A DNA stretch of 64,000 bases from the NCBI GenBank assembly GCA_964396445.1, contig CAYNFI010000003.1, positions 2,231 to 66,230 on the forward strand. The letters run 5' to 3'. The position numbers and the translations under genes are program-made. Positions 1 to 64,000 of this stretch are shown piece by piece; position 1 is the stretch's first letter, and every line of letters begins with the position of its first letter. Source of the stretch: an uncultured Candidatus Bathyarchaeia archaeon. GTDB taxonomy: Archaea; Thermoproteota; CALKCG01; B24; JAWCPE01. Under the pieces are notes generated by a model. The model searched no databases. It was not told where the DNA came from and was given only the letters and a program-made list of their open reading frames with translations.

Positions 1-100
1 ATTGTAATATAGGCACCTAATGTCTTGATAGAGGTAGAAAATCATAAGTATATGTGGTTGTTATACTACAGTTACAGAAAGATGGTTAAGAGGGCTTACC

Positions 101-1537
101 GTGCTGTCTTTAGATAAAGACGCTGAGACACTGTGCGATTTTGGGCTCACCTCTAATCAGGCAAAGGTCTACTTAGCCGTAGTTCAACTAGGCGCTGCCT
201 CTATCAGCCAAGTTTCAAAGGTATCAAAAGTACGTCGAGAAGAGGTGTACAGAATGTTGCCCACGCTGGGAAAAATGGGTTTAACTGAAAAAATCCTAGG
301 TAAACCGATTAAAGTAAGAGCTACACCAGTGGAAGAGGCGCTTTCCATCCTGATCAGCCGCGAACAAGAGGCCGCTGACAAGAAAGTTACTGCATTAAAG
401 GCTAAGACGGAGGCATTATTAGAACAACTTAAAGCCTATAAAAAAGTGAAGCCCACATTCGAAGATGAGACTCATTTCATACTCCTATCACAGCGGGATT
501 TGATAATCAACAAGGTACTGACTATGACTGAAAACGCTCAAAAGGAGATCGACCTCATCATTTCCAGAGATGAGTTCACTCATATTCTACTTGATTACGT
601 TGAGCCGCTTAAGAAAGTTATGGAGAAGGGTGTAAAGGTTCGGATAGTTTTAGAAGTTCCCGAGTATGAGGACTCAGTTCTGAAAATCATAAAGAAATAC
701 GGTCTAGATGGATCTAAGGCATCTAGGAGATGCCTTCACATAAAGTATGTGGATGAGCTGCCAAGTCATTACATAACCGTTGATGACAGGGAGGCTTTGA
801 TTTCAACATCAAAAGATCCACGTTTTACAGGAAGTCCCGCTCTGTGGACGGATGATGTAAACCTTGTCGGACTGCTCCAGAGAAACTTCGAGGAGGTATG
901 GCATAGTTCCGTAAACGCAAGCGCTGTTCAAACAAAAGCCGTTTCTGAGAAGGTAACGCGTTTTGTCGGTGAACTTCGTCCAAGAGACCACGTAATATTC
1001 GTGTATGAAACCCCAGAAGCTAAGCACAACGTTCTTTTCAACTATCTTAAAGCTGGAATAGAAAGGGATGAGGCTGCAGCGTATGTAGCCGCAGAGGAGA
1101 GTCCAAGCGATATAAGAGAGGCTATGAAGGGATTCGGCATTGATGTTGAAAACGGTGAGAGAACAGGTGCCTTACGTATTCTTGCATACAGCGATGTTTA
1201 CATAATAAACAAAAGGTTTGACATACCCACAACTGTAGGCTTGTGGAACAAGCTGTACAATGAGGCTTTGAAAAAGGGGTTTAAGGGACTGAGAGTAACC
1301 GGAGAAATGGCGTGCTTCTTCCAACACGGTTTAACCATGGAGTTAATGGAGTACGAGAGGGAATTACATCGAATACTCGACATCCCAATCACGGCTATCT
1401 GCGCCTACAACGCCCGACAGTTAACTAAAGTCAATAATCCGATAAGTCTATACACAGAATTGGTGAGGGCTCACGGTATAGTTCTCTTCGCAGGTGTAGA
1501 CAACAAGCTGGGGAAAATCGAGATTAGAAAAGCCTAG
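101..1537 (+). CDS. TrmB-family winged-helix transcriptional regulator fused to a C-terminal MEDS-like sensory domain
   Basis: The N-terminus LTSNQAKVYLAVVQLGAASISQVSKVSKVRREEVYRMLPTLGKMGL is a typical TrmB-type HTH. The middle part resembles the TrmB effector domain. The C-terminal ~180 aa (HVIFVYETPEAKHNVLFNYLKAGIE...LRVTGEMACFF) resembles MEDS/DcmR-type domains. GTG start. Confidence 0.7.
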   Translation: MLSLDKDAETLCDFGLTSNQAKVYLAVVQLGAASISQVSKVSKVRREEVYRMLPTLGKMGLTEKILGKPIKVRATPVEEALSILISREQEAADKKVTALKAKTEALLEQLKAYKKVKPTFEDETHFILLSQRDLIINKVLTMTENAQKEIDLIISRDEFTHILLDYVEPLKKVMEKGVKVRIVLEVPEYEDSVLKIIKKYGLDGSKASRRCLHIKYVDELPSHYITVDDREALISTSKDPRFTGSPALWTDDVNLVGLLQRNFEEVWHSSVNASAVQTKAVSEKVTRFVGELRPRDHVIFVYETPEAKHNVLFNYLKAGIERDEAAAYVAAEESPSDIREAMKGFGIDVENGERTGALRILAYSDVYIINKRFDIPTTVGLWNKLYNEALKKGFKGLRVTGEMACFFQHGLTMELMEYERELHRILDIPITAICAYNARQLTKVNNPISLYTELVRAHGIVLFAGVDNKLGKIEIRKA

Positions 1538-1785
1538 ACTTCTCCCAAAATATCCAAAGGAACGCGAAAGAGAACTGACTGGATGAACCATACGCGTAAA
1601 GCCGTGGTTTAACTTTTAAAAAAGATGGTTGCCTGCGGATATAAGAGATACATCAAAGCATAGACAAACTGGTGTGAGGAGCTATCTCGTTTATGTTCGT
1701 CTCCCACTAAAGAGAACATCCTCTAGGCGTTGGTAAAAAGACGGGAATATTCAGCCTATGTGTTTAACCAAGCTAAGCTATTTGG

Positions 1786-3504
1786 TCATCCTCCTCGGTA
1801 GGGGGAGTACTTAAACATCGTGTAGCCGCCTAGTTTCAGAACCTTCATCGTCCGCGGCTCCTCTTCACGCTTCCCCTCAATTATCCAAGCCTTCAACTCC
1901 CCTATGTGGCCTAGACGCCTCACAGTCGCCCATATGGAAGTAGTGTCGTGACGCGCATTCGTATCCCAGAAGAAGAGCCCATCGGCTCCAGCGTCATAGT
2001 AGCTAAGAGCTTTCTTCTTAAACTCTTCTGGAGGCATACGCCGCGGCATCACATTCGGGTAAAGATTACACCTAGAACCTCCAGTTACGTTTCTGTAGTA
2101 GTTCATATCAATCTCTTCGAATGAGTGGTCGGCGTGGCAGGGATACGGGATCAGGTTATCGATTAAGCGCTCTTTCACCCACACATCAATATCCAGTCCA
2201 TAGAACAGGTTTTCACCGCCTGTAGCCAAGGTTATAGCCGATGTTTCAAGCCTTCTTCCAAGTCCTTCGCCGACCTCATCCATAGCCAGCCGTAGTTCCC
2301 GCATAAACTGCGTGATGAAGCCAGCCCGATAACGTAACCACCGATCATCCCTCTCATCAACCGCTCTCGGGTCCAGCCCATAACTTTCTTTGAAACCATC
2401 AACTAAGGGTTTCTCGTAAAGAATAATCGGGGGAGCCCTAACGTAGATAACAACCGCTCCGTCAGCCCCACATGCAGCAGCTTCCTTCAAAACCGATATA
2501 TAATAACGCCTAACCTCAGGATAGGCATAGCTTAAACCCGCGACCTCGGTCCCATCCCTATCTACAAGCCGCAGCTCAGGATGCGCCGCGTAAAAGCGCG
2601 TAGAGAAGAAAGTTTCCCATGGAGGAGCATAGCAGAATTGTTCAACGCGTTGGCTTACGTGGAACTCAAGGTCCATGCTATGTGCGTGCTCCATAGCCGT
2701 CTTGAGGGGGTTGATGCCCTTAGCCTTTAGGATTTGGATGCTCTCGTAGGCGTAGCGGTCGCCTATCCGTGAAAAATCCTCAATCCCTTCACCAATTATA
2801 GTACCACATGCACTGCCGTATAGCGTGGTTTCACCGTAGCCGACCTCCCAGAAGATCTTCTTGAAATCCGTGTTCCTGTAGGGTTCAACCATTTCCAGGA
2901 TCCCCTCCTTCGTGGTTGAACGCTTTTGGTAGAAGTCGCTGAAGGCATCGTTCGCCGCGATCAGCCTCTTAGCATCTCCATCAGCCCAATCCTTCTTGAC
3001 CTTTATCACCTCATCCTCGTTAAGCGGAACCAGCCTGATGTAGGCTAGGGAGGCGCTGGTTGGGAAACCCGACTTCTGCTGCCCTATTACGATGTCTCGC
3101 CCTGTCAAGTCAATGTATTTCCAGAAACCCTCCTCCAAAGTGTATAGGCTAGGTTTCTCCCGGGTGAACACGGTGAAGCATGGATCATCCTTGAGACGGA
3201 CCTTGACCATATGCGCTTCCCCTTCAGCCAAGCGTGCACCCCAAATACCAACGTAGACCGCGTACCAGCCTCGAAGGTTCGGAGAGTAAGTGACATCAGG
3301 GGCGTCTGTCTCCGGACCGGCGGAGAGCATCACCCCATTTACCCCCTCAGCTTCATAGTCGATGAGCTGCCAACGGTACTTCCTCCGATCGGTTGAGAAA
3401 GCAGTTTTCGGAAGACATAGGCTCATATCACTTAACCATACAGGAGAACCCATCTTAACCCCAGCATCGACATTTGACGGGTAAAGCATAAATACCTTAC
3501 TCAA
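1786..3504 (-). CDS. Hypothetical 572-aa protein, possibly a glycoside-hydrolase-like TIM-barrel enzyme with an N-terminal beta-rich domain
   Basis: Long uninterrupted ORF with protein-like composition. The C-terminal two thirds alternate beta/alpha-like segments ending in ...GADGLFFWDTNARH, reminiscent of GHL10/DUF187-type hydrolase-like barrels. The functional call is weak. TTG start at 3504 or ATG at 3489. Confidence 0.45.
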   Translation of the reverse strand: MSKVFMLYPSNVDAGVKMGSPVWLSDMSLCLPKTAFSTDRRKYRWQLIDYEAEGVNGVMLSAGPETDAPDVTYSPNLRGWYAVYVGIWGARLAEGEAHMVKVRLKDDPCFTVFTREKPSLYTLEEGFWKYIDLTGRDIVIGQQKSGFPTSASLAYIRLVPLNEDEVIKVKKDWADGDAKRLIAANDAFSDFYQKRSTTKEGILEMVEPYRNTDFKKIFWEVGYGETTLYGSACGTIIGEGIEDFSRIGDRYAYESIQILKAKGINPLKTAMEHAHSMDLEFHVSQRVEQFCYAPPWETFFSTRFYAAHPELRLVDRDGTEVAGLSYAYPEVRRYYISVLKEAAACGADGAVVIYVRAPPIILYEKPLVDGFKESYGLDPRAVDERDDRWLRYRAGFITQFMRELRLAMDEVGEGLGRRLETSAITLATGGENLFYGLDIDVWVKERLIDNLIPYPCHADHSFEEIDMNYYRNVTGGSRCNLYPNVMPRRMPPEEFKKKALSYYDAGADGLFFWDTNARHDTTSIWATVRRLGHIGELKAWIIEGKREEEPRTMKVLKLGGYTMFKYSPYRGG

Positions 3505-3758
3505 AGGGGGAACCCAAGGTTGTCACTTGTAGAATGAGGGACGAAATCGTCACGTTTTAAAGACCTAGTTTTTCCGTTAGGTTAATTCAAAATAGAGTGT
3601 AGTTTAGCGTTAAACCCACACCCAGCCAGCTTTAAACGAGTTCTAACCGGCTTCGGCGGTGCCATCGATGCCTCCGAGTCTAATCCTAGACCTTCCAGCC
3701 GTAAAACTTAACAGGGTTTACCCATCGATCATCATTGTAGAGATAAGGTGGTGTCAGT

Positions 3759-4838
3759 ATGGATTCAAGGGAGAGGGTTATACGCGCGCTTAACTTTGAG
3801 GAAACCGATGTGGTACCTGTTCAGGATTTTCCATGGCCTGAAACCGTTGACCGTTGGAAGAGGGAGGGCTTTCCCGCTGAAGGCGTGGAGGTATCCGACT
3901 ACTTCGGCTTCGACATGTACTTCATCTCCTTCGACCTAAGCCCGAGGTACGAATCCTTCACCTACGAGGAGACAGAACGCTGGCGTATATCCACGGACGG
4001 CTGGGGAAGCATGAACAAGCGTTGGAAGGGGCGGAGCGGTACTCCACACTTCCTTGTACCCGCTGTGCGAAAACTCGAAGAGTTTAAGGAGAGGATTGAG
4101 CCCTTCCTCGACGTCAACGACCCGCTGAGGCTTATCAGCCCCAGGTACCCCTTCAGAGGAGATTTGGAGAAGGGAGTGAGGAACCTTCAGAAAAGGTACT
4201 TCGTCGTCGCAGGTATGGGTGAACCCTTCGAGATCGTGAGGGCTTTAATCGGCACCTACAACCTATGCGCCAGCTTCATAAGGGCTCCGACATTCCTAGC
4301 CTACATGTTTGATAAACTCGCCGACTTCATGGCTGAATGCGGGAAAAGCCTTATCGACGTAGGAGTTGACGGTGTACGCCCAGCAGGCGACCTAGCCTAT
4401 AGCAACGGACCATTCTTCAGCCCCAGCCATTACCGCAGGTTTCTAGCTGAACCTCACAAAAGGATGTTCCAGCCCTTCCGTAACCGTGGACTGCCAGTTA
4501 TCCTCCACACCGACGGTGATGTACGACCGATCATACAAGACATCATTGAAGCTGGTGTGACGGCTCTACATCCTTTAGAAGCTAAAGCCGGGATGGATGT
4601 GAGGGATCTTAAGAAGAGATACGGTGGTAAGTTGGCGTTTCACGGTAACATGGATGTAAGAGCTCTATCAGGCACCTTTGAAGACGTGAAGACAGAGGTC
4701 TCATCTAAGCTTCCAACCGCATGCAGGGGAGGAGGCTACATCCTAGGCTCAGACCACTCTGTACCCCCATCAGTATCTCTTCAGAACTATGAATATATGC
4801 TGAAACTGGCTCGAAAGTACGGTAGCTGTGGGAAGTAA
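3759..4838 (+). CDS. Uroporphyrinogen decarboxylase (URO-D) family protein (MtaA/CmuA-like fold), paralogue 1
   Basis: The N-terminus MDSRERVIRALNFEETDVVPV is the characteristic start of URO-D-family proteins. The length (359 aa) and the ...VILHTDGDVRPIIQDIIEAGVTALHPLE segment fit the family. ATG preceded by GGTGGTG. Confidence 0.8.
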   Translation: MDSRERVIRALNFEETDVVPVQDFPWPETVDRWKREGFPAEGVEVSDYFGFDMYFISFDLSPRYESFTYEETERWRISTDGWGSMNKRWKGRSGTPHFLVPAVRKLEEFKERIEPFLDVNDPLRLISPRYPFRGDLEKGVRNLQKRYFVVAGMGEPFEIVRALIGTYNLCASFIRAPTFLAYMFDKLADFMAECGKSLIDVGVDGVRPAGDLAYSNGPFFSPSHYRRFLAEPHKRMFQPFRNRGLPVILHTDGDVRPIIQDIIEAGVTALHPLEAKAGMDVRDLKKRYGGKLAFHGNMDVRALSGTFEDVKTEVSSKLPTACRGGGYILGSDHSVPPSVSLQNYEYMLKLARKYGSCGK

Positions 4839-4985
4839 CAGGCTTTAATGTAGCAACATTAACAGAGGCTATGCTTCTCCCTCTTTAAGAGAAACCATTA
4901 CAAAAGGTATTACCCTTAAGCATATCACCGGAGGCTTTATAAATAAATCTGAACACCTGAAATCCTACGGTCTTCGCTGAGGACT

Positions 4986-6023
4986 CTAGAGTTGAGCGAC
5001 CTTTTCCGCTACGGCTTCACCCATCTCACTCGTCTTCGCCGAGCCTCCGAGGTCGTAGGTTCTCACCCTTCCCTCCCTTAAAACCTCCAAGACGGCTTTC
5101 TCCACTTTGAAGGCGGCTTCATCAAGCCCTAGGTGCTCAAGCATCATCTTTTCAGCTAAGATCGTTGCCACAGGGTTAACTTTGTTCTGACCCGTGTATT
5201 TAGGCGCTGAACCGTGGACTGGCTCGAACATACCGTATGTATCACCGATGTTTGCACCCGCGGCGAAGCCTAAGCCTCCTACAACCTGCGCCGCCTCATC
5301 GGATAGAATGTCACCGAACATGTTCGTCGTCACGATGACGTCGAAGGCTTCAGGCCGCTTAATAAGCTGCATAGCCATAGCGTCGACGTGTAGGTCGTCT
5401 ACTATCACCTTTTGAAACTCCTTGGCCACGTTGAGAACGGCTCCCTTGAAAATCCCATCCGTGATTTTTAGAACATTCCCTTTATGCACGTAGGTCACAT
5501 GCCTCCTCCGCTTCAACGCCATGTTGAACGCAAACCTCGCTATTTTCTCCGAAGCCGCGCTGGTGATCAGCCTCATGGCTACACCTATACCTGGAGCGAC
5601 CTCATACTCAGTTCCCGCGTACAAACCTTCAGTGTTCTCCCTGAGGATGACGAGGTCGACATCCGGGTTTAATGATGGCACGTTGGGTAGAGACCTGCAA
5701 GGCCTCACGTTTGCGTACAGGTTGAAAAGTTTCCTAACTGTAACCGCCACGCTGACAGGGGAGCCCGGCTCCTCAGGTGTGGTCATCGGACCCTTAAGAC
5801 AGGCATCCGTTTCCTTCAACATCTCCAGGGTCTGCTTCGGCAGGTTTGTCCCATACTTGGGGATACAGTTGTAGCCAGCTTCACCCCTTATGAGCTTAAG
5901 CTCTAAGCCCTCGGTTACGTCTTGAACGGTTACTAAAACCCTTAAAGCTGCTTCCACAACCTCAGGACCTATACCGTCACCCGGTAAAACCGCGATTTTG
6001 TAAACCCTCGGCATGAAACCCAC
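4986..6023 (-). CDS. Isopropylmalate / homoisocitrate / isocitrate dehydrogenase family (beta-decarboxylating dehydrogenase)
   Basis: KIAVLPGDGIGPEVV near the N-terminus, plus NLYANVRP, ILRENTEGLY and NMFGDILSD motifs typical of LeuB/Icd-family enzymes. The likely true start is the ATG at 6014. Confidence 0.9.
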   Translation of the reverse strand: MGFMPRVYKIAVLPGDGIGPEVVEAALRVLVTVQDVTEGLELKLIRGEAGYNCIPKYGTNLPKQTLEMLKETDACLKGPMTTPEEPGSPVSVAVTVRKLFNLYANVRPCRSLPNVPSLNPDVDLVILRENTEGLYAGTEYEVAPGIGVAMRLITSAASEKIARFAFNMALKRRRHVTYVHKGNVLKITDGIFKGAVLNVAKEFQKVIVDDLHVDAMAMQLIKRPEAFDVIVTTNMFGDILSDEAAQVVGGLGFAAGANIGDTYGMFEPVHGSAPKYTGQNKVNPVATILAEKMMLEHLGLDEAAFKVEKAVLEVLREGRVRTYDLGGSAKTSEMGEAVAEKVAQL

Positions 6024-6160
6024 GACCTTCCACTATCGAGGCGCGGTCTAAAAAGCTTTAACGGAGACGATAACTTCGAGCCTTTAACCGAAAAAGCCTG
6101 ATCACGGAGTTTCCTTGATTAAGGGATACCGAGAAAAAGGGTGGATGGGCTTCTAAGCTC

Positions 6161-6697
6161 CTAAGCCCATTTAACGGTACAGCCTACAGGTGTTGTCTCC
6201 GCTACGGGCACGGCTTTCCCAGTGAGTAGGGCTTCAACTGCGTCGCGGAGGTAGTGGACGCGAACCCCTTTAGGGTCTTCGATGTTGTCATCGATACGGC
6301 CATGGTATCGAAGCACCCGTTTCCCGTCGAGGAGGAAGACTTCAGGGGTTCTCTCAGCCCCGTAGGTCCTCGCCACACCTTGATCCTCATCCCTTAAGTA
6401 GGGAAAGTTGAAGCCTTTCTCCCTAGCCCTGACAACCATGTTATCATAACTATCCTCCGGGTACAGTCTTGAATCGTTTGGGTTGATCGCTATAAGTGAG
6501 AACCCCCGCTTCGCGTATTCCCTTTGCATCCCTATCATCCTGCTTTCATAAGCCTTCACTGTTGGGCAGTGGTTGCAGCTGATGATGATGGCAACGACTT
6601 TCTTGTCCTTGAAATCCTGAAGGCTGTAACGTTTTCCATCGACGCCTAGGAGGTTCTTGAAACCCGGCGCCGGCTCACCAACCATTAGCCTAGACAT
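6161..6697 (-). CDS. Thioredoxin-fold thiol-disulfide oxidoreductase (redoxin / AhpC-TSA family)
   Basis: VVAIIISCNHCPTVKAYE carries a CxxC (CNHC) motif in thioredoxin-fold context. Size of 178 aa fits the family. Confidence 0.75.
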   Translation of the reverse strand: MSRLMVGEPAPGFKNLLGVDGKRYSLQDFKDKKVVAIIISCNHCPTVKAYESRMIGMQREYAKRGFSLIAINPNDSRLYPEDSYDNMVVRAREKGFNFPYLRDEDQGVARTYGAERTPEVFLLDGKRVLRYHGRIDDNIEDPKGVRVHYLRDAVEALLTGKAVPVAETTPVGCTVKWA

Positions 6698-6871
6698 TAT
6701 TAATTCCTCATGTTTCTTAGAGGCTGAGGCATTATTTATCTGTTAAGTTTAGTTGACTACGTTGGCTTACAGGGTTTTAGGTAAAGGCTTTATACTTGGA
6801 TCGTGGGGGTTATAGCACCGATGGGTGAAGGGCTTCAAGCATAAGACCTGTAGGAGGCTGACGACACCATC

Positions 6872-7228
6872 ATGAACTGCGAAAACGAGAAACTCCGCCA
6901 AGCCTTACAGTCCGTTACGAAGATGGTGAACGCCTATGTTGAGAAAAGCCGTTACCTCCTCAACCCCGAGGGAGACGTAGTGAGTCATGCCTTACGGCTC
7001 TTAGCGGAGAACAAGGTCAAGTATGGACTTGCTTACTGCCCTTGTAAGCCTATCACAGGGGTTAAGGAGAAAGATTGGCTGAACATATGTCCGTGTAGAG
7101 CACATAAGGAGGAGATCTCGGCTCAAGGAAGCTGCGGATGCGGTCTCTTCGTCAGCCAAGCCTACATAAAGACCTTGGAAGCTCGTAAAAAAGAGGCTGC
7201 GCAGCTTATCACTGAGGCAAATAATTAA
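6872..7228 (+). CDS. Ferredoxin:thioredoxin reductase catalytic-subunit-like protein (divergent)
   Basis: Six-Cys pattern CPC-x14-CPC-x12-CGC (YCPCKPITGVKEKDWLNICPCRAHKEEISAQGSCGCGLF). This resembles the CPC...CPC...CHC signature of the FTR catalytic chain. Confidence 0.65.
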   Translation: MNCENEKLRQALQSVTKMVNAYVEKSRYLLNPEGDVVSHALRLLAENKVKYGLAYCPCKPITGVKEKDWLNICPCRAHKEEISAQGSCGCGLFVSQAYIKTLEARKKEAAQLITEANN

Positions 7229-7281
7229 TAGCCTCCGAGGTTTAAACACTAAGTCAACCTATGGGTTAAAGGGATGTCAAG

Positions 7282-9021
7282 ATGAGGGGGAACCTTGTTT
7301 TTCCAATGCTTCTACTCTGCATCCTCCTCACCACCTCATTTCTACCAGTATCTCCCGTTACCTCACAGAACCTCTCAGGTCAGAGCCTATCCGTTGATGT
7401 CAGCCACACAGTTAAGGTCTACGATGGAGGCTGCGTCCTCGTTAATGAAACAGCTACCCTTATGAACCTCGGAGGGGACGCCTTGGAATCCTTCAAGGTC
7501 GGCTTCCCACAGAACTTCTCTGCGAAACTTTTCTACGCGGTTGCCTACGGAGCCTCAGGGGAAGACGAGCTTCAGATCGAGCGTGAAGCACTTGGAAAAG
7601 CAGGGATCGACGGTTTTAATATCCGGCTTTCAAAGCCTCTGCTACCCGGTGAAACGACTGTTATTCATTTATACCTAGTCTTCTCAAACATGTTATACTA
7701 TAACTCCACATATCAACAGTATGAGTTAAGCATGTTCCTTTACCCCATTTTCCCCTTCAACGTGTCTAGGGTCTCAGCTACGATTGTGGTTACAAAGCAG
7801 GGCACATTTGGGTTAGTTAGTTACCCAGAAGACTTTAATGTCACATATGGGAGTTATGAGACTTCTCTCAACCTTACGAAGGCTCCATTAGAAGCCTTCA
7901 CTGAACGCGTTGAAACCATAGCGTTCTCAGGGGATTTCCAAGCCGTTGCATTTGAGTATGCAAAACGGGTTGTAACAGTCTCCCCGGAAGGAAAGATCAT
8001 GGTTTCAGACACGTATCAAATACGTAACACGGTTTCCTTGACGCTGTCAACCGTAAAGCTTATGCTTGAAAAGGGAGCCCGTGACGTGGTTGTTGAAGAC
8101 TTCCTGGGGAAGCTTACGCAAACAGCCAGTATAGGGAATGAGACCCAGAATACGAATATCACCGTGACGCTCAGGAATGATTTAGAAAAGGGTATGCTGG
8201 CAACCTTCACCATCACATACACGCTTCCAACAAAGCCCTTCCTTAACTACACCCTCTTCAACCCCGATTACCAGCTTACGCTCAGGTTATTCATGGCGTT
8301 GAAGACCGCTGTCAAGAGGGTAACCGTGGAGGTTGTGCTTCCAGAAGGCGCCACCTTCATCGAAGCCACCCCCGTAAAGCTTTCATGGAACAGGACCGGG
8401 GAGCTTCAGCAAACTCTTTCATGGACTGGGGATAACATAACCCTTCTTCACGAATATGTCTTCACGATTAGGTACCGGTACATTCTCTTATGGGCAACCT
8501 TCAGACCTGCACTATACATATTCATAGCCGTCGCCATAGTTGCAACCATATACTTCGTTTCCAAGCGGGGGAAACCCGCTAAACCACTCCCATCAATCCC
8601 TACACCGTTGATGAAGCAGTTCATCGAAGCCTACGATGAGAAGGTGGCGTTAAGACTTGAGCTTGAAAGGCTTACGGATGAGTATCGAAGAGGCAGGGTT
8701 TCAAGAACGGATTTCAGGAGACGCAGTGAAGTCACAAACAGGCGGAGGAGGGACTTAGAGAGAACTATCAGTGAAGCCGGGCCTCAGCTGAGGAAGCTTG
8801 GGACAAGGTACGTTGACATGTTGAACCGCCTCGACGAGGCTGAGGCTGAAATTGAGGCTGTTGAGGCGAGCATCAGTGAGCTTATGGAGAGATACAGGGC
8901 CCGGAGGGTTTCAAGGGAGGTTTACGATAAGCTACTTAGTGACTACCGGAAACGCCTCGATAGAGCTAAGACCACGTTGGATAGAATCATCATCACGCTA
9001 CGCTCGGAAACCCGGGCATAG
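7282..9021 (+). CDS. Signal-peptide, single-pass membrane protein resembling ribophorin I (OST1), with a cytoplasmic Arg-rich coiled-coil tail
   Basis: N-terminal hydrophobic signal (MRGNLVFPMLLLCILLTTSFLP), a ~400-aa extracytoplasmic domain with 12 N-x-S/T sequons, and one TM (LYIFIAVAIVATIYFV). The segments TFTITYTLPTKPFL and TVEVVLPEGATFIEA resemble human RPN1 THYIVGYNLPSYEYL and TVKIILPEGAKNIEI, which I recalled from memory. Confidence 0.5.
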   Translation: MRGNLVFPMLLLCILLTTSFLPVSPVTSQNLSGQSLSVDVSHTVKVYDGGCVLVNETATLMNLGGDALESFKVGFPQNFSAKLFYAVAYGASGEDELQIEREALGKAGIDGFNIRLSKPLLPGETTVIHLYLVFSNMLYYNSTYQQYELSMFLYPIFPFNVSRVSATIVVTKQGTFGLVSYPEDFNVTYGSYETSLNLTKAPLEAFTERVETIAFSGDFQAVAFEYAKRVVTVSPEGKIMVSDTYQIRNTVSLTLSTVKLMLEKGARDVVVEDFLGKLTQTASIGNETQNTNITVTLRNDLEKGMLATFTITYTLPTKPFLNYTLFNPDYQLTLRLFMALKTAVKRVTVEVVLPEGATFIEATPVKLSWNRTGELQQTLSWTGDNITLLHEYVFTIRYRYILLWATFRPALYIFIAVAIVATIYFVSKRGKPAKPLPSIPTPLMKQFIEAYDEKVALRLELERLTDEYRRGRVSRTDFRRRSEVTNRRRRDLERTISEAGPQLRKLGTRYVDMLNRLDEAEAEIEAVEASISELMERYRARRVSREVYDKLLSDYRKRLDRAKTTLDRIIITLRSETRA

Positions 9022-9120
9022 CGGTATTTATTCGTCTCCTGAAAATTCTATATGGGAAGTAAGTGGGTTAAACCAGCTGGATTTATAAACGTCATAGGCA
9101 TGTGAGTTTAGGAATCAGCT

Positions 9121-10197
9121 ATGGCTGGTTGGGTTGAAACGCGGTTCAAGGAGAGGGTTAGGCCCTACGATGAAACGATGATGATTTCAATTGAGAGACG
9201 CGACGCCCTCGTATCCTACTGCCGCCCCTTCGCTAAGTATATAGACGACGCCTACTTCAACGGCCTAAACATCAGGCTTTACACGAACATTGAGCATGTA
9301 CACGATTTCTGGTGTGATAACTGGTATCAGTGGTCCCCCTTCGTGATACCCCACGGCGAGGTTTACGTGATCGATGACGGTGGGAGGATAAGCCTAGAAG
9401 ATTTATACGAACATCCGGTTTCCAAGCCTGAGATCAACGCAGGCGGCGTTTACAACCCCGAAACCAGAACGGCCATAATCCTAAACACGGATTATTATGG
9501 TCAGACAAAGTCTACCGCCCTCGGGTTGGCGGCTGACATCCTTGAAGACCAGTTCGGAATACTATCAGTTCACGGAGCCTCCGGTGCGGTGGATGAAAAA
9601 GGATTCCTCCTCATCGGCCCAACCAACGCGGGTAAAACCACCCACTCCTACGGCCCAGCGTTCTACCATCCAGATGGTGAATTCCACCAAGACGACTGGA
9701 TCTTCGTCCGATTCGTCGGGGGGAAAGCAGTGGGTGATGCCTCAGAGAAGAAGTTCTACATGCGGACGAACTCGATCAAGAACTTTCCCTGGCTTGAATC
9801 CCTCTATAGGCAGAATAAGCTGGAGAACGTCCGCCCAGATGACCCTAGAGAAAAGTATCTACCCGGTTATCCAAGGGTGATGGTTGACCCGAGGGTTATG
9901 ATGGCTCCTGAGAGGGTAGTCGACCAGATTCGCGTCAACAAAACCTTCCTACTTAAACGAGACCCGAGCGATAATATGGTGATAAAGTCCCTTGACCCTG
10001 ATGAAGCCGTGGAGGTTCTGAGGAAGGCTTCGGAGCGTTGGTATAATAATTACTTAATAAGCTTCGGGAAGCGGAAGGAAGAGCGGAGGGCTGAACTGTT
10101 CAGGAAGCTCTTTGAAAAAGCTGAGCCATGCCAAGTAAACATTACCGCTGACGTTGAGAAAGTAAGGCAGATGATTATAGAGGTCACTAAAAGCTAG
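9121..10197 (+). CDS. Short PEP-carboxykinase(ATP)-like / HprK-like P-loop protein of unknown function
   Basis: NTDYYGQTKSTALGL ... LLIGPTNAGKTTHSYG ... HQDDWIF parallels the ATP-PEPCK motifs (YAGEMKKG, GLSGTGKTT, GDDEHGW). At 358 aa the protein is much shorter than bona fide PckA. Confidence 0.45.
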   Translation: MAGWVETRFKERVRPYDETMMISIERRDALVSYCRPFAKYIDDAYFNGLNIRLYTNIEHVHDFWCDNWYQWSPFVIPHGEVYVIDDGGRISLEDLYEHPVSKPEINAGGVYNPETRTAIILNTDYYGQTKSTALGLAADILEDQFGILSVHGASGAVDEKGFLLIGPTNAGKTTHSYGPAFYHPDGEFHQDDWIFVRFVGGKAVGDASEKKFYMRTNSIKNFPWLESLYRQNKLENVRPDDPREKYLPGYPRVMVDPRVMMAPERVVDQIRVNKTFLLKRDPSDNMVIKSLDPDEAVEVLRKASERWYNNYLISFGKRKEERRAELFRKLFEKAEPCQVNITADVEKVRQMIIEVTKS

Positions 10198-10310
10198 AAC
10201 AGGCTTAAAGAGATAGTACCCCTTCTCTTAATAGGCATTGAGACACTGAAACATTAAAAGTTATAAGTCATAATAGGTTTAGCTCATCCAAACCTGAAGA
10301 ACCCGACTGG

Positions 10311-11123
10311 TTATTCCCGCATGGAGATGTAAAGCCATTTCATGAGTTCGCAGCTGTCATTGATGGAGGCGTGGGGCACGTTAGGAGGGCAGTTGAACGC
10401 CTGTCCAACATGCTGTCTACCAATTTCATTACCCAGCAGCAAGAGGCTGGTTCCTTTCAGCTGGTACCAAACCTCGTCAAATTTATCCGGTCCATGTCCG
10501 TGAGGCTCAGCGATCCGCATTGCGTCGATGCCTACAACGATGGTGCCTACTCCCCCACCGACACCTACAGAGTAGCAGATGTGATGCCAGTGCGAAGTTG
10601 TGGTTGTAATGGGGTTATCATGGTAGTTTGAATGCTTAAACTCCTTCTCAGCGGTGATATCTTTTTCACGGTCATTAGTAATTATGATTAATTCAAGGGA
10701 TTCACATCCATCGTTGATCAATTTATGACTCATACCAGCTGGGAAAAGCACCATACTTCCCTCTCTCACCGCGCAGGCTTGATCACCAGCCTCCACACGC
10801 CCTCCCCCTGAGGCTACGTACATAACTTCCAAGAAATCCTCGTGCGTAGTTGGAACAGTGGATGTACAGGGACCCAGTATTGCCCTTGAGATACTCCTCA
10901 TGTTAAGTAGAACCGCGCCTGGTTTAGATGGGATAGCAGGGTCAACGCGGGTCATGAATACACGTTCAAGGAGACACCCGTGGGACGCTTCCGTAGAAGC
11001 CTGCCACCAACCTCTCATATAAGTTCCGAGGAGATTCCCATTCGTTGGGATAATCGCTCGAGCGCCCGGCGCCAAGTTCCAAGTAACTGACATAGGGTCA
11101 CCTAAAACTCGTTTAACCCACAT
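10311..11123 (-). CDS. Bicupin-domain protein
   Basis: Two cupin-like modules (EVMYVASGGGRVEAGDQ...MVLFPAGMSHKLIN and DEVWYQLKGTSLLLLGNE...PPNVPHASIN). Confidence 0.6.
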   Translation of the reverse strand: MWVKRVLGDPMSVTWNLAPGARAIIPTNGNLLGTYMRGWWQASTEASHGCLLERVFMTRVDPAIPSKPGAVLLNMRSISRAILGPCTSTVPTTHEDFLEVMYVASGGGRVEAGDQACAVREGSMVLFPAGMSHKLINDGCESLELIIITNDREKDITAEKEFKHSNYHDNPITTTTSHWHHICYSVGVGGGVGTIVVGIDAMRIAEPHGHGPDKFDEVWYQLKGTSLLLLGNEIGRQHVGQAFNCPPNVPHASINDSCELMKWLYISMRE

Positions 11124-11234
11124 CGCTTAAAAGTTTTATGAGGAAAGCACGAACCGTTGAGACGCATTCGATTTATGCACCGTTTAGATCAAGTTTAACT
11201 CAATTTAAGTCCGGTTGAAACGCTACATAAATGA

Positions 11235-12905
11235 TTATCCGAGTGAACCCCTTATCTTACCCATGTCCAATATGAGCTTTTTCAGGTTTTCGGAAACAGA
11301 GCCTGTCAGGTACTCCGCGACTCGACCGGGGTAAATGGTTAAGGCAACCCGTTTCACAACCTTATCTACACGCCCCTCCCATAAATTCTTGATGTAGAGC
11401 ATCGCCATCCCTGTGAGAATCTGATGACCGCTATCAGGCTCCTCAAACGTAAAGTATTCCCTTAGGTAATCGATACCCTGCTTGATCCGAGGTGTTAAGA
11501 CGATGTTAACGCTGGGGCTTGGGTTTAGGAACTTGGACGCGAACTGTATATCGTCTTTAAGAGATGGATGTACCTCCTCTATGAGGGTTTCAAGCCATCG
11601 TTGACCCATCCGCTCAGAGATTTCCCTTAAGGCTTCACCTGTACCCAGAAACTCCGGTGGAAGCCCACAGGTGTAGAGTGCAGCGGTGAACTTTACGGCC
11701 CTCGGGAGTATGGCTAGAGTCTTTCTATCGATGGCTGTGAAGGCTTGCTTCACCTCAGAGTCTGGGCATAGAGTGAGGAAGGCGTCGATTTCCCTGTGCT
11801 TTCGAAGCTCACGGTAGTATGAAACGTAACCTGAGCTTAGGACCCGGTCTCGTTGGTCTGGGACTACCTCAGCTACTTTTGAAACAGCCTCAGCAACCTC
11901 GCTTAAGGTCGTGAGGTAGTTCTTCGCGAAGATGGCGATTGTTTGCATAAGCTTTCCCCGTTCGTATCCATCAACGGATAGAGGCTTGGCTTGGACAGCT
12001 TCCTTCATGGTTTCAACAAGCTTCCGGGTTTCCTCTACGCCATGGTCGTAAATCATACCTGATTGAACGGTGTACGTCTTAACTCCACTGTACTCATTCA
12101 GGAAATTCCCAGCGTTGGCAAGCGTGAAGTGCCCTCTGAAGGGTAAAGCCCCGCCGCCTAGAATGGGGTGAACCTCCACTCCAAGCTCTTCCCGTACCCG
12201 GTAGCCATCAGATATGGCGAGTTTACAGGAGAGCACGGATGCTGGATGCCCGTAGACAAGCGCGGTCTCAGATTTTCCGAGGAAAACCCTAAAGTAGTCT
12301 TTAACACCTAGCACCTTAATGGATTTAGGAAGGGTTTCGTGAACAGAAACCTGTTCGGGAACTCCTTCAAGGAGCGGGATCACCCTAAGCTCCATACCGT
12401 TCTTCCATCCATTAAGCTCCCCGGCTAAGGGCTTGAAGAAATGGTTAACCCTATCCCTGCATCGTTTAAGATCCCAAACACTCTTAGGCATGGCTTGAAC
12501 GAATTCTATAACACCCTGCTCCCCAAACCTTTTCATAGAGTAGTATATACCTTCCATGATGGCGAGAATAGCCATCAACTGCCTGAAGGGTTCATCCTCA
12601 AAGGAGCTTACCAACCTAGGTGTTATGAAGACGTCTCGACCAGGTATAAGCCCTGAACCCTGGTTAATCCTCCGGATCACCTGACCTATCTGATGATACG
12701 GCGTTAGCTTACCCATATAATCGATTAGGTACTCGTCGCAGCCAAACCCCTTCTCCCCATGGCTAAGGGAGAGAAGCGCCTCATCAACCTCCTCCTGAAC
12801 GGATACACTGCGGCTCGCTGAGTCAGGATGCTGAGTAGCCATAGCCACGGGGATTTTACGCTCGACACTCATGACGACAGCCACTCCCTTATGCAGCCGT
12901 TCCAA
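11235..12905 (-). CDS. ppcA: Archaeal-type phosphoenolpyruvate carboxylase
   Basis: IPVAMATQHPDSA near the N-terminus and a ~540-aa length match the archaeal-type PEPC family. The likely start is the ATG at 12872 (MSVERKIP...). Confidence 0.8.
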   Translation of the reverse strand: MERLHKGVAVVMSVERKIPVAMATQHPDSASRSVSVQEEVDEALLSLSHGEKGFGCDEYLIDYMGKLTPYHQIGQVIRRINQGSGLIPGRDVFITPRLVSSFEDEPFRQLMAILAIMEGIYYSMKRFGEQGVIEFVQAMPKSVWDLKRCRDRVNHFFKPLAGELNGWKNGMELRVIPLLEGVPEQVSVHETLPKSIKVLGVKDYFRVFLGKSETALVYGHPASVLSCKLAISDGYRVREELGVEVHPILGGGALPFRGHFTLANAGNFLNEYSGVKTYTVQSGMIYDHGVEETRKLVETMKEAVQAKPLSVDGYERGKLMQTIAIFAKNYLTTLSEVAEAVSKVAEVVPDQRDRVLSSGYVSYYRELRKHREIDAFLTLCPDSEVKQAFTAIDRKTLAILPRAVKFTAALYTCGLPPEFLGTGEALREISERMGQRWLETLIEEVHPSLKDDIQFASKFLNPSPSVNIVLTPRIKQGIDYLREYFTFEEPDSGHQILTGMAMLYIKNLWEGRVDKVVKRVALTIYPGRVAEYLTGSVSENLKKLILDMGKIRGSLG

Positions 12906-12966
12906 GCTTTAAGCGTTAAGCCCAAGGACTATAAACAATTTTGAAACCAAGGCATGTTAGGTCAAC

Positions 12967-13755
12967 TCAAGTCAAGCCATGTTGGCTGCATGAAAGCCGC
13001 TCAGAATATTTCTTTGATATGAGTTTTTGGAAACGTTCCGCGTCCTCAGCCATGGCTACGTTGTTCCAGAGAATGTAGAATTCCTTCCCATACTGGGTGT
13101 AGGGTTCCACAAACTCCGTGTAAAGTCTTCTATGGTCTTCATCAGTGTACTTATAGACGTACATCCGCTTCCCAAGTCCGTGAAGCCTGTAATAAATGAG
13201 TTCACGGTAGGCGGTTACAGTTCTCTCTTTAAAAGGATCCACCACGTGTACGAGGTTGAGCTTATCACATAAAATCTTAACTATTTCCGGAAGCCAGGAG
13301 GGGTTCCTAGGCTCCCAAGCGATTTCCAAGCCATCCCTATTAATCGAGTTGAAGAAGCCATTTATATCCGTTACAGTTGCAACCGAATATATGAAGGTAG
13401 GTGGGCATTGGACCACCACCACCTTGGCCTCCAGAACCTCGGCTATCCTCCGTGTACTCTCCCACGCTTCAATGTTCTCATCAGTGGGTTTTAAAAACCC
13501 ATACCTCTCGGCTCTCTCCAAGGGAACCTTAACCCCAGCTTTCCTCCATGTTGGACTTGTCACAGGATGGGTTATAGCTTGGAAAGCCTTTAACGTAAAC
13601 TCGAAGCCCTCTGGAGCAGCTTTCCTCCACTTCTTAGCGGTCTCAAGTCTTGGAAGTTTGTAGAATGTTGATTGAAGCTCCACGAGGCTAAACTTCTTAT
13701 AGTACGCATTGATTCCACCCTGCACAGCGAAGCCACAGCAACCTGCCTTTATCAA
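12967..13755 (-). CDS. DUF72 family protein
   Basis: MIKAGCCGFAVQGGINAYYKKFSLVELQSTFYKLP is a typical DUF72 N-terminus. The 262-aa size fits. Confidence 0.75.
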   Translation of the reverse strand: MIKAGCCGFAVQGGINAYYKKFSLVELQSTFYKLPRLETAKKWRKAAPEGFEFTLKAFQAITHPVTSPTWRKAGVKVPLERAERYGFLKPTDENIEAWESTRRIAEVLEAKVVVVQCPPTFIYSVATVTDINGFFNSINRDGLEIAWEPRNPSWLPEIVKILCDKLNLVHVVDPFKERTVTAYRELIYYRLHGLGKRMYVYKYTDEDHRRLYTEFVEPYTQYGKEFYILWNNVAMAEDAERFQKLISKKYSERLSCSQHGLT

Positions 13756-13852
13756 GCCCTTCCCTTCCCGCAGCGTTTTTCCGAGGGTTTTCTTCGAATG
13801 AATTTAGGAGAATTAACTTATATTCCTGTGTTTCGTATTAACGAAGTCAGCT

Positions 13853-15532
13853 TTGGACACCCGAAGAAGCACGGAAATCACTGAGGGACGCGAGAGAGCG
13901 GCGCATCGCGCCTTACTCTATGCACTCGGATTGACGAGGGAGGATATGGCTAAGCCACTCGTAGCGGTAGCTAACTCTTGGAATGAAGTTGTTCCAGGGC
14001 ATATCCACCTCCGCGCCTTAGGCGAAGCCGTTAAGGAGGGAGTTAGGCTCGCTGGTGGCACTCCCCTCGAGTTTAACACAATAGCGATCTGTGACGGTCT
14101 CTGCCAAGGCCATATCGGTATGTCTTATTCACTGCCAAGTCGGGACTTAATAGCGGACTCCATAGAACTCATGGTTGAAGCCCACCGCTTCGACGCCATG
14201 GTCCTCATCGGCAGCTGTGACAAGGTCATTCCGGGGCAGTTGATGGCGGCAGCAAGGCTTGACATCCCCTGCATAATGTTAACCGGCGGACCGATGCCTC
14301 CAGGAAACTACCGTAATCAAGCGGTTACATTAACCGATATGCGGGAGTTCATCGGAGCTGTTGAAACAGGTTTGCTGACAGATGATGAATTGGCGGAGAT
14401 CGAAAAAGTAGCGTGTCCAGCACCGGGAAGCTGTTCCATGCTGGGAACCGCTAACACCATGGCCGTCGTTACCGAGGCGCTGGGCATGAGTCTTCCCCGC
14501 TGCGCCACAGCCCACGCCATCAACGCGGAGAAAAGGAGGCTAGCCTTCGAAAGCGGATTCCAAGTAATGCGGTTGTTGAAAGCTAGTTTGAAGCCTTCAA
14601 AGATCCTGACCGCAGAGGCTTTCGAGAACGCTATGACCGTGGACGTCGCCTTAGGCGGTTCAACAAATACTCTCCTCCACATCCCAGCCATTGCTAAGGA
14701 GTGCGGCTTAAGGATTGAACTCGGAGAATTTGATGACGTTAGTAGGAGGACGCCGCAGGTCGCGGCGTTAAAGCCCTCAGGTCCATGGACGTTAAAGGAC
14801 TTGGATGAAGCGGGAGGCGTACCCGCGGTGATGAAGGTGCTCACCCCGCTCCTACACCTCAACGTGCTAACGGTTACCGGGGGAACCATGGCTGAGAATA
14901 TATCGGATGCCAAGGTTACGAACCCCCAGGTTATCCGGGGCTTAGACAATCCTGTCCGCACAGAGGGCGGTTTGGCTGTGCTTAGGGGAAACCTAGCGCC
15001 CGGCGGGGCTGTGGTTAAACAATCGGCTGTGGACGAGAGTATGCTGCTTCATACCGGGCCTGCTAGGGTGTTTGAGTCCATGGAGGAAGCCGTTACCGCG
15101 TTGCAGAAATGCTTGGTTCAGAGGGGGGAAGTTATGGTTATTCGCTACGAAGGCCCTAAAGGTGGACCTGGTATGAGGGAGATGCACATGGTAACCTCCA
15201 TCCTCATGGGTATGGGTCTAGGAGCATCAGTGGCGCTGGTTACAGATGGACGGTTCTCAGGCTCAACCCGTGGACCCTGCATAGGTCACGTATCACCTGA
15301 GGCTTTTGAAGGCGGCCCCATAGCTCACGTTAGAGACGGTGACATCATCGTTATAGACATTCCAGCCCGACGGTTAGATGTCAGACTGCCGGATGGCGAG
15401 ATAGCCAAACGAGCGGAGGAATGGCGTCAACCCTCCCCGAAGGCTGAGAAAGGTGTTCTCCGCAGGTATGCGCTCCTCGTGGCGTCACCGAACCGCGGTG
15501 CATACCTAAGAGATAAAGTACCTAACAGCTAG
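13853..15532 (+). CDS. ilvD: Dihydroxy-acid dehydratase
   Basis: [32 protein letters not shown] and [11 protein letters not shown] motifs are all diagnostic of IlvD/Edd. TTG start. Confidence 0.95.
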
Positions 15533-15639
15533 ATACACGGCTCAACAGTCTACTGTAGTATTTACACCTTTGATATAAAGAGTAAAAGCCGCAAAATGTT
15601 TAAAACTCTTTTCTGAATACCTACTCATTGGAACTGCAT

Positions 15640-15655
15640 CATCAAGGCCTTGATG
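15640..15655. promoter_or_regulatory. Perfect 16-bp palindrome catcaaggccttgatg upstream of pyrF (candidate operator or hairpin)
   Basis: Read directly from the sequence. It lies in the ilvD-pyrF spacer, about 65 nt upstream of the pyrF start. Confidence 0.3.
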
Positions 15656-15719
15656 TAGATGCTTCATTTAAATCATCTGAAAAGGATAAGTAAGGGTCTA
15701 AACAGCGAATTTAGAGGCG

Positions 15720-16487
15720 TTGATTATGTCAAATTTTAAGGAAATGATGGCGCGAAGCGCGCTGAAAAAGATTTCGAGGATTGTTTTAGCCCTCGACCTC
15801 ACCATCGTTGACAGGGAAAAGCTGTTACGTAAAGCTGAGGAAGTGCTCCGTGCAGTTTCCCCACACATATGTGCCTTAAAATTGAACAGGCAGGTTACGC
15901 TTCCCTTGGGGCTTTACGAGGGAACGAAGGTTCTTGTCGACTTAGCTCACGAACTTCGACTCCCAGCCATAATGGATTGTAAGGTTAACGACGTTGGGCA
16001 CACAAACCGTGCGATCGTCGAGCATTATTTTAACGCTGGGTTTGACGCAGTTATCGCAAGCCCCTTCGTAGGCTGGCTTGAAGGTATGCAGCCTGTGTTT
16101 GAAGTGGCTAGGCAGATGGGTAGAGGTGTGATCCTCCTCGTCTACATGAGTCATAAAGGTGCTGAGGAAGGGTTCAACCAAGATGTTATAGACCCGGTTA
16201 AAGGTATAAAGCGTAAGCAGTATGAAGTCTTCGCTGAGAAAGCTGTTGCTTGGAAAGCTGACGGTGCTGTGGTAGGCGCCCCTTACCCTGAGAAGATTAG
16301 GGAGGTTCACGGCATCCTAAGGGATGAGGTTCCCATTTACGCGCCTGGTTTAGTCGCTCAAGGGGGTGTGGTGGAAGAGGTTTTGAAAGCGGGTGCGTCC
16401 TACCTCATCATTGGAAGGGGTATATATGCCTCGGATGATCCCGTCAACGCAGCGGAGAGGTTTAAGGAAGCGCAATATACTCTATGA
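15720..16487 (+). CDS. pyrF: Orotidine 5'-phosphate decarboxylase
   Basis: RIVLALDL ... CALKLNRQ ... MDCKVNDVGHTN ... LIIGRGIY follow the OMP decarboxylase pattern (Asp-x-Lys-x-x-Asp region). TTG at 15720 or ATG at 15726. Confidence 0.8.
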   Translation: MIMSNFKEMMARSALKKISRIVLALDLTIVDREKLLRKAEEVLRAVSPHICALKLNRQVTLPLGLYEGTKVLVDLAHELRLPAIMDCKVNDVGHTNRAIVEHYFNAGFDAVIASPFVGWLEGMQPVFEVARQMGRGVILLVYMSHKGAEEGFNQDVIDPVKGIKRKQYEVFAEKAVAWKADGAVVGAPYPEKIREVHGILRDEVPIYAPGLVAQGGVVEEVLKAGASYLIIGRGIYASDDPVNAAERFKEAQYTL

Positions 16488-16533
16488 GGCACTTTCCCTG
16501 ATCATCTCTGCAATTTTTTAAACGTCGGGGAAG

Positions 16534-16562
16534 AATATTTTATATACATAAAATATAAATAT
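16534..16562 (+). promoter_or_regulatory. A+T-rich TATA-like block upstream of the inositol-1-phosphate synthase gene
   Basis: The block atattttatatacataaaatataaata lies 40-70 nt upstream of the start codons at 16599/16608. An oligo-T run (caatttttta, 16511-16520) just after pyrF may act as a terminator. Confidence 0.3.
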
Positions 16563-16598
16563 CTTCACTCCGCATAATATCCAACGCTAAGCCACAGG

Positions 16599-17684
16599 GT
16601 GGACATTATGAGCGATAGGATCCGTACAGCCATCGCGGGTATAGGTAACTGCGCCTCAGCGTTAGTTCAAGGAGTCTACGCATATCAAGACGTGGCTGAT
16701 GGGGGTTCCATCCCCGGTCTCATGAATACAAGCCTTGGAGGATATAAACCAAGGGACATCATGTTCGTCGCATCCTTCGATGTTGATGATCGGAAGGTTG
16801 GGAAGGATCTCTCGGAAGCGATCTTTGAGACGCCTAACAACACGAGGAGGTTCGCTACGCCTCCGAAGCTTGGAGTCGAGGTTTCACGTGGACCCATCCT
16901 CGATGGGCTCGGCAAGTACCTGAGACCCGTTATCGAATTCAATTCGAAGAATAGCCCTGTTGATGTGGCTGGTGTTTTAAAAAAAGCGGATGCAGAAATT
17001 TTAGTAAGCTATCTCCCCGTTGGAAGCGAGCGGGCAACTAAATTCTACGCCTTAGAAGCTTTGAAGGCTGGATGTGGATTCATCAACGCCATGCCGGTCT
17101 TCATAGCCTCAAACCCACTGTGGCAGAAAAAGTTCAGGGAAGCCAGGCTTCCCGTAGCCGGCGACGATGTTATGAGCCAGATCGGTGCCACAGTCCTGCA
17201 TAAAACACTTGTTAAGCTTTTAGTAGACCGCGGGGTTAAGGTTGAGGAGAGTTATCAGCTGAACATCGGTGGGGACACAGATTTTCTCAACATGCTAGAG
17301 GAGGAGAGGCTAAAGTCAAAGCGGGAGAGTAAAACGAGTGCGGTGATAGCTATGACGCCTTACCCCGTCTCACTAAGGATAGGTCCAAGCGACTACGTTG
17401 AATTCCTCGGTAACAAGAAGATCTGTTACATACGGGTTGATGGGAAGTACTTTGGGGAAACCCCTGTAACTATCGATGTTAAACTCGATGTCTACGATGC
17501 ACCGAACTCAGCCGGCGTCGTCATAGACGTGGTAAGGGCGATGAAAATAGCGCTGGATAGGGGAATAAGTGGGCCATTAACCAGTATTTCAGCCTATGCC
17601 TTCAAGCATCCCCCTGTCCAGCTTCCCTATGATAAAGCTAAGCAATGGGTTGAGGAGTTCATCGAGGGTAAGAGGGAGCGCTAG
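16599..17684 (+). CDS. myo-Inositol-1-phosphate synthase (archaeal type)
   Basis: IRTAIAGIGNCASALVQGV at the N-terminus, plus GDDVMSQIGATVLHKTL and SKRESKTSAV motifs typical of the short archaeal/bacterial MIPS. Confidence 0.88.
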   Translation: MDIMSDRIRTAIAGIGNCASALVQGVYAYQDVADGGSIPGLMNTSLGGYKPRDIMFVASFDVDDRKVGKDLSEAIFETPNNTRRFATPPKLGVEVSRGPILDGLGKYLRPVIEFNSKNSPVDVAGVLKKADAEILVSYLPVGSERATKFYALEALKAGCGFINAMPVFIASNPLWQKKFREARLPVAGDDVMSQIGATVLHKTLVKLLVDRGVKVEESYQLNIGGDTDFLNMLEEERLKSKRESKTSAVIAMTPYPVSLRIGPSDYVEFLGNKKICYIRVDGKYFGETPVTIDVKLDVYDAPNSAGVVIDVVRAMKIALDRGISGPLTSISAYAFKHPPVQLPYDKAKQWVEEFIEGKRER

Positions 17685-17875
17685 GTTTCCTCACGTCTCC
17701 AAAGCTCCCTCCTTAAAAGGTCTCTTACAGCCGCCCTGATCGCGGCGCTCCTGCTCGGGTACATCCCAGAGCGTACGAGCTCATCTATGCCCTGAATTAA
17801 TGCTTCAGGTAGTTTAACCGTCACAAGCTTCATAACCATACCTTCCACCACGGGGAGCGTATTATGTTGTTGCAC
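17681..17875 (-). CDS. Ribbon-helix-helix (CopG/NikR-type) DNA-binding protein
   Basis: MKLVTVKLPEALIQGIDELVRSGMYPSRSAAIRAAVRDLLRRE is a canonical RHH. The real start is probably the ATG at 17833 (about 50 aa). It overlaps the MIPS stop by 4 nt, convergently. Confidence 0.7.
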   Translation of the reverse strand: MQQHNTLPVVEGMVMKLVTVKLPEALIQGIDELVRSGMYPSRSAAIRAAVRDLLRRELWRREET

Positions 17876-18050
17876 CTGTTGTTTTTAAGCTTAATTGCCA
17901 ATTGCAAAGGTTCCCAGCGGCCTGAAGACCGTGCCTAGCGTTCGATACATAGGAATCCTAGGAGGAGACCTAACTCTACACGCTATCTTTAACACAACGA
18001 TTGAAGACAGTAAAAAGAGATAATAGTTTGTGGACGTGTAACCTAGCTCG

Positions 18051-19442
18051 GTGAAGTCTCTGGTCCCGAAGCTCTTCGGCACCAACGGCATAAGAGGAGT
18101 TGTGAACAAGGAGTTTACTCCAACCTTCATCGCGGGTATAGGCTCAGCTATAGGCACATACTTCGGAGGCGGTAGGGTTCTCGTCGCCCGCGATGGAAGA
18201 GTAAGCGGAACCATTGTGAAGAACGCCCTGTTAAGCGGCTTACTCGCCACAGGATGCAACGTAGTGGACTTAGGAATGATCCCTACGCCTACGGCTCAGT
18301 ACGTAACACGCTTCCACGAAGCCCGCGGATGCATCGTCATCACTGCGTCGCATAACCCACCAGAATTCAACGGTATAAAAGTCTGCGGCTCAGACGGCGT
18401 TGAGATATCCCGTGAGGATGAAGTGGTGATAGAGAAAAACTATTTCGAGAGCAGGTACACCGCAGCCTCATGGAATGCTTTAGGACACATCGTCGAAGAC
18501 TATAAAGCCTTAGAGCTTTACAGGGAAGCTGTGAAAAGCCATGTCAACGTAAACACCGTCCGAAAAGCTGGGTTAAAGGTTGTTTTCGACGCCGGTAACG
18601 GAGTCGGATCCCTCGTAACACCCCAACTTCTAAGAGAACTCGGATGTGAAATACTTACAATAAATGGGCAGGTTGACGGTATGTTCCCTGGGAGGCTTCC
18701 CGAACCTAGACCTGAGTACCTCACAGCGCTACCTCAGATGGTTAGGGCTTTAGAAGCCGACTTAGGAGTTGCACACGACGGAGACGCTGATAGGGCGATA
18801 TTCGTGGATGAGGAAGGAGTGATCCACCCAGGCGATAGAAGCTTCGCCCTCATCGAGAAAGCCGTCCTCGAAGCACAGCTTGGGGAAACCATAGTAACCT
18901 CGCTGAGTTCCTCCCAGGCTGTGAAGGACATAGCTGACAAGTACGGGGGAAAACTTGTTTGGACACGGGTTGGAAGCGTGGTTGTGGCTAGAACCATGAA
19001 AAGCCTTAACGCCATCCTTGGAGGCGAGGAGAACGGCGGGATATTCTACGGTCCACATCAATCTGTAAGAGATGCGGCTATGACAACCGCGTTGATCCTC
19101 AAAATAATGGCTGAGGCTGAGAAGCCGCTGTCAGCGATGATGTCTCAGCTCCCACACTACGAACTCCGTAAGGAGAGAGTAAGTTGCCCCAACGAGTTGA
19201 AGGATAGGGTTATGAAGGAGTTAGTGGGTAGAGCTCAAGGTACCAAGGTTGAAACCCTTGACGGTGTGAAAATATGGTTTCCCGACGACAGCTGGGTGCT
19301 CATCAGACCCAGCGGCACTGAGCCGATATACAGGGTGATCGCTGAGGCGAGAACCGTGGATAAGGCTGCCTCCCTCGCTGAGGAACATAAAAGCATCGTT
19401 GAGAGGCTTGTAGAGGAGCTGGGAAAACAAAGTCCTCCTTAA
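18051..19442 (+). CDS. Phosphohexose mutase (phosphoglucosamine / phosphomannomutase family)
   Basis: LFGTNGIRG, the active-site ITASHNPPEFNGIK, the metal-binding loop DGDADR and GEENGG. Confidence 0.88.
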   Translation: MKSLVPKLFGTNGIRGVVNKEFTPTFIAGIGSAIGTYFGGGRVLVARDGRVSGTIVKNALLSGLLATGCNVVDLGMIPTPTAQYVTRFHEARGCIVITASHNPPEFNGIKVCGSDGVEISREDEVVIEKNYFESRYTAASWNALGHIVEDYKALELYREAVKSHVNVNTVRKAGLKVVFDAGNGVGSLVTPQLLRELGCEILTINGQVDGMFPGRLPEPRPEYLTALPQMVRALEADLGVAHDGDADRAIFVDEEGVIHPGDRSFALIEKAVLEAQLGETIVTSLSSSQAVKDIADKYGGKLVWTRVGSVVVARTMKSLNAILGGEENGGIFYGPHQSVRDAAMTTALILKIMAEAEKPLSAMMSQLPHYELRKERVSCPNELKDRVMKELVGRAQGTKVETLDGVKIWFPDDSWVLIRPSGTEPIYRVIAEARTVDKAASLAEEHKSIVERLVEELGKQSPP

Positions 19443-19518
19443 ACGTGACCTTTAAACGTTTGATTTCATGGTTGAACAACATTTTTATCGGAGTGTCTAG
19501 CAGTTACAGGCGTGGTGT

Positions 19519-19842
19519 ATGCTGTTGGGTGGGTCGAAGAAGAAGTCACTTTCCCAGATGATGAAGCAGCAGCAGCTTCAGGGTAAGAAGGATGATAAGA
19601 AGACGAAATCCGCTGGTGAAGAGAAGAAGCTGGGCAAGGTTAACCTGCCTAACCTTGAAAGTAAGGAGTTCGTCAATGAGCTGGCGAAGATGCGGGCGAT
19701 AACCCCGTATATGCTGGCTTCACGCTACAACGTTAAGGTCAGTGTGGCTAAGGATATCCTCGAGCAGCTTAGGGCTAAGGGACTCATCCAAATGGTTTCA
19801 GGGAGCAACAGGGTTAGGGTTTTCCAGATCGCAGCCGCCTAA
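19519..19842 (+). CDS. rps25e: Ribosomal protein S25e
   Basis: Lys-rich N-terminus followed by FVNELAKMRAITPYMLASRYNVKVSVAKDILEQLRAKGLI, a winged-helix of S25e type. Confidence 0.8.
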   Translation: MLLGGSKKKSLSQMMKQQQLQGKKDDKKTKSAGEEKKLGKVNLPNLESKEFVNELAKMRAITPYMLASRYNVKVSVAKDILEQLRAKGLIQMVSGSNRVRVFQIAAA

Positions 19843-20209
19843 CTAGCTTAACCACTAATCCGCTCCTCATTTTTCCCAGAAAGCCTAAATCACTAACAAG
19901 TTTCCCTATCAGATTAACCTGTGTGTACACCTCGGAGTTTTCATAGAAAAGGCATATAGCCTTGGTAAAAGGCCAGTAAGCGATGTCGCCAGCTTCCACC
20001 ACCTTTCTCCCCTTCTCAACACCCATGGTTAGTTGAATTGGAAAGTAGATTCCTCCACGCATTAAAGCGGCTCTACCCTCCACTGGAAGCTTCTCAACGA
20101 TGGCTTCAACGGTTCTCGGAGAGTAGAACCTTATAAGCTTCCCTTCAACCTCTCCAAGGCTTTCAATTAGAAACGTTACATCAATCCCTGTTACGTCAAG
20201 CGGCTCCAT
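19814..20209 (-). CDS. Cyclophilin-like-fold protein of unknown function (tentative)
   Basis: The 131-aa pattern ...GKLIRFYSPRTVEAIVEKLPVEGRAALMRGGIYFPI...GDIAYWPFTKAICLFY resembles the TM1367/cyclophilin-like family. It overlaps the S25e 3' end by 29 nt, convergently. Confidence 0.4.
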   Translation of the reverse strand: MEPLDVTGIDVTFLIESLGEVEGKLIRFYSPRTVEAIVEKLPVEGRAALMRGGIYFPIQLTMGVEKGRKVVEAGDIAYWPFTKAICLFYENSEVYTQVNLIGKLVSDLGFLGKMRSGLVVKLVRRLRSGKP

Positions 20210-20304
20210 ACATCTAAATCGTATCTGAGGCTTTTATCCTTAACCAAGCCTCGGTGTAGAAAACTTAATTTTAACGGTGGTGCAATCGATCTAACGGTGA
20301 CGAT

Positions 20305-20526
20305 TTGGTGGCGGACATTAAGGATATGGAGAAGAGGTTTAAGGAGCTTGAGAGGCGTAGGGATGAACTTGTGGATGCGCTGAAGCTTCTTAGACAACGA
20401 CATGAGAGGAGAGAGGTTACCGATGATGATTACCAAGCAAAGCGCTACGGTATTGAACGGGAGATCGTTGAGGTTATGGATCGATTAACGCAGATGCGAT
20501 ACCTTATGGAGTCTGGGTACGGTTAA
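20305..20526 (+). CDS. Small coiled-coil protein, unknown function
   Basis: 73-aa ORF with a charged heptad-like sequence. There is no competing ORF except an antisense shadow ORF. Confidence 0.4.
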   Translation: MVADIKDMEKRFKELERRRDELVDALKLLRQRHERREVTDDDYQAKRYGIEREIVEVMDRLTQMRYLMESGYG

Positions 20527-20584
20527 AGATGAAGTCACGCATGTCCACTCCTTATGCTTAACGTGTGAACGATGTGTTTTCAAC

Positions 20585-20854
20585 ATGTATGAACCGCTTA
20601 TCTGGTGGGTACTCATACTAGGCTCATTCCCGATCTCCTACCTAACCTTCAGTAAGGGACCACTCCTGAGGACGCGGGTGATGTCTCGTAAAGTAAAGTT
20701 CTGCGCTGGATACCTCTTAACCACCTTCACCCTCTACGTGGTTTGGCTGTACACCTCTCCAACAGGAAACACCCTAACCGATTTCTCCCCACTCGGAGGT
20801 TATCTAGCGGCTATGTTTTTCCCCTGGGCAGTTGCAATACAAGGAAGGAGATAA
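20585..20854 (+). CDS. Small integral membrane protein (about 3 TM)
   Basis: Hydrophobic segments LIWWVLILGSFPISYL, GYLLTTFTLYVVWLY and YLAAMFFPWAVAI. Confidence 0.4.
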   Translation: MYEPLIWWVLILGSFPISYLTFSKGPLLRTRVMSRKVKFCAGYLLTTFTLYVVWLYTSPTGNTLTDFSPLGGYLAAMFFPWAVAIQGRR

Positions 20855-20949
20855 GCGTCTCAACGCTGGATTGGGTTTAATCTAGTAGAGATAAGACCCT
20901 GTTTCCCTCATCTCGACCTATATTTTCGGATGACCAAGGGTTATTCTGT

Positions 20950-21294
20950 TTAGCACTGGGATTCAGGTTTGGAGGTGGGTGAACTTTGTTGACGAACGAA
21001 GTTTATTTGGAGGTCGGTGAGTAAACCACGAAACCTATTCTTCTCATCTCCGCTAAGTTGGGGTTCAAGCTTGTCAATGAGGAAAGCGATGCAGTCTATG
21101 GCGACACTTGCCCTTAAAAAATCTTTTTCAACCTTCTTTGTAGCGGGGTTAAGCCTTAATCCCATGTACTGCCATGCCTGAGCGCTCAGTATGCTTATGA
21201 AGAGACTGAGGAGTGGGTAGATATCTAAAGAGAAAACGTCGACCATGCCAGATGCTTCTTCTCCCTCTGCTTCCTCCCCAACCATCACATCCAA
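20950..21294 (-). CDS. DUF1844-like protein
   Basis: The LLSLFISILSAQAWQYMGLRLNPATKKVEKDFLRASVAIDCIAFLIDKLEPQLSGDEKNRFRGLLTDLQINF pattern matches my recollection of the DUF1844 family consensus. Confidence 0.5.
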   Translation of the reverse strand: MDVMVGEEAEGEEASGMVDVFSLDIYPLLSLFISILSAQAWQYMGLRLNPATKKVEKDFLRASVAIDCIAFLIDKLEPQLSGDEKNRFRGLLTDLQINFVRQQSSPTSKPESQC

Positions 21295-21542
21295 CCGTCC
21301 AGCCGATTATCTACTTGAAGACCTTGGTAAATAAGCTTAGGCATTAAGAACGCTTAGTTAAGGAAGCTGTTTTTAGAGGTCTTCGAAAGAGTCTAAGATA
21401 GACTCTGGGAAATTCACCTCCCGAGGCAGCATGTTGCATGTACCCCGAAGGCAGGGGAGTAATTAGACGACTTCGGTTGTGTAACCGTAAGGTTTATCAT
21501 AGGCTATACTCCAGATGTGGATTCATGGAGCATCGGTAAACG

Positions 21543-21971
21543 ATGACAACATCGTTGTATAAACAGCTTGCGTTGGCGTGGAGGAAGCCTAAGGAATCCT
21601 ATGTGAAGGCTTTGATGAGGGAAAGGGTGGTTGCGTGGCGTAAACAGCCTACCATCCTTAGGGCGGAGAGGCCGACAAAGCTTCATAGGGCACGGATGCT
21701 CGGCTTTAAGGCGAAGCCAGGCTTCGTTATTGTAAGAGTTAAGGTGCGCAGGGGCCCGGGTGAAAAAACCCGTCCAAGCTCTGGAAGAAGACCTAAAGCC
21801 CTAGGGTTTAAAAGGCTTACAAGGGTGAAGAGTAAACAGCTTATCGCTGAGGAGAGGGCTGCGAAGAGGTTTCCCAACCTTAAGGTTCTAGGCAGCTACT
21901 ACGTCTGGGAAGATGGAACGCATAGGTGGATCGAAGTCGTCATGGCAGACCCAGAATTTATCCATAAATGA
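21543..21971 (+). CDS. rpl15e: Ribosomal protein L15e (short form)
   Basis: LAWRKPKESYVKALMRERVVAWRKQPTILRAERPTKLHRARMLGFKAKPGFVIVRVKVRRG is collinear with eukaryotic/archaeal L15e. Confidence 0.9.
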   Translation: MTTSLYKQLALAWRKPKESYVKALMRERVVAWRKQPTILRAERPTKLHRARMLGFKAKPGFVIVRVKVRRGPGEKTRPSSGRRPKALGFKRLTRVKSKQLIAEERAAKRFPNLKVLGSYYVWEDGTHRWIEVVMADPEFIHK

Positions 21972-22277
21972 GCTTCTATGTCAAACAGCTTGTTACAAAC
22001 CTTAGCGGCTTTCCTAGGTTTAAGCGATTCCACGTCCATAATAAGTTACTATAATGTTGGGATGTGAAATATTAAGCCTTAACCCAGTCTAATAATTAAA
22101 GATTGTGCCGTGTTTAATAAAAATTTACCCTTTCTTCTCTCTAATTGTTTCAATTTTTTGTCTCCATAATGCTGGAACAGTCGATTTTTCATGCATGCCA
22201 TCAACATAGTGAATGAAATGAAAAGTTAGAAAGATATAAATAGTTAAAAGGAAATAAAAATCGTCGTGTGATCTGTC

Positions 22278-23126
22278 TTGACTGAATTGCTAAATAAACT
22301 TAAGGTTGACCCAGTAACATATGTGGAAAGTTTGAATTCACCAATCGGTGTTTATCTTAAAGAAAAAGTGTTCCAGAAAATTGCTGGATCGGAAGATTGT
22401 TTGAAGAAAGAGCTCTATGAAAAAACCGTTTCTCTACAATCTGCAGATGGAAGTTGGAACCAACTCTTTGTACAAACCGCTAATAGTCTCTGGGACCTCT
22501 CGCTTATGGGATATGATTTAAAAGATCCACATGTTAAGAAGGGCTTGGATTGGCTTCTGTCCATCCAGAAGTACGATTACGGAGGTTTATCGGGATGGAT
22601 CTTTCATTCCAACAACAGGAAGGAATCTCGCACAATGAGGTCGACGTTCTATGGAGAATTCGTACCGGGCTGCACAGGTTTTTACGAAACAACATATGCA
22701 ACTCATCTATTCCTTGCTTTCGGACTAGGTGACATAAAACCAATTAAAAAAACGGTGAAATCATATCTTCAGCTGTGGGGAGATGGGAATTGGGTTTGTG
22801 GAGCGTTATGTGGGTCAAACGTGTTCCGAATCTTAGTTGAACATCCATTAAGCCGAGACACACCCCAAGTTGAGAATGGAATTAAGTTTCTCGCTCTACA
22901 ACAAACCAAGAATGGATCCTGGGTATTCCACAATCAGACATTGCCTTTCTATCATATTTTCCATGCTTTATCCAGATCCAAACACACGATGGCGAGACAA
23001 CAGATAAAAAATGCGTTTCCAAAAATTCTCCGATACCAGAACAAGGATGGAAGCTGGGGAAAAAGCGCACAGAAAAAAGAAACACTCACATTTCTTACCT
23101 TAGATGCTCTTAAGAACATATCGTAG
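22278..23126 (+). CDS. Prenyltransferase / squalene-oxidase (terpene cyclase-like) repeat protein
   Basis: Four repeats of the Q-x-x-DGSW type: QSADGSWNQ, QKYDYGGLSGW, QQTKNGSWVF and YQNKDGSWGK. The gene sits in a visibly A+T-rich stretch. TTG start with gatataaatag about 35 nt upstream. Confidence 0.6.
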   Translation: MTELLNKLKVDPVTYVESLNSPIGVYLKEKVFQKIAGSEDCLKKELYEKTVSLQSADGSWNQLFVQTANSLWDLSLMGYDLKDPHVKKGLDWLLSIQKYDYGGLSGWIFHSNNRKESRTMRSTFYGEFVPGCTGFYETTYATHLFLAFGLGDIKPIKKTVKSYLQLWGDGNWVCGALCGSNVFRILVEHPLSRDTPQVENGIKFLALQQTKNGSWVFHNQTLPFYHIFHALSRSKHTMARQQIKNAFPKILRYQNKDGSWGKSAQKKETLTFLTLDALKNIS

Positions 23127-23308
23127 ACTCCCACCTACCATATGATTTGTTCATTATTCATTCTTCTGAAGAAAACCTGATGGAAGGCTGAAGGTAAGGA
23201 TTCCTGAAGCCATATCTGCTTTGAGAAATCGTATTTTGAAATTCTCTGCGAATGTGTAAAACTTTAAGACTAACATTTACCGACATGGTTCCCTAAGCTG
23301 GGTTAAAG

Positions 23309-24190
23309 TTGAAGCCTGAACCTGAGTGTATCCCATGTATGCTCGCGGTTCGCCTCCGTGAAGTCACCGAATCTAACCTAGACCCTGAAGTAAAGGTTGA
23401 AGTTATGGTGAGTCTCCTGAAGCAGTTCTCTGAGCAAATACCCTTAGAAAAGGATCTACCGGTCATCGCGACAAGGCTTTTCCGCTACGTTAAGGAAGCA
23501 ACCTCTTGCAAAGACCCTTACAGCGCAGCGAAGAAGCGTATGAACACTTTGGCGTTAAACGCGCTTCCCGAGGTCAGGCTCATCGTTGAAGCTAAAAAAG
23601 ACCCTTACGAAGGGTTTAGAACCGCGTGTATCGCTTCTATCGTAGGCAATGTCATCGACCCAGGGGTTACAGGGCATATCTTCAACCTTGAAGGACTCGT
23701 TGGACTTGTTAAAGAAGCCACATTAAGCGTTGACGATACACGCAGGATCTTCGACGCGTTGAAGGAGACACGGCATGTTCTCTTCCTCTGCGACAACGCC
23801 GGGGAGATCGCCTTCGATACACTTCTCGTGGAGGAGATTAAAAGATTTAAAACCCGTGTAACAGTTGTTGTTAAGGAAGGTCCTTACCAGAATGACGCCA
23901 CTTTGGAAGATGCTTACACGGTTGGCATGGATAGGGTAGCCGATGAGCTTATCACAACGGGTACTGATGCCTCAGCCTTGCTCCTTGACGACTACTCACA
24001 GCGGTTTCATGAAGGGCTTAAGCAAGCCGACCTCGTAATCCTGAAGGGTATGGCTTACTACGAAACTGTTGAAGCATTAAGGAAAGCTTTTCATAAGAAA
24101 ATCGCGGTTCTTCTAAGGGTTAAATGCCGTCCCGTGGCTAAAACGTTGAAGGTTGAGAAGGACGCTAATGTCGCGCTTCTCCTAGAGTAG
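23309..24190 (+). CDS. DUF89 (ARMT1-like damage-control phosphatase) family protein
   Basis: The N-terminal ECIPCML motif, then FLCDNAGEIAFD and ILKGMAYYE, typical of DUF89. Confidence 0.78.
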   Translation: MKPEPECIPCMLAVRLREVTESNLDPEVKVEVMVSLLKQFSEQIPLEKDLPVIATRLFRYVKEATSCKDPYSAAKKRMNTLALNALPEVRLIVEAKKDPYEGFRTACIASIVGNVIDPGVTGHIFNLEGLVGLVKEATLSVDDTRRIFDALKETRHVLFLCDNAGEIAFDTLLVEEIKRFKTRVTVVVKEGPYQNDATLEDAYTVGMDRVADELITTGTDASALLLDDYSQRFHEGLKQADLVILKGMAYYETVEALRKAFHKKIAVLLRVKCRPVAKTLKVEKDANVALLLE

Positions 24191-24212
24191 CCACGATTAA
24201 GATTGGAGACTT

Positions 24213-25184
24213 TCACGACAAGCCCATTGAACGTTTCAATACCTCAACGTTGACTTTACCAGCTGAGTAAACGTTTCCCGTCTTGATGTTGTTTATGGTT
24301 ACCATCGCGGGGGCGAAGAGGTGTGGGTCGATTTTATAGAAGTCGTAGTTGGCGGCTTTGAAGACCTCGTTGAACAGCCGTCCGTAATCCCTTGAAGCTG
24401 AGGAGGGGGTTTTAGCGACGATGTTGGCTAACTCCACGTCGTCCTCGTAGTCAACCGTGTAGAAGGTTACCCCAGCGTAGAGAATGACGTCGTTCGTTCT
24501 ACCCATGGCTCGGGCGAACTTCGGATGAATCGATGCTACTGGGGCGTAGCCGCAGCCGTGGAGGATGCTACGCGGGTTGAACCCTAGAGAGTGAAGCTTA
24601 TGCACCCCTGTTTCAACAACCCGTCCAGATATCTGAACCGCGCCGGCTAGGCTCGAGGTTGGGGTAATGAGTACGTATAGGTTCTCAGGTTGAACCACGC
24701 ACTCATCAGCTATGAACCTGAGCACATCATCGCCGGGTTTCTTATCGACTTCCAGAAGAACGATGGCAACCTCTGAAACATCCCCGTACTCGATCTCCTT
24801 GTAAAGGGACGCTGGTTCCAAGGCGAGGGCTCTAGCTGGACCAGAACCCATAGCGTAGAAGTCACCGACTTTAATCCTCCAGCCCGCGTATTGGGCTCCG
24901 AGGGTTGCCACAGCTGGGTGGTCTGTGGAAACGAAGATGGATGGGAGTGAAACATCCCCGTACTGAGCGTTAAAAAGATGGGCTTTACCAAAGCCTCCCA
25001 TACAGACTTCCGTGATAAGCACTCCCGCATCGTATCCTCCCTTTACATCGACGCCTGCATCGATTAACGTCGCACCGACGCCAGTTTTCTCAACTTTTAC
25101 GCCAAAGGCATACCTTTGCTCTATAAGTTTCTTAACAAGCGTGAGGGCGGTTCTGTTAACACTAACCATAGACACACTATTCAA
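24213..25184 (-). CDS. mch: Methenyltetrahydromethanopterin cyclohydrolase
   Basis: Collinear with known Mch: MVSVN..., ATLGAQYAGW, GSGPARALA, TPTSSLAGAVQISGRVVE, SSASRDYG and YDFYKID. The likely start is the ATG at 25169. Confidence 0.92.
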   Translation of the reverse strand: MNSVSMVSVNRTALTLVKKLIEQRYAFGVKVEKTGVGATLIDAGVDVKGGYDAGVLITEVCMGGFGKAHLFNAQYGDVSLPSIFVSTDHPAVATLGAQYAGWRIKVGDFYAMGSGPARALALEPASLYKEIEYGDVSEVAIVLLEVDKKPGDDVLRFIADECVVQPENLYVLITPTSSLAGAVQISGRVVETGVHKLHSLGFNPRSILHGCGYAPVASIHPKFARAMGRTNDVILYAGVTFYTVDYEDDVELANIVAKTPSSASRDYGRLFNEVFKAANYDFYKIDPHLFAPAMVTINNIKTGNVYSAGKVNVEVLKRSMGLS

Positions 25185-25341
25185 CCACCATTATCTGAAC
25201 CTATATTACGATAAATCAACACCCATGATATATAATTTGGCGCAACCGACAATTTAGCAACAAGTCTTATCAGAAACTCTTCAAGGGCTGCTGACAGTAT
25301 ATGCGGGTTCACGGTATCTTTACGCTTAAATATGCACCGTA

Positions 25342-26253
25342 GTGAAGGGGTGGAGTGTGAGGACAATGGTTGAGAAAAAACCTCTAGACATCGATAAGAG
25401 GTCTGTTAAGCTTGATAGGATTGTGCCTGAGGAGGGTTTATTAGAGGTCCTTGCTACGGGCTTTAAGTTCACTGAGGGACCGGTGTGGAGCGTTAAGGGG
25501 GGTTACCTACTCTTCAGCGACATCCCCGCTAACCAGATCAAAATGTACACACCAGGCGTCGGTGTGACGACTTTCCGTGAGCCAAGTCGAAACTCGAATG
25601 GCTTAACCTTCGATAAGGAGTTAAGGCTCCTAGCCTGCGAGTTCAGGAGGGTATCTCGCACAGAGAGGGATGGAAGCATCGTCACTGTGGCAACCCACTA
25701 CGGGGGGAAACGCCTCAACAACCCCAATGACATCGTGGTGAAGACGGATGGAGCCATCTATTTCACAGACCCAACCTACGGATGTCCACCTGAGGAGAAG
25801 GAGTTACCCTACCAAGGCGTTTACAGAGTTACGCCTAAGCATGGAGAACTCACACTTCTTGTAGACGACTTCGAGCAGCCAAACGGGTTAACGTTCTCGC
25901 CTGATGAGAAGCTCCTTTACATCGCAGACTCCTCTGATAGATGCTATGTAAGGGTCTTCGACGTTCAGCCAGATGGCTCCCTCGCTAATGGCAGGCTCTT
26001 CGCAGACCTCAAGTCTAATAAACCTGGTGGACCAGATGGCATGAAGGTTGATGTCGAAGGCAACGTCTACGTATCAGCGGCGGGAGGTCTATGGATCTAT
26101 GCACCTACCGGGAAGCTCCTTGGAATCATAAACACCCCTGAGAGACCGTTCAACTGTGGTTGGGGAGACGATGACTGGAGGAGCATGTACCTCTGCGCCC
26201 ACACAAGCCTCTACCGCATCTTGTTAAAAATCCCTGGTATCCCAGTTCCATAG
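25342..26253 (+). CDS. SMP-30 / gluconolactonase / LRE-like six-bladed propeller protein
   Basis: FTEGPVW, NSNGLTFD, NNPNDIVV, YFTDP, PNGLTFSPDEK and GGPDGMKVD motifs. The likely start is the ATG at 25366. Confidence 0.85.
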   Translation: MKGWSVRTMVEKKPLDIDKRSVKLDRIVPEEGLLEVLATGFKFTEGPVWSVKGGYLLFSDIPANQIKMYTPGVGVTTFREPSRNSNGLTFDKELRLLACEFRRVSRTERDGSIVTVATHYGGKRLNNPNDIVVKTDGAIYFTDPTYGCPPEEKELPYQGVYRVTPKHGELTLLVDDFEQPNGLTFSPDEKLLYIADSSDRCYVRVFDVQPDGSLANGRLFADLKSNKPGGPDGMKVDVEGNVYVSAAGGLWIYAPTGKLLGIINTPERPFNCGWGDDDWRSMYLCAHTSLYRILLKIPGIPVP

Positions 26254-26359
26254 CGGGAACCCTGCGCTGTGGGAAAACTTATGTTCCTGGGTAAACCATG
26301 TATAAGGAGCCAACTAGGTTAAATGTATAAGGATATATTTCCCTAACCACAACTATTGG

Positions 26360-26986
26360 ATGGTCGTCCGTATGTCCGCAGGGGAAGAAACTGGGGAACA
26401 GTCTACGACTGATAAATTTGAGGATAAACCTCCTGAGGCATCGAAGCGTGTTGAAGCCTCTAAGCCCACATCATCAGTCCCAGAGGTTAAACCTGAAACA
26501 TGGAGGAAATGGACGCGGTTTATACTTGAAACACTCCGTGAGCCTAAAGACCTCCAAGCCCTCTATGGAAAAGTCAGCGCGGCACAGATCTCTAAGAAAC
26601 GCGTTGACAGCATAATAGCTATCCTTGAGGAAGCGGGACTTGTGAAGGTCAGGGATGGAAACCTCAGCCTCGCCGGAACTGAGTCAGTTGAGGCCGGAGT
26701 CACGGTTCCAAGCCTTGAAGCCGATAAGCTTAGGGAGGAGCTTAAAGGGAAGGACTTCGAGGTACAAGGGCTCAAGGATAGGGTTGCAGTCCTTGAAGCC
26801 GAGGTTGAGAGTCTTAAAACCGGTATTAAAGGTGTTGAATGTGTTTTCCTTCGACCCTTGGATGTAATTGGGCATAGCGGTCAACGCCTCTTCCACTGTG
26901 TGAAGAGGAGGATTACAATCGGTGAGCGAGCTAACATCTGCCTCATATGCGAGTTTAGACCATCAGAGAGTAAAACACAGACTTAA
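26360..26986 (+). CDS. Hypothetical protein with an acidic/Lys-rich N-terminus, a possible winged helix and a coiled coil
   Basis: 208-aa ORF. AILEEAGLVKVRDGNLSL looks wHTH-like and LREELKGKDFEVQGLKDRVAVLEAEVESLK is coiled coil. The C-terminal ~50 aa may be read-through. Confidence 0.4.
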   Translation: MVVRMSAGEETGEQSTTDKFEDKPPEASKRVEASKPTSSVPEVKPETWRKWTRFILETLREPKDLQALYGKVSAAQISKKRVDSIIAILEEAGLVKVRDGNLSLAGTESVEAGVTVPSLEADKLREELKGKDFEVQGLKDRVAVLEAEVESLKTGIKGVECVFLRPLDVIGHSGQRLFHCVKRRITIGERANICLICEFRPSESKTQT

Positions 26987-27049
26987 AGGCTATAATGTAG
27001 TTGTGCATAGAGTTATCAGCTCTAAAGTCGTTATGGTAAAGGCTTTACT

Positions 27050-28267
27050 TTACCCAAGAGGAGTAGAAGTTCTCCTCAGATACTGTCCATACTTCCTACC
27101 CGATTGCAGGTATTGTATGAGGTTTTCCTCGATGTTTCTAGGTAGGGGTGAAACGATGGGGGTGGCTGAGGGAAGCATGATGTATCCGCCACCTGGAGCC
27201 CCTTCTGATACAGCTTCCTCAACCTTACTATCCACAACCTCCCTTGAACCGAGCTCAAGGTCCCAAGCTTCTATGTACCCCATGAGACACATGTGATCAC
27301 CAGCCCTACGCTTCAACTCTGGTAATGTCACATCTCCGCGGGGAGGAGGCTCTATGGGTTCAAGCATGTCAGGCTTCATCTCCACGATTCGCTCCAGCAC
27401 AGCGTCGAGTTTTCCGTGACAGTGGATGCAGGAGTAGTTACCGCTTTCCTGAACGATCCTGATGAGTTCGCTGTCGTATTGGGCTACGAATTCGTCGAAG
27501 TAACTCGGCGCCATCGTAGGCGGCGTCACATACTCCGGTCCCCATATCCTGAAAACGGTTCCATGTACCATACTGGTAAGGTATCGGTAGAGGTCTATGA
27601 ACCTTTCATGCATGGTGTTGAGGAGCTCCAAGACCTCATTTTTCCTACGATGGGCGTAGTTGAGGAAACCCTCGTATCTGAAGAGGGGCACCGTGACGCC
27701 GAGGGGGTCGCCGAGGCTTAAAAGCATCAATCCTCTGTCTCCGAGCTTCTTCTGTGCTTCGAAGAAGTGGTTGAGGCTAGGCTTTATCGGCTTGTACGGT
27801 AGAGAGAGGATTCTTTCTACATCCTTTTCTTCCTTGATGAAGGGTTCAACCTGCCATGTTGTCGCCACGTTGTCGTCTACCCTTTCAACGGAATGTAGAG
27901 GACCCTTAGGTGTTTCAACTGTGTTCTCGTAGAATAGGGAGTTTCCAACCCTCCTCTTCTTTACATAGGCTTCGATCGTATCCGCTGAGGAGTAGAATAC
28001 ACCAACATCGCTTATTCTCCTTTGAACTTGGTCTTCCCCAGCGGCTTCGAGGATGCGGGAGAAGTTCGGGTCTCCTATAGGGGTTGAGGCGAACGTGTCC
28101 TGAAGCTCTTTAGCGAGCCTTAAGAGCCTAGAGTAGCTTAGGTCCTTAACCCTCCAGTCATCGCCCGCGTAGGGGTTGATTTCGTAGAGGGTTACGGGAA
28201 CCCTGTCCGCTTCTTCCAACCTTATAGTGGCGATCAGTCTTTCCCGAGTGGTCATCTCCCCATACAT
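27050..28267 (-). CDS. URO-D family protein, paralogue 2, co-transcribed with the fwd genes
   Basis: MTTRERLIATIRLEEADRVPVTLYE at the N-terminus and CIHCHGKLDAVLERIVEMKPDMLEPIEP. It starts 12 nt downstream of the fwdC stop on the same strand. Confidence 0.78.
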   Translation of the reverse strand: MYGEMTTRERLIATIRLEEADRVPVTLYEINPYAGDDWRVKDLSYSRLLRLAKELQDTFASTPIGDPNFSRILEAAGEDQVQRRISDVGVFYSSADTIEAYVKKRRVGNSLFYENTVETPKGPLHSVERVDDNVATTWQVEPFIKEEKDVERILSLPYKPIKPSLNHFFEAQKKLGDRGLMLLSLGDPLGVTVPLFRYEGFLNYAHRRKNEVLELLNTMHERFIDLYRYLTSMVHGTVFRIWGPEYVTPPTMAPSYFDEFVAQYDSELIRIVQESGNYSCIHCHGKLDAVLERIVEMKPDMLEPIEPPPRGDVTLPELKRRAGDHMCLMGYIEAWDLELGSREVVDSKVEEAVSEGAPGGGYIMLPSATPIVSPLPRNIEENLIQYLQSGRKYGQYLRRTSTPLG

Positions 28268-28279
28268 GAAGTCTCCCCG

Positions 28280-29110
28280 TTACTCAAGGTATTTTTCAAA
28301 GATGCTTAGGTGGGTGTTTGAGTCTTTGAAAATGAAGAGCCTCCCGTTACCAGCCTCGTTGAGGTCTCCTTGGAAGAGGTAGAATGGCCCCTTAATCCTC
28401 TCATTCCCAACCTTTACGGTTGCTCTTATATCGTCTATAGTGAAGCTTGGTAGGATTGATGGGATATTGCCTAGGGCGACGATTCGACCATCTCGCATAC
28501 ATGCACCGAGTCTTCCCCCAACTTGCCCCTTGATGTAGACCGTTCCCCCTCCCATATACGCGCCAGCGAACTGCCCAACGTTTCCATCAACTTGGATGAA
28601 GCCGTCCCGCATACGGTATCCAAGCTCATACCCAGCGTTCCCGTGGACGATGATGCTTCCCCCACGCATACCCTTCACACCCCCACGGTAGGGTGCTCCA
28701 ACACAGTCACCTACATCCCCGAAGACCTCAATCATCCCATCCTTCATCATTCCACCAAGCCAAGAACCTACACTGCCTTCAACCACGATCCTTCCGCCGC
28801 ACATCCTCTCGCCTAGATGCATTCCCACGGAACCCTTAACCATGATCACGCCTTTCCCCATACCCTTACCGATTAGGCGGACCTTAGAGAAGTCACCGAT
28901 AAGCTCAACCGTTGGAGAGATTTCAGAGCTTTCCTCCTTTAGCTCAAAGAGATCCTTAATACATACCTTGCTGTGTCCCTCCCAAACCTCGAATCCGCCA
29001 ATTTCCTCAAGGGATTTTCCCTCGAAGTTGTCCGGGGTAATGGTTTCAGCTTCGACGGGAACCTTGAAGGGGAACTTAGGCATTAATAAAACCTTGTTCA
29101 ACCCATACAC
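28280..29110 (-). CDS. fwdC: Formylmethanofuran dehydrogenase subunit C
   Basis: Repeated G-x-x-G-x-x-x-G beta-helix units (GSVGMHLGERMCGGRIVVEGSVGSWLGGMMKDGMIEVFGDVGD...) and PVEAETITPDNF at the N-terminus. The likely ATG is at 29083. Confidence 0.9.
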   Translation of the reverse strand: MYGLNKVLLMPKFPFKVPVEAETITPDNFEGKSLEEIGGFEVWEGHSKVCIKDLFELKEESSEISPTVELIGDFSKVRLIGKGMGKGVIMVKGSVGMHLGERMCGGRIVVEGSVGSWLGGMMKDGMIEVFGDVGDCVGAPYRGGVKGMRGGSIIVHGNAGYELGYRMRDGFIQVDGNVGQFAGAYMGGGTVYIKGQVGGRLGACMRDGRIVALGNIPSILPSFTIDDIRATVKVGNERIKGPFYLFQGDLNEAGNGRLFIFKDSNTHLSIFEKYLE

Positions 29111-29116
29111 CTCCGT

Positions 29117-37971: not shown

Positions 37972-38151
37972 CTACCTACGCTTCCCTACTCCTGCCACAA
38001 ACCTCCTCGGAGAAAGCTCAAATTTCCTCTTACATGGTTCACTGCAGAAGTAATATGTTGACGCCCTATACATGGACCAGAACTTCGCCGCTTTTTCATC
38101 AACCTGCATGCCGCAAACCGGGTCCTTCGCCGTTTCACTCACCTCCCACAC
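37972..38151 (-). CDS. Small YHS/TRASH-domain metal-binding protein (59 aa), absent from the ORF track
   Basis: My own translation of the minus strand gives (V)WEVSETAKDPVCGMQVDEKAAKFWSMYRASTYYFCSEPCKRKFELSPRRFVAGVGKRR*. DPVCGM...YYFCS..C...F is the YHS/TRASH signature. GTG start at 38151, with alternatives at 38142 or the internal ATG. Confidence 0.65.
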   Translation of the reverse strand: MWEVSETAKDPVCGMQVDEKAAKFWSMYRASTYYFCSEPCKRKFELSPRRFVAGVGKRR

Positions 38152-38190
38152 CTTTCACGGCGAGGCTGACTTATTACTAGCCCACGCTTC

Positions 38191-38200
38191 TTTTTATAAA
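38191..38200 (-). promoter_or_regulatory. TATA-box-like element upstream of the YHS gene
   Basis: The minus strand reads catatttataaaaagaag about 40-50 nt upstream of the GTG at 38151. Confidence 0.35.
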
Positions 38201-38306
38201 TATGCTTTAAACGCCACCTGTGTAACCGACTTCCACTGTGTGAAACAGAGTCATATGTAAGCCTTTTATACGATACGTGTTATGGAGGAAGATGAGGCGC
38301 TAGCCT

Positions 38307-38957
38307 TTGATCGACCTGAGTAAACATCGGATAGTCGACCTATCTAAGATGCTCTATCCAGGGAGTCTGAAGGTAAACGGGGAATACCTTCATGGCAGAG
38401 AAACGAGACGGCTTGAAATCCGTCAGTTTACCTACGCTCAGGATAAGATGCTCATGCACTGGGTTGAAACGGAGACACACATAGGGACTCACGTGGAAGG
38501 GCCTTCACATTATAAAAATACACTGGAAACGATCTCGGAAATCCCCTTAGAAATTTTCATAGCTGAAGCCGTTGTCCTAAATCTTACGGCTTTAAAACCC
38601 CTCGGCGGGAAGGCTCAGCCTATCACAGCCACACATCTTAGGAACGTGAAGCGAGGTGATATCGTACTTATGTGGAGCCCATATAATGGGGATGAAGCCC
38701 CATACATCTCGCCTGAAGCTGCGCAGTGGCTGAAGGAGAAGGGCATCAAGATGATCGGAGTTCAAGGCATCCAAGTTGAGGCATCAGGCTCTGTGGTAAG
38801 TCATGTAACTTTTCTTGGAAATGGCATCCCCATCATCGAGGGCTTAGAAAACCTTAACGAGTTGAGGAGGGATAGGGTCTTCTACATCGGGTTTCCTATG
38901 AAGATAGCCGGAATCGACTCCTCTTGGATCAGAGCCGTCGCCTTGGAACCACTTTAA
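38307..38957 (+). CDS. Putative cyclase family protein (kynurenine formamidase-like fold)
   Basis: ETHIGTHVEGPSH matches the HxGTHxDxPxH motif of the family. TTG start. Confidence 0.72.
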   Translation: MIDLSKHRIVDLSKMLYPGSLKVNGEYLHGRETRRLEIRQFTYAQDKMLMHWVETETHIGTHVEGPSHYKNTLETISEIPLEIFIAEAVVLNLTALKPLGGKAQPITATHLRNVKRGDIVLMWSPYNGDEAPYISPEAAQWLKEKGIKMIGVQGIQVEASGSVVSHVTFLGNGIPIIEGLENLNELRRDRVFYIGFPMKIAGIDSSWIRAVALEPL

Positions 38958-38985
38958 CCTTTTACCGTGTGGTTCCCAAGACTTT

Positions 38986-40572
38986 TCAAATTTTCAATCT
39001 TTTACTCACGTAGACTCCGTCTTCACTGTAGCCTAGGCGCTTGTAGTAGCCTTTCACCCCAAGGGCGCTGAGGATCATCAACTTTTCTATATCCAGTTCT
39101 TCTAGGCTTATCCTTTCAGCTTCCGTGAGCAAACGTCTTCCATATCGGCGATGCTGCCATTCAACCCTAGGCTTCTCCCCAACAGGCAGCATCGGCCCAT
39201 AAACGTGTAGCTCCCTGACGACGGCGCTTTTAATAAGCTCAGGTCTATGGGCTTTACTCGATGGGGTTCGCAGTCTAAGATATGCGATGAGGATGCCTTG
39301 TTTCACGTCTTCGAAGGATAGGAAGGTTTCCTGTCCCTCTGAGGCTTCGTAGTCCAACCGTTTAAGCCGTATATCCTTTAAGGTAGGGGTTACGCCGTAG
39401 CGTAGCTGTATGTGCCCTACTTCCCTACAGCGGATACACCGGCATTTCAACCCTTCCGAAACTAGCCTTTCATCGAGTAGTTGCCTAAGGTTGCTCTTCT
39501 TAGGCCCTGCTTCTATGAGGTTTGATGGGATGTCCCTGTTAACCCGTTGAACCCTCACATATGGTGGGATAAGTCGCGTTATGTCTACGAGAAGTTTGAG
39601 AAGGTCTTCCTCATTATAGGTCTTGTAGCTTCCATTCAGCCACTTTTCATGAAGACGTGTACCTTTAAGGACGAGGCATGGATAGATCTTCAACGCATCA
39701 GGGCGGAAAGCGGGGTTTTCAAAGAGCTCCTTGAACATCGCTCTGTCCATTTTAAGGCTTGAACCTGGGAGGTTCGGCATCATGTGGTAGATGAGGCTTA
39801 AGCCGCTGTCCTTAGCGACCTGTGTAGCCTCAACGACATCTCTAACCGCGTGGCCGCGTTCGATGAGCCTGTAAACCTCGTCGTAGGTCGTTTGCACCCC
39901 GAGTTCAACACGGGTAACACCTAGATCAAGCAGTCTATCCACATGCGTTGGCTTAAACCAATCGGGTCTCGTCTCCACCGTGACACCTACATTCTTAACC
40001 CTAGCCCCCTCGGCCTTCACCTTAACCTCCCCAAGGTTTAATGATGGCTCATCTATGACGGCTTCGAGGCAGCGTTTCACAAACCATCTCTGATACCTAA
40101 GCGGAAGCGCTGTGAATGTCCCGCCGAGTATGATAAGCTCCACCTTGTCAACCCTATGTCCTACGGCTTCAAGCTGTGCAATACGGCTTCTAACCTGAAG
40201 AAATGGGTTAAACTTGTTCTGAAGCCCCCTCATAGCCGCCGGTTCATGTCCTGTGTAGCTTTGAGGAAGCCCTACAGAAGGCCCTCCGGGGCAGTAAAGG
40301 CAAGGTTTAGGGGTTGGACATGGATAGGGCTTAGTCATAACGGCTACGATGCATACGCCGCTTATGGTTCTAACACGCTTCCGCGTAAGGAGAGTTTTAA
40401 GATGGCTTTCCTGAGGAGCTAGGAAACGGATGACCTCAGCGTTTCCAGGTATCCGCTCAACCCCCAATTCCCGGCAAACCTCAACCCTAATCCTATCCAA
40501 GTCGATGATGTCCGGGTTAGAAACCTGAATCAGGCGCCTAACGATTCTTTGACAGGCTTCCTTAACAGACAT
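38986..40572 (-). CDS. elp3: Elp3-type radical SAM + GNAT tRNA modification enzyme
   Basis: Radical-SAM cluster region CPTPKPCLYCPGG, a TIM-like core and a C-terminal GNAT (RRYGRRLLTEAERI...GYYKRLGY). The 528-aa size is typical of archaeal Elp3. Confidence 0.9.
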   Translation of the reverse strand: MSVKEACQRIVRRLIQVSNPDIIDLDRIRVEVCRELGVERIPGNAEVIRFLAPQESHLKTLLTRKRVRTISGVCIVAVMTKPYPCPTPKPCLYCPGGPSVGLPQSYTGHEPAAMRGLQNKFNPFLQVRSRIAQLEAVGHRVDKVELIILGGTFTALPLRYQRWFVKRCLEAVIDEPSLNLGEVKVKAEGARVKNVGVTVETRPDWFKPTHVDRLLDLGVTRVELGVQTTYDEVYRLIERGHAVRDVVEATQVAKDSGLSLIYHMMPNLPGSSLKMDRAMFKELFENPAFRPDALKIYPCLVLKGTRLHEKWLNGSYKTYNEEDLLKLLVDITRLIPPYVRVQRVNRDIPSNLIEAGPKKSNLRQLLDERLVSEGLKCRCIRCREVGHIQLRYGVTPTLKDIRLKRLDYEASEGQETFLSFEDVKQGILIAYLRLRTPSSKAHRPELIKSAVVRELHVYGPMLPVGEKPRVEWQHRRYGRRLLTEAERISLEELDIEKLMILSALGVKGYYKRLGYSEDGVYVSKRLKI

Positions 40573-40705
40573 GATGTAAAACCCTTAAGACCCCGATGGT
40601 TAGCCTTCATATTCTATCCGACGCTTCCTTAAAAGCCGTATCCGGTGATCTATGCGATGGATACACTCCCACGGTTCATTTTCCCGCAGAGCTTAAATGT
40701 GGAAA

Positions 40706-40713
40706 CGTATAAA
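40706..40713 (+). promoter_or_regulatory. TATA-like element (gtataaat) upstream of gap
   Basis: It lies 37-44 nt upstream of the ATG at 40750 and inside the implausible N-terminal extension of the track ORF. Confidence 0.4.
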
Positions 40714-40749
40714 TCCCTGTGCATGCATTCTGTTGAAGAGTTGGTTCCT

Positions 40750-41784
40750 ATGTCGAAGGCTTTGGTTAAAGTTGTTGTGAACGGTTATGGTGTTATCGGA
40801 AAGCGTGTAGCCGATGCTGTCGCTGCACAGGAAGATATGACGCTTGTTGGAATATCGGATGTTGTGGCAGATTGGAGAGTTAAGATGGCGGCTTCGAAGA
40901 GGATTCCAGTCTACTGCTCCGCGCCTGAGAGGCTTGAGGACATGCGTAGGGGCGGTATCGATGTCACCGGGACCCTCGAGGGACTTCTCGGAAACGTCGA
41001 CGTCGTCATCGACTGTGCTCCCGCGAAGATCGGTGCGAAGAATAAGGCGGTCTACGAGAAGGCGGGGGTTAAAGCCATCTTCCAAGGTGGGGAGAAACAC
41101 GAGGTTACAGGGGTCTCCTTTGTAGCGCAGTGCAACTATGAGGAATCATTGGGTAAGCAGTTCACGAGAGTTGTAAGCTGCAACACAACCGCGCTCTGCC
41201 GGGTTTTAGGAGCCCTCCACCGCCGGTACGGCTTAGCGAAGGTGAGGGTTGTGATCATCAGGAGGGCTGTTGATGTTTGGGAGAGCGGGCATACAGGTTT
41301 AATGAACACGGTTGTACCGGAGATGGGAGTCAGCCACCACGCCCCAGACGTGAAAACGGTACTCCACGACCTAGACATCGTAAGTATGGCTGCGAAGGGT
41401 GCTCACAACCTTTTCCACATCCACTTCGCCATAGTACAGCCTCAAAGCCCCATTACGAATGAAGATGTGGTTAACACGTTTAAGGAAACACCGCGGGTTG
41501 TCCTCGTCCGCGGAGCTGATGGTGTCGAAGGCTTAAACAGCGTCTTCGAGTTGGCTAGGGACCTTGGCAGACCAAGAGGTGACCTCTACGAGATCCCTGT
41601 ATGGGAAGACGGGATTATGGTTCTAGGAAACGAGGTTTACCTTATGTGGTCAACCCCAAACGAGAGCAACGTGATCCCAGAAAACATCGATGCTATAAGG
41701 GCGGTTACCTCCACTGAAAAGTATTGGCGGCGATCATTAGAGAAGACAGATAAGGCATTGGGAGTTGTAAAAAAGCTTTACTAA
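40750..41784 (+). CDS. gap: Glyceraldehyde-3-phosphate dehydrogenase, archaeal type II
   Basis: VKVVVNGYGVIGKRVADAV Rossmann start and catalytic VSCNTTALCR. I chose the ATG at 40750 (MSKALVKV...) over the track start at 40645, because homologues begin there and a TATA-like box lies within the extension. Confidence 0.9.
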   Translation: MSKALVKVVVNGYGVIGKRVADAVAAQEDMTLVGISDVVADWRVKMAASKRIPVYCSAPERLEDMRRGGIDVTGTLEGLLGNVDVVIDCAPAKIGAKNKAVYEKAGVKAIFQGGEKHEVTGVSFVAQCNYEESLGKQFTRVVSCNTTALCRVLGALHRRYGLAKVRVVIIRRAVDVWESGHTGLMNTVVPEMGVSHHAPDVKTVLHDLDIVSMAAKGAHNLFHIHFAIVQPQSPITNEDVVNTFKETPRVVLVRGADGVEGLNSVFELARDLGRPRGDLYEIPVWEDGIMVLGNEVYLMWSTPNESNVIPENIDAIRAVTSTEKYWRRSLEKTDKALGVVKKLY

Positions 41785-41895
41785 GGGGTATCGCGGAAAC
41801 ACCGATTAAAACAGGCTTACCACTGAGTCTACGTTGTGCGCCTAAAGCACACGTTCCCTCTTTTTATCCATTAAAATTATGAGAGTAGAGTTAAT

Positions 41896-42345
41896 TTATT
41901 TGCTTTGTTGCTCTGGCTCTATGATCACAGCAGTTCCAGTGGCTGAAATTAGGACTATTCCCTCTAAGACATTCGAGGTTTCCATGTCGAGGCCTATGAT
42001 CGCGTTGGCTCCGCGTTCTCTTGCCACGTTTTTCATCCTTTCTATGGCCTCTATTCTTGCCTTCTCGATCTCTGAGGTGAAAGCTGTAACCTCCCCTCCG
42101 ACCATCGACTGGAACCCTGCCATAATCTGACCGCCCACTCCCCTCGTTCTCGCCGTACAGCCGAAGACGATTTGCAGAACCTTCTTCACACGATAGCCTG
42201 GAATCGTTGGTGTAGTTGCTATAACCATATCTGAACCGAACCCTACAGCAACCTCCAGTCCGACCGCAGCCCCGCAGCTAGAACAGAATTTTGATCCTTC
42301 TGAAACCTCAGCTCCACATTTTGTGCAGAAAGGCAACCAATTCAC
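41896..42345 (-). CDS. Zinc-ribbon fused to a YbjQ/UPF0145 (DUF74) domain
   Basis: FCTKCGAEVSEGSKFCSSCG zinc ribbon, followed by VIATTPTIPGYRV...GGEVTAFT...AR..A..RM...A...GANAIIGL, typical of YbjQ. Confidence 0.72.
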   Translation of the reverse strand: MNWLPFCTKCGAEVSEGSKFCSSCGAAVGLEVAVGFGSDMVIATTPTIPGYRVKKVLQIVFGCTARTRGVGGQIMAGFQSMVGGEVTAFTSEIEKARIEAIERMKNVARERGANAIIGLDMETSNVLEGIVLISATGTAVIIEPEQQSK

Positions 42346-42566
42346 CGAAACATATGTAAGCTAGGAGGCATAAAAAGTTTCACCGCATAAAGCCCTTCAA
42401 CATCCGTGCAAGGAGATGGCTCACCATCATCAATGTCTTATACTCTGAGCCTCACGATACGGTATAGAACCCCGAACACGGAAAGCTTACCTCATTTTTT
42501 ACGCTGTTTTAGGTCGCCAGTTAGCCTTATCTGAACGTTGGCTAATGAATTGATCGAAACCTAGTT

Positions 42567-43694
42567 GTGATGGTGCCTAAGGTGGAGAAACTTAGAGTAG
42601 GTGTTGTTGGTTTACATAGAGGTGTTTCATACATCAAGGTCTTCAATGCTCTTCAAGAGACGGAAGTCACCGCGATATGTGATGTCGATGAGAGTACTCT
42701 GAATAGGGTGGGTGAAGCCTTCTGCGTTAAGGATCGGTACATGGACTACGGTGATATGCTTAATGGAGGCATCGATATCGCGGTTGTCTCGTCACCGATG
42801 CACTTTCACACTCCCCAAGCTATCTCAGCTTTAAACTCTGATGTTCACGTTCTCAGCGAAGTTACAGCCGCGGTTTCACTGGACGAATGTTACCAGCTTC
42901 TAAGAGCTGCTGAAAGAAGCAGGGCTAAGTACATGATGGCGGAGAACTACTGCTACATTAAAGAGAACATCCTAATCGAGAACATGGTCAGGGAGGGTCT
43001 CTTCGGAGACCTCTACTTCGCTGAGGGTGAATACATACATGACTGTAAATCGCTGCATCATGACAGTTATGGGAAGCCCACGTGGAGGCATCGTTGGCAA
43101 GTCGGTAGAAATGGGGTGACCTACGGAACCCACAGCCTCGGACCGGTTCTACAATGGTTCAACGAGAGGGTTGTCACCGTTTCCTGCTTAGGCTCAGGGG
43201 TTCACACAGACCCTGAACACGTAATGGAGGACACGGTTCTAATGCTCTGCAAAACCCGAAGTGGAGCCCTGATCAAGATCCGATTAGACATGCTTTCCAA
43301 CCGTCCACACAACTTGACCTACTACTCCCTGCAGGGCACAAAGGGCTGCTACGAGGCACCGCGCGGCTTCGGTGACGCTCATAAAATCTGGCTTACAGAC
43401 GGTTGCGGGAAATACGAGTGGGTGGCACTTAAGGAATATGAGGAACGTTACCTACCAGAAGCATGGCGGAAACCACCGGAGGAAGCTTTGAGAACAGGGC
43501 ATTGGGGAAGCGACTACTTCATAGCCAAAGCCTTCGTTGACTGCATAATCAACGATACAAGGCCACCTATAGATGTCTACAAAGCGTTAGATTTCACAGC
43601 GCCTGGACTGGTATCTGAGGATTCTATAATACAGGGTGGAAAGCCTTTACCCGTGCCAGACTTTAGACAATCCAAAGCCCAGGATAGGTGTTAA
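42567..43694 (+). CDS. Gfo/Idh/MocA family NAD(P)-dependent oxidoreductase
   Basis: LRVGVVGLHRG Rossmann start, the EVTAICD pattern and a C-terminal alpha/beta dimerisation domain. Confidence 0.82.
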   Translation: MMVPKVEKLRVGVVGLHRGVSYIKVFNALQETEVTAICDVDESTLNRVGEAFCVKDRYMDYGDMLNGGIDIAVVSSPMHFHTPQAISALNSDVHVLSEVTAAVSLDECYQLLRAAERSRAKYMMAENYCYIKENILIENMVREGLFGDLYFAEGEYIHDCKSLHHDSYGKPTWRHRWQVGRNGVTYGTHSLGPVLQWFNERVVTVSCLGSGVHTDPEHVMEDTVLMLCKTRSGALIKIRLDMLSNRPHNLTYYSLQGTKGCYEAPRGFGDAHKIWLTDGCGKYEWVALKEYEERYLPEAWRKPPEEALRTGHWGSDYFIAKAFVDCIINDTRPPIDVYKALDFTAPGLVSEDSIIQGGKPLPVPDFRQSKAQDRC

Positions 43695-43696
43695 CC

Positions 43697-44830
43697 ATGG
43701 AGTTTAAGGGAAAGGAGAGAGCGTTAAGGGCTTTGAACTTCGAGGAAGTTGACCGAGTCCCGATTATGGGAGGATGGTGTGCCCATGCCGGGTTCCTCGC
43801 CAATGCCAGTGGCGTCAAGATGAGGTATGACTATGCAATGACTACCTGGGAGAACCCTATGAGGGCGGCGCTCCAAGCCTATAAGAACGTCGGAGCCGAC
43901 CTCATACCCCAGTTCATTCTTCCGAAGCGTTTAGAGACCACGACCGGGGATACCCTAGGTAGACCTACTGAGTTCAGCGTCGGCGGCGCCCGCGCAGTTG
44001 ACCCGCTACGTTATAAAACACCTGAGGATGTTCTGGAGTATGTGCAGAACCTTCCGAAGCTCCAAGATCTAAAGTCAAGCTTCGAGTTTGACAATCATTT
44101 TCGTAGGTACGTTACGGAGGTGAAGGAGGCTCAGGAGGAGTGTGGGGATGATATACTCTGGTTAAATGGATATGGGCAATGCGGCTTCATGTGGTACAGT
44201 ACATTTGGTTACACGCCTTACCTCCTAGCCTGTATCCGTTACAGTAAAGAGATGAAGAAGCTGTTCGAGTACTCAGCGGAAGAGGGAAGACTTATGAATG
44301 AGGTGATATCGACTGCGGTTAGGGAAGAGGGGTTTCCACCGTTTGTTTACGGCGGCCAAGATATCTGCTACAACCATGGACCCATGCTCAACATAAAGCT
44401 TCTCGATGAAATATACTTCCCATGCTTGAAACGGGCTGTAACACCGTTGAAGGATGCGGGTATAAAGATCATATGGCACTGCGATGGGAACATTATGCCT
44501 ATAGTTAAGAACCTCCTAGACGCTGGCATAGACGGTTTCCAAGGATTCCAGGAAGAATGCGGTGTAGACCTTGTTCAGCTTGCTAAGCTGAAGACAAAAT
44601 CGGGTGGGAAGCCGATCCTTTTCGGCAGCGTCTCTGTAACGAGCACCCTCCCCTTAGGGACAGTTGAAGACGTGAAGAGAAGCGTGGAGAAGTCCATAGA
44701 TGTATGTGCACAAGGAGGGGGATTTGTCCTCGCACCTACAAGCACCGTTGGACCGGATGTGCCAGTGGAGAACATATTCACCATGTATGAACATGGGAAA
44801 AACTATGGGAGAAAATTCAATTTACTTTGA
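43697..44830 (+). CDS. URO-D family protein, paralogue 3
   Basis: KERALRALNFEEVDRVPIMG at the N-terminus and IKIIWHCDGNIMPIVKNLLDAGIDGFQGFQ. The ATG is 2 nt after the preceding stop, so the genes are translationally coupled. Confidence 0.78.
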   Translation: MEFKGKERALRALNFEEVDRVPIMGGWCAHAGFLANASGVKMRYDYAMTTWENPMRAALQAYKNVGADLIPQFILPKRLETTTGDTLGRPTEFSVGGARAVDPLRYKTPEDVLEYVQNLPKLQDLKSSFEFDNHFRRYVTEVKEAQEECGDDILWLNGYGQCGFMWYSTFGYTPYLLACIRYSKEMKKLFEYSAEEGRLMNEVISTAVREEGFPPFVYGGQDICYNHGPMLNIKLLDEIYFPCLKRAVTPLKDAGIKIIWHCDGNIMPIVKNLLDAGIDGFQGFQEECGVDLVQLAKLKTKSGGKPILFGSVSVTSTLPLGTVEDVKRSVEKSIDVCAQGGGFVLAPTSTVGPDVPVENIFTMYEHGKNYGRKFNLL

Positions 44831-44969
44831 CACCTTGGTCCTATTGAACATATTATTCCTAACAATAAGCTTTAAGCCTCCACAGCCTCACGGTAGTGTA
44901 AAAAGATGAGGTAACCCAATGGCTCTATGAAAAACTTAAATCCTATCCCCGCCTACGCGTGAATTAACG

Positions 44970-45893
44970 GTGGTGTCCTTGACTGAGATCAGGTTCGGCA
45001 TCCATCTTCCTAACGGCGGTTTCAGTGATCAAGCTTTCTCACAGCTACAAGATTTAGTTGTTGAGGCTGAGCGGCTTGGCTACGCGTCTGTTTGGGCTGC
45101 TGACCATTTAATTTACCCTGAGACCCTCGGACCGCCGAATATCTACGAGCCTCTCGTTAGTCTCGCAGCCTTCAGCGCTGTCACGCACCGAATCCTCCTC
45201 GGCTCCGCGGTACTCCTACCCTTACGACACCCATTGGCTGTAGCCAACATGGTCACCACAATCGACCATGCCTCTAAGGGAAGGATTATGCTAGGTGTGG
45301 GTGTGGGATGGTTTAAGCCTGAGTTTGACGCTTCCAACGTGCCTTTCACTGAAAGGGGGAAAGTTCAGGAAGAAGCTGTTAGGCTTATTAAAGAGCTTTG
45401 GACCAAGCCGAAAGTAGACTTCGAGGGTAAGTACTTCAAGTTGAGAGAAGGCTACGTTAACCCTAAACCTATTCAGAAGCCCCATCCACCCATATGGTTT
45501 GGAGGAGCGGCTTCACAAACATTCCCCCGCCTTGTAAGGCTGGGAGACGGTTGGATCCCCTGGTGTCCAAGCCTTGAAGCCTTCGAGCAGGGTGTGAAAA
45601 CCATTAGAAAGCTCATTGCGTGTCTTGGAGGTAGTTTTTCCAAGCTTCAGCTAGCCCCGGACATCCTTGTATGCATAAAGCCCAGCGACGCTGAGGCTAA
45701 GCAGACGGCTTCAAGCGTTGGTTTAGATGAGAAGACCTCTATCATCGGTGACCCCACAGGGGTCGCGGAGAGAATTAAGCAGTATGTTAACCTCGGAGCC
45801 ACCCATGTCATCCTAGGCTTCAGACCGTTAGGCGAGGAACTTGAAGGTATGAGGCTGGTAGCCGACGAAGTCTTTCCTAGGCTTACATCATAA
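44970..45893 (+). CDS. Luciferase-like monooxygenase (LLM) class, probably an F420-dependent oxidoreductase
   Basis: FGIHLPN...GYASVWAADHL...GRIMLGVGVGW...PHPPIWFGG follow the LLM/F420-dependent reductase pattern. GTG start. Confidence 0.78.
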   Translation: MVSLTEIRFGIHLPNGGFSDQAFSQLQDLVVEAERLGYASVWAADHLIYPETLGPPNIYEPLVSLAAFSAVTHRILLGSAVLLPLRHPLAVANMVTTIDHASKGRIMLGVGVGWFKPEFDASNVPFTERGKVQEEAVRLIKELWTKPKVDFEGKYFKLREGYVNPKPIQKPHPPIWFGGAASQTFPRLVRLGDGWIPWCPSLEAFEQGVKTIRKLIACLGGSFSKLQLAPDILVCIKPSDAEAKQTASSVGLDEKTSIIGDPTGVAERIKQYVNLGATHVILGFRPLGEELEGMRLVADEVFPRLTS

Positions 45894-46032
45894 TAACCTC
45901 ACATATTCAATACGTCGTTCTACAACCTCACATACCAATGAAAGACGGCTCCATCCAGCTTTAAAGTGTGATTATCAGCTGATGAATAACGGATAAGTTA
46001 AACTGTTATATACATGCTCCACAAAACTCTGC

Positions 46033-46563
46033 ATGGGGGCTTTGGGTATGCAGGTGGTTCAGGTAACCTATTTCAACAGGACGAGCGATGAGGACCCTGA
46101 GGTGATTACAGCGGAAACTCTTAGACTCTCTAGAAGACGGGGAGACGAGCTGGGGATCACGCATTTCGTGATAGCTTCTTCCACCGGCATCGTTGCGAAG
46201 AAGGCTTTGAACATGCTCGCAGATAGGTCCTTGGTGTTTGTAGGGGAGGCTCGAGACTGGTATGATCAGGATTTCCTCGAGGAGTTGAAGCGCAGAGACA
46301 TACCTGTGATCTTCTGCCGCGAGGTTAAGTACAGCTATCCAAGCGATGTTCAATCTGCCTTCAGATGCATGTCTGAAGGTGTAAAAGTATGCCCTGAAAT
46401 AGTGATGATAGCCGCGGATAAAGACCTGATTCCGGGAGGAAAGGAAGTGATAGCCTTAGCGGGAACGGGTTCTGGAGCGGACACCTCCATGGTCGTTGTT
46501 TCCGCGAAGAGCAAGGACTTCAAAGAACTCAAGATTAGAGAACTCATCTGCAAACCCCGTTGA
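46033..46563 (+). CDS. Pyruvate-kinase C-terminal (alpha/beta) domain-like protein of unknown function
   Basis: VQVTYFNRT...ETLRLSRRRGDELGITHFVIASSTGIVAKKAL and ALAGTGSGADTSMVV resemble the stand-alone PK_C-like family common in archaea. Confidence 0.55.
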   Translation: MGALGMQVVQVTYFNRTSDEDPEVITAETLRLSRRRGDELGITHFVIASSTGIVAKKALNMLADRSLVFVGEARDWYDQDFLEELKRRDIPVIFCREVKYSYPSDVQSAFRCMSEGVKVCPEIVMIAADKDLIPGGKEVIALAGTGSGADTSMVVVSAKSKDFKELKIRELICKPR

Positions 46564-46643
46564 CCCTCAGACGTGATGAAAGACCGTGAGTATCACAGTT
46601 TATTCCCAACATCCTCTAGTGTGACCAGCTAATTCCATCAGAA

Positions 46644-47344
46644 TTAAGGAGCTTTAGGAAGCCTCTTTGCTTGTCTGAGGGTCTCGATAACCTCCCCATC
46701 GTTTAAGTCGTACCAGTTCCTATAGGCGTCCGCCACTGCGAATACAGGTCCGCTTCTTACGTTGAGGCATACCATCTCATCCACTTCGTGTATAAGTAGC
46801 ATGATAGCGCTAAAGGAGTCCATCGGCACAGCACAACAACCTTCAACAATTTCACCTTCTTCGCAGACCTCGCCGCTGCCAGCATAGCGAAGCCTGAAGT
46901 CAGCCCATCGTCGACCAATATGACCACTTTATCGTTTAAATCTGGCATAGACTTGTCTCGCCTGAATTTTCTAAGCCTCTCTTTAATGACCCTCCTTGTC
47001 TCCGCGACCGATTTATCGATTACATCTTTCGTTAAGCCTAGATGCCGAATGAGAGTTTCATTAAAGTCTGTTTCGCCGTCCCAGGTTAGGGCTCCGAAGC
47101 CGGCTTCGGTGTTCCACGGTATCTGAACCTTCCTAACGATGATCACGTCCATGGGGATACCGAGTTTATTAGCGAACGTGTAGCCTACGGGAACCCCACC
47201 AGCCGGCAAAGCTAAGATGATAACATTATCCTTGCCAGCGTACCCGCGGAGCTTCTCAGCTAGAAGCCTGCCAGCGTGAATCCTATCACAGAAAATCTAC
47301 ACACATTCCCAGTATGCGGGTTCCTCAATAAGCTTGGTAGGCAT
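46644..47344 (-). pseudogene. Phosphoribosyltransferase-family gene with an in-frame TAG near the 5' end and a 1-nt frameshift
   Basis: Minus-strand reading gives ATG...GTG TAG ATT TTC TGT GAT AGG = ...V*IFCDRIHAGRLLAEKL..ALPAGGVPVGY...VILVDDGLTSGF (PRPP loop). The frame then breaks at gttgttgtgctgtgccg (about 46835-46851). The conserved C-terminus AVPMDSFSAIM...EVDEMVCL continues in another frame, and one extra G would restore KVVVAVP. Confidence 0.7.
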
Positions 47345-47585
47345 TACAGAAACCCCGCTTAAAATAAATTATAGACTAGAGCCGATTTAACCATAGCTTT
47401 TCACAATCTTGGCTTACACGCGTGAAGAGAACTCGTTGTCCTAAAATCAATGTTCCTTTAACTTGCGCCAGGTGCCACTACACCTCTTAGAGATATGAGA
47501 GACAACCAGTCCTAGTAATGCAATACAGCGTTTTAGCAAAGGTTATAAGGGTAGGGCTGCGGGTTTCGGAGAGAGAGGTTTTCGC

Positions 47586-48542
47586 ATGAGGCTTGCTTAC
47601 GGCGCGATTGCAGAGGTGACTGATGAGAAGCTTTTGTTCGCGAAACAGCTTGGGGCGACGGATATAATCGTCAACACACCTCAGCTGCCGGGAAATGGGT
47701 ACTGGGAATTCCTTCCGCTTCTAGAGTTAAGGACGCGGGTTGAAGCCTTCGGTTTGAAGCTTGCTGCGATTGAGAACATACCTCACGATTGGTATCTGAA
47801 GGCTATGCTCGGTGAACAAGGGCGTGACGTACTGATTGAGAACTTCTGCAAAACTCTTAGGAACATGGGTAAGGCAGGTATCCCTATCTTAGGCTATCAC
47901 TGGATGCCCACCGCGGTTTGGCGAACATGTTACGACACGCCTTGGCGCGGCGGCGCCCGTGTTACCAGCTTTGATTATGACCTTGTGAAAGACGCTCCCT
48001 TAACACCCTTGGGTACACTAAGCGATGACCAGATGTGGGATAACTATACCTACTTCCTGAGGATGGTAATCCCGGTGGCTGAGGAGGCTGGGGTTAGGAT
48101 GGGGCTTCATCCTGATGACCCTCCTGTCCCGTCTCTCGCGGGAATAGCTCGGATCTTCCGCAGCGTTGATGCCTTTAAACGTATGGTCGAAATCGTTCCA
48201 AGTGAGTATAGCGGGCTGGAGTTCTGTCAAGGCTGCTTCAGCGAGATGGGCGCCGATGTGGTTGAAGCCATACGGTACTTTGGGGCTAGGAAGAAGATCT
48301 TCTACGTCCACTTCCGAAACGTTCATGGAACGCCCTATAAGTTCAATGAAACCTTCATAGACGACGGTCAGACCGACATGTACGTGGCGATGCGTGCTTA
48401 TAAGGAGGTGGGTTTCGACGGTCCCATCATCGACGACCACGTGCCCAAGGTTGTTGACGACACCCCTTGGGGGCATAGAGGCCGCGCTTATGCCTCAGGA
48501 TACATCAAAGCCCTGATCGATGTTGTAAACGCTCTTCCCTGA
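47586..48542 (+). CDS. Mannonate dehydratase (UxuA)-like / xylose-isomerase-like TIM-barrel protein
   Basis: GIPILGYHWMP and the overall pattern resemble UxuA. The functional assignment is tentative. Confidence 0.6.
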   Translation: MRLAYGAIAEVTDEKLLFAKQLGATDIIVNTPQLPGNGYWEFLPLLELRTRVEAFGLKLAAIENIPHDWYLKAMLGEQGRDVLIENFCKTLRNMGKAGIPILGYHWMPTAVWRTCYDTPWRGGARVTSFDYDLVKDAPLTPLGTLSDDQMWDNYTYFLRMVIPVAEEAGVRMGLHPDDPPVPSLAGIARIFRSVDAFKRMVEIVPSEYSGLEFCQGCFSEMGADVVEAIRYFGARKKIFYVHFRNVHGTPYKFNETFIDDGQTDMYVAMRAYKEVGFDGPIIDDHVPKVVDDTPWGHRGRAYASGYIKALIDVVNALP

Positions 48543-48684
48543 AAAAGTGGTAACCCCACTACGCCTTGAAAACGAAGCAGAGAGGCAAATTAGTTTTGCA
48601 TCGAGAATATGGAGAGGTATTTCTCGTTAAGCCGATACATGAAATAGGGATTTATAGACGGCTTGAATCATGGAGTTAATGGTA

Positions 48685-49674
48685 TCATAACTTGTGAGAG
48701 GTGTTTTCGCTTTTAGCGATTTCCTCCAGAGGTAGTATCTGCTGAGGTTCGTGGACGACGAGGCCTTGCGCGAGCCTCCGAAGGATCGGTAGTAGCTTTA
48801 GGAAGTCGTTCCTATCGATGACCGTGTTGACGGAGTACCAGTTGCCGTCGGCGAGGGGGCTTATAGTCGGTTTTTTCAAGGCTGGAAGCTGGGTGAGGAG
48901 CTTGTCAAGGTTCTCTTTTCTCACATTGACAAAGATGTGGAGCTTCTTCTTTCCCTCAACTGTCCCCTTTAGGAGTGTTAGGATATCGTAAAGCTTCACC
49001 CTTTTCCATGGATCCTTTAAGGAATCCTTATTGGCGATGAGAATAGCCGAGGATTCCATGAGTGTTTCAACAGCCTTAAGGTTGTTCTGCTCCAGAGTTG
49101 CCCCGGTTTGGATGAGGTCGATGATGGCGTCAGCGTTTTCAGGGGGCTTCGCCTCAGTAGCCCCAAAGGATAGGTATATGATCAGCTTCGGGTTGACACC
49201 TCGCTTCCACCAAGGCGTGACCAGTAGGGGTTCCTGTGTTCCAAAGTGGCTCTGATAGGTATTGTTGGACTTCACGTAGCCTGCTGAGACGTTAAGGTAC
49301 TCTGTGGCTATCCTAACGTTTTGGCCTTTAGCCCAGATTTCCTCAAGAAGGTCTGATAAGGAGTTAATTTTCGTCCAAGTCTTTGGCACAGCGAGTACAA
49401 GCTTCACATACCCATACTCTAAGTCTAGTAGGTGCTCAACGTCCGCGCTGGTTTCCTTAACCCAATCGGAACCCGTGATTCCAACGTCATGAAGTCCCTC
49501 AGCGACCGCGACAGGGATCTCCTGAGGCCTAAGAATCTTCAACTCGATCTCAGGGTCGTTTATCGACGGTCTATACATACGCTCCTCCCCGCTTAGGGTA
49601 TACCCTGAAAGCCTGAGGAGGTTGTAGGTATCCCTTTCTAAGGAACCCTTAGGAAGCGCAAGTTTCACAGACAT
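48685..49674 (-). CDS. hisG: ATP phosphoribosyltransferase
   Basis: LALPKGSLERDT..LL, DVGITGSDWV, the ATEY-type segment RIATEYLN and a C-terminal regulatory-like extension. Confidence 0.82.
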   Translation of the reverse strand: MSVKLALPKGSLERDTYNLLRLSGYTLSGEERMYRPSINDPEIELKILRPQEIPVAVAEGLHDVGITGSDWVKETSADVEHLLDLEYGYVKLVLAVPKTWTKINSLSDLLEEIWAKGQNVRIATEYLNVSAGYVKSNNTYQSHFGTQEPLLVTPWWKRGVNPKLIIYLSFGATEAKPPENADAIIDLIQTGATLEQNNLKAVETLMESSAILIANKDSLKDPWKRVKLYDILTLLKGTVEGKKKLHIFVNVRKENLDKLLTQLPALKKPTISPLADGNWYSVNTVIDRNDFLKLLPILRRLAQGLVVHEPQQILPLEEIAKSENTSHKL

Positions 49675-49712
49675 CGTTCTACCCCTCTACCATACAGTGA
49701 GCACTTAGACTA

Positions 49713-49731
49713 TTGTGGGATTTTTGTGGGA
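49713..49731. promoter_or_regulatory. Two direct copies of ttgtggga (minus strand TCCCACAA) spaced 11 nt start-to-start, upstream of hisG
   Basis: Read directly at 49713-49720 and 49724-49731. They lie between a TATA-like ctttttatg (minus strand, about 49755-49763) and the hisG ATG at 49674. Confidence 0.3.
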
Positions 49732-50094
49732 CAATTGTAAGTGTAAGGGTCGAACATAAAAAGTTTACGGAGCCAAGTCTTAAGGTTTGAACCGTGTAGC
49801 ATTTTTTACCACATTCGATCAGCGTATATGATGACGAGCCTCTAGGAGGTCTAACCACGGTGATAAATATAAGGAAACCATAGTGAATAATACGAAAACA
49901 GCTGACATTAACGCGTTTCTGTTAAATAGGAGCCTGAAAACAGATCAACGGCTATGTTAAAAATGATCGCTGGGTAACATCAGAAAATTAAAGCTAAAGA
50001 GATCGTTTAACCTTACACCAACTCTCCTGAAATTTAAAACTAAACTGTAGTACGGTTCAGAAGTTCACATACAATTGAGTAGGTTTCTTTAATC

Positions 50095-51129
50095 CTATAT
50101 AGGAGGCATAATCTCCCTCCGCTTATCCCTAGGAAGCTTCGTCCATTTTTGGAATTCCTGCGAAGGTGGCTCCAGTTCATAGAGTTTACGACGTTGAGAT
50201 TCAAGGAGCTTGTTTGGCCTACTGATGCTCTCCGCCGCTGTGAAAACCTTACATCCGCTTAATCGCGCTGCTTTAAAAACTGGGTGCGCGAGCTGCCTCC
50301 AGTTCTCATCTCGGAGAAGATGGTGGTCGAGGATAAGGATAGGTATCTTATCCGTTAGCTTGACGAGATTATGTATCCCTTGGTTAATGACTTCATATGA
50401 GACTTTAAACCCAGTGAGGTAGGATGGGGGTCCTCCTAGAATAACGGCTTCAGGTTTCTCCTCTATTATCCTTTGAAGGGTTGCCCCAGAAATCGGTCCT
50501 TGAACATCGGGGCAGTGCATAACCTTTTCATCACCACAGGTGACTGTAAGCATCAGAACCCATCCTAACCCTTCATTCTCTTCACCGTGGCAGACAGGTT
50601 CGGAGAACCTTAGCTGGGTGCCTCCAAACTCGAAGGTGTTTCCATCACAGACGGTGAGCTGCTTAGCCATCTCTCCGATGATCTTCGTGAAGATCCAGCC
50701 TCTCTTCCTTTGGTTATAGTTGATATGGCTTCGAGCATCCTTCACGAAGAGAAGCTTGTCCTGGTATATCTCACGGGCAACTTCACGGCTGCTCCAAGTC
50801 CAAACCGTGTCAACTCGTAAAGCCGGGGAAACATGGTCGAAGTGGTAGTGGGAAGCTGTGGCTACATCAGCTTTTCCAGCGTACGCCGCAACCTTCCTCC
50901 GACAACTTTGAAGCGCCTTATACTCCCTCGGATGTGGTAAAAGCCTGAAACGGGGACCGAGTGAAACCCCTGGGTCGATGATCACCTTAACATCCATGGT
51001 TTCAACGTAGGTACACATAGAGCGAACTCCGAAGCTTTCAAAAGCGAGGGGTACAACCCTAATCCTTCGAAGAGGTATCTGCAACCCTTTGTATTCCCCT
51101 TGACTTAAACCAGCCAAATACCCTATCAT
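50095..51129 (-). CDS. Metallo-beta-lactamase-fold hydrolase (archaeal family of unknown function)
   Basis: The HYHFDH motif (MBL HxHxDH type), IDPGVSLG, and further His/Asp ligand candidates downstream. Confidence 0.68.
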   Translation of the reverse strand: MIGYLAGLSQGEYKGLQIPLRRIRVVPLAFESFGVRSMCTYVETMDVKVIIDPGVSLGPRFRLLPHPREYKALQSCRRKVAAYAGKADVATASHYHFDHVSPALRVDTVWTWSSREVAREIYQDKLLFVKDARSHINYNQRKRGWIFTKIIGEMAKQLTVCDGNTFEFGGTQLRFSEPVCHGEENEGLGWVLMLTVTCGDEKVMHCPDVQGPISGATLQRIIEEKPEAVILGGPPSYLTGFKVSYEVINQGIHNLVKLTDKIPILILDHHLLRDENWRQLAHPVFKAARLSGCKVFTAAESISRPNKLLESQRRKLYELEPPSQEFQKWTKLPRDKRREIMPPI

Positions 51130-51254
51130 CCAAAGTTTACTAATAAATCCTCACAAGTTTTCGAGAATGCGGATAGCTTCACCGGTCTCCCTCATCTGCG
51201 ATGGGCTTAACGGTTTGAAAGCCACGTGGTGTTTGAAGACAGTGATATAGGTTT

Positions 51255-52652
51255 TTAGTTTGAACCGAAGTCGTACATTATGCTCGCGGCGTACATTATT
51301 CCCTTGACGAAGTGGTGGATGGTTATGAACTCGTTTGGAGCATGGGCTTTAGAGAAAGGTGGTGCGCATCCTGTCCATATAGAGGCCAGGCCAAGCCTTT
51401 TGGTAAAGAGGTAATCTGGTCCTGAGCCTGCGGCGTTAGGGTAGACCACTGGCTTAACGCCGTAAACCTTCTCAGCTGCTTTTATCACTGTTTGTGAGAC
51501 GTGGGCTTCCAAGGGGGTTTTCGATGGCTCCAAGAACCCTATTAGTACAACCTCAACGTCTCCAAACCCTCTATCCACGAGGTGGCGCTTTAACTTTTCA
51601 AGAAGCTCGGATGGGCTTTGATCATATACAAGTCTGAAGTCAATCTTCGCCATAGCTGTACTTGGGAGAACGGTTTTCGACCCTGAACCTGTATACCCTG
51701 CTTCAAAACCGCATATAGTGCATGTTGGTTCGCATATTAGGGCTTTGAAGGCTTCAGAGCCACTACGATTCATAAGAAACGTTGTGAGCCCGAAAGCCTT
51801 CTTTATACCTTCCTCGTTGAACGGAGCTTCATTTAACAGCTGCAGCTCCGCTGGGCTTGGCGGTTGAACACGGTCGTACCAACCCTCGACAGTTATTCTC
51901 TCATCCAAGCTCTTCACCGTAGCCAAGGCCCACAGGATTCGCCAAGCAGGGTTCTTAACAAGAGGGGCGTAGGAGGAGTGGAGGTCAACCCCCGCACCGA
52001 TACAGCGAAGCTCCACATACAGTATTCCCTTAAGCCCTAGGTCGATGGTGGGACGCCCTGAGGGATCCATACCACCGTCGCAGCAGACAACCGCGTCAGC
52101 CTCAAGCATACCCTTATGCTGCGCTATGAAACCTGGGAGATGCGTACTGCTAACCTCTTCCTCACCCTCGAATAGAAACTTAAGGTTCACAGGGACATCA
52201 CCCACGGTTTTAAGGAAGGCTTCAACAGCCTTCACATAAGCCATGATGTTCCCCTTACTGTCCGATGCCCCCCGTGCGTAGATGGCTCCATCCCTAACCT
52301 CTGCTTCGAAGGGTGGGTTCACCCACTCATTCAAGGGCTCAGGGGGCTGGACATCGTAATGCGAATATACCAGTAACGTTCTCTTGGAAGCCTTGGATTT
52401 CACCTCACCGTACACGACGGGTTGTCCTTCAGGAAGAGGTATTACTCGGGTTTCTATCCCCGATTCCTCCATGAGTTTCCTTAGGAGCAAGGCGCATTCC
52501 TTAACACCCTTGTCCTGAGCTGAAACACTGGGCTGCCTTAGAAGTTTTCTAAGCTCTTCAACGAAGCGTTCACAGTTTACCTCAACATAGTTAAAAAAGT
52601 TGTGTAATGTCATGGAGAAAACTAGGCAGCTTACGTATTTATGATTTCCCAT
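51255..52652 (-). CDS. M20 family metallopeptidase (ArgE/DapE/dipeptidase-like)
   Basis: LLVYSHYDVQPPEPLNEWVNPPF, RGASDSKG and FEGEEEV are metal-ligand motifs of M20. The likely start is the ATG at 52613. Confidence 0.8.
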   Translation of the reverse strand: MGNHKYVSCLVFSMTLHNFFNYVEVNCERFVEELRKLLRQPSVSAQDKGVKECALLLRKLMEESGIETRVIPLPEGQPVVYGEVKSKASKRTLLVYSHYDVQPPEPLNEWVNPPFEAEVRDGAIYARGASDSKGNIMAYVKAVEAFLKTVGDVPVNLKFLFEGEEEVSSTHLPGFIAQHKGMLEADAVVCCDGGMDPSGRPTIDLGLKGILYVELRCIGAGVDLHSSYAPLVKNPAWRILWALATVKSLDERITVEGWYDRVQPPSPAELQLLNEAPFNEEGIKKAFGLTTFLMNRSGSEAFKALICEPTCTICGFEAGYTGSGSKTVLPSTAMAKIDFRLVYDQSPSELLEKLKRHLVDRGFGDVEVVLIGFLEPSKTPLEAHVSQTVIKAAEKVYGVKPVVYPNAAGSGPDYLFTKRLGLASIWTGCAPPFSKAHAPNEFITIHHFVKGIMYAASIMYDFGSN

Positions 52653-52767
52653 CAGGTAGTTTAAATCGATGAGGTGTAGATGGGACTAAGAAAGTTTTTC
52701 TATGGGAGGCTATGCTATAATCCTAACTGGAACTGTCAAGTTACTCCCGGGAGGATGCTGTTAAACT

Positions 52768-53169
52768 TTGGATGAAGCCGCTGATTACCTTGAGAAACTT
52801 GCCGATATTTTAGCGCGAAGCTCTAAGCCCAACCTGGAGGCGAGGCTGGCTCGGCTTGAAGCATTACAGACGAACATTGGGAAACTCGAGACTTCACTAG
52901 CGAGCCTCCACCCTATGGAGGTTACTGAGTTCAGAAACGCTGTCTTCGACGTTCTGAAAGACCCAAGGCTCGATCGAGCGCATAAAGTGGCTGAGATTAC
53001 TAATAGAATGGAGGCGCTTAAGAAGAAAGGTGTCTTAGAGGTAAAGGACCATAGAGACCTTGTTGGGTTAGGGCTTCTCCTAATCGCTTTCCCCGAACCT
53101 ACCCTTATCTCCGACGCCCTAGGTTTAGGCCTCATAGCGGTTGGGTTACTGCTTCAGAAAACGCGATAG
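52768..53169 (+). CDS. Hypothetical coiled-coil protein with a C-terminal membrane anchor
   Basis: 133-aa ORF with a helical heptad-like N-terminal part and a C-terminal LVGLGLLLIAFPEPTLISDALGLGLIAVGLLL. TTG start. The antisense ORF 52785-53135 is Ser/Arg-rich and less protein-like. Confidence 0.4.
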   Translation: MDEAADYLEKLADILARSSKPNLEARLARLEALQTNIGKLETSLASLHPMEVTEFRNAVFDVLKDPRLDRAHKVAEITNRMEALKKKGVLEVKDHRDLVGLGLLLIAFPEPTLISDALGLGLIAVGLLLQKTR

Positions 53170-53411
53170 AATTAAGACTGCCCCTAGGATCGGCTATGAA
53201 AATCAACCCAGCTAAAACTTTTCTCCGATCTTGTTTCAAGAGGACTTATATATAGGCGTAGGGAGTAATTGATTTAAAAAACTGATGTGATAGGCTGCCT
53301 TACTGTCGTATATGCTGAGCTAAGTTAGGTTATGATACATGGTTCTATTCATTTTACGTAACTTACGTTGCGAGCACTGGGTTGATATGGTAATAGGAGG
53401 AGGATGTAGAT

Positions 53412-54044
53412 ATGAAGTGCCCAAACTGCGGAACTGAAGTAGGTGAGGATGCCAGATTCTGCACCAACTGCGGCGTCGCCCTTCTTTCCACCGTTAAAGA
53501 AGAGGGAGCAACTCCGCTTTACTGTAAAAAATGCGGTTTAAAACTCCCTGAAGGCGCAGCCTTCTGCACCAAATGCGGCAACCCCGTTGCAACAGTACCC
53601 CCCATAACCCCCGTTGCGAGAACAGAAACCCGCATTATATTGGCTAGTTGGGGAGAGCGGTTCGTTGCCTGGTTACTCGATATCATCATAATCGGCATAG
53701 TGCTTGCACCATTGAAGTGGTTAGCGATATGGCCTGCCTTTGTATGGGCGCCGGCACCCCTTAGATGGATACCCTTCGCCGACTTCGGACTGGATAACCT
53801 CATATACCTCCTGTACTGGACTTTCATGGAAGGTTCCAATGGTCAATCCCTCGGCAAGATGATTATGAAGATCAAGGTAACCCGGCTTAATGGGGCGCCC
53901 ACAGATATCGCACACGCCGCCTTACAGAGCCTTGGGAAAGCCTTTCTACTCCCAATAGACTGCCTCATAGGATGGATCCTGTACCCATTAAAAAATCAAA
54001 GACTTTTCAACTATCTCTCCGAAACCATCGTTGTGAAAGCTTAA
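53412..54044 (+). CDS. Double zinc-ribbon fused to an RDD-family membrane domain
   Basis: MKCPNCGTEV..RFCTNCG and YCKKCG...AFCTKCG ribbons, followed by an RDD-like TM domain (GERFVAWLLDIIIIGIV...GQSLGKMIMKIKV). Confidence 0.72.
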   Translation: MKCPNCGTEVGEDARFCTNCGVALLSTVKEEGATPLYCKKCGLKLPEGAAFCTKCGNPVATVPPITPVARTETRIILASWGERFVAWLLDIIIIGIVLAPLKWLAIWPAFVWAPAPLRWIPFADFGLDNLIYLLYWTFMEGSNGQSLGKMIMKIKVTRLNGAPTDIAHAALQSLGKAFLLPIDCLIGWILYPLKNQRLFNYLSETIVVKA

Positions 54045-54151
54045 CTCTAGAAATAGTCTCACACACCCGTGCTAGAGGCTATGCTCTATATATCAACGAC
54101 CTAAATAGCTTTTCAACCACTTCTCAGCCCTAGTTTCATCTTTACCCACTC

Positions 54152-54325
54152 TCATAGTTCAGAAACAATCCCGTCTGTAACACTAAAACCATCCGCTTGA
54201 AAATACTTAAAATACTCCAATGGTTCACAGACCCATGACTCCATATGAAGTTTCTCGATGTACCTTTTGAGTACCTCGCCTAACAGCTTGCGAAAACACC
54301 TTTCTCCAAGCTTGAGGCTTCTCCT
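54152..54325 (-). pseudogene. Start-less remnant resembling the C-terminal half of a GNAT acetyltransferase (tentative)
   Basis: My own translation gives RRSLKLGERCFRKLLGEVLKRYIEKLHMESWVCEPLEYFKYFQADGFSVTDGIVSEL*. It is preceded directly by a stop, with no start codon before the internal Met. Confidence 0.3.
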
Positions 54326-54379
54326 TTAAAAAGGAGTAGGCATAATAGAGGGAAAGCTATTCGAACCTCAGCGGTAGAA

Positions 54380-54544
54380 ATGACGAAGTTAAAGGCGGCA
54401 GTTATCGGTTGCGGCGGCGCCGCACGTTTCACCCACGTACGCTGGTATTTACTCAATCCCTCAGTGGATTTAACAGCCCTCGCAGACCCTGATAAAGCGA
54501 AACTGACGTACTGCGCAGAAGAACTGGTTGAAACAGGTTCTTGA
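54380..54544 (+). pseudogene. 54-aa N-terminal remnant of a Gfo/Idh/MocA oxidoreductase
   Basis: MTKLKAAVIGCGGAARFTHVRWYLLNPSVDLTALADPDKAKLTYCAEEL is only the Rossmann start. The ORF then terminates. Confidence 0.55.
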
Positions 54545-54880
54545 GATAAAAGAGACTCTACATCAAAGTTACAGGGTTAAGGAAGAAGGTCAAACCGTCG
54601 ACCCAATCCTCTTTATGAGGGAGCTTAGACAGGCGTTGCCGAGAGACTCCACCGTTTTCACGGATACAGGTCAGCATGCCACCCACGTTTCTTTCCCACC
54701 CCTTTTTCCGGCTTTTGGACCTAGAACGGTTATAGACCCCGGTGGATGAACGCCTATGGGTTTCGCCCCTACGGCAGCCATAGACTTTGTTGCAGCTTAG
54801 ACACAGGGAGCCTCTACTTCGACTACCTCTACAAATATTTTTAGAGACCTGATAAAGATTTTGAACAACGCTGTTAAATA
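54528..54880 (+). pseudogene. Decayed fragment of a thiamine-diphosphate enzyme (acetolactate-synthase-like)
   Basis: VDPILFMRELRQALPRDSTVFTDTGQHATH...PRTVIDPGG*TPMGFAPTAAI parallels the ALS segment ...TDVGQHQMW...SGGLGTMGFGLPAAIGA. Pieces in other frames (DTGSLYFD, KILNNAV) suggest further indels. Confidence 0.55.
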
Positions 54881-54950
54881 ATAGGAAGCGGGTAGAGTAG
54901 GAGGATGGGTGTGCAGGTGGTAGGATACGGGCGACGGAGACTATGAGGCA

Positions 54951-55340
54951 ATGCTGGGAAAAGCTTACGAGCAGCTGCAGCCCCGCATAGGCAAGGGGGG
55001 GAGATTTCAACCGCTGAAGGCTGATGTATCTCGGATGGGGAATCAAACCTTCTTACAGAACTTTAAAGCTATCTGCGACCAGCTTAACAGGGACCCGCAC
55101 CATGTTCTCAAGTTCATCTCTAAGGAACTGGCGACAGCCGCGACTCAGAAGGACACCTACGTCGTTTTCCAAGGTAGGTTCTCTGAAAACCAAGTTCAGA
55201 GGCTTGTAAGCAGGTATATTTCAGACTTCGTCGTGTGCCCCGTCTGTAAACTACCTGACACGAGGATCGATAAACGTGGTAGATTCTACTTCCTCCTCTG
55301 CGAAGCCTGTGGAGCTAAGTCTTCAGTGAGAGCGGTTTAG
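54951..55340 (+). CDS. eif2b: Translation initiation factor aIF2 beta subunit
   Basis: FQGRFSENQVQRLVSRYISDFVVCPVCKLPDTRIDKRGRFYFLLCEACGA is the C4 zinc ribbon, and NFKAICDQLNRDPHHVLKFISKELAT is also typical of aIF2-beta. Confidence 0.9.
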   Translation: MLGKAYEQLQPRIGKGGRFQPLKADVSRMGNQTFLQNFKAICDQLNRDPHHVLKFISKELATAATQKDTYVVFQGRFSENQVQRLVSRYISDFVVCPVCKLPDTRIDKRGRFYFLLCEACGAKSSVRAV

Positions 55341-55342
55341 CC

Positions 55343-55642
55343 TTGACTTTGGTGTACATAAACGTGATAAAACGGGGACGACACGTCCTCGTAGCCGTCT
55401 GCGACGAGGAAGTCCTTGGAAAAACACTCAACGATGGAAAAGTGGAGTTTCAAATAAGCGAGAGATTCTATAAAGGCGAGAAAGTAACGCTGGACGAGGC
55501 TATAGCCCGGGTAAGGGAGGCTACTTCAGCAAATCTCGTAGGTCATAACGTTGTGAAGAAGGCTACCTTGGAGGGTTTGATACACCCCAAAGCCATAATC
55601 CATATCGCGGGAATTCCGCACGCTCAGATGATCATGCTATAA
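55343..55642 (+). CDS. DUF424 family protein
   Basis: The YINVIKRGRHVLVAVCDEEVLGKTL start is typical of DUF424. TTG start 2 nt after the aIF2-beta stop. Confidence 0.55.
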   Translation: MTLVYINVIKRGRHVLVAVCDEEVLGKTLNDGKVEFQISERFYKGEKVTLDEAIARVREATSANLVGHNVVKKATLEGLIHPKAIIHIAGIPHAQMIML

Positions 55643-55738
55643 ATTTAAGGGAACCTACTTTTCCAACCCCGGTTTCGCGGAAAAGCTTTAAGTTAATACG
55701 CTTCTTAACCGTGACCGTAACCTTACAGGGGAAATACC

Positions 55739-56332
55739 GTGAATACGTGTGACAGTAAACTCGTCGAGGTCTTGCAGTTGATCAAAGACTGTGACGGTGT
55801 CTTAACGGTGAAGCTTCTCTCCGAAGACGAGAAGAAGAAGCTCCTTGAAACTGAAGCCCAAGCCGAGGACCGGGTTATCTTCGGGTTGTGTAAGTCCCTC
55901 AATGAGGGTGTAAGAGAAGCCCTTAACAGGAGTTTCACCGTAGCTGCTGTCATCCAAACATCAGATTTCGCTTATCCACATCACCCCTACATGAAAGTCG
56001 TTTATGGAGACGTGGTTGTAGGTGAGGAAGCCTATGGGGAGGAAAGGTTAGCTGAGCTTCAGAAGTCACGTGACAACTTTTTCCTATGGGACAACTTTGT
56101 CCTTTACCGTTCAAAGCTTCCAAGGGATCCTTTGGCTAAACGCGGTATGAAGATGGTCTACGTGGCGAGGCCTTTCCAATACTTACACAGGCTTTCCTAC
56201 GTCGCAGACGATGTGTTCGGAGTTCCCTCAGTGGAGGGAGATTCCTTCTTGAAGAGCCTTCTAAACACGGCTTCAACAGACCCAACGGTGGGAACGTGTT
56301 TGATAGGCTTTAATGTAAGGAAAGAACGTTAG
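55739..56332 (+). CDS. Hypothetical protein (197 aa)
   Basis: ORF with ordinary protein composition and no motif I recognise. GTG start. Confidence 0.4.
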   Translation: MNTCDSKLVEVLQLIKDCDGVLTVKLLSEDEKKKLLETEAQAEDRVIFGLCKSLNEGVREALNRSFTVAAVIQTSDFAYPHHPYMKVVYGDVVVGEEAYGEERLAELQKSRDNFFLWDNFVLYRSKLPRDPLAKRGMKMVYVARPFQYLHRLSYVADDVFGVPSVEGDSFLKSLLNTASTDPTVGTCLIGFNVRKER

Positions 56333-56355
56333 CTTGTTTACTAATCAGTTCGACA

Positions 56356-57024
56356 TTAAGGAGTATTCATTACAATACCCTTCTTGAGGGCTATGCAACG
56401 AGGGATCTCCACCACCATAATGGCTTTTTCCACGACGACGCAGTCGCTGCCAGCCACAACATCTCCCTTCAATAGTGTAACCTTATCCGCTGTCTTCACC
56501 ATAATAGCTACGCCTTCCAAGCCGTGTTCGCGAAGCCCCTCCCGAATAACCTTTGCAAGTTCTCCGCTTCGCGGGATCGGCGCGTCGAGAAACCAGTATA
56601 CGCCATGGGGCTTTAGCTCTTTAAGCTCTGAAAGTATGAGGTTTAAGGCTTCAAAGGTTGTATCCGTAAAGCTGTACTTTCTTGAAACCATAGAGATATC
56701 CCTTACAACACCGTCGTCGGATAAGAATACAGGTAACCCCATAAGTATGATTTCAACCGTTATGAGGACGTTGTAGCCGTCTATGGATAATTTTTTTCCT
56801 CTCATAGCTTCGACTGAAACAACTTTTCTCCTATGCGCCTCACCAGTTTTTACATCGTAGACGGTACGGTATAGGAGAAGCCTTTCACCCTTATCTAAAC
56901 GGTATCTATCTCCCACAAACCTAACGGCTGGTTCTCTCCTATAGCCTCTAGATAGTAGGTATGCTAGGTCCCTAGAAGCCTCGACGACACTGTTCCCTAA
57001 GCCTTTAACAGCCTTCGATTCCAT
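56356..57024 (-). CDS. DUF434-type protein with a C-terminal NYN/YacP-like putative nuclease domain
   Basis: LSRGYRREPAVRFVGDRYRLDKGERLLLYR is DUF434-like, and KLSIDGYNVLITVE resembles the DGYN motif of YacP/Rae1-type NYN domains. Its ATG overlaps the leuS TAA (TAATG). Confidence 0.5.
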   Translation of the reverse strand: MESKAVKGLGNSVVEASRDLAYLLSRGYRREPAVRFVGDRYRLDKGERLLLYRTVYDVKTGEAHRRKVVSVEAMRGKKLSIDGYNVLITVEIILMGLPVFLSDDGVVRDISMVSRKYSFTDTTFEALNLILSELKELKPHGVYWFLDAPIPRSGELAKVIREGLREHGLEGVAIMVKTADKVTLLKGDVVAGSDCVVVEKAIMVVEIPRCIALKKGIVMNTP

Positions 57025-59960
57025 TACTCCACGTAAACCCCTGGTCTAAGGGGTTTAGCCAACCTAGCTCTATCCCTTGGGTCGTAGCGTTCAGTATCTT
57101 CCTCAGAGAAAACATGCACATCAGCTTTAAGTTCTTGTTGGAAGAAAACCAGCATTTCCCTTAAGGCTTCAACCTCGTCTAGAACCCCTACGGCTAACCA
57201 TCTTTTCAAGGTTTCCTTTGAAGCATGACTTAACTCCTTAAAAACTCCTTCAGCGAACCCCGCAGTGAGCCGCCCTTTTGCCCTAAGCTCAGGGTCCTCC
57301 ATCAACATCTTCATCAACCCACCTACCGTGACTATACCTGCGTCGACGGCTTGAAGCGTTTTCAAGAAGACCTTCCACTTCCACGGCGCGGAAAAGTAGT
57401 AACAGATCTGCTTGGGAGCAATCCCGGTAGCTCTAAGGATGTTGAACGTATCCTCAAGTAAGGTTTTGGCTAGGTTCTCCACCTCTTCCGCTTTCAAATC
57501 GATCTTCGAAGGGTTGGATACGGGCCATGAGGTTTCCGCGATGAAACCTTCTCCACCCATAGTATGCCAAAGCTCCTCACAGAGATGCGGCGTAAACGGA
57601 GCTAGCATACGGACTCTTGCATCTAAGACCTGTCTAAGAACGTTGGTTGTAGCCTCCATTCGCATAGGTAAATCCACCTCACTTGAGGTGCGTCGGGTAT
57701 ACCATTGGATGTCCCGGTCTAACTCATACATGATAACTTGGATAGCCCTACGGACATCAAGTTCATCCATAGCTTCCGTAACTTCATTGACGTAAGTGTT
57801 TAATCGGCTTACCATCCATCGGTCTATGTTTCTTGTTAGGTTAAACTCTTCGATTCCCTTCGACTTTACACAGAGGTCTAAAGCGTGATTTCGGAAACGT
57901 TCAAGCCATTCACCCACAGCCTTAGCTAAACCCGGGCTGAAGTCAGCGTCTTGAAGAAGACCGGCTGTGGAAACAACAGCGACCCTTAATGGGTCGGCGG
58001 CGTAGTTTTTTATAGCTTCCCTGAGCGGGATGATGTTGCCTAAACTTTTCGACATCTTCTGTCCTTCCATCAAGACGCTTCCGTTGACGACGATTTGGCG
58101 GGGCCACTGAGCGCGTGGGAAGATGGCGAGGTGGTTGAATATGAAGAACGTTAAGTGGTTGCTTACCAAATCTCTTCCCGAGTGACGGCTGTCAACGGGG
58201 TAGAAGTAAAGGAACTCTTCACGTATCTGTTTCAGCGTGTTAGAGCTTAGCCCAGTAGTATCTGACAGCTGGTCAGGTTCTCCGAAGCCGAGGAGTACGT
58301 AGTCGAAGAAGGCGTCTGTTAGCTGGCTTGCCTGAAGCCTAAGTTGGTTAACGTGCTTTGAGAGGATGTAGTAGGCCATATATATGGTGCTATCCGATAA
58401 GGATTCGATGATCCATTCCTGGTCCCATGGAAGCCTCGTTCCTAGTCCCGATTTTCTAGCACAGGCTTTTGCACGAAGCCAGTCAACAACGTTCTCAAAC
58501 TCTTGTATTAATTCCTTAGGAAGAACCTCCATCTCCTTAAGCCATTCATGGACTAACCTTTTCCACTCGGGGTTACCGTAATCTATGAACCATTGATCCT
58601 CAAAGATCTTTACAACGCACTCGGCTCCACAGCGGCAGAAAATAGGGCGGTTGATAAGCTCATACATGACACTTGCCCTTCCAGCCTGTATCAGGTCTTT
58701 CTTAACGGCTTCCTTTGCCTCAGTCACAGAAAGCCCAACGTATTTCCCCGTGTTCTCCCTCATCAAACCCCGGCTAAACTCCATGTTATAAACATCCTTT
58801 GTTACATCCTCGAGCCTACGGTCGCGTTGGCTTTCAATCCCTAAACGTTGAACAGCCTCAACTGTGAGGAATTCAGAGCCTTCAGGTATTTTTATAACGG
58901 ATATGGGTTTAACCTCTTCAAGAAGACCTTGGCTTAAGCCATACTCCTTCAGTCTACTCGGCTCCTTCACTAAGCTCTCTAATCCCACGTAGTCATAAGG
59001 CGCGTGAGCTGGGACAGACATGACGACGCCTGTGGCGTTCCTAGGGTCTACGAACTCGGCTGGAAGGATTGGAACGTAACGGTTCGTAACAGGGTTTCTA
59101 ACCTGCTTTCCAAGAAGTGTTCTGCCGCGGATAAAGGATCTAACGTTAACAACCTTATTCTGAAGGCGGAGCTTTTCTATGCATTCCCTGCTTATAATCC
59201 ACCGCTGTCCATCGACATCTGCTTCAACGTACTCAGCTTCAGGGTTTAACCAAATATTTGTGACTCCGAAAACGGTTTCAGGCCTCAATGTTGCCGTTGG
59301 CAGTATGGCCTCAGGAGATTCGAAGAATATAACGGTGAACTCCTCTACCTCAGGTTCCATGTCACCACGGGTATCATGCTGCCCAACAGGGTTTCCACAG
59401 CTAGGGCACCATCCTACTGGGTGGCTTCCCTTCGTTATGTACCCTCTTTCACGCAACTTGTGAAACTGCCACTCGATGAAACGGTTGTAGCATGGGTCAA
59501 TAGTAGTGAACTCCCTTCTCCAGTCTATGGAGTAACCCATCTCCTTCATACCCATCTTGATCTCTTCATGAAAGTATTGAGCGATCTTAAGCGGTTCTTT
59601 AAACCCCTCTAAGACATCGAGAGGAACCTTACAGATCCGTGTAAAGGTATCAATGATGTCCTCGTCGCCAGCTTCTAAACGCTTGGACATGGCGAGGACA
59701 GGAGTGCCTGTGTAATGGAAGGCCATGGGGAAAAGGGTTTGGTAACCCCGCATCCTCATGTAACGGGCGTGAATATCCGTTAGAGCATAGGTTCTTCCAT
59801 GTCCAATATGCTGTGGAAGGTTGGGATAGGGATATGCGACTGTGATAAAGAATTTAGGCTTGAGTGAAATGGGGTCGACTTCGAAAAGCTTCGCCCTCTC
59901 CCATTCACGCTGCCACTTCCTCTCGACTTCTACGAGGTTTGCGGGCATAGTTATACCCAT
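57024..59960 (-). CDS. leuS: Leucyl-tRNA synthetase (archaeal type)
   Basis: HIGH-type motif PQHIGHGRTY and KMSKS motif QKMSKSLGN, with an editing-domain insertion. The 978-aa size fits. Confidence 0.95.
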   Translation of the reverse strand: MGITMPANLVEVERKWQREWERAKLFEVDPISLKPKFFITVAYPYPNLPQHIGHGRTYALTDIHARYMRMRGYQTLFPMAFHYTGTPVLAMSKRLEAGDEDIIDTFTRICKVPLDVLEGFKEPLKIAQYFHEEIKMGMKEMGYSIDWRREFTTIDPCYNRFIEWQFHKLRERGYITKGSHPVGWCPSCGNPVGQHDTRGDMEPEVEEFTVIFFESPEAILPTATLRPETVFGVTNIWLNPEAEYVEADVDGQRWIISRECIEKLRLQNKVVNVRSFIRGRTLLGKQVRNPVTNRYVPILPAEFVDPRNATGVVMSVPAHAPYDYVGLESLVKEPSRLKEYGLSQGLLEEVKPISVIKIPEGSEFLTVEAVQRLGIESQRDRRLEDVTKDVYNMEFSRGLMRENTGKYVGLSVTEAKEAVKKDLIQAGRASVMYELINRPIFCRCGAECVVKIFEDQWFIDYGNPEWKRLVHEWLKEMEVLPKELIQEFENVVDWLRAKACARKSGLGTRLPWDQEWIIESLSDSTIYMAYYILSKHVNQLRLQASQLTDAFFDYVLLGFGEPDQLSDTTGLSSNTLKQIREEFLYFYPVDSRHSGRDLVSNHLTFFIFNHLAIFPRAQWPRQIVVNGSVLMEGQKMSKSLGNIIPLREAIKNYAADPLRVAVVSTAGLLQDADFSPGLAKAVGEWLERFRNHALDLCVKSKGIEEFNLTRNIDRWMVSRLNTYVNEVTEAMDELDVRRAIQVIMYELDRDIQWYTRRTSSEVDLPMRMEATTNVLRQVLDARVRMLAPFTPHLCEELWHTMGGEGFIAETSWPVSNPSKIDLKAEEVENLAKTLLEDTFNILRATGIAPKQICYYFSAPWKWKVFLKTLQAVDAGIVTVGGLMKMLMEDPELRAKGRLTAGFAEGVFKELSHASKETLKRWLAVGVLDEVEALREMLVFFQQELKADVHVFSEEDTERYDPRDRARLAKPLRPGVYVE

Positions 59961-60177
59961 CCTATAAGCCTTTAAGTGCAGAATTATTTGTTAAACTCCT
60001 TTATAACCGTAGGTGGAAGACTGTAAAAAGAAGTCCAGTCGTAAAACTGGGCACATTTCAGGGATATGCAAAGAACGGAAGCGATCTTCTTCATTACTCC
60101 TCTATCTAGGCACTCAACTGTCAGATTAAGGATTTTCCAGTATGATGATTCTTAATATGCAGGGGTATTTGCGAGGG

Positions 60178-60531
60178 TTAAACGATTGTATGCGCTGTTT
60201 TTTTCTTAAGGTCTTCCTCTTCCTTCCGCTTCTTAAGCGCTTCCTCAATTTTATTCCATGTTCTCGTCACGTCTATATCGTATTGAAGCAGGGCAAAACC
60301 GACTCGGATAAGGTTCTTCGCTATGTCCCTCACCATTTCAGGGTCCATCCTTTCCATAACCGTGAAATCCGTGAACCATTGCTCGAAACCTCTAAGGCTC
60401 TGTTCATAGGTGGCTAAGAGCTGTCTACCGAACCGTATAAGCTCAGCCTTATCCATGGTTTCAAGTTTATCTTCAAGGCTTTTTCTCTCCTTTAAAAGGA
60501 ACTCCACGTATTGATAGAAAGCCATCGACAT
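60178..60531 (-). CDS. Hypothetical helical protein (117 aa)
   Basis: ORF with a helical, charged sequence. The competing plus-strand ORF 60142-60417 is less protein-like. Confidence 0.4.
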   Translation of the reverse strand: MSMAFYQYVEFLLKERKSLEDKLETMDKAELIRFGRQLLATYEQSLRGFEQWFTDFTVMERMDPEMVRDIAKNLIRVGFALLQYDIDVTRTWNKIEEALKKRKEEEDLKKKTAHTIV

Positions 60532-60639
60532 TCTACCTTCGCCTCTCTAATACGAAACACAGTTACACTTAAGCTTTAACTTACACCCCTTACAACCTTA
60601 AAAACATCACACAGAAGGAAAATATTCGAAGCTGAGGTT

Positions 60640-61182
60640 TCAAGAACCCATTTTAAACCCTCTATAATGTTCCTCATGGATTAGAGCGTCTAGTGGTATA
60701 CGTTCTGTAGGCCGAGGTTTCTCACCGGGATACCCTATAGGAATTATGGCTATGGGTTTCAACCAACTGGGAAGACTTAGGATTTCTATGACATGTCTGT
60801 CGTCATAAGCCCCGACCCAGCAAGCGCCGAGCCCAAGAGCGTGAACGGCGAGTAGGAGGTTTTGCACAGCCGCCGCCGCATCGAGGAGGCAGTATAGTTT
60901 ACGTCCTCTATCACCGTATCGAATGGCAGACCTCTCTTCGTTAGCACAGACCACGATGTCAACCGGTGCCTGTTCGATAAACTCTTGATCAAGAGCCGCC
61001 TCGCAAAGCTTTCTCTTAACCCTAGCGTCTTTGACGATGATGAAATCCCAGGGTTGGCAGTTCCCAGCTGAAGGCGCCCACTTCGCCGCTTCAAGAACTT
61101 TCGTAAGTAAGGCTTTGGGAACTGGTTTTGAAATGAAAGCTCGAACACTCCTCCGTTCCCTAATGGCTTCGAAAACATCCAT
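60640..61182 (-). CDS. Nitroreductase family protein
   Basis: MDVFEAIRERRSVRAF and AAKWAPSAGNCQPW are canonical nitroreductase motifs. Confidence 0.85.
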   Translation of the reverse strand: MDVFEAIRERRSVRAFISKPVPKALLTKVLEAAKWAPSAGNCQPWDFIIVKDARVKRKLCEAALDQEFIEQAPVDIVVCANEERSAIRYGDRGRKLYCLLDAAAAVQNLLLAVHALGLGACWVGAYDDRHVIEILSLPSWLKPIAIIPIGYPGEKPRPTERIPLDALIHEEHYRGFKMGS

Positions 61183-61331
61183 AAATCAATACATTAGGTT
61201 AGATGGATTTTAACCTTAACCTCGCTATTGTTAAGCACCTAAACTGTATTCTAGCAGAAAGATGACGTTTCCCCTTCCCTTCAGGGAAAGGAATAAATCA
61301 GTTCCCTTCATAGGCTATATGGGGTTACGGT

Positions 61332-62558
61332 ATGACTAAGTTAGCTGTTAAAGGCGGAGATCCTGTTAGGAAGAAACCCTTCCCCTCATGGCCAGTCTAC
61401 GACGAAAAAGAGCTTAACGCGTTGAGGGATGTCCTCTACAGTAGTGCTTGGGGTATTGGTGGGAAGAGGAAGAGCGAGTTCGAGGAAAAATTCGCGGCTT
61501 ACCACACCGCGAAGTATGGGGTTGCGGTGACGAGTGGAACCACTGCTTTAGAGATCGCCCTCCGAGCTGTAGGGTTAGGCGCTGGTGATGAGGTGATTAT
61601 ACCCCCATATACCTTCATGGCGACGGCTACAGCTGTAATAATGGCTAATGCAATCCCGGTCTTCGCCGATATCGACCCTGAAACCTACTGTATAGACCCT
61701 GCGAGAGTCGAGGAAGCGATAACTGGTAAGACGAAGGTCATCATACCCGTCCATATCGGGGGCTGCCCAGCGGATATGGATCGAATAATGACCGTCGCTG
61801 AAAACCATGGGTTAAAGGTTGTAGAGGATGCTGCGCAGGCTCATGGAGCTCAGTTTCGTGAGAAGATGGTTGGAAGCATAGGGCATATGGGCTGCTTCAG
61901 TTTCCAGTCGAGTAAGAACGTTACAAGCGGCGAGGGAGGTATCATCTTAACAAACGATAGGAAACTGTACGAGTTGTGCTGGTCTCTCCACAACTGTGGA
62001 CGGACTATGCAGGGTGCATGGTATGAACATCACCTGCTCGGCGGCAACTATAGGATGACGGAGTTTCAAGCTGCCCTGCTCCTTGTGCAACTTGGAAAGC
62101 TTGAGGAACAGACGCTGAGGAGGAATGAGAATGGGCTGTACCTATCGGAGAAACTCTCTGGAATCGATGGGATAAAACCTCAGAGAAGGGATGAGAGGGT
62201 TGTTTCCCACGCCTACCACCTCTTCATCTTCAGGTACGACGCCGATGGATTCGATGGCTTACCGAGGAGCCGTTTCATCGAAGCCCTTAAAGCTGAGGGT
62301 ATACCATGCAGCCCCGGTTACGGAATCCCCCTCCACCGTATGCCTTTCCTCGAAACAGTGCGAAGATGCCCTCTATCATGTCCCTACTACGGTGAAGCTC
62401 CAGATTACAAAGCCATATCCCTACCCGTAACTGAGAAAGCGTGCTTAGAGGAGGGGGTTTGGCTGGGGCAAAGCATGCTCCTCGGAACCAAGGAAGACAT
62501 GGACGACATCGTACATGCCATCTTGAAAGTTAAGGAGAACGTGGCTGAACTGCTTTAA
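61332..62558 (+). CDS. DegT/DnrJ/EryC1/StrS family PLP-dependent sugar aminotransferase
   Basis: GTTALEIALRA, VIIPPYTFMATA, VEDAAQAHGA and FSFQSSKNVTSGEGG (PLP lysine). Confidence 0.9.
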   Translation: MTKLAVKGGDPVRKKPFPSWPVYDEKELNALRDVLYSSAWGIGGKRKSEFEEKFAAYHTAKYGVAVTSGTTALEIALRAVGLGAGDEVIIPPYTFMATATAVIMANAIPVFADIDPETYCIDPARVEEAITGKTKVIIPVHIGGCPADMDRIMTVAENHGLKVVEDAAQAHGAQFREKMVGSIGHMGCFSFQSSKNVTSGEGGIILTNDRKLYELCWSLHNCGRTMQGAWYEHHLLGGNYRMTEFQAALLLVQLGKLEEQTLRRNENGLYLSEKLSGIDGIKPQRRDERVVSHAYHLFIFRYDADGFDGLPRSRFIEALKAEGIPCSPGYGIPLHRMPFLETVRRCPLSCPYYGEAPDYKAISLPVTEKACLEEGVWLGQSMLLGTKEDMDDIVHAILKVKENVAELL

Positions 62559-62597
62559 GGCTTTCAGAGGGGAGTGTATCAGATAGAGGTGCGAGGC

Positions 62598-64000
62598 TTA
62601 GAGACTCAGCTCAGGTTTACGCAGCCTCTCCCTGATTTTTTCAAGGTCTATCTCCACGGCTGCGATGGGGTTTTCTAAACTGAAGTTGATGATCACTTCA
62701 GGATGGATTTCACCTAGAAAGCCTACATCCTCATTGTTAACCATGACCACGCCGAACCTACCCTCCAAGAAGCTGGGGTGTGTTCCGGGTGTGACCGAGC
62801 CCTTCACACCTAGAGCTTTTAATAATCCGTCAACAACCGCCTTAACCTCGCTGAACCCAGCCTCCGCGTGTGTTGTGACAGCTGCGAGCTTCCGCCTAGT
62901 TCTGGCTTTAGTCTCAGAGGCTTCATCGAGTTCGATAACGTCGTCTAGTTCAAACACTCTTTGCGGGTAATCCCTATGTTTATTCCTTGAGAGAACAGTG
63001 ACCAGGCTTGGGATAAGCCAGTTCCTACATACCGTGTACTCCGTGGTTTCAGGGTTCACGATCTCAGCTGCACCCACTTCTGGAAGCCTCATCGCCGTGA
63101 AGAGCAGTCTAGGATTCGTCAAGATATACGTCATAACCTCTTGGTAACCACATCCCACCATAAGATCCCTAACTCTCGCCGAGAGGGTTTCTAAGAGATC
63201 CTCCTCTCCTATGGTCGAAATACGTGGAATCTCCGGGGTGATGTTGTCGTAGCCATAGGCGATGGCGATGTCCTCCATAAGGTCAACTGGATGCATGATA
63301 TCCACTCTATACGGGGGAATGAGTACGGTTAGAGTGTCGCCGTCAACGGCTTCAACACCGAACCTCATGGTCTTCAGGTACGCTTTGACCTCCTCCATGC
63401 TGAGGTTTAAGCCGAGAAGCTTTTGGACGGCTTTCCCTTCAAGGTTTAGCCTTCTAATGCTTAGGTCAGGGCTTCTTACATCTCTACCCGTTGGGGTATC
63501 GTATGGATATGCGAGTGCCACGCTTTTTACGCAGCCTCCTCGCTCTATCAGGGTGCAGGTTACGATGTTAAGAACCATGTTAATCGTCAGCCACTCAAGT
63601 CCAGTCACGTCGACTACAAGGTTTCGAGTTGAGGCGGTTACTCGGGTGTCTTCGGAGTTTATTATCGGGGGCATACTTAGAACAGTTCCTTCGCTGTCCA
63701 TGAGGATTGGGTAGTTGTCGAATAGGGTGAGGATGTGTCCATACTCTATGCCTTTCGGATGTTTTTTAAAGATATCTTCGATCGAGAGTTTCCCTTGAAG
63801 GTCGAGGGGTGTGAACCTAAAGCTGCTATCCTCAGTCGTGTACTTGAGGGGAAATCTTACCTTATCAAGGTCGTAGACACCTATGGAGGCCTTCTTCCGG
63901 TTACGGCAGTAGGAAACATGAAGCTTCTCCTGGAGCTGCATCACGGATTTCAAGGCTTCATCCGTGAACTTTATGTCCTCTATCACGGCGATGACAATGT
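62598..64000 (-). CDS. pheT: Phenylalanyl-tRNA synthetase beta subunit (archaeal), with the N-terminus beyond the window edge
   Basis: B3/B4- and B5-like regions and a C-terminal class II-like domain (FELDDV...AAVTTHAEAGFSEVKAVVDGLL...HPSFLEGR). The ORF is still open at position 64000. Confidence 0.9.
   Translation of the reverse strand, partial: IVIAVIEDIKFTDEALKSVMQLQEKLHVSYCRNRKKASIGVYDLDKVRFPLKYTTEDSSFRFTPLDLQGKLSIEDIFKKHPKGIEYGHILTLFDNYPILMDSEGTVLSMPPIINSEDTRVTASTRNLVVDVTGLEWLTINMVLNIVTCTLIERGGCVKSVALAYPYDTPTGRDVRSPDLSIRRLNLEGKAVQKLLGLNLSMEEVKAYLKTMRFGVEAVDGDTLTVLIPPYRVDIMHPVDLMEDIAIAYGYDNITPEIPRISTIGEEDLLETLSARVRDLMVGCGYQEVMTYILTNPRLLFTAMRLPEVGAAEIVNPETTEYTVCRNWLIPSLVTVLSRNKHRDYPQRVFELDDVIELDEASETKARTRRKLAAVTTHAEAGFSEVKAVVDGLLKALGVKGSVTPGTHPSFLEGRFGVVMVNNEDVGFLGEIHPEVIINFSLENPIAAVEIDLEKIRERLRKPELSL

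Follow-up and report, generated by a model that had tools for sequence, protein, structure and literature searches.

A full-length ribophorin I (OST1) family member in a Bathyarchaeia-type archaeon

Here we show that a 64,000-nucleotide stretch of archaeal DNA (the window) encodes, at positions 7282..9021 on the + strand, a genuine full-length archaeal member of the ribophorin I / OST1 family. In eukaryotes, ribophorin I is an accessory subunit by which the enzyme that glycosylates proteins is anchored to the ribosome. We consider it highly probable that the protein is a bona fide ribophorin I / OST1 of a Bathyarchaeia-type archaeon, one that would act as a non-catalytic partner of AglB and dock ribosomes. 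By linking profile searches, structure prediction and genome surveys, we describe its architecture, its candidate partners, and its distribution in the host phylum.

Gene and family membership

The gene is a complete open frame of 579 codons plus stop in the ORF list of the window, assigned on the basis of Pfam (PF04597), a family profile and Foldseek. A putative TATA-like box (TTTAAA, 7241..7246, + strand), picked out by eye and regarded as a candidate only, lies 36-41 nt 5' of the ATG, inside the 53-nt gap that follows a gene for an FTR-like protein. Other neighbouring genes encode an isocitrate/isopropylmalate dehydrogenase (Iso_dh), a peroxiredoxin (AhpC), a 358-aa P-loop protein, a cupin, and an archaeal PEP carboxylase; none of the neighbours is related to glycosylation, and no conserved neighbourhood of the OST1 gene was found across the 12 related loci compared. 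Intact and nearly identical copies of the gene are carried by 19 metagenome contigs, and the 3 variable codons found across six metagenome copies are too few to inform on selection.

The Pfam Ribophorin_I model (PF04597) matched the 579-aa protein with an E-value of 2.4e-17 (63.6 bits against a gathering cut-off of 25) in two stretches, the better of which pairs aa 254-426 with profile positions 256-435 of 437, and the cut-off was also passed in a six-frame search of the genome. No other Pfam family scored on the ectodomain in the Pfam search, and NCBIfam returned nothing beyond weak coiled-coil noise on the tail. A single-sequence phmmer search of PDB chains did not reach human RPN1; it matched aa 437-575 to chain 8whn_A, a 'Ribophorin 1 superfamily protein' (E 1.9e-8). 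When 1.84 billion cluster representatives were searched exhaustively with phmmer, 496 relatives were recovered, 153 of them at E <= 1e-30. Almost all of the best 150 of the 496 are near full length, the best non-self match is 39% identical, and precomputed Pfam annotation flags archaeal relatives as members of this family.

A family profile (A2) was built from 68 archaeal relatives drawn from these phmmer matches. It matched human RPN1 (6s7o_E) with an E-value of 9.6e-35 in two stretches that together span residues 8-604, tail included, A2 positions 11-248 aligning with human residues 8-255. Matches were likewise obtained to yeast Ost1 (6c26_1; E 6.4e-18) and to the OST1 tail of the Asgard archaeon MK-D1 (8WHN, chain 8whn_A; E 2.3e-24). 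When the last 332 residues of human RPN1, taken from the profile alignment, were compared directly with the query by BLASTP, residues 254-570 of the query aligned with 21% identity (E 6e-8), in colinear fashion across the transmembrane (TM) helix and the tail. This alignment pairs TFTITYTLPTKPFL with THYIVGYNLPSYEYL, YQLTLRLF with YALKMRF, and TVEVVLPEGATFIEA with TVKIILPEGAKNIEI, and so reproduces, in order, the three local matches to human RPN1 that an initial annotation of this DNA had proposed. The best-conserved motifs, Y313 and P354-x-G356 (LPEGA), with nearly invariant columns in the family alignment, fall in the membrane-proximal domain, and the motifs around Y313 and LPEGA are conserved between this OST1 and human RPN1.

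Predicted architecture and the cytoplasmic tail

An AlphaFold model computed with the family alignment as input (pLDDT 91.5) comprises an N-terminal helix (6-20), strands 36-399 arranged in two sandwich domains, a TM helix (403-428), and four tail helices (441-469, 475-504, 508-539, and 545-578). Only two hydrophobic segments are present, one N-terminal and signal-like (about aa 3-28) and one TM segment; in the hydropathy profile the signal peak lies at windows 3-10, and the TM windows start at aa 400-411. Based on hydropathy and the predicted helix 6-20, aa 1-28 form a signal peptide-like N-terminus (7282..7365, + strand; core LVFPMLLLCILLTTSFL) with predicted cleavage, and the linker 24-32 after the signal helix is modelled with low confidence. 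The strands and the A2 alignment delimit a first extracytoplasmic beta-sandwich domain (~aa 29-235; 7366..7986, + strand) with 7 sequons, whose strands 36-233 have pLDDT values mostly above 90. The second, membrane-proximal beta-sandwich domain (~aa 236-402; 7987..8487, + strand), delimited by Pfam, BLASTP, and conserved columns, holds 5 sequons together with Y313 and LPEGA. It is followed by the single TM helix (aa 403-428; 8488..8565, + strand), placed by AlphaFold and hydropathy.

When the model was compared with the PDB using Foldseek, the best eight matches were all RPN1/Ost1 chains (E 1.6e-32 to 1.9e-20), headed by 8b6l_O (E 1.6e-32 over 586 columns). The first fold outside RPN1/Ost1 was that of integrins (E 1.6e-8; the eight RPN1/Ost1 matches are reported as 14 orders of magnitude better). 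The ribophorin I-like identity proposed in the initial annotation is thus borne out by Pfam, by A2, and by the eight leading Foldseek matches; both the HMM and the structure searches led to RPN1/Ost1, and the best match was to no S-layer or DUF family.

Human RPN1, subunit 1 of OST-A and OST-B (6S7O chain E, 8B6L chain O, 8PN9 chain E), has the same domain order, and the predicted fold agrees with it throughout: in both proteins a signal peptide is followed by two beta-sandwiches (luminal in RPN1), a single TM helix, and helices that form a tail in the cytosol. The archaeal protein differs in sequence (~16-21% identity) and in its 12 sequons, and would sit in the cytoplasmic membrane, whereas human RPN1 resides in the ER. 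Yeast Ost1p (6EZN chain A, 6C26 chain 1) is alike in the fold of ectodomain and TM helix (Foldseek E ~1e-21, TMt 0.6), but it is without the cytosolic bundle that this archaeal OST1 possesses.

The predicted topology is type I: the protein starts with a signal peptide and its C-terminus lies in the cytosol. Because the tail is basic and the ectodomain acidic (pI 5.2), the positive-inside rule places the tail in the cytoplasm; its composition (aa 429-579, the C-terminal 151 residues) includes 19.6% R and 11.9% E, with 37 K+R vs 27 D+E and a pI of 10.2. Hydropathy, AlphaFold, and charge therefore agree with the arrangement of signal peptide, ectodomain, single TM helix, and cytoplasmic tail that had been proposed, while refining it in two respects. 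The TM helix is indeed single, but it had been placed at residues 411-436, about 8 residues off the AlphaFold position, and the cytoplasmic, Arg/Glu-rich tail had been read as a coiled coil, whereas the model gives four short-turn helices of a bundle-like kind. The count of 12 N-x-S/T sequons was confirmed, all of them in the ectodomain (aa 30-385). Shuffled ectodomains contained 3.1 +/- 1.6 sequons, and 0 of 2000 shuffles reached 12; OST1 is itself probably N-glycosylated.

The basic cytoplasmic helical domain (aa 441-578; 8602..9015, + strand) was delimited by phmmer and A2 matches to 8whn_A and by AlphaFold. Its predicted four helices of ~30 residues, joined by short turns, are consistent with a helical bundle rather than a long coiled coil. 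The A2 profile also aligns the tail with human RPN1 residues 468-604, and such alignments show the tail to be a homologue of the four-helix bundle with which MK-D1 OST1 and human RPN1 bind ribosomes. In the crystal structure 8WHN, the cytosolic domain of the Asgard MK-D1 OST1 folds as a four-helix bundle whose topology is that of its human RPN1 counterpart, and the MK-D1 tail pulls down ribosomes (PMC11417166). By extrapolation from this homologue (phmmer E 1.9e-8 over the 140-residue tail), the tail described here may likewise bind ribosomes. The OST1 of Ca. Prometheoarchaeum syntrophicum MK-D1 (WP_147663064.1, 8WHN) is likewise archaeal, with a plasma-membrane setting and a homologous tail, but it comes from an Asgard archaeon rather than the TACK-type phylum considered here, and the comparison concerns the MK-D1 tail only; TRAP subunits have been reported for MK-D1.

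Candidate partners and proposed role

The initial annotation had suggested looking for AglB/STT3 and OST3/6-like genes, and both kinds of candidate were found. The genome encodes one AglB/STT3 of 717 aa (STT3 domain E 1.5e-42) in which the WWDYG motif is present; its gene lies on contig C1, and the OST1 gene on a separate contig of the same genome bin. Adjoining aglB, divergently transcribed and ~240 bp away, is a gene for a 172-aa membrane protein. On its own, this protein scored 19.5 bits against Pfam OST3_OST6 (PF04756), under the cut-off of 27; a 50%-identical homologue has a precomputed PF04756 match. A 15-sequence profile of the protein matched human OSTC/DC2 with an E-value of 8.4e-9, covering 114 of 125 positions; the match to the TM part of MAGT1 had an E-value of 8e-4. 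Going by these profile matches, the aglB neighbour is a relative of human OSTC/DC2 (OST3/6 membrane module). Its structural model contains three TM helices (pLDDT 64.7), and in a Foldseek search with this low-confidence model OSTC chains ranked 1 and 3, at a non-significant E-value of 1.8.

All 17 genomes of the host class carry the OSTC-like gene, as do 10 of the 24 genomes sampled elsewhere in the phylum, and it adjoins aglB in two of the four families. Among the same 24 genomes, 10 have both OST1 and the OSTC-like gene, 3 have OST1 alone, none has the OSTC-like gene alone, and 11 have neither (Fisher p 1.5e-4, uncorrected for shared ancestry). The accessory-subunit search took in OST48 and ribophorin II. 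OST48 and RPN2, partners of human RPN1, gave no match above cut-off in the 17 class genomes, the OST48 search being silent in the controls too and hence without a working control.

On the reading we favour, OST1 would lie in the cytoplasmic membrane, its sequon-loaded ectodomain outside and beside the catalytic site, and would join the single AglB/STT3 of the genome as a non-catalytic subunit. The OSTC/DC2-like three-helix protein encoded beside aglB would probably enter the same complex. Mammalian OSTC/DC2 contacts Sec61. It is through DC2/OSTC that the mammalian STT3A complex makes contact with the translocon (PMC5674889). The basic tail of the archaeal OST1 would hold translating ribosomes at the SecYEG/AglB site, such that nascent secreted proteins could be N-glycosylated while emerging, coupling glycosylation to translocation. 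That AglB/STT3, an RPN1-type OST1, and a thioredoxin-less OSTC/DC2-like protein make up a three-subunit, OST-A-like enzyme in the host lineage and much of the phylum is a more tentative proposal, which may well turn out otherwise.

A true OST1 homologue might instead work apart from AglB, either as a ribosome receptor or holdase at SecYEG or as a surface glycoprotein that keeps the ancestral fold. This would be in keeping with a gene that is unlinked to aglB and has no conserved neighbourhood, with three genomes of the phylum in which OST1 occurs without a detectable OSTC-like gene, and with a rapidly diverging ectodomain. Within the same family OST1 is 36% identical, and in a same-family genome AglB is 59% and the OSTC-like protein 57% identical. 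The fast divergence of OST1 (36% within the family vs 84% for EF-2) fits a peripheral subunit that is not tightly constrained. We regard AglB-independent action as unlikely, given that all structurally characterised members of the family are OST subunits, that OST1 co-occurs strongly with the AglB-adjacent OSTC-like gene, and that the best-conserved parts are the TM helix and the membrane-proximal domain, which form the complex contacts in eukaryotes. A role as an AglB partner remains the preferred reading of the protein.

Host lineage and distribution of the family

The host is a Bathyarchaeia-type TACK archaeon and not an Asgard archaeon. The genome bin comprises 2.08 Mb in 125 contigs and is 89% complete (sampled genomes of the phylum measure 0.8-2.4 Mb). 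The host class contains 17 species of one order in the genome collection and carries the NCBI label Bathyarchaeia. The nearest relatives of the LeuRS encoded in the window come from a genome of the same order and from named Bathyarchaeia; LeuRS was rejected as a lineage marker, as two deeply split types exist within the order (same-family sequences 43-44% identical, those of named Bathyarchaeia 51-54%). Since LeuRS is useless as a species marker, EF-2, encoded on another contig of the bin, was used. The best named matches of EF-2 (84% and 78% identity) are both labelled 'Candidatus Bathyarchaeia archaeon', and every archaeal name among its best 120 matches is Bathyarchaeia or Bathyarchaeota. 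Sites for universal or MCG 16S rRNA primers were absent throughout the genome bin.

With the Pfam Ribophorin_I model, which is biased to eukaryotes, 69 of the 401 genomes sampled from the phylum (40 of 161 genera) gave a family member. By the A2 profile, 16 of the 17 host-class genomes have a strong homologue of full length, and a strong homologue also occurs in 13 of the 24 genomes sampled from elsewhere in the phylum. The one class genome outside these 16 is 90% complete. Three of those 13 genomes have tail-less frames of 416-433 aa, as in yeast. The nearest named homologue, MBS7610079.1, is 36% identical and comes from a Bathyarchaeota MAG. The same MAG encodes MBS7609462.1, which among named sequences is closest to the OSTC-like protein, and each of the two is entered as a 'hypothetical protein'. 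In a pattern scan, the seven species-representative genomes with the closest OST1 homologues were all Bathyarchaeia or Bathyarchaeota (25-28% identity). Identity to the query is 36% within its family, 33-35% within its order, and 25-28% elsewhere in the phylum and in named Bathyarchaeia, a drop with taxonomic distance that argues for vertical descent combined with fast divergence.

Ribophorin I commonly appears among the eukaryotic signature proteins of Asgard archaea (PMC10307638; PMC8813620), which speaks for a contig of Asgard DNA wrongly binned with a TACK genome, or for a recent transfer from an Asgard archaeon. The presence of homologues in nearly the whole class, with identity falling as taxonomic distance grows, is hard to reconcile with either; the nearest named OST1 and OSTC-like homologues belong to Bathyarchaeota MAGs, and the EF-2 and LeuRS matches point to Bathyarchaeia. 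An Asgard origin of the contig or gene is largely refuted by the spread of the family, the identity gradient, and EF-2, and we consider it very improbable. Least probable of all, to the point of being negligible, is a chance resemblance to ribophorin I by some unrelated beta-sandwich protein of the archaeal surface or associated with the S-layer (e.g. of DUF2207 type): beta-sandwich ectodomains are common, and a second, DUF2207-like protein of the genome matches the N-domain of the family profile only, but the significant matches here are colinear over all four modules, TM helix and tail included, the ectodomain has no match to any other Pfam family, and the Pfam, A2, and Foldseek results refute this explanation.

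The initial annotation had held that a homologue would bear either on the lineage of the contig or on the distribution of OST accessory subunits. Because the family is widespread in the phylum, the finding bears on the latter and not on lineage. OST1 and OST3/6 have been stated to occur in 'TACK and Asgard archaea' (PMC11417166), and other TACK ribophorin I homologues (PMC11417166; 'hypothetical protein' at NCBI, e.g. MBS7610079.1) are of the same family and architecture; the OST1 described here is an orthologue from a small, sparsely sampled class (17 species). With the presence of the family in TACK archaea already stated (PMC11417166), the gain here is a correct annotation and one data point rather than a new principle.

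A full-length OST1, complete with the tail that would dock ribosomes, is nearly universal in this Bathyarchaeia-type class, and the family occurs in about half of the genomes sampled from the rest of the phylum. This supports the view, to which PMC11417166 gives a single sentence, that accessory subunits of the OST1 and OST3/6 types predate Asgard archaea, and such subunits could be studied in TACK lineages. If the three-subunit enzyme proposed above is real, translocon-coupled, co-translational N-glycosylation would be older than the split between Asgard and TACK archaea, and the DC2-like form would represent the ancestral state of the OST3/6 module.

Relatives and neighbour of the ribophorin I homologue

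A second protein encoded in the same genome resembles ribophorin I in the N-domain alone: a 534-aa membrane protein (contig C36, 14022-15626, minus strand; positions 1023-2627 of L044, the locus cut from that contig), whose N-terminal domain of approximately 200 aa matches the corresponding part of the family profile built from 68 archaeal relatives (E 1.6e-12). DUF2207 matched this N-terminal domain weakly and under the cut-off (21.5 bits). The C-terminal end of the protein is an unusual Cys-Ala repeat, CVCACANCACACACVGCACACAGGG.

Among homologues of ribophorin I itself, those of some members of the host phylum (genomes G015, G023, and G031; frames of 416-433 aa) end right behind the TM helix and have no cytosolic tail. 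The difference between these tail-less homologues and their tailed relatives parallels that between yeast Ost1 and mammalian RPN1.

Immediately downstream of the ribophorin gene lies a 358-aa gene (window 9121-10197, plus strand), which accompanies it in every metagenome copy of the host species and is not beside it in relatives. Its product has no Pfam family, contains a Walker-A-like motif (GPTNAGKTT), and gives a weak match to PEPCK_ATP (E 0.0026).

An OSTC/DC2-like protein and aglB

A 172-aa protein with three TM helices, related to OSTC/DC2 by profile match, is encoded on contig C1 of the same genome (80364-80882, minus strand; 559-1077 of locus L009), divergently transcribed from the single-copy aglB/STT3 gene (C1 81126-83279, plus strand; L009 1321-3474). 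The profile of this protein matched human OSTC/DC2 with an E-value of 8.4e-9. The protein was found in all 17 genomes of the host class, and two of the four families have its gene next to aglB.

Leucyl-tRNA synthetase and EF-2

Leucyl-tRNA synthetase (LeuRS; window 57024-59960, minus strand) occurs within the host order as two deeply separated types. The window LeuRS shares just 43-44% identity with those of same-family genomes, versus 51-56% with those of one same-order genome and named Bathyarchaeia, an identity pattern across the order which suggests that LeuRS was replaced or transferred.

The EF-2 gene (contig C36, about 7698-9920, plus strand; locus L075, 399-2621) contains an in-frame TAG: the frame reads GTG-SKRKTTADVLKILRDKNQVRKM-stop, followed in the same frame by AYRSLCPKH-IGIIAHVDHGKTT. 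EF-2 proteins of the closest relatives (74-84% identity) are all annotated as 695 aa, a frame that leaves out the P-loop, whereas those of other Bathyarchaeia span 728-730 aa. A hairpin is predicted across the insert region (-24 kcal/mol, z -2.6, one 3-nt bulge); the minimum-energy fold of this region contains no canonical bulge-helix-bulge. The insert (L075 462-494, approximate boundaries) is a candidate mini-intron of about 33 nt inside an essential gene.
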